Below, piece by piece: positions 1 through 64,000 of a DNA stretch of 64,000 nucleotides. The position numbers and the translations under genes are program-made. Every line of letters starts with the position of its first letter. Position 1 is the stretch's first letter. The stretch is taken from sequence record MK599315.1; one strand, written 5' to 3'. Below the pieces are notes generated by a model. That model saw only the letters and a list, made by a program, of their open reading frames with translations. It was not told where the DNA came from and ran no database searches.

Positions 1-2
1 TC

Positions 3-152
3 CTGAAACAGGGACTTGCGGTCATGGGTGTCAAAACGAACCACCTGCCGATTAAACTGGCTAAAGCTTTCAATGCATCTGGTCCTTTGGCAGCAATCCT
101 TCTTGCCGTATACTTGATCATGGCAACCTTTTATAACATCTTTCTGAGTTGA
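3..152 (+). CDS. 3' end of a membrane protein, truncated by the window start
   Basis: Open frame LKQGLAVMG...AAILLAVYLIMATFYNIFLS* read manually; hydrophobic C-terminus; followed 4 nt later by the next ATG. Confidence 0.6.
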   Translation: MKQGLAVMGVKTNHLPIKLAKAFNASGPLAAILLAVYLIMATFYNIFLS

Positions 153-156
153 TGCC

Positions 157-345
157 ATGGGATGGATTGTACTGATACTCACCTTCTTCGCTTCTCTTAC
201 GGTTGGAGGTGTAATGACTTTCTATGGCTTGGTAGCTAGCAGTAAAACCTTTTCAGATAGAATCTCTATGGTTCTATTTGGTGTAGTTATTATTGCTATC
301 ACCGGCTATAGTGGATATCATTTATTCGACATGCTTCCAAAATAG
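157..345 (+). CDS. Small two-pass membrane protein
   Basis: 62 aa ORF with two hydrophobic stretches, tightly packed in an operon. Confidence 0.75.
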   Translation: MGWIVLILTFFASLTVGGVMTFYGLVASSKTFSDRISMVLFGVVIIAITGYSGYHLFDMLPK

Positions 346-353
346 GAGTTAAC

Positions 354-614
354 ATGGATTTGATGTTTACTAACCCAATAGCGTTTATTTACGGGACACT
401 TAGCTTTCCTGGACTACTGTTCATGACTGGCTATGCTGTATCGTGGTTGTTCGTAATGGGTGTATGCAAGTGGCTTCCTAATTGGAAGTACCTCTGCATG
501 TTCCTCTGCGTCAGTTGGGCAATTAGCTTTGCGATTTATCTAGTAATGATCATTACGGCCCTGGTTAGCGTGTATACCCCTCTCCAGTTACCGCCGTGGA
601 CGCTCATGAACTAA
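354..614 (+). CDS. Small multi-pass membrane protein
   Basis: 86 aa, almost entirely hydrophobic; RBS TAGGAG upstream. Confidence 0.8.
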   Translation: MDLMFTNPIAFIYGTLSFPGLLFMTGYAVSWLFVMGVCKWLPNWKYLCMFLCVSWAISFAIYLVMIITALVSVYTPLQLPPWTLMN

Positions 615-627
615 CAAGGAGTTAATC

Positions 628-867
628 ATGGAAACCATCATGCTGATCTGGTGGATCTCTATTTCGATTATCGCTGGGTCCCTGTTCGTAGCAAAACTGG
701 TAAAAGATAACGATGATGTTCGTCGAACTCGTTTACCAAAGAAAGATATCATCATGCTCGACCGCATTAATATGATTTGCACTGCTCTCATATGGGGAGC
801 TGCTATCGTAGCGCTGATCACTCTCTTCTTGGGTGGTCTTTTCATGATGATTGAAGCACAAGTGTAA
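628..867 (+). CDS. Small two-pass membrane protein
   Basis: 79 aa, two hydrophobic segments with a charged loop; RBS AAGGAG upstream. Confidence 0.8.
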   Translation: METIMLIWWISISIIAGSLFVAKLVKDNDDVRRTRLPKKDIIMLDRINMICTALIWGAAIVALITLFLGGLFMMIEAQV

Positions 868-877
868 GACGGCATAA

Positions 878-915
878 AGCTCCTACCTCGGGTAGGAGCT
901 ATGCTTTATTTTTTT
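878..915. terminator. Bidirectional intrinsic terminator
   Basis: AGCTCCTACC-TCG-GGTAGGAGCT followed by a T-rich tract, between convergent genes. Confidence 0.85.
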
Positions 916-1358
916 TTATTTTAATCCAAGATCTTTCTCGATTTGTCTAGCTTGCGATGTACTTTGAATAGCCTTCGACTCTGCAAGTTCAATCATGAAC
1001 AAACAATCATTAAAGGGTAGTTCAAAGAACTCTAGTAAAGATAAACCATAAATGTCATTGATCTTGTAATTGACAAACTTCCGTATCCAAGTTCTTTCAG
1101 GTCCACCTTCTACGACGTTTTCCTTAGGATGCATTCTAACCAGATCTAAAGGATCAGCCTCTGGTGAATCATGATCGAAAATACCGTAGTCTTTATGGTA
1201 GGCCTTCCTGGTCAACATTTCGGCAATAGCTGGCCTTACGGCATCTAGCGTTCGCACGAGTTCATCGAATGCACTCTTACCATTAACAGTCTTGCGACCG
1301 AAAGAGTTCATTGTAACGTGCCCGTTGTCGTCCTCCAAATTAATTGTTAGACGACTAT
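916..1358 (-). CDS. Conserved phiKZ-like hypothetical protein (gp76 position); start codon apparently missing one base
   Basis: ORF 916-1338 stays open upstream. Minus strand reads GAGGA-N8-AT[G]AGTCGTCTAACAATTAAT; restoring one G gives MSRLTINLEDD..., 147 aa. Confidence 0.7.
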
Positions 1359-1376
1359 GCCGGGGGTCCTCGTTGA

Positions 1377-2978
1377 TTACTCCAGGTGCTTGGCTTTCTG
1401 GCCCGCCAACGTGAAAAATATTGCCATCATGTCTAGCGGTACAAGGTGCGGGAAACGTTCGTTGAATGCTTGGCCCTGAGGACCTTTACATTCTTTGCAG
1501 TTATGCGATGGAAGAGCTACCACAGCCAGTACACAAGAGTTAGTATACTCATGTACGGTATCAAAGAACTGTTCCGCGTACTGCGGATCACTCAGAGTGT
1601 TCGCCAGATAATCACTAATGATTTCCTGATCGTCGGAAAGCAGTTGATCTTCGAAGTCTTCTACATCGTCGTCCTTTTCATAGATACCATCTACCCAATG
1701 AGCATACTGCATGGCGATAGTAGCTTTACTCAGTTTATCAATGTACGCTGAACGTTGAACACCATGTGGCGGTTCGTTAAATGTACCTTGAGACATTTCG
1801 ATCAATGTCTGAGACCACTGAGAAGCAGCCATCTTACGTTGAGCGATAGTCGGGATAGCAAGACGAACACCAATATCACCAAACCAGAATACTTTCTTAC
1901 CGCCAATACCGAAACCTTCACGGTAAGCTTTGAAGTCTTCATCCGTAGCGGGTGCAAATTTCTTAGCGATAAATTTACGCTGATCATTACTGAATACAGT
2001 GTTGTCAAACCAAACGATAGACGACATGTTAAGTTTTGCAGTGATACGAGCCGTACAGTTGTCCGGGTCTGCAATACATGGAACGTCGTAGTTGAATCCA
2101 TCAATGTACATTGTAGAAGCTAGGGCATGATGCAGGATAGCTTCATCAAAGATCGATAGTTCATGTTCCAGGTCACTTGGAGTAATGAAGGACTTGTTCG
2201 ATGCAATAACACAAGACAGAGCCAGATCAGTCATCGCGTTCATCATTACGGAACCAGCGTTAGAGAACGACATGCCTTTGGTTTGCATTCCCAGCCGCAG
2301 CTTGATCTGCTGCATTTCTGTTTGCAATGCAACTACTTCAGTAAGTGTCGGAGCACGCAGGCGAAGCCAGATACCCGAACGAGGCATAAACGTTTCGTAT
2401 GTCGCACCAAGACCAGATTTCTTGGAGAGGTATGCCAACAGTTCTTCTTTACTGTGTCGTTTATTACGATCGATCTTTTGAGAAGGGCGGCCTGGTCGAA
2501 TAAGGTTACCGTTATCATGACCAGTAATACCTTGTTGCCATACAGAACCTTCACGTTCCGTCCCACCGATAGGAGTGGGGTCAAGGTTAGTATGGTTCAT
2601 ACCAGCTACTAGAGAAATCAACCAATCTCGGTCACTGCTAGTAGTAGTGAGATCACCTTGGTGCATTCCATTCAATAGCGCCGAGTGACGTTCCAATACC
2701 TGGTTAAAGGTCTTGGGGTTTTCTAGAATGAAACTCATCAAAGAGGTCATACCAGGAATAGCTTCACTAGAACAAGAACGTGTCTCAGTGAAGTTAACTG
2801 GTTTCTGGTCAATTACCAGAGGAGGTAGTTCAACAGCAGGCGAAGAAGATACTTCTTCCGCAGGTGCGTCCGGTAGAGTGGGACCCGTGGGCCCCTGTTC
2901 TACTTCTGCATCAGCTTGCTGTTCCCAATTACCCTCAGCAGGATAATTGTCTTCTTTATCCATATCAAGCTCTTGCAT
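1377..2978 (-). CDS. Conserved phiKZ-like protein (gp77-like)
   Basis: 533 aa ORF with acidic N-terminus and C-terminal CxxC; synteny upstream of the gp80-like RNAP subunit. Confidence 0.75.
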   Translation of the reverse strand: MQELDMDKEDNYPAEGNWEQQADAEVEQGPTGPTLPDAPAEEVSSSPAVELPPLVIDQKPVNFTETRSCSSEAIPGMTSLMSFILENPKTFNQVLERHSALLNGMHQGDLTTTSSDRDWLISLVAGMNHTNLDPTPIGGTEREGSVWQQGITGHDNGNLIRPGRPSQKIDRNKRHSKEELLAYLSKKSGLGATYETFMPRSGIWLRLRAPTLTEVVALQTEMQQIKLRLGMQTKGMSFSNAGSVMMNAMTDLALSCVIASNKSFITPSDLEHELSIFDEAILHHALASTMYIDGFNYDVPCIADPDNCTARITAKLNMSSIVWFDNTVFSNDQRKFIAKKFAPATDEDFKAYREGFGIGGKKVFWFGDIGVRLAIPTIAQRKMAASQWSQTLIEMSQGTFNEPPHGVQRSAYIDKLSKATIAMQYAHWVDGIYEKDDDVEDFEDQLLSDDQEIISDYLANTLSDPQYAEQFFDTVHEYTNSCVLAVVALPSHNCKECKGPQGQAFNERFPHLVPLDMMAIFFTLAGQKAKHLE

Positions 2979-2989
2979 TTTGTATTACC

Positions 2990-3586
2990 TTATTTCACGA
3001 AGGAAACAGTATCAACACCAGCTTCTTGCATCTTAGCAATGAGACCCATCAGCAGTGGTTGAACAGCTGTTTCTACTTTATGTTGGAGATTTGCGTAACC
3101 CAAAGTCAGCTTACCGATTTGATCGAGATCAGCCAGATCAGGTGTACCAGTTTTGTTTACGTGAAGAATACTAAGAGCTTCCAGAGCACTGATCATCTGT
3201 TCAATATCAGACATGCAGTTTTGCAGATCTTTAGAGAAACCTTCAGGATCACTGAGTTTACTCAGAATTTCTTCACGACGCTCCAGCGCCGGAATGATAA
3301 CAATGGAAGTAGCATTAAGAGCAGCAGCTGTAGTGCGATACAATTCGCGAAGAATGGCCCAGCCATCTTCTTTAATGAGTTGTTGTGCTGCTACAGCAGA
3401 AGCTTCTACAGCTTGGTCCAGTTGTTCTTTCGGGGACAGTGCGGTCATTTGATTGTGCTCCAATTTTGGATTATGGGGGAATATTTTATCAAGGGCTTCA
3501 GAGAGCCGTTTTTCATCTTCAGGAGTTGGTTTTGGATGGTGTATTGTATCCATCAAATTAAACGGCAGCTCACTAAACTTACTCAT
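2990..3586 (-). CDS. Conserved phiKZ-like helical protein (gp78-like)
   Basis: 198 aa ORF with RBS; synteny. Confidence 0.7.
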   Translation of the reverse strand: MSKFSELPFNLMDTIHHPKPTPEDEKRLSEALDKIFPHNPKLEHNQMTALSPKEQLDQAVEASAVAAQQLIKEDGWAILRELYRTTAAALNATSIVIIPALERREEILSKLSDPEGFSKDLQNCMSDIEQMISALEALSILHVNKTGTPDLADLDQIGKLTLGYANLQHKVETAVQPLLMGLIAKMQEAGVDTVSFVK

Positions 3587-3610
3587 TGAAGCTCCTAATG
3601 GAATAGTGTA

Positions 3611-3626
3611 GTAACATAGATGTTAC
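3611..3626. promoter_or_regulatory. Inverted repeat in the divergent promoter region, containing a minus-strand TATG
   Basis: GTAACAT-AG-ATGTTAC; CATA at 3615-3618 is TATG on the minus strand, the phiKZ late-promoter core. Confidence 0.4.
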
Positions 3627-3677
3627 AGGAAACGTAACTTTTCACATATTACGAAGACATACCTGCAACATAACCGT

Positions 3678-4562
3678 ATGTTAGATATTCATTTATACAG
3701 GATAATTCCAATGAAAGAAATGCTAGATAGTATCCTCACTCCCCTAGTGATGGAAGAACGAAAAGAAATCATGCTTGAATGCGTAGCTTCCCTAGAGGAA
3801 ATGGATTACTCGGCAGCTCTTGATGAACTGCATACCGTTTGCTCTATTGCTGATGACAATGCAGACACTATGATGTTGCTTGGCCGTATCGACGATATTA
3901 TCCGTGTGGCCCATGATCAGGTTCTAGCTGCACACGAAGTTAAAGTATCGGATGAGGCGACACAAGAGCAACGGCTTGCAATTGTCCGTACTATTTTAGG
4001 TTTGCCAAATTATATTCTTCCTGACCAGATTGAGTTGATTCTACAAGGCGATTTCGATAATGAGGAAATTCTTGCTCATCTGGTACCTATGTTTGAACGC
4101 CTTTCTTTCGACGAAGTGTGGCCTTTAATTAATGAAGTATCTGTTTCTTTCATCGATGCTTTAAAAGCGATGGTGCAAGACACTATGATGACGCGTGGTC
4201 ACATCGACGAATACATCGCTCCTGTATCCCGTATCCGTGTTCTTAATCGATTGATGAATACCATAGGTCGAGATAAGTTTAGTATGGTTCTCGAACTGTC
4301 TAATTCTGGTATGCGAGTCGGACATGACTGGTTAGAACTCCTTTCTAATAGTCTTGAAAGCCTGGACAATAAGAACGCTCAAGATGCGGCTTATGAAATG
4401 GTAGGTCTTGCATTCTTCTCTAATCTTCACCTCGATAGTATCTATAGCACTGTTAAAGTTTCTATCGATGAATACACAGAGAACGAGATGGAACGTAATA
4501 TCATGGAACGGGTGATCGACGAGATCAAGCGTAAAATGGGAAAGCTCTATGAAACTGCGTGA
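3678..4562 (+). CDS. Conserved phiKZ-like protein (gp79-like)
   Basis: 294 aa ORF overlapping the start of the RNAP subunit gene; true start may be slightly downstream. Confidence 0.75.
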   Translation: MLDIHLYRIIPMKEMLDSILTPLVMEERKEIMLECVASLEEMDYSAALDELHTVCSIADDNADTMMLLGRIDDIIRVAHDQVLAAHEVKVSDEATQEQRLAIVRTILGLPNYILPDQIELILQGDFDNEEILAHLVPMFERLSFDEVWPLINEVSVSFIDALKAMVQDTMMTRGHIDEYIAPVSRIRVLNRLMNTIGRDKFSMVLELSNSGMRVGHDWLELLSNSLESLDNKNAQDAAYEMVGLAFFSNLHLDSIYSTVKVSIDEYTENEMERNIMERVIDEIKRKMGKLYETA

Positions 4563-5892
4563 TTATTTCCTTTTAGGAATTAAAGCTGGTCTATGTAAAA
4601 AACGTGCTTGGATGAACAGTCTGTTCAACATCGTTTATAATAACGATGATATTCCTAACATGCCTTATAAGCCACATTTTGGTGAAGGCCGAATGTGGTT
4701 CTACATGCCGAATGGCGATGAGAAAATTTTCATCGATGATTACATCGAAGGTCGAGCTCCTTTACACTTCCGTGATGAATTCATTTTACAACCGGGTGAA
4801 ATAGAAAACTACAAAGGTACTGAACCGTTACGTACTACGTATGGCAATGTATTCGTTAACTACCTCTGTCTAGTCCTTCCGTTCGGGGATATCTTCCCAT
4901 TTCAGACAGGATATTTCTCACCTGCTAAAATTGAGAATGAGCTGCTAGATAGACTGATTGACGACCGTGAAGATGGTAACGTCACTGAACGAGCACCGGA
5001 TGGTAAGATCTACGTTTGGCAATATCTAATGTTTGCGGATCATTGTCTAGCTATTCCCGCTTACGCAGATAGCCTTGTTACTTCTGTTACACGTAAATCG
5101 ATGACTGCTCACCCAGACAGAGATAAAGTACGTGCAGCTCTTTTGGAACAATATAAAGATCAATTAACTGACCCAGCTATTGTTGCAAAAATAGGTAACG
5201 AACTTATTAAGATGGATGAAGAGTATCTATCTGACGATGAGTCGTATGAGTTCTATGATGCAAAACATGCTAAGCTATTCGGTGGTGTTCGTAAGAAAGT
5301 TCACTATCTATTTGGTGGTGAATCTCCGTTCTCGGATGGTACGTCGGTTGAACTTATCTCTAAGTCACTTGAAGAAGGCATTGATACAGATCACATGCCT
5401 GTGATGAACAACTCTCTTCGTTATGGTTCTTATAACCGTGGTGCTCAGACTGCATTGGGTGGCGAGTCCACCAAGACTATTTATCGAATGGTCGGTACAG
5501 TCCGAATTATAGAACCTGACTGTAAAACACATATTGGTGTTCCAACGCGAGTAGATAAGTTTAATGCTAAAGAACTCGTTGGTTACACTATGGTTAAGGA
5601 TGGAGAATCCATTCTTATTACCTCTGAAAACATTGATGGACTTATGGGTCAAATTATCGATGTACGTGGTCCAATGACGTGTAAGTCTGGACGTGACATT
5701 GAAAAGGGTATCCTTGGACGAGATAAGAATATCTGTGCTACTTGTGCGGGTAAAGCTCTTGCTGAGAACCCCAACGGTATTCCTGCTGCGGCAGCTGGTG
5801 TGGGTGGACGCTTCTTGAGTATCTTCATGTCGAAGATGCACAGTGCTACTCTGAAGACTGTTAAATGGGACCCGGTCCGTCGTCTTTCTTAA
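4549..5892 (+). CDS. Virion RNA polymerase beta-prime-like subunit fragment (phiKZ gp80-like)
   Basis: 447 aa. Beta-prime-like Zn-binding cysteines (EPDCKT...MTCKS...ICATCAG), RGAQTALGG and a trigger-loop-like LSIFMSKMH C-terminus; synteny. Confidence 0.9.
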   Translation: MKLRDYFLLGIKAGLCKKRAWMNSLFNIVYNNDDIPNMPYKPHFGEGRMWFYMPNGDEKIFIDDYIEGRAPLHFRDEFILQPGEIENYKGTEPLRTTYGNVFVNYLCLVLPFGDIFPFQTGYFSPAKIENELLDRLIDDREDGNVTERAPDGKIYVWQYLMFADHCLAIPAYADSLVTSVTRKSMTAHPDRDKVRAALLEQYKDQLTDPAIVAKIGNELIKMDEEYLSDDESYEFYDAKHAKLFGGVRKKVHYLFGGESPFSDGTSVELISKSLEEGIDTDHMPVMNNSLRYGSYNRGAQTALGGESTKTIYRMVGTVRIIEPDCKTHIGVPTRVDKFNAKELVGYTMVKDGESILITSENIDGLMGQIIDVRGPMTCKSGRDIEKGILGRDKNICATCAGKALAENPNGIPAAAAGVGGRFLSIFMSKMHSATLKTVKWDPVRRLS

Positions 5893-5897
5893 GACAA

Positions 5898-5920
5898 AGG
5901 GGAATCTTACCAATTCCCCT
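5898..5920 (+). terminator. Hairpin after the RNAP subunit gene
   Basis: AGGGGAAT-CTTACCA-ATTCCCCT followed by AATTCTTT. Confidence 0.55.
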
Positions 5921-5954
5921 AATTCTTTGACTATTCACAAACTAGGAAATCCCC

Positions 5955-7379
5955 ATGGCTAAAAATCGAAATCGTGGTTTCTCTATTCCTACCGTAGCTA
6001 AACCGGTAGAACCTGTTACTCCTGTTATTCCGGAAACTCCCCAAGAGTCACCGGTTGAATACGGTCCCCTTTCTTTTGAAGAACTACAAGCTGCTTTCGA
6101 AGGTCATGATGACAACGAAGTAGCAGCACTCGTAGCTCCTGTTCTAGCTGCACTCCATCGTGATGCGTTCTATGATGACGATGGTCGGATGCTGACTTGC
6201 GGTGAAGTTGTTGATAAATTCGATACCGATGTTGAATCTGAAGCTGAAGACAGTGGTGACCCTAAAGGAGAAGAAGAAAGTGATCTCGAAGAGACTACTG
6301 ATCTTCCTCCGGAAGGTGAAACCGAAGAAGAGCTGGCTGATCCAGAACCTACCCCCGCTCTGGTCGATCTGCTTCGAGAAGAAGCTACCGCAGCTATTTC
6401 TGAACCTGAAGTAGTTGAGGAAGTCAAGCCTCTCGTTGATACTCCTGTATCGGGTTGGACTAAAGAAGAACTCGAACTGTATATCAAAGGCGAGCTTGTT
6501 GAAGATGTTCGTTACAATGTTCTGAAGGAAGCTATTGTTGAACATCAACGCCGTGAAGCTACTCTTGATCTAGCCTGGAATCCACAGCAATGTAAAGAGT
6601 TCCTTGTCAGTGGTATTGTTCCTGACAAAACTTCTAAAGGTGCTTGGAAATCCGACATCACTCGTTTTGCACGTAAAGCAACTCAATGGACCACACAAGA
6701 ACTTGAAAGCTGGGCTCTTGGTGAGATTCGCCCAGAGGGTTCTACCAGTGAACCCGCACTGGCCGTTGAACTGAAAGAACGTTTGATGTTGGTTAGTAAG
6801 AGCAATGCTCCTGAAGATGTCATCCTGGCTTATAAAGCTCAAACCGGACAGACAACTCAGACTACCCATTTGACCGGAACTATTCCGACTGCGGCTGCTC
6901 CGAAAGTAGATGTCGAAGCTGTTCGTATCCAACTCTCCTATGAAGGACTTACCGAAGTGAACCAAACTTACATTGAAGAAACTCTCAAGAAATACAAAGA
7001 AATTTGTGCTCCGGGTAAACCACTGACTCCGCAAACTGGTGTCATGGCACAGAAACAACTGGATAACGTTATTCGTTATGTTATCAATCTCGAAGATCCA
7101 GTTGGCTTTAAGAACGGTATGGAAATTATTCGGAAATTCATCACCGAAAACCGTAAGTCTCCTGGCCTGTTCGATGATAGCCATGCATTCCGTTTCACTG
7201 ATGGTTTGAGTGTTCAAGGTGGTGTACAAGAATCGCACATTCAGATCCTGACTCTGTTCTTCATCTTCGCCGATGAGAACAAAGAAGCGCGGACCCAGTA
7301 CGATGTTCCTAGTCTGGTATCCCTCTTCCCGACTAAGCGTCAACCTCTCCTGCTTCAGTACTTCCAACAAGTACAGTAA
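5955..7379 (+). CDS. Conserved phiKZ-like protein (gp81 position) with acidic N-terminal region
   Basis: 474 aa ORF; RBS TAGGA; internal W-x3-(E/Q) repeats. Confidence 0.8.
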   Translation: MAKNRNRGFSIPTVAKPVEPVTPVIPETPQESPVEYGPLSFEELQAAFEGHDDNEVAALVAPVLAALHRDAFYDDDGRMLTCGEVVDKFDTDVESEAEDSGDPKGEEESDLEETTDLPPEGETEEELADPEPTPALVDLLREEATAAISEPEVVEEVKPLVDTPVSGWTKEELELYIKGELVEDVRYNVLKEAIVEHQRREATLDLAWNPQQCKEFLVSGIVPDKTSKGAWKSDITRFARKATQWTTQELESWALGEIRPEGSTSEPALAVELKERLMLVSKSNAPEDVILAYKAQTGQTTQTTHLTGTIPTAAAPKVDVEAVRIQLSYEGLTEVNQTYIEETLKKYKEICAPGKPLTPQTGVMAQKQLDNVIRYVINLEDPVGFKNGMEIIRKFITENRKSPGLFDDSHAFRFTDGLSVQGGVQESHIQILTLFFIFADENKEARTQYDVPSLVSLFPTKRQPLLLQYFQQVQ

Positions 7380-7386
7380 ACATAAC

Positions 7387-7412
7387 GCCCTCCCTTCGGG
7401 GAGGGCTTTATG
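7387..7412 (+). terminator. Intrinsic terminator with cUUCGg loop
   Basis: GCCCTCCC-TTCG-GGGAGGGC-TTTATG. Confidence 0.85.
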
Positions 7413-7452
7413 CCGGCAATGGTATAGATTTTAAGAAAGAACAGGATTACAT

Positions 7453-8721
7453 ATGTTCGAATCATTATTAGCAGTTCTTAATAAGTACGATGATACATTT
7501 CCACCAGGATCACAAATTCCAATTGCTGATAGTGATTACTTTAGTTATTTCGGTGGGTTTAAAGCGGGACTACCACAACCTGAAGCATTCTCTAATCTAG
7601 TTGGTTTCACAGAGGGTACATTACACACTAGTGAAACAACTTGGTTTAAATACAAAGAGAATAACAGACTTATTTATTTACCGAAAACACCTTTTAGACG
7701 AGGCGCTGCTAGATCGATTATAGAGAACCATGGACTCATCGATGGTAAGGAAATACAGATCGGTAGACATAAGTTCCTATGTCGTGTTATGACGGGTATT
7801 GATAACCCTGGCGCCAGTGCAACTGGTGGCGGCGAATATAACCGTTTGGTTTATTCGATGGTAATACCCAGACAATCTGGTGCAGCGGCATTTGAGTCAT
7901 TCTCAACAAGTGACTTTGGTTTAGCTAGTACCGGTGGGGCTAATTGGGTACGTGAAGTCCAAACTACTGGTACTGACGTAGGTAAAGGCTTCTATCGTGG
8001 TTTTAATTCAATCAGCTATGTGGGTAGAGAAGTAGCTGGTTCAAATATGAATAACTACGGATGGCGTCCAATTCTAATTTGGATTGACCCGGACATTATT
8101 CCATCGAAAGGACCTGGTACTGAATCACTTATAGCCGGTAATGACGATATAGGTTACTTTGGTCGTGTCCCATCTAGTGAATTAATTACAGCATCTGCAT
8201 TAGCTACCTTAGTTGGTTTGAGCGAGGGAACTGTTCTTAATGAGGCACCGGACTGGTTTAAGTTCTCTCACAGAAGCACCATTCTTTATATCCCACAAAA
8301 ACCACTCAAAAACAACATGACATGGAATTCTCTGGCAAATGCTGGATTGAATGGTAGGGGTAAACGAATCACTATCGGTGACAACGTATACCAGTGTCGA
8401 TTGATGTATATTGGCGCTACCGATACAGGTATAACCAATAACGCTGCTCCAGGAAGAGAATGGCGTGATCTAATGTATAATGTCCATGGAACTGTAACCG
8501 GTACAAAGGCATGGGAAAACTTAACCAACGCTGATCTCGGGGTAGGTGGACAAGGAGCCGGTAGTTATAGCTGGGGTCAGGAAACTGGCTTAGTCGATGG
8601 TAAAACAGCATATGCCGGTATCGGTTATAGTAACATGTCCCAGTTGAATATTAACGTACCCACCAATACGGGTGCACATATGGGTTGGCGTCCTGTTCTA
8701 GAGTTGATTGGTAAAGCTTAA
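7453..8721 (+). CDS. Putative virion structural protein with two tandem ~190-aa domains
   Basis: Both halves show YFG...LVG(F/L)xEG...WFK...Y(L/I)PxxP...CR...GWRP(I/V)L; this pattern is typical of a family expanded in phiKZ-like phages. Confidence 0.7.
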   Translation: MFESLLAVLNKYDDTFPPGSQIPIADSDYFSYFGGFKAGLPQPEAFSNLVGFTEGTLHTSETTWFKYKENNRLIYLPKTPFRRGAARSIIENHGLIDGKEIQIGRHKFLCRVMTGIDNPGASATGGGEYNRLVYSMVIPRQSGAAAFESFSTSDFGLASTGGANWVREVQTTGTDVGKGFYRGFNSISYVGREVAGSNMNNYGWRPILIWIDPDIIPSKGPGTESLIAGNDDIGYFGRVPSSELITASALATLVGLSEGTVLNEAPDWFKFSHRSTILYIPQKPLKNNMTWNSLANAGLNGRGKRITIGDNVYQCRLMYIGATDTGITNNAAPGREWRDLMYNVHGTVTGTKAWENLTNADLGVGGQGAGSYSWGQETGLVDGKTAYAGIGYSNMSQLNINVPTNTGAHMGWRPVLELIGKA

Positions 8722-8730
8722 CGGCATAAA

Positions 8731-8750
8731 GCCCCACCATTAGGTGGGGC
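8731..8750. terminator. Bidirectional terminator
   Basis: CGGCATAAA-GCCCCACC-ATTA-GGTGGGGC, between convergent genes. Confidence 0.8.
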
Positions 8751-8759
8751 AATATGTTG

Positions 8760-9128
8760 TCAATACCCTTTATTCAAGAGTTCTGCTAAAGCGCGTGCTT
8801 GTGAGATATTAGTCGATGCAAAGACATCAGAAAGATATCCTTCGTTTGCTTCAGCTCCTTTACGAAGTTCTTTCATCAGGTCAGGATTCGCCTTTGCCCA
8901 TGTTTCCCATAGAGCTAAATATGCATCCCATGAGTTTATAGGACTCAACGGAGGCTTGCCTTTACCGAGCTTCCAATTAGTACCACCAACATCATAACCT
9001 TTAACATCGCATTGGTAGTGCATCTCAATAGTTCGGCCATCGGGCATTACAGCGTTTAAGGCGGAGAACCTTTTATCGCCAACGGAGGAACATTCGTATC
9101 CTCCGCGACGTTTCCATCGATATATCAC
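8760..9128 (-). CDS. Phage protein, possible NADAR-like fold
   Basis: 122 aa; RFSALNA...GRTIEMHYQCDVKG...SQARALAELL resembles the NADAR/YbiA F-S-N-F...T-x-E-H-Y-F-Q-x-K pattern. The ORF is solid; the fold call is weak. Confidence 0.55.
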   Translation of the reverse strand: MIYRWKRRGGYECSSVGDKRFSALNAVMPDGRTIEMHYQCDVKGYDVGGTNWKLGKGKPPLSPINSWDAYLALWETWAKANPDLMKELRKGAEANEGYLSDVFASTNISQARALAELLNKGY

Positions 9129-11068
9129 TTTGGGGAGTTAGCCTTCTTATCCAAATAAAGCTTCAGCATCTCATCCAGCTTCGGAGCCTTCATGATTTTC
9201 TGACAGATCTCAATGGCATTAACACGTCCACCTGTCAAGTTCACACCTACTTCTCGACGATGATGTTCGGAGATATCTTTCATCATGGAGAATTCCATGA
9301 CAGTTGTTTCCCGAGCGATATTGAGAATCTGACTAACGTTCGGATAAGTCGAAACGATGTCAAGGTCAGCTACGTGACTAAAGATCAAAGTCTTGTAATC
9401 AGGTAAGTCCTTAACACACTTCAACCCATTTGGACCAGCCATATAGGACGGTAGTGTAACAATCCAGCTATCATGACCTACAACGTATTGATCTAGCTCG
9501 TGAACCATCTGGTCGGAGCTAGTGCCAATTACGCATGGCTCAGGACGGTTCAGATACCAGAAGTGCATGTCATCACAGAGACGCTTCGGGTTAGAGCTGA
9601 AGTTCTTATAGTCAGAAGACTTAGAGAACAGAGTAATCGAACTAGCAAGGTCGTTGATCTTTTCATCCAGTTGTTCCAGACGAATGGAGTCAATGATGTT
9701 GTAAAGACCATAACGAACCTTGTGGTTCTTCTGCATCTCAATGTGCCATTCGATACCACCAAGGTGATCAGTTTCAGCAAACTTAAGTTTACCAAAGTTC
9801 ATTGTGTAACGAACATGGTTACCTAGGTGTACAGTTTCACCCCAAGTGAAATGCTCTACTGGCGTCCAATCATCCTCTTTACCGCTATAGTTAACAAACA
9901 GATACGGATAACTACCAGGACGTTCTACCAGAAGTTTATCAAGACTCTTCTTGAATTTAATCAGATCTTCTTCACCAAGAATCTCTGTTTCTTCATCAAC
10001 ATTTAGCTCCTTCTTAAGAATATAGTCGAGAGCATACGAAGGCTCTTTACCTTTAGCAAGACGAGTTACCCGATACGTAGACATCGCATCAATGGGTTGG
10101 AAAGAGGCAGGACATGTAATCCAATGCCACTGATCTTCAGGTCCCTTAGATTTAGTAACACCAGAAGCGGTAGTTGTCATCGCCTGGTCTTGGCGGAAAT
10201 GGAAATACTTGTAATTATTAGGAACAGACGGATCGCTAAATACAAGTGCCGGATCAACTCCTGCATCTTCCAGGGTCTTCAAGATTCGACTCATGTCGAA
10301 GCTGATGTTCCAGAAAGAGAAGAAGTCTGGTTTCCATTCGTGTAGCCGCTTAATACAGTTAATGACAATGTGAACTGGTTGATCAACCACTTCGATTTCT
10401 ATTTTAAGATTACGGCCATTACGAAGTGCAACCAATTCAGGAATACGTTCTAGTTCCTCGAACGTTTCTTTCACGGGGTCTTTAAGATCACTAACCCAAT
10501 GTTTAAGATAGGCAAGATAAACGTTTTCTTTATGGCTTACGGACATACAGATAATCTGTCCGTCTTTTCCATCTTCGTAAACGTTGGTCTCAATATCACC
10601 ACCTGCTACCGTGTTACGAGAAATGAGATCAGGTGCAGCAGTTCGATAATCGTTCTTCAAGCAGCATACAGAACTAACGTCCGCACCATACAGGTAAGGA
10701 CTTCGACTAAGTTGACGAAGCCTAGGGTTAGGTCCCATGCTGTAATCACCCAGAGCTTTAGCAATCGCATGCGGCATGTTAATCTGGGTAGACTTACGTT
10801 TAATAAGCTTACTAGCGTACTCGTAGTCTTTCTTCTCATGATAGGTACGCTGGCTTTCTTTTTTATTTGCTTCAGGATCCAGCCACCATGGCCGTTCATA
10901 ATCCTCAATAAACCTCAGTCGTGGAATCCTGCGTTTATCTTTAAGATGCACGACTTCTTTAACAACATGTAAGTCATGCTTACGGTGATTCCTATCGGTG
11001 ACGTATGTAATATGTTTAGCCTCGACACCGATTACATCTTCTTTACTGAAAGAAATATTATCACTCAT
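9125..11068 (-). CDS. Split family-B DNA polymerase, exonuclease plus motif-A part (phiKZ gp82-like)
   Basis: ExoI GDIETN, ExoII WNISFD, ExoIII YNIIDS and PolB motif A ADLDIVSTYP near the C-terminus; motifs B and C absent. Confidence 0.88.
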   Translation of the reverse strand: MSDNISFSKEDVIGVEAKHITYVTDRNHRKHDLHVVKEVVHLKDKRRIPRLRFIEDYERPWWLDPEANKKESQRTYHEKKDYEYASKLIKRKSTQINMPHAIAKALGDYSMGPNPRLRQLSRSPYLYGADVSSVCCLKNDYRTAAPDLISRNTVAGGDIETNVYEDGKDGQIICMSVSHKENVYLAYLKHWVSDLKDPVKETFEELERIPELVALRNGRNLKIEIEVVDQPVHIVINCIKRLHEWKPDFFSFWNISFDMSRILKTLEDAGVDPALVFSDPSVPNNYKYFHFRQDQAMTTTASGVTKSKGPEDQWHWITCPASFQPIDAMSTYRVTRLAKGKEPSYALDYILKKELNVDEETEILGEEDLIKFKKSLDKLLVERPGSYPYLFVNYSGKEDDWTPVEHFTWGETVHLGNHVRYTMNFGKLKFAETDHLGGIEWHIEMQKNHKVRYGLYNIIDSIRLEQLDEKINDLASSITLFSKSSDYKNFSSNPKRLCDDMHFWYLNRPEPCVIGTSSDQMVHELDQYVVGHDSWIVTLPSYMAGPNGLKCVKDLPDYKTLIFSHVADLDIVSTYPNVSQILNIARETTVMEFSMMKDISEHHRREVGVNLTGGRVNAIEICQKIMKAPKLDEMLKLYLDKKANSPK

Positions 11069-11176
11069 TTTTGAGCTTCCTTTTTAAAACTTAAATCACG
11101 TAGTATTAATCACCAGAGTAATCTCTCATTCGAGCTTTACTTTATGATTAATAAAACTGACGAGTAGGCCACTCTC

Positions 11177-12423
11177 ATGTATAACCGATACACTATCTCT
11201 CAAGAGATGTTAGCAGTTGGAGCTAAATCCAACATTGGACCGATCACTGAAAAATACGTTACTCTTATCAGAGAAGCGTATAAAAAGGACAAGATCATTC
11301 CCGTTAGTTTGTTTACTGATTTTGCAAAAGAATTAAAAGTTGAAACCGGTATTAATTACGAGTTTACTGTCAGTGGTGACTCCGGATTAGATGCCGGCGT
11401 TAGCTAGAAATGATGGCGTTGGGTCATAGCGGTACTTGGTATAATGCACATAAGTGGCTTCGAGCAGAGAACAGCTATAACGATCCGCGGAAACTTGAAA
11501 CCATTATCGATGTTAAGAACGTTCGTGTTAAAGGTGGTCTCGCTGATGAACTGAAATTTAAGATGTATATCTCTCTTGGGTTCATTAGTGAGAAACTAGG
11601 TTTCACCATTCGTGAAGTAACTGCTGCTCTTGTTCACGAAATAGGACACACCTTTAACGTCTTTATGTACATGGGCGACTACGTATGGCTTAACTATTAT
11701 CTTACAGATGGAATTGAAATTCTACAAGGTAAGAAAAACAACGTATTCAAGCTTGAGGTTCTCACCGATAAATGGTTGAAGGAAAACCTTAAAGAAGAAG
11801 AATACCAGGCCTACATTAATGACCGCTCTGATATCGGTAACGTTCGCCGTGCTATTCTATCTGCTTATAAAAAGGCACCACGACACCATTTGATGAATAA
11901 CCCCGTTACAGCAATGCGACGTGAAGAGCAGATGGCAGATATGTTTGCCTCTCGTTTGGGTTATGGTCGTGATCTAGCGACATGCCTCCATAAGTTCGAT
12001 AAATACTACGGAATGGAGTACCAAGAGTCTGGGTACATCATGTTGATTATCCATGCCTTGGCCATGCTTTGGTTCTCACCATTAGTCATGTTGGTTATTC
12101 TTACAAATAGCGAAGTAGATGAATTCAATTTCTCTGCACGTTACGATGACCCACGTGAACGAATCATGAAAGTCCGTCGAGATCTTATTGCTCAACTACG
12201 TAGAACTGATACAGTTAAAGATAAAGCTTCGATGAGTGATGATGTTAAAGCTATCGATGACATTATTCGAGACTTTTCTAATAACCGTAATTTGTTCGAT
12301 ACCGTCCTAGAATTCTTCCGTCCAGCTCGTCGTAAAGAAACTCAGTATAAACAAACTGAAGAGAATCTTGAGACATTGCTGAACAATGATTTGTTCTTAC
12401 AAGCTTTCCGCTTAACTCAATAA
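11177..12423 (+). CDS. Virion protein with HExxH zinc-metallopeptidase motif (M48-like); split by one apparent 1-nt deletion
   Basis: ORFs 11177-11407 and 11410-12423 join with one added base near 11405 (415 aa). LVHEIGH, EEQMADMFASRLGY, a hydrophobic segment, and N-terminal SQE site. Confidence 0.75.
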
Positions 12424-12438
12424 ACAAGGTAGACCGAA

Positions 12439-12879
12439 ATGCGTACTGGTTTTGAAATTGCCCGTATCCTGAAAGAAATTAAATCCCCAACCAACAATGA
12501 TCGTCAAGCTCGCGCCATGTTTGTAGCTAACGCTGTTGGTTTCTTTGTCCAGCTTGATCCATCTCTTTCTTGTGAAGAGTTGATTGATGCACACATGCCT
12601 ATGTTGAAGAAGGTCGCTGGCCAGGTTAACGAGAATATTGCTCTCGACCTGAATCTGACTCGTGAACTCTTTAAACAAGTCATCCGTATCCGATTGGAAC
12701 TGATTAACTGTGTTAGCGATCCTGCTATCATTGAAGCTGCAATGAAATCCGTTACAGCAGAAGATTATCAGACAATCGATGAAACCGCTACCGCTAACAT
12801 GCTTGCCAGTCGTTTTGATTTCGCTAAGAGTCAAAATGCTATAGCCAGTGTTCTGCGTCAGCTTGAAGTAGAAGGCTAA
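12439..12879 (+). CDS. Conserved phiKZ-like virion protein (gp85 position)
   Basis: 146 aa ORF in the structural operon. Confidence 0.7.
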   Translation: MRTGFEIARILKEIKSPTNNDRQARAMFVANAVGFFVQLDPSLSCEELIDAHMPMLKKVAGQVNENIALDLNLTRELFKQVIRIRLELINCVSDPAIIEAAMKSVTAEDYQTIDETATANMLASRFDFAKSQNAIASVLRQLEVEG

Positions 12880-12896
12880 TTCAGGGAGGGGTCGTC

Positions 12897-13199
12897 ATGA
12901 TCGACCATACCCATGATGACTTAGTTCACCCGCGTATTACAAAAGCATACGCAAAGTCATTAATCGTAAAAGAGAAGATCATCTCTGACCCTGAAATGTT
13001 GGTGACAGTCTGCATTACTAAATTACGTAATGGCCATCGGATTGTCACCGATGCAATTGTAGCGAATAAAGCAGCATTCGATTCTAAGCGTGGAGTTGTA
13101 GTAGCCAGGCGAAAAGCAATTGAAGAAATTATTCGTTTAGAATTGTACCTCTTACGTGACAAGCTTTACGAGCATTCTAAAGGTAATGAAAATGCATGA
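12897..13199 (+). CDS. N4 Gp49 / Sf6 gp66 family-like protein
   Basis: VCITKLRNGH...AAFDSKRG...ARRKAIEEIIRLELYLLRDKLY matches the remembered family pattern C-x3-L-x-N-G...F-D-x3-G...A-x3-A...E-x-Y-L-L-x-x-x-L-Y. Confidence 0.7.
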   Translation: MIDHTHDDLVHPRITKAYAKSLIVKEKIISDPEMLVTVCITKLRNGHRIVTDAIVANKAAFDSKRGVVVARRKAIEEIIRLELYLLRDKLYEHSKGNENA

Positions 13200-14430
13200 A
13201 CACGATGACGTTCTTATTGAAGGACAACGACAGTTAGGTGAAGAGCTTGAAGCAGCTCCCGTCCGTGGAGTTCAGCTCGATCCAAATCTGCAAGAAAAGC
13301 TACATGCTGCATTGGAGCATATTAGCACGCTAGACGATCTACGTTCTACTATCCGTGCCGAAGGTGTTAGTTCGCATGATATCACAGCTCTTCGTGGTAT
13401 CCATAGTTCCATGGAAGCTATTGGTTTGAATGTGCCAGTACTACCATCTCTGGAAAACTATAACGCTCTATTTACGCCCACACGTACTAGCTTGAATCTA
13501 AAGGTTTCTAATGAAGCTATTGGTTCGGCTATTATGGCTACCATTAAAGAATGGTTCCATGTACTGGTTGACTTTATTGTAAAGACAATCCGTTGGGTTA
13601 AGTCAGTTGAGATGAATGACGAAGTGATCCAAGGTAGGATCGTTTCTATTAACGAAAAAATCGTTAAATTAGAATCCAACTGGAAAGATATGCAAGCTTT
13701 GAACCGTTTGGGTAATCGTAATCTTGATCGTAAGTATTACGAAGCTGCCGAAGTGGTTCTACTTGATCCTAAGCTACCCCGCTCCGATATCGGCCTGTTG
13801 GCTTTTGGTGTAGATGATGATCTTCGTCGAATCCGAAATATCCAACAAGAAGCACAAAAATTTGGTGCACAACTGCTGGAGCAAATTCGACAGCTTCGTC
13901 AAGTAATGGACCGCTCTCGTTTAGAACTTGGCTTTGAATCTCATATTGGACCACGACTACAGTCTCTGGCAGAAACGCTGAAGAACATGGATAGTCAGTC
14001 TGACGATCCTAACTTCTATATCAAACACAAACGAGTTGGTATTCGTTTCTTTGAAGATACTAAACGCATGTTAAAGCGTGAGCCAATTACATATAAGTTC
14101 ATCTATGAGCTCTATGGTAAATGTGCAGACGAACTGCGTAAAGTGAATCGATTTGATCTAGAAGAATCTGTTGTACCACTTCCTAAACTTCAGGCTGTTA
14201 TTGCCAACGTTAACGCTGGTATTGAAGCACTGAATGACATGGTTAAGGTATTCAGCCGTATTCCTCTTTATCAGTACAAAGCTGGTGCAACATATGCCAA
14301 CTTCTTCATCAAGGCGCACGACATCGTTCGTGAGGATTTCTATGCTCATGTCGCAAGTGACGTAGCTAATGCCGCCTGGGATAAACTGATTAAGCGTTTT
14401 GAAGATATCAAACGTGAGCTTGGTATTTGA
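13186..14430 (+). CDS. Internal head protein with cleavable propeptide (gp86 position)
   Basis: ATG at 13186 or 13192; PSLE/NY and VSNE sites of the prohead-protease S/A/G-x-E type, followed by amphipathic helices. Confidence 0.75.
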   Translation: MKMHEHDDVLIEGQRQLGEELEAAPVRGVQLDPNLQEKLHAALEHISTLDDLRSTIRAEGVSSHDITALRGIHSSMEAIGLNVPVLPSLENYNALFTPTRTSLNLKVSNEAIGSAIMATIKEWFHVLVDFIVKTIRWVKSVEMNDEVIQGRIVSINEKIVKLESNWKDMQALNRLGNRNLDRKYYEAAEVVLLDPKLPRSDIGLLAFGVDDDLRRIRNIQQEAQKFGAQLLEQIRQLRQVMDRSRLELGFESHIGPRLQSLAETLKNMDSQSDDPNFYIKHKRVGIRFFEDTKRMLKREPITYKFIYELYGKCADELRKVNRFDLEESVVPLPKLQAVIANVNAGIEALNDMVKVFSRIPLYQYKAGATYANFFIKAHDIVREDFYAHVASDVANAAWDKLIKRFEDIKRELGI

Positions 14431-14433
14431 CAA

Positions 14434-14464
14434 CATAAAGCCCGGCATTGAGCCGGGCTTTATG
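14434..14464. terminator. Bidirectional terminator, perfect 13-bp inverted repeat
   Basis: CATAAAGCCCGGC-ATTGA-GCCGGGCTTTATG, between convergent genes. Confidence 0.9.
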
Positions 14465-14468
14465 TCGT

Positions 14469-17384
14469 TTAGTTATTCAGTACTTCGTGTTTAAGGAAGT
14501 TGAATTGAACGTCGTCTTCTACAGTTAACTCTTGGTTAGCAAGAACAACAAGCTTCTTACGAATCGCGAGGCGAACAGCATCATCTTCAACTGTAAGAAT
14601 GGCGTAGTTATTAGTGCCACCCAAACCGAATACCTCAAGTGCCTGTACCCCGTCACCAGACGTCGCTTCAAGTTGAGCAACTGTATCAGACATCGATACA
14701 GTCTTACGACTGATGTATTCATTAAGTACAGACTTACCGTTAGCCATAAGGCTAGGTCGAATTGTAGTATTGGTATATTCAGCTGGTTTCAGATAGAAAC
14801 TAAGAGTGAATGCTTGATCGACGGAGATGGTAGCTTTCTGACCTTCACGTACGGTAACAGTAGTATCACCATAAGTGGTAGTCGGATAGAGATACATCTC
14901 ACACATTTCAAGTAACTGTGCATCGAGGATACTGATGTCATTCTCAAGCCATGTAACGAATTCCATCGGAATTTCGACTTTGTAGTCAAGTGCCGATTTT
15001 TCATTGGCAAAGTAGAATAGTCCATCAACCATCATTAAAGTAATTTCACGTAGACGCTTACGCGGTGCAACCAAAATAGGTTTACCGTTTGAGTCTAACA
15101 TTACATCGCCTTTCTGGTGCTTGCGAACCTGATTACCTTGTGCATCCAATACCGGATCACCTTTACGATGAAGTATCTCATAATCGAGAGTACCATCAGG
15201 TTTAATCGTTACAATGATGTTACCTGCTTCATCGCGTTTATATTCGTTTTCCTCATAGAACCACATTACATCATGTTCCCAGTGCTGATAAGACTCATCA
15301 CCAAGTACAGTACGACTACGTCGCCACATTTTGGTCATGTCATAACCAAGTGTTGTAACTAGACGTTCACGGTTGACAACCATGAATTGTTGTGGCAATA
15401 GGTGGGCTTGAACCATTTCATCGATCTGGTTAGGTTGATAACCAGGTGTACTCGTATTAACAACAAGGATAGTGATATCAAACATGTTATTTAGAGTACT
15501 CGCGAAATTGTTTTGCACCTCGGAGAACATCGACATGTTAGTCGTGTAGAGCTCGTTCTTGGAATTGATGTCATGGTTAGTTTTGATATCAAAAGTAAAT
15601 ACGCGCTCACCGTCTTCGATACCAATGAACTTACCATTAACAGAAGCCCAGCGTACTTCACCAGCTGGCTGATAGCCAATTTGAAGTACAACTTGTTCAT
15701 CAGCTAGTTTCTTGAACTGCTCGCCAGATTCTAAACGAACTGTAATTCGATAACCTTCATCCGTTTTAACTATATCAAAGACATCGATAGCAGCTTGTAA
15801 ATTGGCTGTGTCGTTCTCACCAACAAAAATCTTTTCGGTGATTGTTGGATTGTCTAAATAGTAGGGACGAACCTCAAAATTCTCACGCGACGCATCTAGT
15901 ACATTATGGAACGGAGAATACACGTAACGGCCATTGTTCACCTCACGTGCAATCTGTTCGGCGGTGCTGCCTTTTAGACGAGCAATCTCAGCATCAGCAA
16001 CGGTGTTAACACGACCATTATTGAACGTGTAGAGCATACTAGGTTTGATCGTTAATCGATCACCATTGTCCGCTACATGTATAGAGCCCGCCAAAGACTC
16101 CATATCGACTTTAAGTTGCGACATGGCTACACCAGCACCAGAAATAACATCAAGCGACCTCGGAGCTCCTAGACGCCTTGAAGCGAGGAACTGTCTATTC
16201 GTAATGTTATCGATATTGGATACGAGTGTATAACCACGCCGATTAACAGCGTCAGTAATTTGAACGTTAGTAATAGGTACTTGGTTTGCACCGAGTGTAT
16301 TATTAATAACCTGATTACGGAGTACGTTAAAATCAACCGAATTCGCACCTCCTTCTACTCGACCACGGGCCAGAGATTGAATGAGGTTAAACGTTGTCAA
16401 TGGAGACACATACGAGCTATCGTCATCAATAGAGTTCAGATAGAACTTAAACTGGTTTGCTTTATAAGCACCTAGATCGCGATCCATCTTTCCTTGGGTA
16501 GTATAGATATCGATACGGATATCACCCTGCGCCATTCGTGTGTTTGTATAGATAGTTGGAATACTCACTTGGAGTTTATTACCAATAACTTTAAACACAA
16601 CGGTCAGTTCCATTGGGTCATAGACCAAAGCCGAGTGAGTCGTTTTAAGTTCCACCCAATTATCATCTTCAGTACGGCTGATGTACGCCCGCGCATAGAA
16701 GAACTGATCGGTGAATGTATACGACTCTTGGAAAAGACTAGATGGGTTAAGAGATTCGGTATGTGTCTTTACTGCGAACTGATAGACCGGGATGCTAAGA
16801 GAAATAACCTTACGTCGATCAATGACGAGCATAGACCATGGTACAATGTTCGTCGATAGGGTTTCCACAGGTGACTTTTTATCGAGGACATATTCGATAG
16901 TAATACCACCGTGACGCATAACCCGAATTTCAATTGGGTACTGCATCGTGAATTTAATACCAGCTGCATCAAATTCCGTTAAGCGCGGTATAACTAGTTT
17001 CTTGATACCTGTATCTCCGACGGCCACTGCTTTAGCAATAACTTCATCGTAGGCAATCAAGAAATTGAAGGTTGTTCTAGCAGGAGAAGCAAAGCGTCCA
17101 ATATAGTCATCATCTGACATGTGTTTATAGAGCTCTTCACTACCCAGCGAAAGACGTGGATACAGCTGACGTCCCAATGCCTCCATTTCACCAATTGCCA
17201 TCGCGGTTTCCATGGAACCGATCTCAAGCGAGAATACAAAAGGGATAGATGCATCTGGAATATCAGCAATGACGGCTCCATTACTAGAGCCGTTCATTTG
17301 TGTATCCAGTTCATTAAGAGCGATGGTTTGCATCAACGCTGGATTACGTCGAGCACTATACATCCGTTCTTTAAACTGACTCAT
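14469..17384 (-). CDS. Large virion structural protein, putative baseplate wedge (phiKZ gp87-like)
   Basis: 971 aa, beta-rich; LYKHMSDDDYIGRFASP and NIDNITNRQFLASR motifs recalled from the family; synteny. Confidence 0.75.
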   Translation of the reverse strand: MSQFKERMYSARRNPALMQTIALNELDTQMNGSSNGAVIADIPDASIPFVFSLEIGSMETAMAIGEMEALGRQLYPRLSLGSEELYKHMSDDDYIGRFASPARTTFNFLIAYDEVIAKAVAVGDTGIKKLVIPRLTEFDAAGIKFTMQYPIEIRVMRHGGITIEYVLDKKSPVETLSTNIVPWSMLVIDRRKVISLSIPVYQFAVKTHTESLNPSSLFQESYTFTDQFFYARAYISRTEDDNWVELKTTHSALVYDPMELTVVFKVIGNKLQVSIPTIYTNTRMAQGDIRIDIYTTQGKMDRDLGAYKANQFKFYLNSIDDDSSYVSPLTTFNLIQSLARGRVEGGANSVDFNVLRNQVINNTLGANQVPITNVQITDAVNRRGYTLVSNIDNITNRQFLASRRLGAPRSLDVISGAGVAMSQLKVDMESLAGSIHVADNGDRLTIKPSMLYTFNNGRVNTVADAEIARLKGSTAEQIAREVNNGRYVYSPFHNVLDASRENFEVRPYYLDNPTITEKIFVGENDTANLQAAIDVFDIVKTDEGYRITVRLESGEQFKKLADEQVVLQIGYQPAGEVRWASVNGKFIGIEDGERVFTFDIKTNHDINSKNELYTTNMSMFSEVQNNFASTLNNMFDITILVVNTSTPGYQPNQIDEMVQAHLLPQQFMVVNRERLVTTLGYDMTKMWRRSRTVLGDESYQHWEHDVMWFYEENEYKRDEAGNIIVTIKPDGTLDYEILHRKGDPVLDAQGNQVRKHQKGDVMLDSNGKPILVAPRKRLREITLMMVDGLFYFANEKSALDYKVEIPMEFVTWLENDISILDAQLLEMCEMYLYPTTTYGDTTVTVREGQKATISVDQAFTLSFYLKPAEYTNTTIRPSLMANGKSVLNEYISRKTVSMSDTVAQLEATSGDGVQALEVFGLGGTNNYAILTVEDDAVRLAIRKKLVVLANQELTVEDDVQFNFLKHEVLNN

Positions 17385-17394
17385 TAAAATTTCC

Positions 17395-18438
17395 TCAACT
17401 TGGATTGTATCCGCGTGTTAGGTTACCGCCGGCCATTTGGTCGTAGATAGACTTAGGTACGTGCCATTCTAATTCCATATTCGCACTATTAATGTACGGG
17501 TAGGCCTGGAAGTTAAACCATTTCTTTTCATGCTGTCGTAACTTTTGTGTCAAACGCCCACGGTTGTTATCTCGCATCAGCGGGTTAAATGTTTCAACAA
17601 GATCATTAAACTCATAGATCAAGATATGATCGTAAATTGTCATTCCCATGCAACGGAAACTAAAGTTGAGTTGATCACTTGCAGTTTGGAACGGTGTCTC
17701 TGCTCCATCACCAGTAAAGTTAATAATTTGACCAGTTGGAGCATTCATTGGTAAAGCAGCACCACATGCAGCAATACGGGTTACAAATGTTTTAGTGGAG
17801 TCCATTACCAGGCGATAGATACGCGTGTTGGCATCGTATTCATTAAGCATCAATAAATCGGGATAGGGTAGGATACGACCTTCTCTATTAAGTCCCATAT
17901 AGACTAGCCAGATCTTGAACATCCATGTTATAGGATCTCCAGCAATATTGCGGAATGTCGCCTGTAAATCGTAGGTGTTGTACTGATATGGCACGTCGTC
18001 CACATAGGACATTACGTCACGGTAAACACCGGGTGTTGTGGTACCGAGATTAATAGTAAAATCTTCCCAACCAGTAAGACTAATCAAGTTGTTACTAAGA
18101 AGGGGGATAAACGGGTTAAGAGGATCTACTCCACCGCACCATGCTGTGCCACCTGCACTATGTGCTCTCGGATCCAAATATGCCCTAACCATACGCTCGA
18201 TACTCTGTGGGTTAGGATTCAGGATCATGGACAGTCGCCTGTCCACCATGCAGTTATCTTCAGCAAGGTTCAGTAATGGACGGGTAAAGAAAGTATAACC
18301 ATGGTTTTCTGTATTTAACGAAATCGCATTGTTACGACCTGTGATGTTCAGGCCTTTGAATGAATCTTCAATGGAACGATCACGCGGCGACATCCCAATG
18401 TTTTGTGTAATTTGCGTTAGATAATCACTTAATGCCAT
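17395..18438 (-). CDS. Virion structural protein, tail/baseplate (phiKZ gp88-like)
   Basis: 347 aa; GYTFFTRP motif; divergent from the inner-body operon as in phiKZ. Confidence 0.7.
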   Translation of the reverse strand: MALSDYLTQITQNIGMSPRDRSIEDSFKGLNITGRNNAISLNTENHGYTFFTRPLLNLAEDNCMVDRRLSMILNPNPQSIERMVRAYLDPRAHSAGGTAWCGGVDPLNPFIPLLSNNLISLTGWEDFTINLGTTTPGVYRDVMSYVDDVPYQYNTYDLQATFRNIAGDPITWMFKIWLVYMGLNREGRILPYPDLLMLNEYDANTRIYRLVMDSTKTFVTRIAACGAALPMNAPTGQIINFTGDGAETPFQTASDQLNFSFRCMGMTIYDHILIYEFNDLVETFNPLMRDNNRGRLTQKLRQHEKKWFNFQAYPYINSANMELEWHVPKSIYDQMAGGNLTRGYNPS

Positions 18439-18475
18439 TTTTCAAATCTCTGTGAACAAATGAAGGAAGAGAACG

Positions 18476-19659
18476 ATGCCACTACCAATCGTAGCTAGTG
18501 CTATGGCTGGCGCAGCAGGCGCTGCTGCCGGTAGCCAAGCTTTTAAAGGTCTTATGACCACAGTCCTTAATGCGACCAAAAATAGCATGGAGATTAACTC
18601 CCTTGCAGATTTGACTCGCCCATGTCGAGTTGAACCACTTGCTATTATTGATAGCGTTCTGGTCGACCAACCTTACATGCAAGATATCCTTAAAATGGCA
18701 CTTAGCCAATTCGCCGGATATTATCTGCAAGCTGTTAATATGGTTCTTGGTGTAGGTAAAATCGATACTCTCAAAGTATTCGATAGCCTGAACCCGTACC
18801 GTTCTATTGGTGCTGATGTTAGTGGCGCTGTCTTCTCGAAAGAAAATTACATGAACGGTTTCCCGTCCCTCGAAGCGTTCAACCAAAAGATCCGTCCTGA
18901 ACTGATTGCTGAATACTCTCAAGAAGCGTATGAGCAATCAAAAGACGATGATCGTAAGAAGGGTGATAGGGAAAAGAAAGAAGCTGCACCACGGATGTCT
19001 TCGGGTGATACTCAGAAAGTATATGAAACCGAAAACCTCGCTGTGGGTAAACTACTGAACGTTGAAATTACCGATGGTGATGCTAAGGCTAAACTGCCTG
19101 TACTCATCCGTCTCATTCCGGCAGCAGTTCCGTCGCAGACTCTTACTCATATCTTTAGTGCCGGCGGACGTGATACTTGGAGCCATCGTCTGTTCCTGGT
19201 TAAAACTGGACAGATTCGTTTCTGGCGCGACTTCGTTCTTGGACAGGATATGATTGATGCACACTTTGCAGCTCTGATTTCCGATAAGTCCGGTGTTTAC
19301 AAAGAGATCACTGATCGTCGTCGTAATAACCTGAGCAAGTCTGTTCAGACTGGCCGTGTTCTATGGCAGATGCTTCTAACATTGCTGTCGTTTCGTCTAC
19401 CACGATGAAAACAACTGCCAATGCTCTTTACGGTAAACTAGAAGATCCGAATACCCGTCGTAAGATCTTCGATAATAGCTATCTACTCATGTTGATCGTT
19501 GTTGATGAACGTTGGCAGCGTGTTACTATTTATCACCGTGGTGTGGATATTGCATCTAGCTTCCGCATCGACGAAGTGAAGATGGCTGAGAAATCTAAAG
19601 GTCAAGACATCACTGAAATCTTTAAGATGTTCAGCAAACAGATGCAAACCAACATTTAA
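18476..19659 (+). CDS. Inner-body/internal head protein (phiKZ gp89-like); split by one apparent 1-nt deletion
   Basis: ORFs 18476-19408 and 19363-19659 join via GTT[T]CT ATG (GRVSMADASNIAV), giving 394 aa. PSLE and SQE cleavage-type sites; LAVGKLLNV motif. Confidence 0.8.
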
Positions 19660-19674
19660 CCAAGGACATGACCA

Positions 19675-20568
19675 ATGAGTATTCTTAACTATGTCCAGCA
19701 GCTTGCACCTGTAATGGAGCGCCGTCAACTGCTGAACGTTCTGGATCAACTCCAGACCGAATATGACGATACCCTTGCCCCGATTGTTTCTGATGTTCGG
19801 GAAGCTTTCCAAGGTATCCCGCTGAAGTCTAACCTCGCCAAACGAATGGAAAACGTTCTTCGTCGTGGTATTACTTTTAACCAGCCGGCTATCGATCTGA
19901 TGCTGGGTTCTCTCGATAACATTCGTGGTAACTTCGAAGTTATTCGTAAAGAAATCCGTAGTCTATTCTCGATCCAATTCACTAATACAAACCTGACATT
20001 CGATCGAGCTAACATGCTCAAGTTCATCGAAGGTCTGGCTTTCTATATTCGATTTGGTCGTAAATATCTGCTGTTCCTTGTTGCCCAAGAAGCTGCCCTA
20101 CATGGGAAGGCTACCCGCGCTGCATGGACGTCGGCTGAATCCGATTGGATCGATACCAACATGGAACAGTTCGCTGCACTGTATCCGGCGATGACTCTTC
20201 AACCTCAAGCACTGAAGCAAAAGCTTAATGCTGCTTCTAATGCTACAGTTGACGAATCGACTTTCCAAGTTGCACAGCAGAATCTTGGACTTACCAAAAC
20301 TGATCCTCTGGGTATGGCTGGTTTCTCTCCTCGTCAGAATCCCTTCTTGATCATCGGTAAGCTGATTGCAGAGATGCAGGCTGAGCGATATAACGTGGCA
20401 CAAGAAGAGTACTATGGTCTTCAACTTCGGTTGGAAGAACTACGTGCACTTCTGGCTAAAGAACCGACCAGCCCTGTTCTGCAAAAACAGATCGAAGCTT
20501 ACGAGCGTCGTATCTCCGCGTATGAATACGAGATCAATAAGATCGAAGAACGCGCTGGCGTACAATAA
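19675..20568 (+). CDS. Internal head protein (phiKZ gp90-like)
   Basis: 297 aa with C-terminal coiled coil; synteny. Confidence 0.75.
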   Translation: MSILNYVQQLAPVMERRQLLNVLDQLQTEYDDTLAPIVSDVREAFQGIPLKSNLAKRMENVLRRGITFNQPAIDLMLGSLDNIRGNFEVIRKEIRSLFSIQFTNTNLTFDRANMLKFIEGLAFYIRFGRKYLLFLVAQEAALHGKATRAAWTSAESDWIDTNMEQFAALYPAMTLQPQALKQKLNAASNATVDESTFQVAQQNLGLTKTDPLGMAGFSPRQNPFLIIGKLIAEMQAERYNVAQEEYYGLQLRLEELRALLAKEPTSPVLQKQIEAYERRISAYEYEINKIEERAGVQ

Positions 20569-20578
20569 GGAGTTGACA

Positions 20579-21112
20579 ATGCCTACTAATGCAGTCAAAC
20601 CTTTCGATGCTAATCGTGAGTATTCTGGCGGTCAAGCTAAAGCTCAACAACGTTTCACTATACGCCAAGGTGATCCGCGTGTTGTTGAACTTATGGTTGA
20701 ATATACCAACTTTCCTCGCCGCGCTGTGTATTGGGAATTCCGTAAACGTGTAATTGATCTCGCTCTTATTAAATTCTCGGGTAACTATAACTGGTTTATC
20801 CGTCAAGATAATAATGCCATGATTGCTGATCACAATTACGCATTCCTGCAAGATACTGTACGGTTTATTGCCACAGGTAAACGTCGAGTGAATATCCATG
20901 CATGGCCAATGCTACTTACAGCAGAACCGCCAGCGGGTGTTCAACTAATCGAAGATCGTCGGGATATCGCTGAACTTTTCCTAAGCTACAATCTTTCTCC
21001 GAACGAGAACGACATGCTTCAGGAATGGCTCAAGAAGAAAGGTGGCTTCGATGATCTCATGTACACAATGAACATGTTGTTTGGTAGTGTACCTGAAAAA
21101 ATCAATAAGTAA
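20579..21112 (+). CDS. Virion-associated protein (gp91 position)
   Basis: True start MPTNAVK at 20579 with RBS AAGGAG; 177 aa. Confidence 0.7.
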   Translation: MPTNAVKPFDANREYSGGQAKAQQRFTIRQGDPRVVELMVEYTNFPRRAVYWEFRKRVIDLALIKFSGNYNWFIRQDNNAMIADHNYAFLQDTVRFIATGKRRVNIHAWPMLLTAEPPAGVQLIEDRRDIAELFLSYNLSPNENDMLQEWLKKKGGFDDLMYTMNMLFGSVPEKINK

Positions 21113-21122
21113 GGAGGGGTCC

Positions 21123-22421
21123 ATGGTTGACTCAGTTAACCATTCCCAACCTAACGCAGTCGACGGGGTAACACCCGTCGATCTGTCCGTCTCGATTGAA
21201 GATGAATTCAACGAGTTCGATGCTTGTGCTGAAAAACTTGATAAGTTAATGATGGGGATGGAAACCATAGAGCGACTCGATACATTTATCCAGTCTAACT
21301 ATGACACAGCCAGTCCTGAGATGTTAGCTTATGCTGTTGAGAAATTCGGTCTCACTGACGTTGTCTCTACAGAAGACATTAGTGATTCGAGCAGGCAGGT
21401 TTGGGAACGTACTAAGTTAGAAATAAAGAGAGCGAATAGTGACCTATATGGCTACGCTAAAGTACTGATGGCTGGTATAGATCGTACTGTAGAACGAATC
21501 ACTATGCTTTATGAGATGGCTTCGAACTTAAATGGAACTAAACCATTTAAATCGGAGATTGAACTGAGAAAGGCAAAGAAGTTTAATATCAATGGCGAGT
21601 TTAAACCATTGGATATTCGACCTGTTCTGGAACAAACACAAAACACCATTGATTTCTATGATAAGGTGTTCATGCCTTATCTCACTGCGATCGACAAAAC
21701 ATTCAATAATCTTACCCTTGATCAAGAGTGGACAGATGACTCCACTATTCGGTTTGAAATATTCAATGCGAAACGTTGGATGAAGGGGGCTATTGAAGTC
21801 GACCAAGACGACAGGTTTAGAGTCAATGCTACTTTGTTCCGTTCTGAGTTAACTCAGGGTAATAAGGCTCTTTATTTCTCTGGTCCGAGTGAAACTAAGA
21901 CTGAGCAACTTAAAGATTGGCAGTTTATGGTAAACTCCATTCGGGACTTCCGTTTTAAGTATTACACTGTACCAGAACAGAAACCATTAAATGAGCAAGA
22001 TAACAAAGTTGAAGTGTCGAATATAAACGCTGTTCGTCAGCGTTTAGGAGTACTACTTGGATTAGCTAAACGCTTACAATCGCGCAAAGGCTATGACCAA
22101 AAGATCTCTGCTCAACTTCGTAAACTTGAACAATCCGCTGAAAAGATTAGAGTAAAAGCTGGACAACTTCGCCAAAGTCAAGGTCGTAAAAAACCTGGCG
22201 CTGAGGAAAGAGATGAAGCCCGGCCATCCGTATCTAATGTCGTTAACGATCTAACAATGATCCTTAATAATGTCATGCGGATGATCATTGACTATAACAA
22301 CACTCTCGCTGGTATGATTCGCTTAATTGCAGGTTTGGCTATGGTAGCCGACCTTGAACTTAAGGCGTATCAGGCTCCTCTTCGCAAACCTACGGAAGAA
22401 GAACAGAAGCGTTTGGGTTGA
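21123..22421 (+). CDS. Internal head protein (gp92 position)
   Basis: Start MVDSVNH after AAGGAGG; SIE and STE propeptide-type sites. Confidence 0.75.
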   Translation: MVDSVNHSQPNAVDGVTPVDLSVSIEDEFNEFDACAEKLDKLMMGMETIERLDTFIQSNYDTASPEMLAYAVEKFGLTDVVSTEDISDSSRQVWERTKLEIKRANSDLYGYAKVLMAGIDRTVERITMLYEMASNLNGTKPFKSEIELRKAKKFNINGEFKPLDIRPVLEQTQNTIDFYDKVFMPYLTAIDKTFNNLTLDQEWTDDSTIRFEIFNAKRWMKGAIEVDQDDRFRVNATLFRSELTQGNKALYFSGPSETKTEQLKDWQFMVNSIRDFRFKYYTVPEQKPLNEQDNKVEVSNINAVRQRLGVLLGLAKRLQSRKGYDQKISAQLRKLEQSAEKIRVKAGQLRQSQGRKKPGAEERDEARPSVSNVVNDLTMILNNVMRMIIDYNNTLAGMIRLIAGLAMVADLELKAYQAPLRKPTEEEQKRLG

Positions 22422-22430
22422 TGACATATT

Positions 22431-22456
22431 GGGGAACCACACGGTTCCCCTTTATG
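22431..22456 (+). terminator. Hairpin followed by TTTATG
   Basis: GGGGAACC-ACAC-GGTTCCCC-TTTATGCTATG. Confidence 0.75.
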
Positions 22457-22489
22457 CTATGTTATCTATTCACATGTCAGAGAATCGAA

Positions 22490-25142
22490 ATGACTATTCA
22501 CAATCTGAACAAACATCTTGGTGGTGGTAAAGCCACCTCCTCAAACGAAGCTATTGCTGATGGCGTAGCTCGCGAAGTACCAGTTGATACAGTTGATACT
22601 TCTGTAAAAGCCTTGACCACTACCAAAGATCTACCAGAAAATCCAGAAGAAGGTGCTGTTTATCACGTTAACGGTGTTGACTGGGTATTCGTTAAAGGTG
22701 AATGGGTCACGCGTCAAGGTATTTATGGCCACGAAGATTTTGGCGATGCGCATGAACCTCTGTGGGATGGTACTGGTGAGAAACCTAATATCGAAACACA
22801 GAGAGCAGAATCTGAAGTTGTCCGAGAAAATAGTGATGAACCTGCAATCACTCCTGAGGGTACCAATGAGTCCATGGAACAGGTTGTAAGTGAAACTGAA
22901 CAAGTTGAAGAAGTAGTTGAAGAAAACGCTACTCCTGAACCTATCGTTAATCCAGCCTCTCCTAGTGAGACTATGGAAGAAGCTACTTCTGAAACGGAAG
23001 CCGAGAGTGAGTCAGTGGTTGAACCCACCGTACATGAACAGGTAGAAGCCCATGAAGCAGCAGCTAACCCCATCGAAGAGATTGAGGAAAGCGAGACCCA
23101 GGAAGAAGAGAAACCCTCGACAGAAAACGTTGACGGGGAACCTCTAGCTCATCCCGTTGAAGAAGATAAGCCTGTTGAAGTAATGGAACCTTCTGATGTG
23201 GGTATGTGTGAAGAAACTATGTTGGCACATGATCGCATCGGTCAAGTGGCGAATAGTATCGATCAGTTGCATACAGCACAGACTGCTCTAGAAGCTTATC
23301 ACGATGTCGTTAAGACTGGTCGTGTATCTAAGCAATCTGCCGCAGTACTTCATAAAGGTCTTGTTCATATTGATCGGACTTTTAATCTCAAGGTCAAAGC
23401 AACAGGACTTGAGGCATTCGATACTACTCCTCGTTCGGCAATGGATCTGTCGATATTGATGATGAGACTATCACTGGACGAATGAAGCAGATCGGTGGGG
23501 CAGTCTACAAAAAGATTCAAGAACTTCTCGCCAAGCTGATCGAATACATTAAGAACTTTGATCTAAAGCGTAAACAATCTGAAGCTAAAGTAGACAAGCT
23601 GCTTTCTCAGATCAGTGATGTACCGCGCAACGCGATTCCTGAAAACGAAAAGATTAAAGTATCGAAAGCTAAGTTCTTCTATGCTGGCGGTAAATTCGTT
23701 GGCATTGATACAAGTGCAGAAGTAGCTGTTATTGATCTAGCTGTATCTGCTGCCATGGCAATGCAGTCTAACGTTGTATTCCTTGGTCAACAACTTGCTA
23801 AGATGGAAGCGACTAGTGATGGTGTGAACGAGTTCAGAAATGTTATTGAAACACGTCTGAGTCAGAACCGTGATCACGTTGAGAAAGATCTTCCAGGTGG
23901 TGGTAAAATCATTCGAGAAGGCCATGCCCTTATTCTTGAGCGTGGTGAAGATGAACATGCAGGTGAAGAACTAGATGCTCTTTCTCGTACTGATATCGAG
24001 AAAGCTTTGAAGTCACTTCAGAAGTTCTATCAGAATGCAGGTAAGTCTGACCGTATTTCTCGAATTGTAGATTCTGCTCGTACTAAGTCACAAGAAGCAA
24101 TTAAAGCTGCACGTACTGGTGGTGATGAACGTTATGTTCAAGAGCTACAACAACTTTACGTTACAGCTGTAGCAGATATGATCAAAGAGATGAATCTCCA
24201 GATGGTAACTGCTCTTGTTACTTATACGTCTTCTGGTAAAGCCATGTATCTTGAAGCATGCCTTGAGAACCTTAAAGTGCAAGGTGCTGGCATGGAGTCT
24301 CACGATCCGTTCGTATTCTCTAATGAAGGCCTCTTTACCGAAATCGGTCACTTCTTCAACGCTATGATTCATGGGCGTAAAGAAGATCTTAAGCCAGAGC
24401 AGTACAATGCGGTTAAGAGCAAGATCTCTAAAACGTTTGGTGATCCGAATTGGCTGAAGAATCGTCGTTTCATTGAAGGCGATATTAAGTTCAAAGGAGA
24501 TCCTTCTCTTGGGGATAACTTCAAACAAGTAATCGCTAAGGCAGTTGGTCAACTTAACCAGGCTGCCCGTGGTAACGCAGCTGTGTTTACCCGAGCTGCT
24601 AACTCCGTTAAGCCATATACTGACTTCCTAATCAAGATGGAATATCGTAACCATCCTGAGAAGACTCAGAAAATGTACGACGCATGCCAAGCTTTGATAA
24701 GAATAAGTTCAAACCCGTTAAATATAACAGTGGTATGGCACATTCTTACGTAGACGTTACTCTTCCTGCAATGACTCCAGAACAGGTAGCCTCAGCCGCA
24801 GATGAGATCATTAAAGCTATTGATTATATCACTGGCTATTGGAAAACATCTATGGGCAAAGAGTGGTGGGATACTTTCAACGTTGAGAATGAGTACGGTC
24901 TATTTGGTCGATTTATTCCAGCGCACATGGAAGGTTCCGGTAAGTACACGGATGTTATCCGTAACATTGCTACGTACACTAAAGGTGAAGACCAGAAATG
25001 GTGTGTTAAGCTTGCCAGTAAGATTGCTGAATTCGCTGATGATGGCGAAGCCACATTCTTCAAAGAAGGCGGTGGTCAGTGGGAATTCTATTTCACTTAC
25101 ATCCGCGGTCTAATCAACTGGATGGATGCTTCCACCCGTTAA
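22490..25142 (+). CDS. Inner-body/ejection protein paralog (gp93-97 family) with long acidic propeptide; two apparent 1-nt deletions
   Basis: ORFs ending 23485, 24753 and 25142 join by adding one base at ~23445 and one at ~24684 (884 aa). Shares the ALEAY...SKQSAA...GLE core with neighbouring paralogs. Confidence 0.75.
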
Positions 25143-25148
25143 AGCATG

Positions 25149-25170
25149 GGGAGCTTCGGCTCCCTTTATG
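25149..25170 (+). terminator. Intrinsic terminator
   Basis: GGGAGC-TTCG-GCTCCC-TTTATG. Confidence 0.8.
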
Positions 25171-25201
25171 CTATGTAAACTAATTCTATTTCGAGGCTAA
25201 C

Positions 25202-26464
25202 ATGCTTGACACTGAAATGCCCTGTACTGTAAATACAGAACCTGCTGAAACAATCATCGAACCAGCGGAAGATATCCAGGTAGAGATTGAAGACGTATCT
25301 GATTTCCAAAACGATGTAGCTGAACAAGAAGTTGTAGAATCCGAAGACCTCGAAGGTGTCGCTGAATCTCTAGAAGCTTATTCTCAACTCCTTAAACAAG
25401 CTGGTGACAAAGGTATCACTAAACAATCTGCTGCAATGATGCGAATTGGCATGAAACAGATTGATGCGCGGCTCAATATCAAACGAGAAGCACTTAGCCT
25501 GGAAGGCTTTAAAACGTGCACTATGCGCGATGGACTACAAACCACTACTGTTTCCATGGAAGATGTCAAAGAGCGCGTTAAAGAGCTTGGTAAGCGCATT
25601 GTAGAGTTCATTGCTAGGCTGATTGAACGAGCGAAGGCGATTTACCAAAAACTGGCTGGTCCTAAAGTTAAAACACAAAAGGCAGCACAACAACTAATTG
25701 CTGCTTCTCGTGCCTTCCCTGCTTATCCTGGCGGTAAGATGCGTGGCTCTGTTCCAGAAAATGTTTCGGAAGATCTTAAGAAGAAAGCTGCTGAGATTAA
25801 AGAGCGTAAAGGTGATATCGACGAAGAATCTAAGAAGATTCGTATTGAAGATACCACTAACATTGTTGCCGATGGAGAGAACACTTACGACACCATCGCA
25901 ACTGAAAAGGCTTACGCTGTATTCCTCTACGATCGTCTTCCCAAAGCACTAATGTCCGTGATGAAATTTGCCAAAGATAATGTTGGTAAAGGCGATGCTT
26001 CTGAATATATTGAAAGTGTTCTAGATCACACCCACAGTGAAATGACAAAAGTTGTTCAAGCCTCTATCGGTCAAGATTTCCTACCCGGTAGTATCCGTCT
26101 TTCGTGGGATATGGAAAACCTAGGCTTTAAGATTATTCAGGGTACTGACTCGAATGGACCTATTGAGGTTGATCTCCGTCCAGCAAGTGCTATCACTAAA
26201 TTTGCTCAGGAATGTGAAACTGTTCTAGCTGTCATGACCGATGATGCATCTGTAAATCGGCACAATGGTGAACTTCAACAGCTATCGGACTCCCTCGGTG
26301 CAAAACTAGTGACTGAGCTGGACGACCCAGCTGTATTTGGTGCCATCACAAGTCTAATCACTAAGATCCGTTCTCTCGATGTTCTTGCTCAAGTTGAACG
26401 TCAGATTGTTACCTCTGTTTTTGCGAAACTAGCTATCGCTAAACACGAGCTAACTAAGTACTAA
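25202..26464 (+). CDS. Inner-body/ejection protein paralog (gp93-97 family)
   Basis: 420 aa; SLEAYSQLLKQAG...TKQSAA...SLE...SME core. Confidence 0.85.
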   Translation: MLDTEMPCTVNTEPAETIIEPAEDIQVEIEDVSDFQNDVAEQEVVESEDLEGVAESLEAYSQLLKQAGDKGITKQSAAMMRIGMKQIDARLNIKREALSLEGFKTCTMRDGLQTTTVSMEDVKERVKELGKRIVEFIARLIERAKAIYQKLAGPKVKTQKAAQQLIAASRAFPAYPGGKMRGSVPENVSEDLKKKAAEIKERKGDIDEESKKIRIEDTTNIVADGENTYDTIATEKAYAVFLYDRLPKALMSVMKFAKDNVGKGDASEYIESVLDHTHSEMTKVVQASIGQDFLPGSIRLSWDMENLGFKIIQGTDSNGPIEVDLRPASAITKFAQECETVLAVMTDDASVNRHNGELQQLSDSLGAKLVTELDDPAVFGAITSLITKIRSLDVLAQVERQIVTSVFAKLAIAKHELTKY

Positions 26465-26471
26465 CATAAAT

Positions 26472-26495
26472 GCCCTCCCTATGGAGGGCTTTATG
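26472..26495 (+). terminator. Intrinsic terminator
   Basis: GCCCTCC-CTAT-GGAGGGC-TTTATG. Confidence 0.8.
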
Positions 26496-26538
26496 ACTGC
26501 TATGCCAAATTCTATGTTTAACATAACGAGAAATCAAA

Positions 26539-27699
26539 ATGGACACTCGTCAGAATCCAGCAAATCGCCCGCAATTAAAAGATAGTCCTCAGGAAGAACT
26601 TCCGGATATGATCGTCAATGATCATGAACAAGAATTCAAAGATTTGTTTGAAGCCCATATCGCTATTGAAGCTTATCTTGATCAATTAACTGATGCAGGT
26701 CGAGATGGCCTAAGTTTACAAACTCGTAAGTTCATGGCTATTGGTCTTGAGCATATAGACCGTATTCTTGGTAAACAAGAACGTGTATCGATTGAAGCAC
26801 TTCTTACTGATCCAACTATTTCACAAGAGTCACTAGTTGATCGTTTAAAAGAGGTGGGTAGAAAAATCCTTGAGCTCATCGAAAAGATAATCGATGAAGC
26901 TAAACTACTCGCGCAACGTGTTATCTCTGGTATCAGCTCAACTGAAAAGAAAACAGAAGAGCTTCTTAAGTTAGCTCAACAGAGCAGCAATAAGAAAGCC
27001 AGTATGGAATTCCATGACAACGGTACAACTATCACTGTTAATGGAGCTTCCAAGCTTTTTGCAGGCTCTGAGTTCTGCCTGGATGATTTCAAAGCTGAAA
27101 CCACTGTAATGAAGTTCTTCATTAATACTTACCCGAAGTACCTTGTCGATAATATTAATCGGCTATGTAAGTCCCTTAAGAGTTACGATGTAGAAACTGG
27201 TGATATCACGACATTTGAAGCGAACTCGGAATTCATTGGTAAGCATACCAGTATTATTCATCCGCTCAAAGATGTTGTTCTACCGGGTAACTATGTTATC
27301 CATTTCCGCGACGTATCTCTTCTACCAATGGTCATCCATGATGAGGATATGACCAGCGGGCCAGAAACATATGAACATCCAGTGCGCAGTCGATTGGAAA
27401 TCCAAAAGACTCTTAAACAGAATCTGGTCGTTACAAATAGCCTTGGTGAACTCTTTAAAGAGGAAGCTAAGGTACTTGAGCAAATGAAATGTCTAACCAA
27501 AGATCTTATTGCATTGGAAGATCGTCGTGGTGAGACAGTATGGAAAAGATCTCGGGATGCTCTAGATCGAGTGTCTAGTATTGTAATGGATCTTATTCCG
27601 AAATTACGGCCGAACTATGGTCCAATTGTTGCACGTATTAATGCTATCACTAACATTCGAAATAAAGTGTGTGAATTAGAGCTCAGTGCGACCTCTTAA
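26539..27699 (+). CDS. Inner-body/ejection protein paralog (gp93-97 family)
   Basis: 386 aa; AIEAYLDQLTDAG...SIE...SQE core. Confidence 0.85.
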   Translation: MDTRQNPANRPQLKDSPQEELPDMIVNDHEQEFKDLFEAHIAIEAYLDQLTDAGRDGLSLQTRKFMAIGLEHIDRILGKQERVSIEALLTDPTISQESLVDRLKEVGRKILELIEKIIDEAKLLAQRVISGISSTEKKTEELLKLAQQSSNKKASMEFHDNGTTITVNGASKLFAGSEFCLDDFKAETTVMKFFINTYPKYLVDNINRLCKSLKSYDVETGDITTFEANSEFIGKHTSIIHPLKDVVLPGNYVIHFRDVSLLPMVIHDEDMTSGPETYEHPVRSRLEIQKTLKQNLVVTNSLGELFKEEAKVLEQMKCLTKDLIALEDRRGETVWKRSRDALDRVSSIVMDLIPKLRPNYGPIVARINAITNIRNKVCELELSATS

Positions 27700-27759
27700 C
27701 CAATTCTATGGTTATTAACAATCATCATCGCGCGATGATTCTCCTCCGAGGAAAATGTA

Positions 27760-29193
27760 ATGCTACGATCCATTCATAAATACGTCGGTTCTCTAGAAGA
27801 ATTCAAAGAAGAACCGATTACTCCAGAAGTTGCTGCTGTTGCAGAAGCTCCTTTGGAAACACAAGAAGTAGAAGTCATCGAAGCACCGACCAATGTGGTC
27901 GATGAGGCTCCTGTTGAATTACCCGTTCCGACACCTGTACCCGAAATTGGTGCAGTTGGTACCGATACTGTTGTAGAAACCGAGCCGGTTGAAGTACCTG
28001 CTGAGTTTGCTCCTATCGAAGGTCCAGTTGACGTTACTGAAGCTGTTGGTGAAATCGATGCTGTATCGCATGCTCACGTTGAAAAAGAAATCCTTGAACA
28101 ACGTGCAGATGAACTGATTGAAACGCAACATGCCCTTGAAGCGTATTCCGGTCTACTGCGTCAAGCTCGTGGGGAGATTTCTCAGCAGACGGCAGCATTC
28201 CTTCGAGTTGGTATTAAACAAGCTGAACGTGTTCTTGGTACTAATCAGGTATCCACAGGACTTGAAAACTATAATGCCGGTGAACGTTCTGATATTCTTC
28301 GTGCAGAAATTTCTGTAGAAAATATTAAAGAATACGCCAACAAGGCATTTGAGAAACTGAAAGAAATCATCGAGAAGATCATTGACGCCATTATTGGTGG
28401 TATCGATAATCTGATGAACGGTATCTCCAAAGCAGATAAAGTTGTCACTCAACTCGAAGAGATTCTTGCTTCTGGTGGTAATCTCTGGACCGGTACAGGT
28501 AAGACCTTTGTTCTTAACAATCCGGCGCCTGTCTTTGCGAATGGTAAATCCAAACTTGGCGATACCAAAGTTCTCAGTGGTCTAGCTCATTTCTCGGCTT
28601 ACGTATACCCGGCCGCTGTTAAGAAATACTACGAGAACCTTGCTAAACTTATTAGCGGTTATAACGTAGTTAAAGGTGATGGCGAAGAGATGTCGGAGAA
28701 GTTGTACAAAGCTACCGCTCCTCTTGATGACATCTACGGTGCAAACTACGATATCTTCCCTGGCAACATGCGTGTTGAACTTCAAGCAGACGGTATCGTT
28801 TACGGTATTGGTCCAGCCACTTCTGCCAAAGAAGCACCGGCGGAATTTGAAGTTAAAGTATCCAGTCCAAGTACTCTGCGTACCAATACGAAACGCCTTC
28901 GCGATATCATCGAGATTCTGAAAGCAGCTCGCGATGAACACGTTAAGATCAAAGAAGGTGCTGAAGCCCTTAAGAAAGCAGTTAGTAAAATCGAAGATCA
29001 GCTTAACAATGAAGATCTCGACGATGCATCTAAAGCTGCTGCTCGAAAAGTAACTCAGACTGCACTGGAACTGATTCGTGAATCCAACCCGCGTTCTCGT
29101 GAAATCATCCGGTATGTAACCCGTACTGTTGTTGCATACGCTTCTGTTTATATTCAAGAAGCTAAGCTGCATAAAGAGCCGGCTAAAGACTAA
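27760..29193 (+). CDS. Inner-body/ejection protein paralog (gp93-97 family)
   Basis: 477 aa; acidic propeptide; ALEAY...SQQTAA...GLE/NY...SVE core. Confidence 0.85.
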   Translation: MLRSIHKYVGSLEEFKEEPITPEVAAVAEAPLETQEVEVIEAPTNVVDEAPVELPVPTPVPEIGAVGTDTVVETEPVEVPAEFAPIEGPVDVTEAVGEIDAVSHAHVEKEILEQRADELIETQHALEAYSGLLRQARGEISQQTAAFLRVGIKQAERVLGTNQVSTGLENYNAGERSDILRAEISVENIKEYANKAFEKLKEIIEKIIDAIIGGIDNLMNGISKADKVVTQLEEILASGGNLWTGTGKTFVLNNPAPVFANGKSKLGDTKVLSGLAHFSAYVYPAAVKKYYENLAKLISGYNVVKGDGEEMSEKLYKATAPLDDIYGANYDIFPGNMRVELQADGIVYGIGPATSAKEAPAEFEVKVSSPSTLRTNTKRLRDIIEILKAARDEHVKIKEGAEALKKAVSKIEDQLNNEDLDDASKAAARKVTQTALELIRESNPRSREIIRYVTRTVVAYASVYIQEAKLHKEPAKD

Positions 29194-29198
29194 GACAT

Positions 29199-29228
29199 AG
29201 ACGGGGCTCTTCGGAGTCCCGTCTTATG
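29199..29228 (+). terminator. Intrinsic terminator-like hairpin
   Basis: AGACGGGGCTC-TTCG-GAGTCCCGTCT-TATG. Confidence 0.75.
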
Positions 29229-29242
29229 TTCAGGAGTTAACA

Positions 29243-30363
29243 ATGGAAACAGAAAATATTCCCCTAGATGTGGAATCTAATCCACCCGAGGAAATCGTCG
29301 TATTCGATGACTCCCCTGCGGCACTGAGTGCGCTACTTGAGAAAGATGAAGTTACTGCTAATCGTATTCTTGATCTAATTGGTGGTTTTGAAAATTATCC
29401 AATGTTTGAAAGAGAATCACATCTACTAGATCTCGGTTGTGAAGATTTCAAAGGAACCGTTGTAGGTATTCTTGATAAAGTCATTGCATTTCTAAATCGA
29501 ATTATGGAAGATATGTTCGATGGTAGTCTAGCTTTATCTCTAGCATTTGACAATATCCTTCTTCGAGTAGAAGAACTTAATACGTTAACACGTACTACTG
29601 CACGCCGTTCAAAGGAACCGACCTTTGATGTGACTACTCGAATTCAAAATCTTTGTGTTCGTTATAAAGCCATCAATGAAGTACAGGGATTGATTGCAAA
29701 CCTAAAGAACCTTGAGCAAATTGGGAAACAGTTCTTTGATTACAATAATGAAGAACTTATTCGTGCAGCATTCCATATCCCACAGCGCATTACAACCGCT
29801 GAGGAATTAAATAACTCGTTGAAACAATCATGTTATCCAACCCGGTTAAAATGGTTTCTTCTAATCCACTTTATAGTCATCGTGGATATCGGCATGAGTC
29901 TCTTCACCTGATGGGTAATTATCAGGTCGTAGTTCTTGACAAATCGCCAGAAGCAACTGGTATAGATCGAATGTTGGGTATCAGTGTTAAACTAGATAAC
30001 TCTGAACGTGATCCTTTGCCCCTTCCAGATTTAATTAAATTTCAACATTTCTCTGGACCTGTACAGATTACTGTATTGCGCCAAGTAGAGAAGATGGCCG
30101 AGATGTTTAACCGTGCAAGTGGTATGAGTATCCGTCATCGTCGGAAAGAACGTATTCGATCAATGTTGAATATTGTCAAAGGTATTCGTAATCAGATTGT
30201 CAATGATCAAGTTGAGGGCGCAGATGAAGCAATTCTACGTCAGTTTGTTGAAGTACTTGAGCGCTACATTGATTGGCTTGCTAATCCTTACTTGGGTATC
30301 TTGGCTCTTGCCGGGCGTAATCTTAACGCTGTTCTTAATGTATGTCGTTCCAATATTAAGTAG
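29243..30363 (+). CDS. Internal head protein (gp96 position); split by one apparent 1-nt deletion
   Basis: ORFs 29243-29911 and 29830-30363 join via CA[A]ATCATG, giving 373 aa. Confidence 0.7.
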
Positions 30364-30402
30364 GCCTTGGCGTTCAATAATCTGAAACAGTGTTTCGTCC
30401 AT

Positions 30403-30432
30403 GAGTAGCGTTTAGGACGAATAACGCTACTC
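30403..30432 (+). other. 10-bp stem-loop without U-tract upstream of the next gene
   Basis: GAGTAGCGTT-N10-AACGCTACTC. Confidence 0.55.
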
Positions 30433-30457
30433 GTATTCTGTACAGAAGGTAAACAAC

Positions 30458-32992
30458 ATGTTGAAGAACATTCACAAATATATCACCAGTCTTGAAGACT
30501 TCGCTGAGAGCTCCACCGAAGTTGAAGATAAGCCTGTTGAAACTGTAGATGCTACTAATGTAGAAGCATCCGCAGAACCGGAAAGCGATGTAGTTGAAGC
30601 AGGCGATGAACTTGCGCAAGCTACCCCCACTGAAGAAGTAAAACCCGATGGTGATCTGGAAACGGTAGAAGAACCTCTTGCTGGTGAAACCAGTGAAGAG
30701 CCGTCTGGTATTCCAGAACCTATGGCTACTACCAATGAATCTGCGGCTGAGGCCGCTGCTGCTCAAGCTGAAGAAGCACAAGCTGCCGAAGTGAAAGAAC
30801 TCACTGAACAGGCCGAACAGATTCAAGCAACCCAACAGGAAACTGTTGAAGCAGCCGCGGCAGATGCTGAGGCCATCGAAGCCAACGAGACAGATGTAAA
30901 TGGTAACACTGTACCTGCTGAAGATACTACTGGTGAACAAAACGTAGATATCACTAATAGCGGCGATGCTGGTGAAACCGAACTGACTAACGATGTTGAA
31001 TCTCTTGATACCGAAACTACTGTCGATGACGGTGGTGAAACTGCTACCGCTGATACCATCGGTGAAGAACCGGAAACCCCGGTTGAAGAAGTAGAAGAGA
31101 CTTCGGAAGCAGAGATTGAAGAAGTAGCTGATGTCAGTGATGCTGCCCCTGAACTCGACAACACTGAGCCGGCCACTGTAGAAGGTGGTGAAACTCAGGG
31201 TGGTGATGAAGAACTACCTGAGTTAGAACCGGAAGCTCAAACCGAAGCAAATGATCAGGTGGATGGTGTTTCTACCCCTGAGGTTGAAGAAGGCGCTGAC
31301 GAAGTCACCGTACCCGAAGTCGAAGAGTCTATCGCGGAAACTACCGAAGAAGAAGTTTCTGAAGATGTAGCTGAAACGGAAGAAGTCAACGAAGAAATCG
31401 CTGAAGATTCCACTGATGATATTCCAGCTGAAGAAACTCCAGTTGAAGAACAAGTGACTGAAACTGAAGAATCTACTGTGGAAGAAATTCCAGCAGAGGA
31501 AGAACCAGTAGTCGAGGAAACTGAAGTCGAAGAAGAAACACCGGCGGAAGTGGAAGAAACTCCTGAAGAAGACATCGTCAACGAAGAGGAAACTCCTGTT
31601 GAGACAGAAGCGGAGGTTGTAGATGAACAAGTCGAAGATCAATCCGAGTCTACCGATGAGACTACAGATGTCACTGAAGACGAACCAGTCCTCGAAGAGA
31701 TCGAAGAAGACGAACCCGATGGAGAAATCGATGATGACGGTGAAGCTAACTTCGATGAAGGTGAACTGGATATCGAGGACGTTGACACTGATGTCACTGA
31801 AGACGATGTAGCCGAAGCCGTAAAAGAAGCCGATGAGGCCGAAGAAGAAGCCGATGCTGATGAAGAGGAAGCGATTGATGCCAGTCGTACAATCGAAGAT
31901 CTTCAGAAAGAGAAGGAGTCTGTAGAAGGCTTCATGGAGATTCTGAAATATGGTCTCTCTCAAGAAAGCTATAGTGTTCAAACTCTTATCCTGAGTCAAG
32001 TTAAACTTGATGAACTCAAGAAAGCATTTGGTGACTATGCTCCTTCCGTTCCTTCGATGGAGCAATATGGTAAAGAAGATCTCGATAAGTACTATGCTGC
32101 TAGTCTTGAGTCTTTCCGCGGTTTCCTTAGTCGTATTACCGGTCTGAAGCGTGCACTGAACGAGAAGTTGATTAAATGGTGGGAAGGTCCCCTCGTTACT
32201 AAAGTTAAGAAGCGTTCTCAAGCACTTAACAAAGATGTCGACCTTGCTCTGACTAAACTTGGTAAGTCCAATATCGGGCGTGAAACCGTTAAAGGTATTT
32301 CTAGCGATATGGCCACCAAAGAAACTAACCTCGTGCAAGCTGTTGCAAAAGATCTTCGTGTCACTTCCGAGATCGCTGTTAAGGGCGTTAAAGACTCTGA
32401 ACGTGCACTGCAAGAAGTAGTAGGTGTCATCAACAAGGCTGTTACTGAAGGTGGTTACGATAAGACTGGTCCGCTAGTTAAGACTGCTCTGAATATCAAA
32501 CCTGCCAAGTATCCGGAAAACATGGCTAACGCTCTCATGGGTGGTTGGGCTATTGAATACGAGAAAGGCCCACGCGGTGGCGATAGTAAGATCGAGGCTT
32601 TGGCATATACTCTGGTACCTGTCTTCAAGAAGATCAAAGTAGAGGATCGCCAAGTTAGTTTCGATGTGACCAAAGCTGATCTAGCGAACATGCTTAAGAT
32701 GGCTAAGGCATACGTCGCCCTGGCTGATAAGCTTGCTGATTCCGTTGGTTCTAAAGCTATCGATGACATTATCAATCTCGACGTTACACGCAACCGTGCA
32801 TTGAGCACTGGCTCCAGTGAGTTCGATACTACTTCCCGTGCATCGGGTTGGGATGAACAAGCTGAACTGGATGATCTGGCTAGTGCAATGCTGAAAGTGT
32901 CTTACGCGCATGTGGATGCGTATAAGTTCGTAACACAGCATGCTCTTGACGTGGCAGATGGTATTGTTAGTGTTGTTCGTAAAGCTCTGTAA
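30458..32992 (+). CDS. Inner-body protein with very long E/D-rich propeptide (gp97-like)
   Basis: 844 aa; roughly the first 470 residues are low-complexity acidic; SME and SLE/SF cleavage-type sites follow. Confidence 0.85.
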   Translation: MLKNIHKYITSLEDFAESSTEVEDKPVETVDATNVEASAEPESDVVEAGDELAQATPTEEVKPDGDLETVEEPLAGETSEEPSGIPEPMATTNESAAEAAAAQAEEAQAAEVKELTEQAEQIQATQQETVEAAAADAEAIEANETDVNGNTVPAEDTTGEQNVDITNSGDAGETELTNDVESLDTETTVDDGGETATADTIGEEPETPVEEVEETSEAEIEEVADVSDAAPELDNTEPATVEGGETQGGDEELPELEPEAQTEANDQVDGVSTPEVEEGADEVTVPEVEESIAETTEEEVSEDVAETEEVNEEIAEDSTDDIPAEETPVEEQVTETEESTVEEIPAEEEPVVEETEVEEETPAEVEETPEEDIVNEEETPVETEAEVVDEQVEDQSESTDETTDVTEDEPVLEEIEEDEPDGEIDDDGEANFDEGELDIEDVDTDVTEDDVAEAVKEADEAEEEADADEEEAIDASRTIEDLQKEKESVEGFMEILKYGLSQESYSVQTLILSQVKLDELKKAFGDYAPSVPSMEQYGKEDLDKYYAASLESFRGFLSRITGLKRALNEKLIKWWEGPLVTKVKKRSQALNKDVDLALTKLGKSNIGRETVKGISSDMATKETNLVQAVAKDLRVTSEIAVKGVKDSERALQEVVGVINKAVTEGGYDKTGPLVKTALNIKPAKYPENMANALMGGWAIEYEKGPRGGDSKIEALAYTLVPVFKKIKVEDRQVSFDVTKADLANMLKMAKAYVALADKLADSVGSKAIDDIINLDVTRNRALSTGSSEFDTTSRASGWDEQAELDDLASAMLKVSYAHVDAYKFVTQHALDVADGIVSVVRKAL

Positions 32993-33005
32993 GTAACAAC
33001 ATATT

Positions 33006-33034
33006 GCCCTGCCCTAAAAAGGCAGGGCTTTATG
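33006..33034 (+). terminator. Intrinsic terminator
   Basis: GCCCTGCC-CTAAAAA-GGCAGGGC-TTTATG. Confidence 0.8.
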
Positions 33035-33070
33035 CCGGATCTTATGATCTTAAACCATGAGGTGGTTACC

Positions 33071-34717
33071 ATGCCCCATGCAATTATCCCCTTGCCAGAC
33101 GTATACGAAACCGTAATGCGGAAGGTATCAGTCGATGCTATTCGACAAATTGCTACAATGATGCAGTTACCCGGTGCTACCCGAGTTTACCTACCTGGAC
33201 GTGTCGATACCGTTCCTATGAACGACGGTATGTTTGGTAACTGTTGCGATGCAGCCGATGCTGTTCACTTTGACCCAGAAGAACGTATTACAGTTGCATA
33301 TGAAGAAATAGCCGAAGAGAACTTTACTCTTTCAACTGCGGTTTATAACAACGAGAACTTTCCTCTATTCGTTGATGATGTTCATGATATTACTATTCGA
33401 CCGATTCGACGTTTTGTTGACTTCAGGATAGACATTGAATATCAGGCACCTAACGTGGTACTGGCTCAACGCTGGTTAGACGATCAACGGATACGTTGTT
33501 CAGCCGGCGGTGCTGAGATGACAATGTCTCTAACGTATCACTATAATGTCCCTCCATCTCTTTTAGGTTTGATGAAAGGACTGTATGATACAATGCAGAA
33601 GTCAAACTGGCCAACCGATCTAACCTTCCGTGAGTGGATGGAGAAACATTGGTGCCAACCTCAAACCGAAATGGCTACCCTAGCAAGTACACATCCTACA
33701 CTTTCTATATACGAACGTCAAGTTGATGTGGTCGGTTGGTTTGACTTTAGTACATCTCCAGATACGCCACAAAAGTCGTCTGATAATGCTGGTGGATACA
33801 CTGTTAATTTTAGCTATCTGTGTCGTTATGAACGACCTACGCATATGCGTGTTAACTATCCAATCCTAATGAACCAGTGTACTATTCCTAAAGTATTCCG
33901 ACCGGAGTATCGATATCAGAATTATCAAGCGGTTGATCGGAAGACTACATCTTTACGTGGAACATTAGATCATCAATTTCTCTTAATGCGAGATATGGGT
34001 CTACCTTATATCCAGCATCCAGATATCGATGATTGGCATACTGACCAAATTCCACCGCACCGCTTCACATTCTTTAATGGGTTGTTGTGCCTGAGTAAAG
34101 ATGACCTGACATCACTGATGGACTTCAAGAACCTAGGTCGATTTACATTCAATCCATATTGGCTTGAGTTTATCCAGACTCTAGGAACAGCTGCAATCGC
34201 AGATGGCTCTTTCTTTGAAATCCGGTTGTACCAAAATAACGAGCGGTTACGTGTACCGATGACAATTGATCCTGGGACTACTCTTCTGAGAACAACCATC
34301 CCACTGGATCCTTTGAAGTACTACCACATTCAAATTAGTCTCTCTAAGAACTTCTATGGTATCCATGATAAGTACTGGGAGATGATTCGTCGTTATCCAA
34401 CTACCTGCTGGAGTCTGTTCCGGTTGTTCCGTGTTAGTATTGGTCGTAACCCGATCGAGAAAATGGAACTACTGGGTCTAAATGGTCCTCGTCCAGAAGA
34501 TCCCGATGCTCCAGGTGAAGGTACTACACCAATCACGTCTGACCTGCCTAATACGTTTAAGCGTGGTATCGTGAAATGGGGTGATATTGCTAAAGCTCGT
34601 GAAGAGCAAGACAAGATCATCGCAGAAGTTGGAGCCAGTGGTGGTTATATAGATCAACACAAAGTCGGTCCATTGAACGTATTATTTTCGCACATTATTT
34701 CTGACATTAGGAGTTAA
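33071..34717 (+). CDS. Virion structural protein (gp98-like)
   Basis: Likely start MPHAIIPL after GAGGTGG; synteny. Confidence 0.75.
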
Positions 34718-34719
34718 CG

Positions 34720-36126
34720 ATGTCTCTTTTTGTAGATGAGGAAGAAATTGCTCCTCAGAGTCCAGAAGTTAATCCTGTTACTGTCAAAGCACGCCCCGAG
34801 GTTTATCGGGGCATTGCCATTGATACAAAGTTCGTACCAAAAAGTTCGATGCTTGCATGGATAAATGGTTCTAACTGGAACGTAACGTATTTCTCACAAA
34901 TTCTTGACGAAACTCAAGAACCAACTCCCCTGGCTCTCCATCGTCAACCACCATATCAACAATACCGTTGCATTAAAGGAATGGATCTTAAGGTTAACCA
35001 ATCTTTAGATATTTCCCAAGATGAACGTATTCGTACATTCTCTGTTACTGGTGCCGGACACACATATCCGTTCCTCGTTCCTAACGTTGGAGATATGTTC
35101 ATTGGTAACATTGGTGATGGTGTACTAGGTCTATTCACTATTACGGCGGCTCGTCGTGAAACATTCTTGCGTGATTCCACATACGCTATCGAATGGAAGA
35201 TGGTGAGTAAACTTAATGAACAACAAGTAGAAGACCTTGAACGTAAGACTATAATCACTTACTATTATTCTGCAAGTTCTCTTACTAGTGGTTGTGGTCC
35301 GTTTGTTACTGAACAAGAACAACAAGATCAAAAAGATTTTGCTGCTCTTCGTAAAGAGATCATTCGGAGATACATTAGTGATTTCTTCTCTGTTGAACAT
35401 AGTACATTCCTGGTACCAGATCAGTTAATGAAAACCTATGACCATTTTGTAACTAAAGCGATGGTTATGATGGTTGACATGAAAACTGATCGACGGATGA
35501 TGAATGTTAAGTTACTGAATGTAATGTCCGAACCTGTAATGAAGCAACCAACTATTTGGGATGCTATCTTACGTCAAGATGCTACCCGTCTTTGCGGTTC
35601 TACTGAACGTGCACATCTCGTAGCTACTAGAATCTCCCGCTGGCGGCCAGAACTACAGGCAATTGGTTATACCGGTATCCCTAGGTTCGTGTTCCCTATC
35701 GAGGGACCAACTGACGTGGATTCACAATACGATGGTGAAGACCGTGCTCGACCAGAAGGAATTCCGTTCCATGAAGGTCAACCACGTCGTCCTCAAATAC
35801 CGTATAAGACGCAAGAAGAACGAAACAGCGAATGGTTTAAACGTGCTGATCCAGATGTCATAAAACAAGATGAAGCGTGGGATCGCCCGGCTGACATCGC
35901 GCCCGTAGTTCGTGATAACTTCTATGTATTTACCGAAGCCTTTTATACGGAAGATGCCAAGCTCCAGACTAAACTGGAAATGTTAACTTGGCAAATGATC
36001 AATCGTCAACCTATGGACATGAACCAATTAAGAAAAGTGACGAAATGTTGCCTTTCGTGGGACAATTTGGAACGATTTTATTATCACCCTGTCCTGATAG
36101 CACTACTTAAATACGCAACGAGGTAA
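34720..36126 (+). CDS. Virion structural protein (gp99-like)
   Basis: 468 aa; [11 protein letters not shown] and [14 protein letters not shown] motifs recalled from the family; synteny. Confidence 0.75.
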
Positions 36127-36132
36127 TCTCCA

Positions 36133-36705
36133 ATGCAACTCTGTGAACGATATACTGCGGCATGGCGTTTGTTCCATCTTCGTTATGAAGTTGTTACACC
36201 AGATCTTGCAGCTTATAGCACTAACTATCTACGTAATAACCATATCAACGTAACGGGAGATCGACTAGTCGACCGTGAACGTGTATCGCAAATGTCCCGT
36301 GGTCAACAAACAGCCGCTGGTATTGCAATGATGATGGGTGAGGGGTATAGCGTAGGTCTCGTTAACTATAAAGACTGCGTGCAGATCTATGCTGACATCC
36401 AGAAACATCTGGGTGACTGGCGAGAACAAACTCTATTCCATGCACATCCAGCTGGTTTCCCACCTATTGAAGATCTTCGTCTTTTCGAAGCACTTGCTAT
36501 TGAGGTTTATGAACTAGCGAAAAAGCTGGAACCGCGTGAAGACGTACGTAGTCAAATATTTGACTCGCTTGTGGCAATGAACCGTCGTCGTAACTTGGCA
36601 TCCACTAATAAGTGGTTGCAGGCACGTAGTGAAGTCGAAGGTAAATTAAAGCCATACGTTTCTATCGTAGATCAGATTGAACGTTACATCGTGGAGGCTG
36701 AATAA
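36133..36705 (+). CDS. Conserved phiKZ-like protein (gp100-like)
   Basis: 190 aa; coupled TAATG junction with the next gene. Confidence 0.7.
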   Translation: MQLCERYTAAWRLFHLRYEVVTPDLAAYSTNYLRNNHINVTGDRLVDRERVSQMSRGQQTAAGIAMMMGEGYSVGLVNYKDCVQIYADIQKHLGDWREQTLFHAHPAGFPPIEDLRLFEALAIEVYELAKKLEPREDVRSQIFDSLVAMNRRRNLASTNKWLQARSEVEGKLKPYVSIVDQIERYIVEAE

Positions 36706-38090
36706 TGTCTGTCGATAGTACGCTTTTAATGCGTGAAGTCGAACAGGTTACCGAAATTGGTGAAAGCTATTCTAACTTCCGCAATGAGATTAAAATCCTT
36801 GCTAATAAAAAGTGGATTACTCCTGTACGTCTTGATTTTCTTTATTTGAATAGAGACTACGGGAGTGGTCAACTTGGTGATATCAGAGAGGTTCAGTTCT
36901 TAATTGGTTATGGTGACTATGTCCATGATATCGTCCCTTATCGCGATAACCTACAAGTCGATGTATCCGAGATACCTCTACTGGAAGCAGTAGCTACACG
37001 TAACGTCGAACGGAAAGCAGTTACCAAACGTTACCGAGGGATTATTTCCGTTAGTGGTGACGATAACCCGGCCTTGTCAGGAAAGAACTCTAATCTTAAA
37101 TCCAGAGAAGCGATGAACCAGATCGGATTGATCAGCGTACAGATGCAACTTGTGGATGAACTGACGTATAAACTGATGATGGTAACTTGTGGCACTACAT
37201 ATCGAGTTACGACCACAATGAATGCTCTTAAATCACTGTGGACGCAATTTGGGCAATTAGTGGGAGGCTCGGATAGCCAAAGATTACTTGCCATCGATAT
37301 CGCAGATGGATATAGTCAAGAAGAACGTAATCAGATTATCATCCCAGATGGAATGCCTTTGAAAGACGTTCATCGATTCTTCCAAGATAAAGAAGGAGGA
37401 ATCTATTCTACGGGTATTGGACGTTATATACAAAATCAGGTTTTATTCTTGTATCCTCTTTACGATACAACTCGTTATGGAAAGAATACAAAAGTGCTAA
37501 ACTTGATCAACGTTCCTAATGATCGGTACCAGGGTGCCGAGAAGACGTTCAGAAACACGATGCGCCATATCACAGTGTTAGCCACTGGCGATGCGACTTC
37601 ACTTGACCAAGGACTCGCCGAGCAACTTCAGAATGGTAACTCTTTCCGATTTGGGGATGCTCGTAAAGTATTCCAAGACTTTGCAATTGACAAAGACAAC
37701 AAAATGTTAGTTGATAGGGCTACTAACTTGTTCGAAGTCAAGATGAAGGATTTGGAAACAGGATTCAATAACGTTCGCTGGGCAAAAGATAGATTGACAT
37801 CTAACCCTTTCAAGCAATATACGGATATGGCTAGAAAGCAAGGACAAGAGATCAAATTGGAATGGACACATGGTAATCCTGATTTACTCTATCCGGGGAT
37901 GCCTGTTAAATTTCAGACAATATCTGATAACCGAGTGAAAACATACCACGGCGTGTTATTAGGTGTAAACGAACAACGTAGATCAGCTGACGCTGGGGCC
38001 ACAGTCAATCGCCACGTCGGTAAAGTCACATTGGGCGTTTTCATTAATCGCTTCGAAGTAACAGAAGACGGTATAGAGCCCACCCCGTAA
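36705..38090 (+). CDS. Virion structural protein, putative baseplate hub (gp101-like)
   Basis: 461 aa; C-terminal W-x-x-G-N-P-D-L-L-Y-P-G-M-P-V beta-barrel-type motif; synteny. Confidence 0.7.
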   Translation: MSVDSTLLMREVEQVTEIGESYSNFRNEIKILANKKWITPVRLDFLYLNRDYGSGQLGDIREVQFLIGYGDYVHDIVPYRDNLQVDVSEIPLLEAVATRNVERKAVTKRYRGIISVSGDDNPALSGKNSNLKSREAMNQIGLISVQMQLVDELTYKLMMVTCGTTYRVTTTMNALKSLWTQFGQLVGGSDSQRLLAIDIADGYSQEERNQIIIPDGMPLKDVHRFFQDKEGGIYSTGIGRYIQNQVLFLYPLYDTTRYGKNTKVLNLINVPNDRYQGAEKTFRNTMRHITVLATGDATSLDQGLAEQLQNGNSFRFGDARKVFQDFAIDKDNKMLVDRATNLFEVKMKDLETGFNNVRWAKDRLTSNPFKQYTDMARKQGQEIKLEWTHGNPDLLYPGMPVKFQTISDNRVKTYHGVLLGVNEQRRSADAGATVNRHVGKVTLGVFINRFEVTEDGIEPTP

Positions 38091-38107
38091 TTGGGGTGGG
38101 TTTTTAT
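38078..38107 (+). terminator. Intrinsic terminator overlapping the stop codon
   Basis: GCCCACCCC-GTAATT-GGGGTGGGT-TTTTATTT. Confidence 0.8.
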
Positions 38108-38121
38108 TTAGGTAGGACCAT

Positions 38122-38553
38122 ATGCAGAACGTGTTCTTTCGTATTGACCACGTTTGGTCATACAACTTTATTGGATCTATAAAAGGATTCATCGATCTTT
38201 CAATAGATGTAGTAAATCACTTATACTCTTTAGCCACCGAGTATGTGAAACTACAGCACAACTTTATTTATAACCACAACGCTAAAGAGTTCAATAAAGG
38301 GTATCAATACATCCTTATGGAACTACAACGCTATCCAATCGATACAAGTTTCTTTGAAGGTAATTTCAAAGAACTATATAACTTTCATCGATTAGCATTT
38401 AATAGCTTAAAAGGTGAAATCGAGACTATAAAGACATATTGCAACGACGAAGGGAATATAGAGGCGTTCATTATAGAACTTCGTGAGTGTCCACCTTGCA
38501 TTCAAAGCATTTTAAACCCTATATCACAATTGGGAATAAACCAGTTATATTAG
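38122..38553 (+). CDS. Hypothetical protein
   Basis: 143 aa ORF with RBS TAGGA. Confidence 0.6.
   Translation: MQNVFFRIDHVWSYNFIGSIKGFIDLSIDVVNHLYSLATEYVKLQHNFIYNHNAKEFNKGYQYILMELQRYPIDTSFFEGNFKELYNFHRLAFNSLKGEIETIKTYCNDEGNIEAFIIELRECPPCIQSILNPISQLGINQLY
38520..38527 (+). promoter_or_regulatory. Putative early promoter (TATATCAC variant)
   Basis: TTTTAAACCC-TATATCAC, about 35 nt upstream of the small-gene cassette. Confidence 0.55.
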
Positions 38554-38560
38554 GTGCTTT

Positions 38561-38704
38561 ATGCAAGAACAAGCTAAGGAAGAAATGTTCCCGCGTTCCA
38601 ATAAGAGTGATCCCAATGTCCCACCGAGCTGGGTTAAACTAGAGCATGTTGTAATCGTGTTCGTTATCTCTCTTGTTGCAACAATCATTTTCAACGGCTT
38701 CTAA
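38561..38704 (+). CDS. Small membrane protein (47 aa, not in ORF track)
   Basis: MQEQAKE...VVIVFVISLVATIIFNGF*; C-terminal hydrophobic helix. Confidence 0.65.
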   Translation: MQEQAKEEMFPRSNKSDPNVPPSWVKLEHVVIVFVISLVATIIFNGF

Positions 38705-38713
38705 GGATAAACC

Positions 38714-38878
38714 ATGTTCTATGATCATAATAAACCTCACGAAGAAAACGAAAAGAGTCGTCGTGAGTACGCCCACAATCGTGAACTTATGCAATATGCA
38801 ACCGCTGGTATTGCTTTAATAACCGCTGCAATTACCCTTACTATAGCGGTAAAAAAGGCAGTGAATGAGTTCACCTAA
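38714..38878 (+). CDS. Small membrane protein (54 aa, not in ORF track)
   Basis: MFYDHNKP...AGIALITAAITLTIAVKK; RBS AAGGA. Confidence 0.65.
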   Translation: MFYDHNKPHEENEKSRREYAHNRELMQYATAGIALITAAITLTIAVKKAVNEFT

Positions 38879-38946
38879 TCTTGCACAATCTGATGAGTTG
38901 TGGTTTCGCGACCATTAGATTTTGTAGGACAAAGGAGCCATTGACT

Positions 38947-39420
38947 ATGGCTGAATTCGTGATAGGTAAAGACATTTTTAAAGAGCCTGGGGATCTTTAC
39001 CTAATAACTGTTAATACCCGTGGCGTAATGGGTACAGGTTTAGCGGAAAGCTTCCGTGAGAAGTTCCCTGAACTGTATCAAAGATATAAACATGATTGCA
39101 AGTATCGAATCATCACCATCGGTAACCCAACCATCTATCTTGCCGATGATGGTAAACGTTACATGATGTTCCCAACGAAAGATCGTTGGCAAGATGATTC
39201 GCAGTTAAGCTATATCAATGACGGCCTCCAATGGATAGTCGACAATATTGATGTAGAAGATGGGATCGACCCTAAGTGGAAGATCGTAGTACCACCGCTC
39301 GGTTGCGGAAACGGCATGCTGAAATGGCCTGATGTTAAACAAACATTAGAAAAGTTCAGTAGTCATATCCCTAACGAGATGGTGGTCGTAGTACCGCCCT
39401 GGATGGCGGCCCTTGCTTAA
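38947..39420 (+). CDS. Macrodomain protein, DarG/TARG1-like ADP-ribosyl hydrolase
   Basis: NTRGVMGTGLA, FPTKDRW and PPLGCGNGMLKW macrodomain motifs; start after AAGGAG. Confidence 0.85.
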   Translation: MAEFVIGKDIFKEPGDLYLITVNTRGVMGTGLAESFREKFPELYQRYKHDCKYRIITIGNPTIYLADDGKRYMMFPTKDRWQDDSQLSYINDGLQWIVDNIDVEDGIDPKWKIVVPPLGCGNGMLKWPDVKQTLEKFSSHIPNEMVVVVPPWMAALA

Positions 39421-39430
39421 TCAAACCTAA

Positions 39431-39460
39431 AAAGCCCTGGTCTTCGATCAGGGCTTTATG
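39431..39460 (+). terminator. Intrinsic terminator
   Basis: AAAGCCCTGGT-CTTCG-ATCAGGGCTTT-ATG. Confidence 0.8.
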
Positions 39461-39494
39461 TCGTGTCAAACCAAACCCAAAAGGAAATTGAAAA

Positions 39495-39923
39495 ATGAAT
39501 ATCGCAATCAACGCAATTGTAGCTGTAAGTGTAATCGCTTTCCTGGCCTACATGGCTTATGCAATTTACATGCACCGTCAACATGAGCTAGCTAAAGGGA
39601 TCAAATCGGATATCTGGCGCTGGCACATGAAAACTATGGATAACATGATCGGTAAGATGGAGAACATTCTCAGGTACTCTAGTTTGAAGAGTAGTTTCGT
39701 AGCCGGTGAACGTCAGTTCGTTGAAGTTATTCGCGAATATCGTATTAAGTCGATCGCTAATACCGAAAGTAAACTTCGTCAAGCTGGACTCGTGAGTGGT
39801 CTGTGTAATGAAGTAAGTAATCACAACGAACATGTGGCCGACGATGTAATTGATCGTGTTCTCGGTCATTTCATCACCGATCAGAATCTGCTTCAGCGCA
39901 TCGCTCGTAAGTCCGTAGTCTAA
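39495..39923 (+). CDS. N-terminally anchored membrane protein
   Basis: 142 aa; hydrophobic residues ~3-25, then a helical soluble domain. Confidence 0.75.
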   Translation: MNIAINAIVAVSVIAFLAYMAYAIYMHRQHELAKGIKSDIWRWHMKTMDNMIGKMENILRYSSLKSSFVAGERQFVEVIREYRIKSIANTESKLRQAGLVSGLCNEVSNHNEHVADDVIDRVLGHFITDQNLLQRIARKSVV

Positions 39924-39950
39924 AGACTACATTAAAACCAATTTAAAGGC

Positions 39951-39970
39951 TATATTACAAGTGTGATATT
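39951..39970 (+). promoter_or_regulatory. phiKZ-type early promoter with quasi-palindromic extension
   Basis: ATTTAAAGGC-TATATTAC-AAGT-GTGATATT; TATATTAC is the published phiKZ early consensus. Confidence 0.75.
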
Positions 39971-39994
39971 AGTCAACAGATCAAGGAGATCAAC

Positions 39995-40099
39995 ATGGGA
40001 CTCGCACGCTTCTGTGTAAAACTCGCTGCATGTATCATCGTTGTTAATGCTGCCTGTTGGGCAGTTGATGAAGTATTCAATGCTGCTCAAGGAGAATAA
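39995..40099 (+). CDS. 34-aa hydrophobic peptide (not in ORF track)
   Basis: MGLARFCVKLAACIIVVNAACWAVDEVFNAAQGE*; RBS AAGGAG. Confidence 0.65.
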   Translation: MGLARFCVKLAACIIVVNAACWAVDEVFNAAQGE

Positions 40100-40101
40100 A
40101 C

Positions 40102-40197
40102 ATGAACACTCTCGTAAAAACTGTATTTGTCGTAACTGTCGGTATCCTGGCAATGAATATTGCTGGTACTCTTTACGATGAAGTAGTGGGTGCATGA
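40102..40197 (+). CDS. 31-aa hydrophobic peptide (not in ORF track)
   Basis: MNTLVKTVFVVTVGILAMNIAGTLYDEVVGA*; RBS AAGGAG; ATGA overlap with the next gene. Confidence 0.65.
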   Translation: MNTLVKTVFVVTVGILAMNIAGTLYDEVVGA

Positions 40198-40523
40198 AAA
40201 CCCGCTATGTTGTTGGTGCCGTTGCATTAGGTATAATTGTATCCGGTTTTGCTGGTGCAGCTTATCTAATGCAAAGGCATATCGACATGGTTAATAAAGT
40301 CGTAGCTAAGGCCGGTAAGGTCGTTGAAAGCTATCACCATGTCTTGCTCCGTAGGAGTCAGTACCTCTTTGGTGATCCAGAGAGACGCTACGCGATGCTA
40401 CGTAAAGCATGTTGGGAAGAGGTTCGTGAGATCCTAGATCAGGAATACGAGCCAATCCGAAAGACTGCTGAACCGCGTGTCGATCATTATATCAAACAGG
40501 TCATCTATCGAGACCTACCTTAA
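40194..40523 (+). CDS. N-terminally anchored membrane protein
   Basis: 109 aa; MKTRYVVGAVALGIIVSGFAGAAYL. Confidence 0.75.
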   Translation: MKTRYVVGAVALGIIVSGFAGAAYLMQRHIDMVNKVVAKAGKVVESYHHVLLRRSQYLFGDPERRYAMLRKACWEEVREILDQEYEPIRKTAEPRVDHYIKQVIYRDLP

Positions 40524-40538
40524 AAAGGGAACTCCATC

Positions 40539-40736
40539 ATGAAAAAGATTCTGGTTGTTACTGGTGCTCTGGCTGCCGTTATCGCTCTCGGTACAGCTGC
40601 ATGTAAGCTGTATGAAACTCTGAACGACAACGTTGTCGAACCAACTGGCGATGATGCATCCACGGATACCACAGCTGAATCTCCTGTTCAAGAACAGGAT
40701 ACCTCTGCTCCGGCTGAAGAAACAACTGCTCAATAA
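40539..40736 (+). CDS. Small membrane-anchored protein with acidic tail
   Basis: 65 aa; MKKILVVTGALAAVIALGTAAC, then a D/E/T-rich tail. Confidence 0.75.
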   Translation: MKKILVVTGALAAVIALGTAACKLYETLNDNVVEPTGDDASTDTTAESPVQEQDTSAPAEETTAQ

Positions 40737-40762
40737 CCCCATCTGCAAATAAGGAAAGTAAC

Positions 40763-41044
40763 ATGTTCGGTAATTTTGTAAAAGGTCTGGGTTGTGTTGT
40801 AGTCGGCGGTGTAATCTCGATGATCGCCATTACATGGACCGACGAGAACACAGCAGAAGAAGTCATGCAGAAACTGCGTGACGCCAATGATCGAATCCCG
40901 CCGGATTACGATCTCGATAAACGTAAAGAAGAACTGTCCGATCTGGCAGAACGCCTGATCCATGAAGCAGAAGAACGTATTCTGCTGACGGCAACTCTGC
41001 GCGAACTGCGTGAGGAAGTTGTCAAGTTCCTGCGTAAACTGTAA
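40763..41044 (+). CDS. N-terminally anchored coiled-coil membrane protein
   Basis: 93 aa; hydrophobic N-terminus and charged helical C-terminus. Confidence 0.75.
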   Translation: MFGNFVKGLGCVVVGGVISMIAITWTDENTAEEVMQKLRDANDRIPPDYDLDKRKEELSDLAERLIHEAEERILLTATLRELREEVVKFLRKL

Positions 41045-41046
41045 TA

Positions 41047-41076
41047 AGAAGGGCTCTTCGGAGCCCTTTCTTTTTA
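41047..41076 (+). terminator. Intrinsic terminator
   Basis: AGAAGGGCTC-TTCG-GAGCCCTTTC-TTTTT. Confidence 0.85.
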
Positions 41077-41112
41077 TCATATTCGAATGTACATTTAAGT
41101 CTTTTTAAAACG

Positions 41113-41132
41113 TATATTACAAATGTGATAAT
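41113..41132 (+). promoter_or_regulatory. phiKZ-type early promoter with quasi-palindromic extension
   Basis: TTTTTAAAACG-TATATTAC-AAAT-GTGATAAT. Confidence 0.75.
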
Positions 41133-41159
41133 ACCCCTATCTAGAGAAGGAAACTCAAC

Positions 41160-41315
41160 ATGAAAGCTATCGTAATGGTTCTGGTTGGTATGGTTCTCGG
41201 TGCAGCTGTTGTTTACGGCGGTTCCTATGAAGCTCCGAAAGTTGAAAAAGAATCCGAGGTTATTCTCGGTCATCGTATCGGTCCCAATGGCCAAGAAATG
41301 CTCGTAACTAAATAA
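41160..41315 (+). CDS. 51-aa membrane-anchored protein (not in ORF track)
   Basis: MKAIVMVLVGMVLGAAVVYGG...; RBS AAGGA. Confidence 0.7.
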   Translation: MKAIVMVLVGMVLGAAVVYGGSYEAPKVEKESEVILGHRIGPNGQEMLVTK

Positions 41316-41326
41316 GGAGATAAAAA

Positions 41327-41668
41327 ATGGAAAAGTCCGTAGCAGTTAAAGTAATCGACAACATGTGCCGTCCGAATATCGTTGCTCGCATGAATGGTAA
41401 ACTGGTCTACCATGCGCGTAACGTAGAAATAGTGGAAGGTAAGGATCTATGGCCAAATCGCACTGACGTAGATGATGTTCGTGTACTGGTCGGTGAAACC
41501 TTCCGTAACGGTGAATGGGTATCCCTGCGCAGTTCTAGCCTGGTTAAAGTAGACACTGTTGCTGGTGTATACGAAACCCTCAACTCTGTTTACCTTGCTC
41601 CGGATCTTCTGGGAAGTCTCTCGGTTGGTCCCGACGTCTTCAATTCGGATGCCACTCTGAAAGGGTAA
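41327..41668 (+). CDS. Hypothetical soluble beta-rich protein
   Basis: 113 aa; RBS AAGGAG. Confidence 0.75.
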   Translation: MEKSVAVKVIDNMCRPNIVARMNGKLVYHARNVEIVEGKDLWPNRTDVDDVRVLVGETFRNGEWVSLRSSSLVKVDTVAGVYETLNSVYLAPDLLGSLSVGPDVFNSDATLKG

Positions 41669-41673
41669 TAGTC

Positions 41674-41826
41674 ATGGACTTCATTAAAGAAAATGCACTC
41701 AGCTTGGGTCTCATCGCCGTAGCCGTTGTCGGCTTCGTCGGCGTTGCTGCTTACCATAACAACTGGATGGAAGAGCGTCGTAAGACCAAGGACGAAACTG
41801 CAAAACCAAAAGCTGAACTGCGTTAA
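41674..41826 (+). CDS. 50-aa single-pass membrane protein (not in ORF track)
   Basis: MDFIKENALSLGLIAVAVVGFVGVAAYHN...*. Confidence 0.7.
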   Translation: MDFIKENALSLGLIAVAVVGFVGVAAYHNNWMEERRKTKDETAKPKAELR

Positions 41827-41864
41827 TCCATTCTCACTTCAAATTCGAAAATAGGAATATACAA

Positions 41865-42188
41865 ATGAATCAAGTCCTCAAAGAAATGGCAATTGGTCTT
41901 GGCGTTGCCCTGGCTGTCGCTGGTGTCATGATCGGTACTGATATCGTGGCTAAGAGTCTGAACGATAAGATTCTTTTCGCTGATTTCAGTAAGCGGTTGG
42001 ACGTACTGATCCAAGAAGCACGTAAAGCTGCGATCGAGAATGATACCGCTGCTCGTCTGCGTTTCTCTCAGGGCCTGTTGAGTCTCCGCATTAAAATGGC
42101 TATTGAAATGCGTGATCGTGACGGTGAGTACAAAGCTGCATTCGATGTACGCATCGATGAATTCAAATCCGAAATGGGTTGGGGGTAA
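41865..42188 (+). CDS. N-terminally anchored membrane protein
   Basis: 107 aa; AIGLGVALAVAGVMIG, then helical. Confidence 0.75.
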   Translation: MNQVLKEMAIGLGVALAVAGVMIGTDIVAKSLNDKILFADFSKRLDVLIQEARKAAIENDTAARLRFSQGLLSLRIKMAIEMRDRDGEYKAAFDVRIDEFKSEMGWG

Positions 42189-42192
42189 TAGG

Positions 42193-42578
42193 ATGGAACC
42201 TACGTTAAATACGGTCTCATTGCATTGGCGGTTAGTGCAACCGCCGTTGCTGCTATCCTCGCCGTAAAAGCAACCACCAAGGAAGAAGGGCGAACTGTAG
42301 CGGAACAGATCGAAAGCAGTATCTCCGATATTCTTATCGATAAGATCTCGGCCTACCGTAATAGTGATCAACATCGCAAGTTGGTGAATCGGCTCAGGCG
42401 TGATCGTGAACTGGATGTCGCAGAGTTCATTTCGCGTATCCAGCTGGACATCGCTCTGAACGTTCTTCCGGAGGTAGAAGTACTTCTGGAATCTCATCGT
42501 GATCAGCTGACCGAGGAAGAGTTCGATCGGCTGGTTGCAAATCTCCAACATTTCGTACAACGGATCATCGCTAAGTGA
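42193..42578 (+). CDS. N-terminally anchored membrane protein; one apparent 1-nt deletion after the start codon
   Basis: ATG GA[A] ACC TAC restores METYVKYGLIALAVSATAVAAILAV..., 128 aa. Confidence 0.7.
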
Positions 42579-42751
42579 AAACCAAAATAGGTGTAGGTTT
42601 TCTTGCAGTTCTGATGGGACTCGCTGCTGCTTGCGGTGAGTTCTATTATGAACTGACCAAACCCGAAGGTAAGGTTTCGAAGGAATGGTGTCAACATCCG
42701 GCTAAACCGAAATGTACTATGTTTGCATTCACTGTAAATGAGGATAAATAA
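42575..42751 (+). CDS. 58-aa exported or lipoprotein-like peptide (not in ORF track)
   Basis: GTG start overlapping the previous TGA; MKTKIGVGFLAVLMGLAAAC-GEF; stop abuts the next ATG. Confidence 0.65.
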   Translation: MKTKIGVGFLAVLMGLAAACGEFYYELTKPEGKVSKEWCQHPAKPKCTMFAFTVNEDK

Positions 42752-43354
42752 ATGGATAGTCGTCTGTCGAAAGTCTTCCAAAACGTGGACCATGTGTTCA
42801 CCCAAGAGCAGACCAATGAACTGGTCAATCGTCGTAATAAAGACATGATGTTGACCGTAAAGGTTGACGCTATGCTGGCGTTGATCAAAAACGATGCGGT
42901 TAAGTTCAAAGATCTGGAAACGTTGATCATTAATGATGCAATCGATTTCATTACAGCTGAACGTGCATCTGATATCGCACTGGGCCTTTTCAACAAAATG
43001 GTTTACCAGGATGTTGGACCAGATGCAGTCGGCTTGTTGGAATATGCCAAAGCCGCCGAGTACATGTGCACGCACGTGGATGAATCCCGTGCATGGGTCA
43101 ATACGTACCGTGATAAGCTGAAGTCTTTCATGGTCACTTTCACCTCTCAGTGCATTGGCAATGCTTTGGTTCGTTCTGAGCTGAGAACTCTTCAGGCTCA
43201 AAACTACAACATCGCCAAGCAAAACTTTCGCAACATGAGTAAACCTGCCCCTGAAGGCACCGTAAAGGAACTGGCTGCAAAATACGGTAAGTCCATTTCG
43301 GAGATCCGCCGTATGAAAGCCGAAGGTCGTCTTGGGGAACTGACCCAAGAATAA
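42752..43354 (+). CDS. Helical protein with C-terminal helix-turn-helix
   Basis: 200 aa; C-terminal TVKELAAKYGKSISEIRRMKAEG. Confidence 0.7.
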   Translation: MDSRLSKVFQNVDHVFTQEQTNELVNRRNKDMMLTVKVDAMLALIKNDAVKFKDLETLIINDAIDFITAERASDIALGLFNKMVYQDVGPDAVGLLEYAKAAEYMCTHVDESRAWVNTYRDKLKSFMVTFTSQCIGNALVRSELRTLQAQNYNIAKQNFRNMSKPAPEGTVKELAAKYGKSISEIRRMKAEGRLGELTQE

Positions 43355-43355
43355 T

Positions 43356-43382
43356 AGATGGGTCTCTTCGGAGACCCCATCT
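43356..43382 (+). terminator. cUUCGg hairpin without U-tract, overlapped by a second hairpin
   Basis: AGATGGGTCTC-TTCG-GAGACCCCATCT; the left arm lacks one G relative to the right arm. Confidence 0.6.
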
Positions 43383-43449
43383 CAATGTGTCTTGGAAAGG
43401 ATGCATTGAGATGTACTCAACTAAACCCAAATGTAAAAAGGAAATTACC

Positions 43450-44567
43450 ATGAAACAATATCGCGAACCCACCACCCGTCTGACCAAAGAAAAACTGGAA
43501 TGGGTTATCGAACGTCGCAAGGAACGTAAAGCCGAGAGCCCCTTCGGCCGCGCTCATTTCCCTGCTGGTACCCGTGCAATCTTCGAGTCCTGTTCTCTCC
43601 GTTTCCTGGACGAAAATGAACGCGTGTATCCCGGTCAGTGTTATGAAACCTTCGAAGCTACCGTTCTTGGTATCGTGGCCAATGGTCATGACAGCTATAT
43701 CGCTGTTCTGGATAAACCCTGCAACTTGATCGAGGACGCAAGTACAGCATCAACATTAGCTGGTGTAAAAAGATCCTCGAACGTGGCGAAGGTAACTTCA
43801 CCTGGTTCAAAGAAGAACCGACTGAGTACGATCGTGCGCATGGTTGGAACATCCGTGAGAAACATCCGACTGTTCGTTGGGTAGAAGGTCCTCGCCCTAC
43901 TAAGGTTCGCAACCTGACCTGGGCTGAGGAGTTCGACTACCATCGTCATACCGATCCGGTCTACGTCGAGATCAACAAGCACCACAACCAGTACTTCATC
44001 ACTGACATGCGTACGTTCGTGATGTTCGCTCTCCAAGAGCATCCTGCATATACCAACCCTTCGAAGGATCATCTGTATGATCTGGAGAAACTGGTAGCAG
44101 CGATGTATGCTGATCCGACTATCAAGGCAGCTGAAGTAAAACTGTCTCGTTATTTCGGTAGCTGGTTGATCAGCAAGAAGAAGTTCCATAAAGTCCTGCA
44201 ACGCTTGCTGCCATTCTACAAGACTTCTCGTCGTAAGGCGCAGGAAGAAGATAACAAAGCAATGTCCGAAATGTACGAAAAAGAAATGGAACGTGACTTC
44301 GATGAAATGTATGGAGAGTCTTCGGATTCTTCTGATGAATCGTGCTACTCCATGGAAGACTCGTACTACGACTCTGATTTGGATGACGACATCGAGATGA
44401 CTGACATGTATGAAGATTCGGCATGTTCTCGTGAAATCAGTGATGACGTTCAACCCAAAACCATCGGTGAACTCCTGCGTGAAGCAATGGAAGAACCCGA
44501 CGAAGATAAATCCAAACTGGTTATCAGCAGTATGGAAACTCTCTCGGAAGCGGTTGTTATCAAATAA
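43450..44567 (+). CDS. Hypothetical protein with acidic C-terminus; split by one apparent 1-nt deletion
   Basis: GAC G[G]C AAG at ~43738 joins MKQYREP... to an open frame running into ORF 44007-44567, giving 372 aa. Confidence 0.75.
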
Positions 44568-44600
44568 TTCGTTCCTAAGAACTTTCAATAAGGAATAGGC

Positions 44601-44741
44601 ATGCTCTGGAAAATCACGTGTTACAATGGTACTGTCTGGGAGGCTCCCTCTCAAATGGGAATCGAAGAGGCACTTCAAAAGTTCTATCGTGACACTGAAT
44701 TGTCGCAGTGGGATATTGTCAAAATAGAAAACATGCATTAA
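44601..44741 (+). CDS. 46-aa hypothetical protein (not in ORF track)
   Basis: MLWKITCYNGTVWEAP...KIENMH*; RBS AAGGA. Confidence 0.65.
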   Translation: MLWKITCYNGTVWEAPSQMGIEEALQKFYRDTELSQWDIVKIENMH

Positions 44742-44750
44742 GGAGTAATT

Positions 44751-45383
44751 ATGGACGTCGTTCAAGCAGTTCTGGTAATGGCTGCCCTTAAAGAACAAGC
44801 CGTCAAAGGCGTTGTTCGCGTTGCATTGACTCACCCCCGTGCAGCTAACTGGGTAAAGGTCGAAGATCGACTGATTCCTGACTATACTTCCAAGATCACT
44901 CACATCGAAGTTCCGCTTCACGATGTGCTGATCATGGGTAATGTCAATGCCGGTGGCAAATACGAACGCTGCGTCATGCGTAACAATGCAAACTGGTATG
45001 ATATCATCATCCTGAAAAACGGTGTACCGACTGTGGAAGGTTGGATGCATCAGCGCAATACGGCGGACATGACTGTCCAGTCCATGGGTACTGTAGCAGA
45101 GTGGTCCAAACCCGCTACTGCTGCCATGCCTAATCCGACCAAGATCTTCTTCCATCTGGTAACTGTAATGGATACCGATGGTCGTGTCTGGGCAGTGGTG
45201 ATCGAAGCTCGTGGCATTCCGGTAACTCAGGAAAACGTGAAAGATAAACTGGCCATGGGTATGTTCTTCGAGAGTGAAGAACACGCCCGTGAGTACATCA
45301 ACGATCGAGTAATGTTCTTCAGTGAGGTCTCTCCGACCAAACCGAAATGCAATGCATTGACCTATGCTCATGTAGCTGCGTGA
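44751..45383 (+). CDS. Hypothetical protein
   Basis: 210 aa; RBS AAGGAG. Confidence 0.8.
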   Translation: MDVVQAVLVMAALKEQAVKGVVRVALTHPRAANWVKVEDRLIPDYTSKITHIEVPLHDVLIMGNVNAGGKYERCVMRNNANWYDIIILKNGVPTVEGWMHQRNTADMTVQSMGTVAEWSKPATAAMPNPTKIFFHLVTVMDTDGRVWAVVIEARGIPVTQENVKDKLAMGMFFESEEHAREYINDRVMFFSEVSPTKPKCNALTYAHVAA

Positions 45384-45387
45384 TAAC

Positions 45388-45420
45388 AGGGGACCTTCGG
45401 GTCCCCTTTTTTATTTTTTA
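45388..45420 (+). terminator. Intrinsic terminator
   Basis: AGGGGACC-TTCG-GGTCCCCT followed by a T-tract. Confidence 0.85.
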
Positions 45421-45474
45421 TGTCGTAATTTTTTATTTAGTAATAAACCCATAAACCGCAAAAAGGAAATTACC

Positions 45475-46503
45475 ATGATCATTAATGCAAGTCTGAACCG
45501 CGCTATGTTTTCCACTCAGACCAACGAAGCTGCCGAACTGCTTCTGTTGTCTTATCTGCGTACCTCACCCGATGCGGCAGCAACCGAGGATAATGCTACC
45601 AAACGTATCCTGGCAGCCAAAGATAATTTGGTTGCACTGTGGAAGAACGGCTGCCGTTTCGTGATCGACGATGACCATCGTTGGATCATCTCTGAATTTG
45701 GAAATGCCATTCGTATTGCATATCAGGGACGTATCCGTGGTAGCTGGACTACCTTTGGTATTAACCTTGTGGACATCAATAACGGTGAAGCTGTTCTGAA
45801 CGTTATTCGTGCCCGGCTTCGTACTGGTTACCCGGCGGATGAACTGCAACCTGGTTCTAATATCAAAGGACATCTGTATGAAGACTACAAGGTGAATGGA
45901 AGTGGGATGTGGGCCGTAGGTCGAATCATTCTCGGCTTGCAGCCCAATGGGGTATTCCTCTGGGCTACTCTCGAACGTCTCTATGAGGTGGCTAAATATC
46001 ACAAGCTGTACGCCGATATCGTTGATGACTTCGGGATCAATCACGACCGTGATTACCTGAACAACATCGTCGATGGGAAATGGGTAGTGAATGAAGCTAA
46101 CGCTAAGGCAGTGCTGAATAGCTACTTCGTATCGATGCTGAAGTTTTTCTATGAGCGTGGGTTCTACTACCAAGACACCATCGATGGCGGGCGCATCGAT
46201 ATTCGTTCCAACGTAGGTTCCTACCACTTCGATGGAAAGAATGCGACTGCGCACACGATCAATATTACTTACCTCAGCGAGAACAGCTACGAAGTTCGTG
46301 ATAATGAATGGGAATTCTGTTGGGATTGCAACAACACCGAATACTTCCCTCTGGAAGCTCCTGTTGAAGCACTGACCGCATTCCAAACTCGTGTCGACAA
46401 AGAGCATATCTACATGGCGACTGGTCGTGGTTATAAGCTGGAAGATATCCACAACATCCAGCGTACTAAACGTGAACCTACCGAGTGGGAACAAGGGAAG
46501 TGA
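45475..46503 (+). CDS. Hypothetical protein
   Basis: 342 aa; RBS AAAAGGAAATT. Confidence 0.8.
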   Translation: MIINASLNRAMFSTQTNEAAELLLLSYLRTSPDAAATEDNATKRILAAKDNLVALWKNGCRFVIDDDHRWIISEFGNAIRIAYQGRIRGSWTTFGINLVDINNGEAVLNVIRARLRTGYPADELQPGSNIKGHLYEDYKVNGSGMWAVGRIILGLQPNGVFLWATLERLYEVAKYHKLYADIVDDFGINHDRDYLNNIVDGKWVVNEANAKAVLNSYFVSMLKFFYERGFYYQDTIDGGRIDIRSNVGSYHFDGKNATAHTINITYLSENSYEVRDNEWEFCWDCNNTEYFPLEAPVEALTAFQTRVDKEHIYMATGRGYKLEDIHNIQRTKREPTEWEQGK

Positions 46504-46790
46504 TTAACATTAATCACGATCTACCTATCTGGGTACTACTACTGTTAAGTACAGCCACATCATTCATCTACGCTTTTGTAAAAACCTTTCAGCAAAGAAA
46601 CATCTTTCATGGTTATAAAAAGGCTGCTTTCTTCACCTCGTGGGGTATCAGTACCCTTGAGTTGACCACCATTGGCCTATTTGTGATAGTGGGTCTTCCC
46701 GCTATTATATCTAGTGGTCTAGGTGGTTCCATAGGTGTCGTGTTGGCAATGACATTCCATGATAAGATTTTTCGTAAATTAACAAAATAG
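46500..46790 (+). CDS. Small multi-pass membrane protein
   Basis: GTG start overlapping the previous TGA; KTFQQRNI and GLGGSIGVVLAM pattern of a widespread phage membrane family. Confidence 0.7.
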   Translation: MININHDLPIWVLLLLSTATSFIYAFVKTFQQRNIFHGYKKAAFFTSWGISTLELTTIGLFVIVGLPAIISSGLGGSIGVVLAMTFHDKIFRKLTK

Positions 46791-46798
46791 GAAAAACA

Positions 46799-47137
46799 AT
46801 GTCTCGTAAACTCGGAAAGAAACATCCTCGCAATCGTTACGAAGATGCTAAGGCATATGAACACAAGTTGCGCACTGAGAAAGCCCAACTGGCGAACTGC
46901 CGACTGGGGCAATTGTATTCGGTTCGTATCCTGAACGACAACTGCTTCTTGCGTGATCGCCTTATGTGCCAGGAACAGGATATGTTCGATCCTCTTCGCC
47001 TGACCCGTGCTAAACGGGAACGTTATCTCAAAGGTGAGCGCTATTGGCTCAATGCTGGATCGGGTAAATTCATTCGTTCTGGCTATGAAAAGAACTGGGC
47101 TAAAAATAAACGTAAGGAGATGGCAAATGAGCAGTAG
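46799..47137 (+). CDS. Basic hypothetical protein
   Basis: 112 aa, R/K-rich; RBS TAGGA. Confidence 0.75.
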   Translation: MSRKLGKKHPRNRYEDAKAYEHKLRTEKAQLANCRLGQLYSVRILNDNCFLRDRLMCQEQDMFDPLRLTRAKRERYLKGERYWLNAGSGKFIRSGYEKNWAKNKRKEMANEQ

Positions 47138-47411
47138 TTATAACCCACCGGTGGACACTGTTGATGTCCTCCATATCGACTGCGAGTACGAAACGTTCTC
47201 GTTCGGTAAGTTGTTTCAACGTATGGTCGATCACTTCGGTAGCGATATCAAGCTGGACGATTTCGAAATCGAAGCAACCAAGATCAAAGTACGTGGTTGC
47301 AACTGTTGTTTGGATCTGGATGACTACACGGATTATATTCGTGTAACTCGTCTTACCCAACCCGCCGCCGATACCGAGACCCTATCGATCGAAGGTCTTA
47401 TTGTCGGTTGA
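47127..47411 (+). CDS. Hypothetical protein
   Basis: True start MSSSYNPP after AAGGAG; contains GCNCC. Confidence 0.7.
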   Translation: MSSSYNPPVDTVDVLHIDCEYETFSFGKLFQRMVDHFGSDIKLDDFEIEATKIKVRGCNCCLDLDDYTDYIRVTRLTQPAADTETLSIEGLIVG

Positions 47412-47419
47412 CGGCATAA

Positions 47420-47443
47420 AGCCCCTACCTTCCGGTAGGGGCT
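47420..47443 (+). terminator. Terminator-like hairpin
   Basis: CGGCATAA-AGCCCCTACC-TTCC-GGTAGGGGCT. Confidence 0.75.
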
Positions 47444-47571
47444 AAATCCCATTTCTTTTCGCCAAAGAGTTCGTCTCGGGCATTGCGCGTTTTGGGCACT
47501 AACCCAGCAGTAGGAATAAGAAGTAACGCGTAATCTCCTTACATACTATCAGCCAATAGGTATTATTTCAC

Positions 47572-48126
47572 ATGGACAAAAAACTGAAAGAATTCCAAGC
47601 AGTGACTCCGGGTGTAGATCGTTTCGTTTATTACGAGAAAACTGACACCTGGCTCCCCAAAGATACTCGCCCAATGGACTGTTTCCGCAATAAGAAAGCA
47701 ATAGAGGCATTCGATAAAGCCAACGAAGAAATTCAAGAACGTTGGTTCTATTGGTGCATCGCATGGGAGAAAGCTTCTGTTCGCCCTACAATGGAAACCG
47801 AACTCTGGAAGAACCCGTTCATCTCTGTTGAAGAACGACTGGAGATTGCAGAAGGCGCCATCGCGTTCCGTAACGAGGTCATCAGAAATCTCCAGGGGCG
47901 TTTAGTTTCGCCAACGATTGCCGAGTTCAAACTTAACGACGAAATGGTGGAAGCTATCTTGGATAGCAGTTACACTGTAAAAGATTTCGATCGGAACTCG
48001 GAAACGGGCGAAGTAGAGCTTCAGTATCAGATTTCCAATAACTTCCACAATCGCGAGTTGGCACGTGATACTGTTCACCGTATCATCAATGCCCTCAAAC
48101 AACTTACCCCGGTGCAACAGCAATGA
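47572..48126 (+). CDS. Hypothetical protein
   Basis: 184 aa ORF, first of a coupled operon. Confidence 0.75.
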   Translation: MDKKLKEFQAVTPGVDRFVYYEKTDTWLPKDTRPMDCFRNKKAIEAFDKANEEIQERWFYWCIAWEKASVRPTMETELWKNPFISVEERLEIAEGAIAFRNEVIRNLQGRLVSPTIAEFKLNDEMVEAILDSSYTVKDFDRNSETGEVELQYQISNNFHNRELARDTVHRIINALKQLTPVQQQ

Positions 48127-48332
48127 TCTATCTTGGTTGGTTCACCATCATCTTCGTGGTGATGGGTCTTGGTTTATTCGGTGCTTTCTGTCATCGAATA
48201 GTTAATTCCACTAATCCTGGATTGGAAGAGAAGCGTACTACAATGAATATCGCTATCTGGACAGGTATTCTTCTAGTGCTCGCTTATCTCAATGAAATCA
48301 GTCGAGTCTTTATTGTAGGAGTAGTTACATGA
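48123..48332 (+). CDS. Small two-pass membrane protein
   Basis: 69 aa, two hydrophobic helices; ATGA overlaps at both ends. Confidence 0.75.
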   Translation: MIYLGWFTIIFVVMGLGLFGAFCHRIVNSTNPGLEEKRTTMNIAIWTGILLVLAYLNEISRVFIVGVVT

Positions 48333-48571
48333 CATTACAAGAGCTGCGTGAACTTCTTTATAAAGAAGCTGGTATGGAATCAATCCATGCTAAAATTAAG
48401 CAACGGGCGCTCGCTGGTGATTCAGAGGTAAACTTCGATTACAGCAACGAGAACACGCCAGTTGAAGGGAAGATGAATAATCGTCAAGCGGAAATCCTCC
48501 GTAAAGACGGTTACATTGTTGAATACAATAGTGCCTGTCTCTGGTACGAAGTAAAAGGATGGGATGAATAA
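48329..48571 (+). CDS. Hypothetical protein
   Basis: 80 aa; coupled junctions. Confidence 0.75.
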   Translation: MTLQELRELLYKEAGMESIHAKIKQRALAGDSEVNFDYSNENTPVEGKMNNRQAEILRKDGYIVEYNSACLWYEVKGWDE

Positions 48572-48837
48572 TGGGACTCCGTTACATGGGTTATTCCGTT
48601 AAAGCAACTGTGGCTGACCGTGAAGGCGAGTCGCATATCTTTGACGGCTTTGCCAAGCCTGGCGAGGGTAATTCGGTTTATCCCGGAGCTAATGGTGAAG
48701 GTGATAAGCGTCTTGCGGCTCGCCGCGCACTGGAAGCCTTCATGGATAGTCCAGTCTTCGAGGAACTAACATCGGATATGTACGATACGTTCGATGTTCG
48801 TTTCAATTCTCTTGTGCACACTGGAATGCCGGAGTAA
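48571..48837 (+). CDS. Hypothetical protein
   Basis: 88 aa; TAATG junction. Confidence 0.7.
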   Translation: MGLRYMGYSVKATVADREGESHIFDGFAKPGEGNSVYPGANGEGDKRLAARRALEAFMDSPVFEELTSDMYDTFDVRFNSLVHTGMPE

Positions 48838-48842
48838 TAAAA

Positions 48843-49280
48843 ATGTCGATGTATACCAAAGACAACGCTGAACTTTACACCCACAAAGAAGATGGTGGTA
48901 TTTACTACTACCATGGCTTGGCTCATGGTACCGGTGATCAACGTGGAGAACTGCTGCACATCTACAGTGATTACTTCACTGACATGACGTACTACCGTAA
49001 CCACACCTGGTCTACTCGGATGGAACGCGTTTCTGCTCCAGGGCTTCGTCTGAGTCGTTCCTTGCATCCACGTCTATGGATCACCACTCTGATCGGTTTG
49101 ATGATCATTATCATTACTCAGGTTGTTTTCGGCACCGAGTTCAATGCAATCACTCTCCAAGAGATTGTCGGTACAGCCGTCGCTGGTGTACTGGCACTGG
49201 GTCTTCCGAGTTTCATCCTGCACCAACTGTACAAGTGGAAGTACAAGAAACCTGTTAAACAGAAGTCCGAAGCGGCATAA
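48843..49280 (+). CDS. DUF1653-like N-terminal domain fused to two TM helices
   Basis: LYTHKEDGGIYYYHGLAHG...E-L-L-x-I-Y...Y-Y-R resembles the Y-x-H-x-K-G-x-x-Y pattern; two hydrophobic helices follow. Confidence 0.6.
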   Translation: MSMYTKDNAELYTHKEDGGIYYYHGLAHGTGDQRGELLHIYSDYFTDMTYYRNHTWSTRMERVSAPGLRLSRSLHPRLWITTLIGLMIIIITQVVFGTEFNAITLQEIVGTAVAGVLALGLPSFILHQLYKWKYKKPVKQKSEAA

Positions 49281-49442
49281 AAGGAAATCCCCATTGGCCG
49301 CTAAACCAATGGGGTTCCAAACAGTGCATTCGCGACTACACTGTCAGCAGGTGTCGTCCAAGAGAACTGCGGATTAGCTACTTACCCCTCGTGGGCATTT
49401 TCACTAGCAGTATTATAACAACACCGTACGTTCTGAAAAGAT

Positions 49443-49479
49443 TAGCCCTCCTGTGCAACCAGGAGGGCTATATGTCGTC
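49443..49479. terminator. Terminator-like hairpin
   Basis: TAGCCCTCCTG-TGCAAC-CAGGAGGGCTA-TATGTCGTC. Confidence 0.7.
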
Positions 49480-49533
49480 AAGTTTAAGCTTGACTTTTTG
49501 CCCAAATGGGCCCACTTGCAGAGGAGACTCCTA

Positions 49534-49800
49534 ATGAAAGTCTTTGAAACAAGTTCCAGACCAGATCCCCACCACGGGTACTTGACTGGTCTAGATGTAA
49601 CAGCATTCAATGGTAAGCCGATCGTCTATGGGCGAAATGAGCAAATCAAAGTTGCTGTATACGATGGTAAGATGTTCCTTGGTTACATTGGCAATGGTCA
49701 GCTTGTAAGCAAGCTTTCCGATGCTAAATGGATTAACGGATCATCGAACTATCATATCAAGTCTAACTCCAGTAATCTTTTGTTTACTAGAGCAGCTTAA
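49534..49800 (+). CDS. Hypothetical protein (88 aa)
   Basis: ATG at 49534 after GAGGAG; the longer GTG start overlaps the hairpin. Confidence 0.65.
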   Translation: MKVFETSSRPDPHHGYLTGLDVTAFNGKPIVYGRNEQIKVAVYDGKMFLGYIGNGQLVSKLSDAKWINGSSNYHIKSNSSNLLFTRAA

Positions 49801-49808
49801 CCTCAATT

Positions 49809-49853
49809 GCCCTCTTCCTTGTGGAGAGGGCTTTACTTAGTTTATTTTTTTTT
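49809..49853 (+). terminator. Intrinsic terminator
   Basis: GCCCTCTTC-CTTGT-GGAGAGGGC followed by a T-rich tract. Confidence 0.75.
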
Positions 49854-50194
49854 GTTGATTTAGAAGTTTTACTTGGGTGTTTAATGAATCTGTAGAACGA
49901 GGAAAAGGTACCTCCGGAGGAGGGGGGTTTTATTTAGTAATAAACAATACCGAAGGTATTTCCTTATTCTAATTATAAACTTCTTTAATCCTTATTCCTG
50001 CTTTTACCCGAAGGGGATCTAACGGAGGCGATGCCCAAACATCGCCATACCAAATGAATTAAGCTTTAAAAAACAACACAGTCGCCTTGCCTCTCAGGAG
50101 CCTCTACACGACATTTCTAATATTAAGTGTCACCATGTTAGGCTTTATCTCTAATATCTCTATAAACGCGTTGTAGAGCCTTTTACGGCATAAA

Positions 50195-50210
50195 GCTCCC
50201 CGAAGGGAGC
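50195..50210 (-). terminator. Minus-strand cUUCGg terminator
   Basis: Minus strand reads GCTCCC-TTCG-GGGAGC-TTTATGCCG. Confidence 0.8.
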
Positions 50211-50216
50211 AGTATG

Positions 50217-50618
50217 TTAGGTCTTACGTTCTTCGAGATAGTTAGTCAACATCGCCTGGCCTTCCTGGCATGGATCTGTATCAAAGAAGTATTTAGAGTA
50301 GTTAGATACATCTACTGATATAAAATCACCATCTGGACAAGGTGCAGCTTTCTGGAGAATGTCGATATGCAGATGATGACTAAAGAACAGAGATGCTCTA
50401 TACCTCTCTCCTTTCTCCATGATCTCGTTGGCCGACATGGTGAGGAAGTCTACATCCATTCCTTCTAATGCATTGATAAACAGTTTTGCTATCTCAAAGC
50501 GGACCTTATAAAGATTTTGGGATGCCACATGTACCAGAACAGAAGTACCGTGACGTTGTTGTAGATTGAAACGAAGGTAACCCTTTAGGTTATCGATAAG
50601 TGCGTCAATACAACTCAT
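50217..50618 (-). CDS. Hypothetical protein
   Basis: 133 aa ORF between two terminators. Confidence 0.7.
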   Translation of the reverse strand: MSCIDALIDNLKGYLRFNLQQRHGTSVLVHVASQNLYKVRFEIAKLFINALEGMDVDFLTMSANEIMEKGERYRASLFFSHHLHIDILQKAAPCPDGDFISVDVSNYSKYFFDTDPCQEGQAMLTNYLEERKT

Positions 50619-50648
50619 GATATTTACTCTTGTGAATTTGTGAATAAA

Positions 50649-50668
50649 GCCTTCCCCTAAGGGAAGGC
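50649..50668 (-). terminator. Terminator after the helicase gene
   Basis: GCCTTCCC-CTAA-GGGAAGGC flanked by AATAAA and TTTATG. Confidence 0.75.
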
Positions 50669-50678
50669 ATTTATGTCG

Positions 50679-52217
50679 TTAGATAGACCATGCGTCAGAA
50701 TCGAGATCACCGCCAATTACAGACCCAGGAACAACTTTCAGAGAATAATCTTCCTCTTTATCAATGTCCCATGGAATCGTACCGATATTACTAAATGGTA
50801 GAAGAACATATTGGTCTTCTTCTGCCGTTACAGTGTTACGGTGTTTACCACGTTGAATAGCGAGATACGCTTTTCCTTTATGGCGGATGATGTGGTGGAA
50901 CAGCTCAAGGTCAGGTTCCTGACCCAGACGACGACAACCATCGTAATAACCTTTGTTCGCTACTACCTTAACGAAGTCCTCGGTATTTTCACGCATCAGT
51001 TGCAGTGCATCAGAACCAAGCTGATGAGGGCTGATGAAAGTGATACCACGAGGAGTAGTGTAGTTACGCATGCGACGGAATAGAAGACGAATATCGTCAC
51101 CTGCTACTTTAGCATCAAGTCCTGTCTTAGGTAGCATGTTCAGATAGTCAACTACCAGGAATTGAATCTCGTATCCCTGTCCCTGAAGACCATCTAGATA
51201 GTTAGTGAAACCACCAATTGTAAATTCAGTGGGGTCGAATCGAACCATCTTAACTTTAAAGCCATTCTCTTCAAGGCGCGCACAAACATAAGCAGCAGCT
51301 TCACGTTTATCGATATCTTTGACAATGACTTCTTCACCCGTTTCGTTTTCACGGATGTATTTGTAAATAGTCAGAAGGTTATCAGAGATTTCGTTTTCAA
51401 GGGTTGCAAATAGAAGAAGAGGCTTCTTCGATTTATCACGCATCCATGGCTTATTAAACAATGCGACATGTACAAACAGTAACATAACCAGATACGATTT
51501 AAAGTTATGTTGTAGAGCTGCGGTGGTAATAAACTCACCACGACGGAAAGCACCTAGGCTACCCAATACACGGTTGAAACCTTTCCAACCTAGTTTGAAA
51601 GCACCATCGGCAGACAAAGTAGTTTGTACAGCTTCGAAGAATTCTTCTACACCTTCCGGGTTGTCAAAATCAAGGCAACCCATTTCAGCGGGATGTCGAC
51701 TTTCAGCACGAGCCTTTACATAAGGATCGAGCTTAGCTCCCATCTCGTTGATCATACCAGCGATATCATTACCGCCACCACGGTTAAACAGAAGCTTAGT
51801 GGAATACTCTTTCATGATCGCTTTAATAGTTTCATCATTGATGTATTCATTAAGCGAACGACGATAAGAGTTAATCCGGTGCATGATAGCCATCCCATCT
51901 GGGAAGTTTTCATTAACACCATTTAGTACAGCTTCGTAAAGATAGTTCTCTTCACGGCAGCTCACTTGCACAGATTGTAGTACTTCAGCGATACTTGGAA
52001 ATTCGTGCTTAACTTTCTTATTGAGATCTTGAACAAGTTTACGAAGCTCAAGAAAAGTTTGTCGACCATGATCATGATCAACAGTAGTCTCTTTAATTTC
52101 AAGTGAACCAACAATTTTATCAATTAGTTCAGTAGACGGAGAGGCCGGAGAATCTGGGCGGTGCTCCAAGCAAAGCAGGGTAACGCAACTGACAAGAAGC
52201 TGTTTTGGGGAGGACAT
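50679..52217 (-). CDS. dnaB: DnaB-like replicative helicase (phiKZ gp118-like)
   Basis: RRGEFITTAALQHNFKS (P-loop region), FATLEN, LVVDYLNML (Walker B) and SPHQL motifs; synteny before gp119/gp120. Confidence 0.9.
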   Translation of the reverse strand: MSSPKQLLVSCVTLLCLEHRPDSPASPSTELIDKIVGSLEIKETTVDHDHGRQTFLELRKLVQDLNKKVKHEFPSIAEVLQSVQVSCREENYLYEAVLNGVNENFPDGMAIMHRINSYRRSLNEYINDETIKAIMKEYSTKLLFNRGGGNDIAGMINEMGAKLDPYVKARAESRHPAEMGCLDFDNPEGVEEFFEAVQTTLSADGAFKLGWKGFNRVLGSLGAFRRGEFITTAALQHNFKSYLVMLLFVHVALFNKPWMRDKSKKPLLLFATLENEISDNLLTIYKYIRENETGEEVIVKDIDKREAAAYVCARLEENGFKVKMVRFDPTEFTIGGFTNYLDGLQGQGYEIQFLVVDYLNMLPKTGLDAKVAGDDIRLLFRRMRNYTTPRGITFISPHQLGSDALQLMRENTEDFVKVVANKGYYDGCRRLGQEPDLELFHHIIRHKGKAYLAIQRGKHRNTVTAEEDQYVLLPFSNIGTIPWDIDKEEDYSLKVVPGSVIGGDLDSDAWSI

Positions 52218-52299
52218 TTGAACCGCATCCTTTTAGTAAAATTAAAATGATGTACCGTGTATCATTTTTATCTTAAGTAATTTGTCACCAATTTAAGTA

Positions 52300-52320
52300 T
52301 ATATTCCTATGTAGACACTT
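52300..52320 (+). promoter_or_regulatory. Late (non-virion RNAP) promoter, P119L-like
   Basis: TATATTCCTATGTAGACA with TATG at 52308-52311, upstream of the gp119-like gene. It closely resembles the phiKZ P119L sequence as I remember it; verify. Confidence 0.65.
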
Positions 52321-52354
52321 AATAGCCTTGGTCCCACAATAGGTCAATACCCCG

Positions 52355-52891
52355 ATGATCAAGTTACTTGTAATCCCCGAAGCAGTCTATGATCAGTACA
52401 AAGCTGATGGTGTGCAGTTTACTAAGCTACTCTGCCCCAACTATATAGCTTCCGTAAGCTCGGTAAATGACCTTGCGGAGATCGACGCTGCAATTAATGA
52501 ATTCCCATTCCGGTTCTGTCAGGGAACTCAGATCGAGAAGGCTGACAGTCCGGTTGTTGGGATCGCCCTAAAGGCAACCTCCGACGACGATAATCAATTC
52601 AAGATGCAAGAATTGCACAATCGTGTAGAGGAACGTATTGCCAATATGGCTCTGCGTAAGGCAAATGATTCTGATTATATCAGTGTTTATAGCCTTTATC
52701 CTGTAGATGAGTATCTTTGGGTTGCGGTGCAGAAGAGTCTGCACACTGGTTCAAGCGATCCTGACCGGCTCACAATTAAGGCTAATCACACTTTCTTTGA
52801 TAGTATGATTAGCGAGCTGACTAGAGCTTGCCCATTTGAGCAAGTAATGGCAACAAATCTCTTCACTTATTATCTGGAGTCACAAGGCTGA
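52355..52891 (+). CDS. Head protein (phiKZ gp119-like)
   Basis: 178 aa immediately upstream of the major capsid gene. Confidence 0.75.
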   Translation: MIKLLVIPEAVYDQYKADGVQFTKLLCPNYIASVSSVNDLAEIDAAINEFPFRFCQGTQIEKADSPVVGIALKATSDDDNQFKMQELHNRVEERIANMALRKANDSDYISVYSLYPVDEYLWVAVQKSLHTGSSDPDRLTIKANHTFFDSMISELTRACPFEQVMATNLFTYYLESQG

Positions 52892-52962
52892 ATCCGGAAA
52901 ATACCAGCTTTGATGACAAGATATTTGTAACATCCAAAACCCATCCTGCGTAGGAATAAAAC

Positions 52963-55188
52963 ATGAAAGACCTTAAATCTCTGTTCAAAGTGAACGGCGA
53001 CCGCGACCTGACTCGTTTCTCCATGGAATCCTTCCTTGGTAAACTGGACCTGGAAAAAGACTACGGCGACAGCATCCTGTCCGCTGGTAGCAAACTGATT
53101 AGTAAGATCGGTCTGGAAAACTTCGGCCAACTGAGCGACGAAGATGCTCAAAGTGCTGCTGGTATGTACGCTAGCCTGCAAAAAGTTGCCCGTCAGTGTG
53201 GCTTCGAATCCTTCGAAGGCGCTAACAGCCGTGTAGGCGAAAACCAACTGTCCGCTGCCACCATGGCTGCCCTGGCAATGTCCAACTCCACTGAGTACGT
53301 TAAGGCTCTGAAACAAGTTGGTAAGAAAATTGCTTCCACTGACAAGAACGTCATTTCGGTTGAACACCGTTTCGACGGCCCGGCTGGTTCGATCCAAACT
53401 TTCGAAGCTGCTGCTGGCGTCGGTCTGGAAAACTACAACGAGAAATCCCAGCGTGACTTCCGCGTTGTGACCGTTGGTTATAACCTGGCCGCTTCCCGTC
53501 AGGATGAGTTCGCTGAGCGTATCTATCCGACCACCGTTATCAACCCGATTGAAGGTGGTGTTGTTCAGGTTCTTCCGTACATCGCGGTAATGAAAGACGT
53601 TTACCACGCTGTTTCCGGTCAGAAGCTCGACAACCAAGAAGTCAACATGGTTGAAGCCTATCGTGATCCGTCCATCCTGGACGACGAGTGCACTGCACTG
53701 ATCCCGGCTATCGATCCTGCTGGCACTAACCTGAAGTACTTCGCTGATCCGGCTCTGCTGCCTCCGGTAACCGTTATCAACGAACAAAACATGTCCATCG
53801 AAACTGCGCCGCTGAAGCCGGGCGGTAAACTGGACCTGATGGGTAACTCGAACGCCAACCTGCTGATCAACAAAGGCATGCTGGACATTTCGGATACCAT
53901 CGATCCGTCGGGCCGCCTGAAGGCTCTGTACGTTAAGTTCCAAGGTAAAGTCATCAAGTTCCAAACTGAACGTCTGCCGCGCGCAGTGTTCCAGCCGGAC
54001 CTGGTTGGTGATACCCGCGGTGCCAAGATCGACTTCTGGTCGGATGACCTGACTGTTTCGGCCGTAACCCGCACTACTGACGCTGCACAAACTGCTGGCA
54101 TGAAAGAACTGGAACAACGTAAGTGGGTTCTGCGTCTGAGCATGCAATTCAGTGGTCACATCAGCCTGAGCCGTGGCGATAGCCGTTTCACCATCGGTGA
54201 AGTAACTATCGATCGCATCCTGGACGAAGACAAGCGTCGCATCGACCTGGAAACTGGCGATGGTAAAGCTCTGGCCGACAGCATTGGCGAAATGGAAATC
54301 GTTGGTTTCGACCTCGACACCCGCTTCACCAACACTAACCGCCGTCAGCGTGGTCACCTGCTGCAAACTCGTGCCCTGCAATTCCGTCACCCGATTCCGA
54401 TGCATGCTCCGGTTACCCTGCCGCTGAGCACCATGGACGAAGAAGGTCCGGGCGAAGTTGTTAAGGCTCTGACTGTCAACACCAACATCCGTAACAGCAA
54501 CAACGCTGTTAAGCGCCTGCTGAACTACCTGGCTCAGCTGAAAGAAGTAACCGCTAACGGTTTCGACCGTCCGCAGTTCGGTGCTGTTGAAGGTGCTCTG
54601 TCCGCAGTAATGCGTCCGACCTACCGCTACAAGAAGCTGCACCTGCCTGACATGATCGACACCCTGAAGTCGCAAGACCGTTGGGAAGACGTCTGCTCGG
54701 CAATCCTGAACGCTGTTAAAGGTGTACTGTTCCCGGCTTACCGTGAATCCAACATCGAAGCAGCTTTCCGCGTGATCTCCGGTAACCAAGACGAGCGTCC
54801 GATGTTCCTGTTCTGCTCGGACAAAGAGATCGCTAACTATCTGATGACCAAGGGCGACGATCGTACCCTGGGCGCTTACCTGGAATACGACCTGGTATCG
54901 ACCAACAACGAACTGTTCGACGGTAAGCTGGTAGTGATTCCGACCCGTAAGACTCCGCAAGAGAACGACATCCTCAGCTTCGGTCAATTCTACTACGTAT
55001 CGACCGTAATCGCCGACCTGCCGATCACCCGTGGTGGCCAGCAAGTTACTCGCGAAATCGCTGCGATTCCGTTCAACCTGCACGTTAACAACATCCCGTT
55101 CGCTCTCGAATTCGACGTTACTGGCTTCGAAGAAGTGATGGGTGAGTCTCAGTGGAACAAGCCCCTGGTTGAAGCCGTAAAAGGTTGA
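52963..55188 (+). CDS. Major capsid protein (phiKZ gp120-like)
   Basis: 741 aa; GLE/NY maturation site; SRQDEFAERIYPT, RTTNIRN-like NTNIRNSNNAV and PFNLHVNNIP motifs; strongest codon bias in the window. Confidence 0.93.
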   Translation: MKDLKSLFKVNGDRDLTRFSMESFLGKLDLEKDYGDSILSAGSKLISKIGLENFGQLSDEDAQSAAGMYASLQKVARQCGFESFEGANSRVGENQLSAATMAALAMSNSTEYVKALKQVGKKIASTDKNVISVEHRFDGPAGSIQTFEAAAGVGLENYNEKSQRDFRVVTVGYNLAASRQDEFAERIYPTTVINPIEGGVVQVLPYIAVMKDVYHAVSGQKLDNQEVNMVEAYRDPSILDDECTALIPAIDPAGTNLKYFADPALLPPVTVINEQNMSIETAPLKPGGKLDLMGNSNANLLINKGMLDISDTIDPSGRLKALYVKFQGKVIKFQTERLPRAVFQPDLVGDTRGAKIDFWSDDLTVSAVTRTTDAAQTAGMKELEQRKWVLRLSMQFSGHISLSRGDSRFTIGEVTIDRILDEDKRRIDLETGDGKALADSIGEMEIVGFDLDTRFTNTNRRQRGHLLQTRALQFRHPIPMHAPVTLPLSTMDEEGPGEVVKALTVNTNIRNSNNAVKRLLNYLAQLKEVTANGFDRPQFGAVEGALSAVMRPTYRYKKLHLPDMIDTLKSQDRWEDVCSAILNAVKGVLFPAYRESNIEAAFRVISGNQDERPMFLFCSDKEIANYLMTKGDDRTLGAYLEYDLVSTNNELFDGKLVVIPTRKTPQENDILSFGQFYYVSTVIADLPITRGGQQVTREIAAIPFNLHVNNIPFALEFDVTGFEEVMGESQWNKPLVEAVKG

Positions 55189-55272
55189 ACTGGAAAGGGT
55201 ACCTTCCGTAAGCTTGAAAATGGTACTACCCGTTATCTTGAAGACGGAGTGGCCCGCCGCCTAGAGCGGTAA
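55189..55272 (+). other. Putative in-frame readthrough extension of the major capsid protein
   Basis: After GGT TGA the frame continues TGKGTFRKLENGTTRYLEDGVARRLER* with three 8-residue repeats. Confidence 0.5.
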
Positions 55273-55304
55273 AGCGGAAGTGTTAAGCTGACTGCTGGCA
55301 TAAC

Positions 55305-55333
55305 AGCCTCTACCCGAAGGTAGAGGCTTTATG
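55305..55333 (+). terminator. Capsid operon terminator
   Basis: AGCCTCTACC-CGAA-GGTAGAGGCT-TTATG. Confidence 0.85.
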
Positions 55334-55358
55334 TCGTCATTAAAAAATATTTCAAATC

Positions 55359-55366
55359 TATATTAC
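55359..55366 (+). promoter_or_regulatory. phiKZ-type early promoter motif
   Basis: ATTTCAAATC-TATATTAC; no palindromic right arm here. Confidence 0.6.
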
Positions 55367-55404
55367 GGTATTGAAGAATCATTCCCTAATTAGAGGATCA
55401 GACA

Positions 55405-55884
55405 ATGTTCTGGAATACACACGGGCATCATGTTGAGCAAGAGCTCACTGATTCCCAAATGAATCCTGGCGACATTGTCGTCATGAAAGAAAATACTACG
55501 GTTAGTAATAATACGTCTAACCAAACCAATTCTCAAACCACCACTACTATTCATCCTACCCAGGATGAGAATATGTCCCATTTTGCTAATCGCTTCGAGA
55601 AGCAAATAAGACATGTTAATATATCCAATGGCCGTTGTTATGAATCGGGAGGTACCCCTGAAGAAAAACAACGTTCGCGCAACACGCGGAAGGGTAAAGG
55701 TAAAACGCGTGTTGCGCATGGGAAACGTGGAGACAGAAATCATAGAGATTCGAAAGCATCCCAAACGAGTCGATATGAACCTAGTCAAGAACGGAGTAGG
55801 CCCAAAGGACGTAAAGTAGAAATGGTATTGGATAGGATTGTTTTAAATGGTAAAGATCAACCGTTCCCGTGCGGGTCATATTGA
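55405..55884 (+). CDS. Hypothetical low-complexity protein (reading frame uncertain)
   Basis: RBS GAGGA; competing overlapping frame 55613-55819 is also protein-like. Confidence 0.4.
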   Translation: MFWNTHGHHVEQELTDSQMNPGDIVVMKENTTVSNNTSNQTNSQTTTTIHPTQDENMSHFANRFEKQIRHVNISNGRCYESGGTPEEKQRSRNTRKGKGKTRVAHGKRGDRNHRDSKASQTSRYEPSQERSRPKGRKVEMVLDRIVLNGKDQPFPCGSY

Positions 55885-56884
55885 GGACGATCCCGTACTG
55901 GAGTGTCCTCTTGACACATCGTACATGGACAGATGGCAGACATCTGTTTTCCAAAACATTTTCTTCGGCCAAGGTCTCGTCGATAAACGTGTACGTTACT
56001 TAAACCAATCGACGCATGAAATAAGTATTATCGATGGAACAGGTATTGTCCTGGATCTACCGGGTACTAACCGTATTGAAAATAGACTTGTTATTTGTAT
56101 CAACTTTACATGGGGTGGCGATGTAGAACTTAATATCGGAGCGATGATTAAACATTGGCCTAATCTCACTCAAGAATATCTGGAACAACTGGTAGGTTCT
56201 GTTAAGAACAAAGGAACCAACACGCCATGTGAACTGGATTTCTATTTCATTGTTGACCTTGACCACATCGATACCGATCCTTATGGGCTTTGGATCGAAG
56301 CGCTCAACGTTCAAGTAGTTTCCACAGATCGAGCGAAGAAGACTACATTCTTCCCGCGCGATTGTTTCTTCTCGAAGAACGATGAACTCTACCGTCAGGA
56401 AGATATCATCTGGACTACTACTACAACTGTTGCTTATTTCGTAGACGATGAGCGTATAACTGAAAGTGTATTTATGCCATTCGGCAGCGATCTACTTGAG
56501 GTAAAGCCTGTCTTCATGCCAGATATGCCTGTTGGTATTCATATTAACCTAAGGGGTAATGTGACATTTGCAGCACGACGGGATAATGCAAAAGCGATTG
56601 TTATCAAACCTGGAGACTTTAAGAAGTATGGCATCTATTCCAGTTTACGTGAATGGAGAGAAGCTGTAAAGGAAAGTACAAAAGGAATGTCAAAGGAAGA
56701 TGCTCAGAGACGTATGGATTGTTTTGATATGTTCCATCGACATCTATACGACGAAGAACTCGAACCTTTGGCTGTGAGAGATATCATCCTGTTTAGGGAT
56801 ATATCAGTTGGAACTGTCGTGGACTTCTTAGCTGAAGTAGCCAAGGCAGATGCATTGCTCGAAAAGATATTCCGAAAGCGATAG
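55847..56884 (+). CDS. Conserved phiKZ-like protein (gp122 position)
   Basis: 345 aa ORF directly upstream of the RNAP beta gene. Confidence 0.75.
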   Translation: MVKINRSRAGHIEDDPVLECPLDTSYMDRWQTSVFQNIFFGQGLVDKRVRYLNQSTHEISIIDGTGIVLDLPGTNRIENRLVICINFTWGGDVELNIGAMIKHWPNLTQEYLEQLVGSVKNKGTNTPCELDFYFIVDLDHIDTDPYGLWIEALNVQVVSTDRAKKTTFFPRDCFFSKNDELYRQEDIIWTTTTTVAYFVDDERITESVFMPFGSDLLEVKPVFMPDMPVGIHINLRGNVTFAARRDNAKAIVIKPGDFKKYGIYSSLREWREAVKESTKGMSKEDAQRRMDCFDMFHRHLYDEELEPLAVRDIILFRDISVGTVVDFLAEVAKADALLEKIFRKR

Positions 56885-56889
56885 GAGGG

Positions 56890-58518
56890 GTGATGGACCC
56901 GTACGTAATCAGTAGGATTGATGGTGTCATACCCAAGCTAAATAAAGATTTAGCCAATGGGCTTGCAGTAAAGCACATGATGGAGATCAACCCAGAAACA
57001 GGCATGAACGCAACTCGTGCATATGTTGATAAGTTGTTTGAAATCAACTCGGCGCTATTCCCTGCTGACTTCAAGTATCATGGAAACCGTCTGTGTAAAC
57101 CCGAAGTTCATTTCGAAGAGATAACTCGTGAGTATGGCTCTAAGCGTGTAGCAAATATCGCCGAGAGTAATACGTACATGATCGAGCTGATCACTAGCTA
57201 TAAAGGCGAAATGATGTTCCCACGAAGGGTACTATTGCCATATGTTCGTGATGGTGGTATCTGTACGCTCAATGGTGCAACCTATTCGATCTCTCCGGTG
57301 TTGACTGATGTTGGCTTCTCGGTATTGAATGGCAGTATCTTCATTCCATTCCGGCGTGCCAAACTGACGTTTAAGCAAGTTGACCACCACTACATGTGTA
57401 ATGGTCAGCGTGAAGTGATGTATGTGATCTGGTCTCAGATTCACAACGAAATGTCTAAGCGCACTAAACGTGATCTGGATAACCGGCAGCACATCGAGTC
57501 GTGTCTTGCACATTACTTCTTCTGTGAGTTTGGTGTCGTTGAAACGTTCAAGCGTTGGGCTGGAGTAGATATTCAAATTGGATATCTGAAAGACTTTCCT
57601 GAGTCTCAGTATCCGCGTGATCAATGGAACGTTTATGAATCTGCGGTTCTGAAACGTCGTCATCCAACTGGAGATATGGTTCTGGTTCTACCCAAAGACA
57701 AGGAGACAGACTTTGTCCGTCGACTCGTTGCAGGGTTCTGGTACGTCGTAGATGCATTCCCAAGCCGGTTCTACGAGCCGAGCTACATGGATAATAAACA
57801 GCTATGGCGAATCATTCTCGGTCTGATGATCTTTGGTGACTTCGAGCACCAAGGTAAAATTGCTGAGAACATTGAATCTCACCTGGATAGCTTCAACAAC
57901 TCTCTGGATGAGATGACTATTGAAGAACTTCGTTCAGTTGGAGTGAAAGTCAATACCATCTGGGAACTGCTATATGCGATCATGACAGATATGGCACATC
58001 ATCTGTATGCCACTGACATTGATGAAACTAGTATGTACGACAAACGCCTGAGTATTCTTAGGTATGTGATGGCAGAGTTTAACTATGCTGTCTCCATGTT
58101 TGCGTATACGTTCCAAGGTCGTAAAGATAAAGAGTGGACTGGACAGGAAATCAACGATGCCCTGAAACGTTCATTCAAACTCAATACGTGCATTAAGAAA
58201 CTTACCAGTGAACACGGTGAGCTCGACACACTGTCGTCTCCTGGTGATAGCAAGGTTATTAAAGTAACCTCGATCCTTGTACCGCAGGATCGCGCGAAGA
58301 CTTCTAAAGCACACAACAAATCACTAATCGGTGATAGCTCTCGTTTAATCCACGCTTCGATCGCGGAGGTGGGCCAATACAAAAACCAACCGAAAAACAA
58401 CCCGGATGGTCGTGGCCGACTAAACCTCTTCGTCGGAGTTAGATACGACGGATTGGTTGAACGACGTGAAGAATATCGTGAACTTATTGACAAAGCTCAA
58501 CAACGTTTTGTCTCTTAA
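56890..58518 (+). CDS. Non-virion RNA polymerase beta-like subunit (phiKZ gp123-like)
   Basis: 542 aa; LPYVRDGG...LNGATYSISPVL and HASIAEVGQ...PDGRGRLN beta-subunit-type motifs; synteny after the capsid gene. Confidence 0.9.
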   Translation: MMDPYVISRIDGVIPKLNKDLANGLAVKHMMEINPETGMNATRAYVDKLFEINSALFPADFKYHGNRLCKPEVHFEEITREYGSKRVANIAESNTYMIELITSYKGEMMFPRRVLLPYVRDGGICTLNGATYSISPVLTDVGFSVLNGSIFIPFRRAKLTFKQVDHHYMCNGQREVMYVIWSQIHNEMSKRTKRDLDNRQHIESCLAHYFFCEFGVVETFKRWAGVDIQIGYLKDFPESQYPRDQWNVYESAVLKRRHPTGDMVLVLPKDKETDFVRRLVAGFWYVVDAFPSRFYEPSYMDNKQLWRIILGLMIFGDFEHQGKIAENIESHLDSFNNSLDEMTIEELRSVGVKVNTIWELLYAIMTDMAHHLYATDIDETSMYDKRLSILRYVMAEFNYAVSMFAYTFQGRKDKEWTGQEINDALKRSFKLNTCIKKLTSEHGELDTLSSPGDSKVIKVTSILVPQDRAKTSKAHNKSLIGDSSRLIHASIAEVGQYKNQPKNNPDGRGRLNLFVGVRYDGLVERREEYRELIDKAQQRFVS

Positions 58519-58541
58519 ACTTCTCAAATAGGAAAAGTCAG

Positions 58542-60605
58542 ATGTACAACCAACAAGCTCAACTCCCGGTATCCTGCCAACAAGTCGATCAGAGTACCTT
58601 TAATGGTAATCTGCCTCATGGCAATGACCGGGTACCTCAACTCCAACTCAGCCAGAACCTGATGAATAACCAACAGCTGGTGCTCATGGCTATTGGTCTG
58701 TTCCGTGGGCTTGCGCAATCGTCGGTTGGAAAAAGCAACCTTCATATTTTCGCGTACAACCTGCTGTCGTCGAACTGGTTCCAAAACCAGATCTTCCAAC
58801 AATGGTGTCAGCACCTGGTGGATTTCGTTGAGTTCCTGTGTGTCTGCAAGAACTACAGTCAGACGGATGCTCCGCCGAAAGCTGCACAGCGTATGTATGA
58901 AGCGTTCCTTGGTCAATGCGTTGCATCGTATCCTGCTCTCGTGCAAATGGGTGCAGTTCCGCAACATATGTTCCAAGGTCTGCAAACTGCTCAAGCCATG
59001 TATCAGCAGATCCTCCAAGAGATTCAAGCGTACAAATCTGGTAACTATCGTCCCCAACAACAGCAAATGGGAATGATGGGTCAACCGCAAGGTATCCAGA
59101 TGGCAGGTAATTTGCCTCCCATTAACCCAGGTAACATGGGTCAGTTCGCAACAACCACCCAAGCTACTTTCTCTCAACCCGCTGGTACTTATGGCGCAGC
59201 GCCAAACACGGTATCGAGCACCACCAGTTCGTATTACGATGATACTCCGGCTGCATCTGCTCCCCTGATGCCGAAGGAAGAGATCAGTACTGATATTTAC
59301 GGTGGCTACTCCCATCAACAGGAGCAACAACCGATGTACAGTCAACAACCGCAAGTGCAAAATACACCCGTTGTGGAAGATACTGATCTCCCTGTTCCGA
59401 TCGACGTATCTCAGGTGATGATCGATCCGATGTATTACCAACCTACTGGTTTCCGTGTAAACATCGCTCGTCCTTACGATGAGATTCATAACCCTGGGGG
59501 AATTCTGATTAAACCGGCACAACTGGTTGATTGGGAACGGACCGTTGGTGATGAAGATCCGTACAGTCCTCTGGTTGATCCGGAACACTATTGCCGTTTC
59601 TTCGTCAAGTTCCCCGATGGTGTAGTAAAAGAGAAATTCATTGAATGGAACCCGCAAATGGAATACCTGAAACACGAACTGAATGATGACCTGCGTCGTC
59701 GTGAATATCGTCCTAACGGTGTGGTATATGCTTCCACCACTCCCATCTCTACTATCGGTGGAGATGCAATGGGTATTGAAGAAGTAGAAAGCCTCGTCAA
59801 GGATAATGAACTCGGTGAAGCGGCGGCAATGCGTCCGATCATTCTTGATAATAAGATGTTCATGGGTGCTAACGATCTCGAAAACGAATCTGAAGCACGT
59901 GCTGCTGTTCGGGAACTCCTGAACATTGGTGACGACGAAGAATCGCAGTCGATCACACTGCCTGCACACGAATATAAATCGATGAGCATCTATCACATGG
60001 ATGTTAGCGATGAAACCTTCGAGCAGCTGAGTAATCTGCGTAACTATACCGATCTGATCGGGATTGCTACCGAACTGAAAGAAATGGTAAATCGCGGTCA
60101 ACTGAGCATCCGCTATTTCCGTTTCCTGAATGATCGTCTGACCGATTCCATCAATGACTTCATGGCAGATAGCCTGTCGATCCAAAATATCACCATCAGT
60201 GATTTCGCACATGACATCGGTGATCTGCTGGATTACATCAGTAACAAGAAAGGTGTGCAAGTACTGCAAATCATCAAAGCGTGTGCAGCTCAAATTATCG
60301 CTCGTTCGGTAACGATGGCTGAGGTTGATGATATCCGTGGTGTTGCTGACCAGTATGTCAACTTCCAGGTAGGTTGGACTCTGGAACAGATGGCTACTCT
60401 GAACGTTCTGACTGAGAAAGCTGTTCTTGTTTCCGAGGGAACCCATCCGACTGTCCGTGAAGTACTGAAAGGTATGATCACTCGCGCAACCGCATCTGGC
60501 CTTGCCAATGTTCGTATGCGTCTGATCACCGTTGATGGTGTGTACATGGAAGTTATTCGTGGTCGTCTGACCGAGAAAGCTGTCCTGCTGAAACGTCTGA
60601 AGTAA
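58542..60605 (+). CDS. Conserved phiKZ-like protein with Q/P/G-rich disordered central region
   Basis: 687 aa; RBS TAGGA; cotranscribed with the RNAP subunit gene. Confidence 0.8.
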   Translation: MYNQQAQLPVSCQQVDQSTFNGNLPHGNDRVPQLQLSQNLMNNQQLVLMAIGLFRGLAQSSVGKSNLHIFAYNLLSSNWFQNQIFQQWCQHLVDFVEFLCVCKNYSQTDAPPKAAQRMYEAFLGQCVASYPALVQMGAVPQHMFQGLQTAQAMYQQILQEIQAYKSGNYRPQQQQMGMMGQPQGIQMAGNLPPINPGNMGQFATTTQATFSQPAGTYGAAPNTVSSTTSSYYDDTPAASAPLMPKEEISTDIYGGYSHQQEQQPMYSQQPQVQNTPVVEDTDLPVPIDVSQVMIDPMYYQPTGFRVNIARPYDEIHNPGGILIKPAQLVDWERTVGDEDPYSPLVDPEHYCRFFVKFPDGVVKEKFIEWNPQMEYLKHELNDDLRRREYRPNGVVYASTTPISTIGGDAMGIEEVESLVKDNELGEAAAMRPIILDNKMFMGANDLENESEARAAVRELLNIGDDEESQSITLPAHEYKSMSIYHMDVSDETFEQLSNLRNYTDLIGIATELKEMVNRGQLSIRYFRFLNDRLTDSINDFMADSLSIQNITISDFAHDIGDLLDYISNKKGVQVLQIIKACAAQIIARSVTMAEVDDIRGVADQYVNFQVGWTLEQMATLNVLTEKAVLVSEGTHPTVREVLKGMITRATASGLANVRMRLITVDGVYMEVIRGRLTEKAVLLKRLK

Positions 60606-60613
60606 ACATAAAG

Positions 60614-60631
60614 GCCCCTCTTCGGAGGGGC
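60614..60631 (+). terminator. cUUCGg hairpin terminator
   Basis: GCCCCTC-TTCG-GAGGGGC-TTCTTT. Confidence 0.75.
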
Positions 60632-60650
60632 TTCTTTAGAGGAGTAGGAC

Positions 60651-61061
60651 ATGCTGTCATTTGACAATGGAGTAGGTACAGAGTTCATAGCTTTGAATCG
60701 ACTTCCTGAATACATGCGTACAGATTACGAAAGTTCCAAGTTCAGTAACGCTGTACGTGACGGTACTATTGCTTGTGAGTATGGACATCCAAAACTGACA
60801 GGCAACGCTGAAACAGATTACAAACGAGCCACGTCTATTAATTGCAATAACGGCGCTGCTTTAGTAATCGGTATCGATCCAGTACACGAAAAGGCTAAAC
60901 TCATCGGCTTCAATGTGTATATCCGTCCATTCGGTCCGTTCCATGATCGGATACACGCGATGATCAAAAAAGGTATCCCAATGCGTCTGGGTGTCCGTGG
61001 TCTTAAGAACGCAGATGGTATCTTGAAAGAAATCATCACGTTCGATATTTTGTCCGATTGA
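60651..61061 (+). CDS. Short prohead-protease-like paralog (T4 gp21 / phiKZ gp175 type), probably inactive
   Basis: CEYGHPK, IRPFGP and IITFD motifs; LGVRG where active members have a Ser (S-x-R). Confidence 0.65.
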   Translation: MLSFDNGVGTEFIALNRLPEYMRTDYESSKFSNAVRDGTIACEYGHPKLTGNAETDYKRATSINCNNGAALVIGIDPVHEKAKLIGFNVYIRPFGPFHDRIHAMIKKGIPMRLGVRGLKNADGILKEIITFDILSD

Positions 61062-61066
61062 TAATT

Positions 61067-61091
61067 AGCCCCTCATTAGAGGGGCTTTATG
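61067..61091 (+). terminator. Intrinsic terminator
   Basis: AGCCCCTC-ATTA-GAGGGGCT-TTATG. Confidence 0.8.
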
Positions 61092-61110
61092 TCCCTCTAG
61101 GAGTAATGTA

Positions 61111-61650
61111 ATGAAATTCGAAAAACTTCCGAATGCTAAGTTCCGTGTAACTATCTCTTTCGAAGAGATGCGCCAACGTATGGCAGAAGGTCTTCGTCGT
61201 GATCTAGCACTTCTGGGTAAAGAACGGGTTGAGGCTATTGTAGAACATGCTCGAACGTTGAGTCAGTTGTATCTCTGGGAAAACTCGTCTTTCGTTAAGA
61301 AGAATGAACTCCTGATGTCCGGTATGGAACTTGGTCACCCCAATGTAATCGTATCTTCGCCAGAGAATATGATTCTACGTGGCATGGTTATAGATGCTAA
61401 CCGTGTGTGCGCCACTATCGATAACTGGCATATCCGTCAAGGTAACAGTATCGATACTTCACATGCATTGATCTTGGACATTACCTCCGCTGGTCCTCTG
61501 GAACGTGATATGAATGCCCTTTACGATCTCCTACCCTTGGCAGTGGGTTTCCGTTATCAGTTGAATGAACGTGAGCAAGTAGCTGATATCGTGGGTGTAG
61601 ATATCCTCTATAAAGACGATTTCGATAACCCTGTATTTAAAGATAAATAA
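61111..61650 (+). CDS. Hypothetical protein
   Basis: 179 aa; RBS TAGGAG. Confidence 0.75.
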   Translation: MKFEKLPNAKFRVTISFEEMRQRMAEGLRRDLALLGKERVEAIVEHARTLSQLYLWENSSFVKKNELLMSGMELGHPNVIVSSPENMILRGMVIDANRVCATIDNWHIRQGNSIDTSHALILDITSAGPLERDMNALYDLLPLAVGFRYQLNEREQVADIVGVDILYKDDFDNPVFKDK

Positions 61651-61654
61651 AGCC

Positions 61655-61674
61655 TATATCACAGAGGTGATATA
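61655..61674 (+). promoter_or_regulatory. Perfectly palindromic early-promoter-type element
   Basis: TATATCAC-AGAG-GTGATATA, 30 nt upstream of ATG 61704. Confidence 0.7.
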
Positions 61675-61703
61675 AATACACCCTATCAAAAGGAAATTGC
61701 AAA

Positions 61704-62408
61704 ATGAACCAAGTCATCAACGCTGTAAAATCTATGTTCATTCCGTCCCATCGCGAAGTGTTCGGCAATGCAATTCGTGATGTAGAACATGATGTTGATT
61801 TCTTTGAAACAATAATGGATACCTGTAGTTATAATCCAACCGAGCTCCCTAAAGCCAAAGGAGAAAGTATGTCTATTGATGTCCTTACTGTTGATGATCT
61901 TCCTTTGCGGGGTGATCCGGAAGTAACTTACAAAGTGACCTCCACTTTGGATTTGTATCGCTGGGTTAATGGGGAGTATGTAGTATATAACCCCTATCTC
62001 GATCCGGTGGTCCAAAGCTCCGGTGAAAAATCGGTGATCGTTGATCCAACTGCAACTCTACCGCACCTGACCGAAGAACATCTCCGTAAAGGAGGTGATA
62101 TCCGATTGGCTATGGTCTATAATGTCAGAGCCCTTCGTGAAGATCTTCGTCGCATGGAGCTCCTGAACATTTCCATGGAATCACTGTTGCCTCGCAACCT
62201 CCGTGTCAAAGACCTCGATGTTCCGGGTATGTTCCTCTCCACCAATCACACCATTCTGACTCGTCAACTGAAGTCCATTATGCGTGGTAAAGGTAACTAT
62301 GACAAATACGTCGTAGAGGGTCTTGCACGTATGGGTGTTGATGTTTGGTATGATGAAGCTAAACGTAAAGTTGGCTTTAAAGATGGCACTTTTGTGGCGA
62401 TGGTGTAA
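61704..62408 (+). CDS. Hypothetical protein
   Basis: 234 aa; RBS AAAAGGAAATT. Confidence 0.8.
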   Translation: MNQVINAVKSMFIPSHREVFGNAIRDVEHDVDFFETIMDTCSYNPTELPKAKGESMSIDVLTVDDLPLRGDPEVTYKVTSTLDLYRWVNGEYVVYNPYLDPVVQSSGEKSVIVDPTATLPHLTEEHLRKGGDIRLAMVYNVRALREDLRRMELLNISMESLLPRNLRVKDLDVPGMFLSTNHTILTRQLKSIMRGKGNYDKYVVEGLARMGVDVWYDEAKRKVGFKDGTFVAMV

Positions 62409-62681
62409 ATGTCTGTCTTCGGTTATGTATTGACGTGGACTCAGGAATTTCACATGTGGTTCCTGATAGCTGTTCTCGCTGCTTTCTTTGCTCTTTATCT
62501 AAATCATCGGTTTAGGTATCTCATCTACGTGCCATTTGAAAAGATTGGCAAACGTGATTTCATTAAGATGTCCCTTACTTCAATTACAATGCTGTTGTGT
62601 ATTGTCGTTGTATTTGGGGCTACTCTACGAATGATCGAGATGAAAGAGATCGATAGAGTATGGTCGATTGAACAGCGATGA
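62409..62681 (+). CDS. Small two-pass membrane protein
   Basis: 90 aa, two hydrophobic helices; abuts the previous stop. Confidence 0.75.
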   Translation: MSVFGYVLTWTQEFHMWFLIAVLAAFFALYLNHRFRYLIYVPFEKIGKRDFIKMSLTSITMLLCIVVVFGATLRMIEMKEIDRVWSIEQR

Positions 62682-62694
62682 GTAACAACATATC

Positions 62695-62735
62695 CGCCCT
62701 CTCCGTTCGGGAGAGGCGATATGCTTTATTTTTTT
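62695..62735. terminator. Bidirectional terminator
   Basis: Imperfect GC hairpin (CGCCCTCTCC...GGGAGAGGCG) plus a T-tract, between convergent genes. Confidence 0.7.
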
Positions 62736-63164
62736 TTATTTCTCGAAACTTAATTCAACTTGTGAAGTTGGAATGTAGGCTAGAGAACGAGTAGTGGGTT
62801 TTAAAATAACCGTATTACCAGTTAGAGGACCATCTAGGAATTCATCAGTATCGACGGGTACAGTCACTTTATCACGGAGTACTTTAATAACATCATGGAT
62901 AGTTGAATAATCAATTCTCTTCCCTGGAATAACAACCCCATTGAGAGCTTCTTCAATTCGATATCGATTAAAGAATATTTGTTTCTGTCCTTTAAAATAC
63001 TTGCTTGTCCCAACAGCCTGAATAGTAGCTCTTGAGTTATTACCGTTCTGCAACCATATTTCAATACCAGTCCAAATAACATCCTCAGGACGAATAGCTG
63101 GATCCAACTTGTTCTGAATACTAAACTGTTGGAGTAGTTTAGATTTCATGTTTTTAACGTGCAT
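62736..63164 (-). CDS. Virion structural protein, tail-fibre-associated family of phiKZ-like phages
   Basis: 142 aa; F-x-G-x4-F-F-N-R-Y-x-I and S-L-A-Y-I motifs typical of this repeat family. Confidence 0.6.
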   Translation of the reverse strand: MHVKNMKSKLLQQFSIQNKLDPAIRPEDVIWTGIEIWLQNGNNSRATIQAVGTSKYFKGQKQIFFNRYRIEEALNGVVIPGKRIDYSTIHDVIKVLRDKVTVPVDTDEFLDGPLTGNTVILKPTTRSLAYIPTSQVELSFEK

Positions 63165-63173
63165 CTCTACTCC

Positions 63174-63998
63174 TTAGTTATAATGAATTCTAATTTCGCC
63201 AACGACATCCTGACATAAAGTTTTATGTAACTCGATAACAAGTACATTTTGTATATCAGTACGCCCACTAAATCGAGGTAGTACAATGCCATTATAAATG
63301 ATCCTGTACTTTAGAACCCCTATTTCTTCAGTATAAGCGATGTTGTGAGAAGCTGGTGTCTTTGATGCTGTCCAAGGTTTATTCGTCACCTCGGCGAGAA
63401 TAGCGGCCATCTTCTTAGGATCCGGATGGGTACCAGCCTTTGTTAGATGACGAAGATACTCTCTATGTTCACTAAAGTCATATCCAGTGATGTAATAAGT
63501 ACCATTGATCAGTGAAAGATCATTAGCTTTAACATTGTCAGGTTTACCTACGTCAGGGAATTCAACTTTACTGAAAGTAGATAATTCCTTTCGTAGTGTA
63601 TTAATCAAACGAACCCGAAGAAAACCTACAAAACGAAGAGACTTTTTATTCGCATGGAGAATGAATTCTTGGTTGAATACATTATACTCGGTATGTTCGA
63701 AATCATCTACATCAAAAACAATGTTATTTAACTCGGATAATTTTTCGACAACCTTTAAACTGGAATATGGAGTATCCACATTCGATAAATCAAGCACTTG
63801 GGTTTGTCTAAAAAATGTCGTCAAATCTAATCGATCGTACGTATAAGTATCGAGTTCGACTTCCGGTAGTAAGTTACCGGAAGCCTTACTGCGATTTACA
63901 CTTATAACAATACGAGTCTTGGTACCACCCAGTGATTCGAACTGTTCAAGCTTAGTACTACCCGGAAACAATTGGGTAAAACAAGCATCGTTGATCAT
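63174..63998 (-). CDS. Virion structural protein (gp127/128 region); may extend beyond the window
   Basis: 274+ aa; YTYDRLDLTTFF and SLRFVG motifs; ATG lies 2 nt from the window edge. Confidence 0.65.
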   Translation of the reverse strand: MINDACFTQLFPGSTKLEQFESLGGTKTRIVISVNRSKASGNLLPEVELDTYTYDRLDLTTFFRQTQVLDLSNVDTPYSSLKVVEKLSELNNIVFDVDDFEHTEYNVFNQEFILHANKKSLRFVGFLRVRLINTLRKELSTFSKVEFPDVGKPDNVKANDLSLINGTYYITGYDFSEHREYLRHLTKAGTHPDPKKMAAILAEVTNKPWTASKTPASHNIAYTEEIGVLKYRIIYNGIVLPRFSGRTDIQNVLVIELHKTLCQDVVGEIRIHYN

Positions 63999-64000
63999 GT

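Follow-up and report, generated by a model that had tools for sequence, protein, structure and literature searches.

The gene for the major capsid protein (MCP) of the Pseudomonas jumbo phage PA1C ends in a UGA codon that is probably subject to low-level programmed readthrough, by which a few MCP subunits would be extended at the C-terminus. The same probably applies to the Pseudomonas phiKZ-like clade to which this trait belongs, as almost all phiKZ-like relatives of PA1C have the UGA and the reading frame behind it. An earlier note, written from the window alone (the window is the whole stretch of DNA analysed, 64,000 nucleotides of record MK599315.1), had proposed such a readthrough. The proposal is supported here by the conservation of the TGA, of the reading frame and of the encoded peptide among relatives, and from this evolutionary pattern we infer that the tail is translated.

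In the proposed mechanism, the stop of the MCP gene would be a deliberately weak UGA, at which most ribosomes terminate and release the normal subunit of 741 residues. A small fraction would instead pair the UGA with a near-cognate tRNA of the host and read 27 codons further. These ribosomes would yield a minor, C-terminally extended MCP isoform, the tail of which starts with a short linker and continues with two and a half units of 8 residues, of the type R-x-L-E-[D/N]-G-x-x.

The phage phiKZ is the model nucleus-forming jumbo phage, and its near-atomic capsid structure and virion proteome have always used the annotated 747-aa MCP. If the readthrough is real, a virion component has been missed by every such proteome search and model, and a giant capsid gains a low-copy surface feature simply through leakage of termination. 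The tail peptide strings were not found in the searchable literature, and in our literature searches we came across no earlier account of readthrough in the MCP of tailed phages, whether phiKZ-like or not. As far as we found, the tail is therefore undescribed, and this would be the first stop-codon readthrough to extend the MCP of a tailed dsDNA phage.

The capsid gene stop and the open frame behind it

The ORF is annotated as major capsid protein in the PA1C record, and its product matched phiKZ gp120 (PDB 8y6v) with E = 0 in a phmmer search. No feature is annotated in the record over the in-frame extension (Table 1). As the earlier note had described, the ORF ends with GGT-TGA, the frame then stays open for 27 codons up to a TAA, and the +4 base of the first stop is A. 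The note had also described three repeat units at an exact 8-residue period. The period and two full units (tail residues 7-14 and 15-22) were found, but the third unit is truncated to R-R-L-E-R (residues 23-27). No in-frame ATG, GTG or TTG occurs in PA1C before tail codon 21. The earliest start-type codon is the GTG at that position, which lies past the first two units, in agreement with the claim that no in-frame start precedes the repeats.

Table 1. Features at the 3' end of the PA1C major capsid protein gene (positions in the window)
Feature	Position	Strand	Basis
Major capsid protein gene, 741 aa, including the TGA stop	52963..55188	+	ORF list and record annotation
Candidate leaky stop UGA with A at +4, proposed readthrough site	55186..55188	+	Conservation among lineages
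In-frame extension of 27 codons, putative readthrough tail	55189..55269	+	Translation; conservation of frame, pN/pS and codon switches
Repeat module, two R-x-L-E-[N/D]-G-x-x units and terminal R-R-L-E-R	55207..55269	+	Translation, profile match
Repeat unit 1, 8 residues	55207..55230	+	Translation
Repeat unit 2, 8 residues	55231..55254	+	Translation
Terminal truncated unit R-R-L-E-R	55255..55269	+	Translation
Second stop TAA, closing the extension	55270..55272	+	Sequence
Terminator-like hairpin, 10-bp stem, 4-nt loop CGAA, then TTTAT	55305..55328	+	RNA fold

The repeats at this exact period had been considered unlikely in a random UTR. The open length of the extension is ordinary in one genome, as 12 of the 52 long ORFs of the window have at least 25 open codons past their own stop. 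The tandem motif is not ordinary, and the conservation seen across genomes is far beyond chance. Single repeat units occurred at 3.3e-5 per codon in the six frames of the PA1C genome. Over the whole genome (304,671 bp; 609,338 codons in six frames) the tandem motif occurred exactly twice, and the only two sites were the MCP tail and the homologue of gp143.

The hairpin proposed as the operon terminator was present in the RNA fold, downstream of the TAA. Its T-run is short, and for this reason a simple scanner for terminators does not report it. Nearly all relatives have a hairpin at the equivalent place, with differing stem sequences and followed by CTTTATG. Since the terminator lies downstream of the second stop, the tail is part of the MCP mRNA. 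The small hairpin that had been described 4 nt past the UGA could not be upheld, as it was absent from the minimum-free-energy fold, not significant and not conserved in relatives. In PA1C, the 50 nt directly past the UGA had no folding advantage over shuffles (z = +0.18), and folding of this segment was likewise shuffle-like in most lineages. Consensus folding and shuffle tests across lineages found no conserved stimulatory RNA structure past the UGA, and therefore the level of readthrough could be very low. An Rfam scan of 54900-55500 gave two chance matches only, one of them at the terminator-like hairpin.

Conservation of the stop codon and the tail

Comparison of the sequences behind the capsid stop in phiKZ-like genomes, which the earlier note had suggested, gave a conserved open frame, RxLE[DN]G repeats and a low dN/dS. 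All 22 distinct lineages that bear the tail, including those with MCP identity as low as 61%, have TGA as the first stop. A TGA followed by an open, motif-bearing continuation was found in PA1C, HPP-Temi, PhiPA3, Phabio, Viktualia, 201phi2-1, KTN4/phiKZ, Noxifer (whose MCP was located by tblastn), Psa21 and 14 uncultured lineages. Across the tail-bearing lineages the in-frame continuation is stop-free for 24-31 codons, and the second stop that closes it is TAA, TGA or TAG.

Several features of the tail region are those of a coding sequence in frame 0. Among 20 distinct lineages, no stop was found in frame 0, compared with 28 and 29 in the other two frames, and all indels among the tails are whole codons. 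The pN/pS over all pairs was 0.61 in frame 0, with pS saturated at 0.61, and 0.83 and 1.07 in the shifted frames; for close pairs it was 0.33. The tails of PA1C and HPP-Temi differ by four synonymous and no non-synonymous changes. Conserved tail positions switch between codon families (CGN and AGR for Arg, AGC and TCC for Ser, CTN and TTR for Leu), and four tail columns (R7, E10, G12 and G20) are invariant. Purifying selection on the tail is moderate only (pN/pS 0.33-0.61).

The surroundings of the stop were also compared. The +4 base was A in 14 of the 22 lineages, G in seven, C in one and T in none (a purine in 21/22), and T stands at +4 after 31% of the other TGA stops. The last MCP residue ahead of the stop is small, being Ala, Pro, Gly or Val. 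The first codons of the tail vary by lineage, and ATG, GTG and TTG are never among them.

In the tail-less lineages the first stop was TAA without exception. They represent three independent losses, in L028-L034, in L040 and in L039, which is nested beside Psa21 and in which a vestige of the 3' end of the tail is still visible. With at least three losses, the tail is therefore dispensable in some lineages. The tail was fused as sense sequence in none of the 110 MCP clusters.

A sequencing error or miscalled codon at the first stop, which had been raised as the alternative, is excluded, since the TGA is read directly in PA1C, in a phage with 94% identity and, among the more distant lineages that bear the tail, in each one examined. 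In the records of HPP-Temi and Viktualia, small ORFs are annotated across the 3' end of the MCP gene. They were treated as spurious because they lie in other frames, which are stop-rich in relatives. In one uncultured lineage, L027, the frame continues into an extension of 203 codons that contains a Big_2 domain (E = 4e-9). This hints at a second readthrough cargo, yet the reading is ambiguous because the Big_2 ORF has its own ATG two codons past the TGA.

Other explanations and the proposed decoding of the UGA

The conserved stretch might be an RNA or DNA element that is never translated, such as a stabiliser of the 3' UTR, a set of regulator sites with a 24-nt period or a part of the terminator. 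We consider this very unlikely, because it is the amino acids and not the bases that are conserved, as seen in the codon-family switches, the whole-codon indels and the restriction of the stop-free state to frame 0. An equivalent peptide, encoded by different nucleotides, forms the end of a genuine protein family, and TGA in preference to TAA would not be needed by an element of this kind. The location between the stop and the terminator would suit such an element. The 167-nt region does beat shuffles in folding (z = -3.9), although this value is due to the terminator hairpin, and one possible long-range helix with a few compensatory changes was found. However, RNAalifold gave a weak consensus of -3.9 kcal/mol, to which covariation contributed -0.2, and the shuffle-like folding of the first 50 nt in most lineages points the same way. 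It is extremely improbable that the MCP was once longer and that the tail is what decay has left of it, without present function, after a nonsense mutation, and the present data already largely refute this. With pS saturated, no lineage has acquired an in-frame stop or a frameshift within the 24-31 codons, and four columns have stayed invariant. Nor would a TGA ahead of a dead tail be retained and then replaced by TAA precisely upon loss of the tail. The outright loss in three lineages, by which the tail is not essential everywhere, is what a remnant has in its favour. Production of the tail as a separate small peptide, through reinitiation or a non-canonical start just past the MCP stop, would need a start site that PA1C does not offer ahead of tail codon 21, and the variable first codons of the tail in the relatives include no ATG, GTG or TTG. 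The region is carried on the mRNA, and the Big_2 ORF of L027 with its own ATG would fit this explanation, yet the strict link between TGA and tail is left unexplained because reinitiation would be equally workable after TAA. A separate peptide thus appears very improbable.

The UGA could also be read by a dedicated route, namely selenocysteine insertion, for which UGA is the codon, or a suppressor tRNA encoded by the phage, and phages of this group do carry their own tRNAs. A scan of the entire PA1C genome with ARAGORN gave eight tRNAs (Asp, Thr, two Leu, Tyr, Asn, Met and Pro), none of which has a UCA anticodon. No conserved hairpin was found just 3' of the UGA, where a bacterial SECIS must sit, and no Rfam family matched. 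The trait is found across phages of several Pseudomonas host species, which also argues against a dedicated route, and we regard it as highly improbable. TGA ends 90 of the 321 long ORFs genome-wide (28% of stops); it is a normal minority stop, and therefore the genetic code of the phage is not altered. For low-level readthrough at the MCP stop, analogy with the UGA leakage known from bacteria suggests that the inserting tRNA would most probably be tRNA-Trp.

Comparable recoding is known from other phages. In Qbeta, a leaky UGA ends the coat gene and gives A1, a minor, C-terminally extended capsid subunit of which a few per cent are incorporated; a near-cognate tRNA of the host reads the UGA, and no dedicated factor takes part. 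The MCP of PA1C would resemble this case in the leaky UGA at the end of the capsid gene, in the type of decoding tRNA and in the minor extended subunit, which is experimentally established in Qbeta and which we infer here from conservation. Qbeta is an unrelated ssRNA phage with a T=3 capsid, whereas PA1C, a jumbo phage, has a dsDNA genome, a T=27 capsid and an MCP of the HK97 fold. In Qbeta the extension folds as a large domain, whereas the extension here is a repeat peptide of 24-31 residues, and the two have no sequence relation. T7 10B and other structural proteins of tailed phages are made as minor longer isoforms by -1 or +1 frameshifting. They would share with the MCP tail the recoding at the 3' end of a gene, which gives a minor longer form of a major structural protein in a tailed dsDNA phage, but the 10B type enters another frame, whereas the MCP tail is in frame 0 directly behind the stop. 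Hoc of T4 is an Ig-like protein in its own right, of which each hexamer binds a single copy once assembly is over. It is comparable as a dispensable, surface-exposed addition at the centres of MCP hexamers, if the tail is located as the phiKZ structure suggests; unlike Hoc, the MCP tail would be covalent, far smaller and limited by the frequency of decoding.

Predicted placement on the capsid and relation to gp143

In the phiKZ capsid, the six C-terminal MCP arms of each hexamer come together at its centre as a six-helix bundle, and in the pentamers the arms touch an outer-surface protein; the solved MCP model ends at the annotated residue 747 (PMC11297242). With the arms so placed, the tail would emerge at the centres of capsomers. 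The T=27 capsid has about 1,615 MCP copies (bioRxiv 10.64898/2026.04.21.720040), and a basal leakage of 0.1-3% would therefore place roughly 2-50 tails on each head. The tail is probably tolerable on a minority of subunits only, which we propose as the reason why it always lies behind a stop.

Judging from profile comparison, the MCP tail and the end of the gp143 family proteins are one and the same module and homologous. The two aligned in hhalign with a probability of 97.7% and E = 1.5e-12 over 26 columns, both end-anchored at the C-terminus. The gp143 module consists of two 8-residue R-x-L-E-x-G-x-x units and a final R-x-L-E-x, and was present in all 53 aligned members. It is encoded by different nucleotides from those of the MCP tail. 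In gp143 the module is sense sequence after a DUF7941 domain of roughly 150 residues, whereas in the MCP it lies behind the stop, and the gp143 module is more widespread than the MCP tail. A Pfam search with the tail gave no match, and the DUF7941 domain (PF25613) belongs to gp143 and not to the MCP. A PDB sequence search with the tail profile returned a chance match of 11 residues only.

The link to gp143 gives a handle on two poorly understood proteins. The gp143 family is described as a DUF7941 virion structural protein, and as a lysis regulator in PMC12894885, and head-to-tail assembly of the DUF7941 N-terminal domain into host-recognition filaments has been proposed (2026 preprint). The AF2 model of gp143 had a pLDDT of 88, and its top Foldseek match was a peripheral-baseplate chain of phiKZ. 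The most likely role of the tail, which we put forward with low confidence, is that of a low-copy peptide displayed on the surface for protein docking or adhesion, acting on the head as the module of gp143 does. It is a more doubtful suggestion that a few MCP per head engage the partner of gp143, either the DUF7941 N-terminal domain or the lysis machinery, and so link capsids to the fibre cloud or to lysis timing; leakage at the UGA would then set the stoichiometry and spare the six-helix bundle.

Two further ideas on this relation were rejected. Linkers of DUF7941 proteins do not generally carry the repeats, as the linker of a gp127-like paralogue is without the motif. The tails of the MCP and of gp143 are also not lost together. 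The gp143 tail is kept on a contig whose MCP is tail-less, and therefore the two tails are not co-dependent.

The open frame behind the capsid stop codon

The window matched Pseudomonas phage PA1C (MK599315.1) at 100% identity, and its coordinates equal the record coordinates minus 62,000. The earlier note had described an in-frame extension (tail) behind the stop of the gene for the major capsid protein (MCP), and this succession of GGT-TGA, open codons and TAA is real in the sequence, in a stretch where nothing is annotated in the PA1C record. Three repeat units had been proposed for the tail peptide; the period of exactly 8 residues and two complete R-x-L-E-[N/D]-G-x-x units stood, and the third unit proved to be truncated. 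As also claimed, the repeats have no in-frame start ahead of them, the first start-type codon in PA1C being tail codon 21 at the earliest, and a terminator hairpin beyond the second stop was present in the fold. A second, small hairpin proposed just 3' of the UGA was absent from the MFE structure and not conserved, and the first 50 nt folded like shuffled sequence (z = +0.18).

Features at the 3' end of the MCP gene (window coordinates)
Feature	Position	Strand	Remark
MCP gene	52963..55188	+	741 aa; matches phiKZ gp120, PDB 8y6v, E = 0
First stop	55186-55188	+	GGT-TGA, next base A
Tail frame	55189-55269	+	27 open codons, same frame as MCP
Second stop	55270-55272	+	TAA, closes tail frame
Hairpin	55305-55328	+	10-bp stem, 4-nt loop, then TTTAT; 3' of second stop
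TATATTAC motif	55359-55366		Same place in all relatives
Next gene	55405-55884		

Taken alone, an open stretch of 27 codons after a stop is ordinary; in the window, at least 25 open codons follow the stop of 12 out of 52 long ORFs. The tandem motif is not ordinary. It occurs twice in the PA1C genome (six frames, 609,338 codons), in the MCP tail and at the C-terminus of a homologue of phiKZ gp143; single repeat units occur at 3.3e-5 per codon over the whole genome in six frames. Several long TAA-ended ORFs (30458-32992, 34720-36126, 50679-52217 (- strand) and others) are followed by 90-574 open in-frame codons, which look like same-frame adjacent genes or split genes unrelated to the MCP case.

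The conserved TATATTAC motif, in the interval that separates the MCP terminator from the next gene, resembles the phiKZ early-promoter consensus, and CTTTATG is conserved 3' of the terminator stem in nearly all lineages. In the records of HPP-Temi (locus L002:1443-1586) and Viktualia (L005:1470-1568), small hypothetical proteins are annotated across the 3' end of the MCP gene in other frames. Relatives have many stops in those frames, so these proteins are probably false calls that cover the true tail frame.

Conservation of the tail and of the stop

MCP 3' junctions were compared among seven cultured phages drawn from different genera (PA1C, HPP-Temi, PhiPA3, Phabio, Viktualia, 201phi2-1 and KTN4/phiKZ), Noxifer, 26 IMG/VR contigs and five metagenome contigs. 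Twenty-two distinct lineages, the most divergent at 61% identity in the MCP C-terminus, have a first TGA followed by 24-31 open in-frame codons, and each tail carries two or three R-x-x-E-[D/N/S]-G units. Across 20 distinct extension DNAs, frame 0 contained no stops, compared with 28 and 29 in frames +1 and +2, and tail indels between lineages were whole codons in every case. The pooled pN/pS was 0.61 in frame 0, where pS was saturated (0.61), versus 0.83 and 1.07 when the frame was shifted; for close pairs it was 0.33, and all four changes between the PA1C and HPP-Temi tails are synonymous. Four columns are invariant (R7, E10, G12 and G20, PA1C numbering). Codon families switch at conserved positions (Arg CGN/AGR, Ser AGC/TCC, Leu CTN/TTR), a signature of selection acting on the amino acid rather than the RNA. 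The conserved frame, the repeats and the low pN/pS in relatives are what the earlier note had expected of readthrough, and its interpretation passes that test. The reading that best accounts for the data is programmed UGA readthrough, conserved and at a low level, which would yield a minor MCP isoform that carries a gp143-type C-terminal repeat module; the tail is probably translated and selected. Literature searches found no description of readthrough in phiKZ, jumbo-phage or tailed-phage capsid proteins, nor of the tail in phiKZ ribosome-profiling literature or by its peptide strings, and recent phiKZ structural papers (including PMC11297242) do not mention an MCP readthrough tail.

The stop and the tail go together. 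A neighbour-joining tree built from MCP C-termini places TGA plus tail as the ancestral state of the Pseudomonas phiKZ-like clade, and the tail was lost three times (loci L028-L034; L040; L039, beside Psa21), each time leaving a TAA stop; in L039 a remnant of the tail 3' end still adjoins the terminator. The outgroups RTH11, Simmy50 and SPN3US have TAA and no tail. Wherever present, the tail lies behind a stop, and it was ordinary sense sequence in none of 110 MCP clusters from a 5.8-billion-protein collection. At +4, 21 of the 22 lineages have a purine and none has T, whereas 31% of the genome's other TGA stops are followed by T. The MCP itself ends in Ala, Pro, Gly or Val.

Two further junctions were observed. 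In contig L027 (IMGVR_UViG_3300043122_000192), the MCP ends in TGA-A within an otherwise tail-less, TAA-ending clade, and a 203-codon in-frame ORF (L027:1942-2556) with a Big_2 Ig-like domain (E = 4e-9) follows, its own ATG two codons past the stop. This ORF might be another cargo of readthrough or simply a neighbouring decoration gene. The MCP of Escherichia phage Goslar (L051:1088-1177) has TGA-A as well, and the 28 in-frame codons that stay open behind it lack the R-x-x-E-D-G motif.

Possible decoding of the UGA

A changed genetic code does not account for the open frame, since TGA closes 90 of the 321 long ORFs in PA1C (TAA 200, TAG 31) and is an ordinary minority stop. Nor was support found for a phage suppressor tRNA, for selenocysteine insertion or for a conserved stimulatory RNA structure: none of the eight PA1C tRNAs (Asp, Thr, two Leu, Tyr, Asn, Met and Pro) reads UGA, the MCP 3' region matched no Rfam family, the RNAalifold consensus was weak (-3.9 kcal/mol, covariation term -0.2), and folds past the stop were inconsistent from lineage to lineage. 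The simplest mechanism would be passive leakage by a host near-cognate tRNA. Leakage at UGA in bacteria has tRNA-Trp as decoder, and by analogy the same tRNA would probably act here. Two PA1C tRNAs are unusually long for their type, tRNA-Tyr (89 nt; L043:38519-38607, record 293190-293278) and especially tRNA-Asn (87 nt; L043:41999-42085, record 296670-296756).

The gp143 module and the capsid surface

A tblastn search with the tail peptide reached the C-terminus of Noxifer protein 141, whose homologues are phiKZ gp143 (L035:1489-2022) and, outside the window, a PA1C protein (record 143529-144062; L036:1501-2034). The family has a DUF7941 domain and is annotated as virion structural protein, and the module shared with the MCP tail closes all 53 aligned members. 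Profile-profile comparison matched MCP tails to these C-termini (probability 97.7%, E = 1.5e-12); the match spans 26 columns and keeps its register up to the C-terminal end. In the predicted model of the gp143 homologue (pLDDT 88), the repeat region (pLDDT 74-78) forms isolated beta-bridges with an 8-residue period, and the globular part matches a chain of the phiKZ outer peripheral baseplate. The phiKZ DUF7941 proteins include gp143 (2026 preprint), which was described as a non-essential, holin-binding lysis regulator (PMC12894885). No specific partner can be named, since the motif is missing from the linker in the gp127-like paralogue and the gp143 tail is retained where the MCP tail is absent.

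In the phiKZ capsid model, the MCP is built to its annotated last residue; six C-terminal arms form, at the hexamer centre, a six-helix bundle whose pore measures about 9 Å, and the pentamer arms shift outward and touch the outer-surface protein gp244 (PMC11297242). The tail would come out at the centre of a capsomer, with hardly enough room there for six copies. With about 1,615 MCP copies per T=27 head (bioRxiv 10.64898/2026.04.21.720040), leakage of 0.1-3% would give about 2-50 tails per head, and minority-only tails at such crowded centres fit with the tail never being constitutively fused. Our leading guess is a low-copy docking or adhesion peptide at these centres. Tail-less deep MCPs (proteins P0139, P0142, P0151, P0165 and P0177-P0186; loci L028-L034) end in longer stretches of low complexity with much Gly, Thr, Asp and Pro, present on every subunit, which may be an alternative answer at the same surface position.
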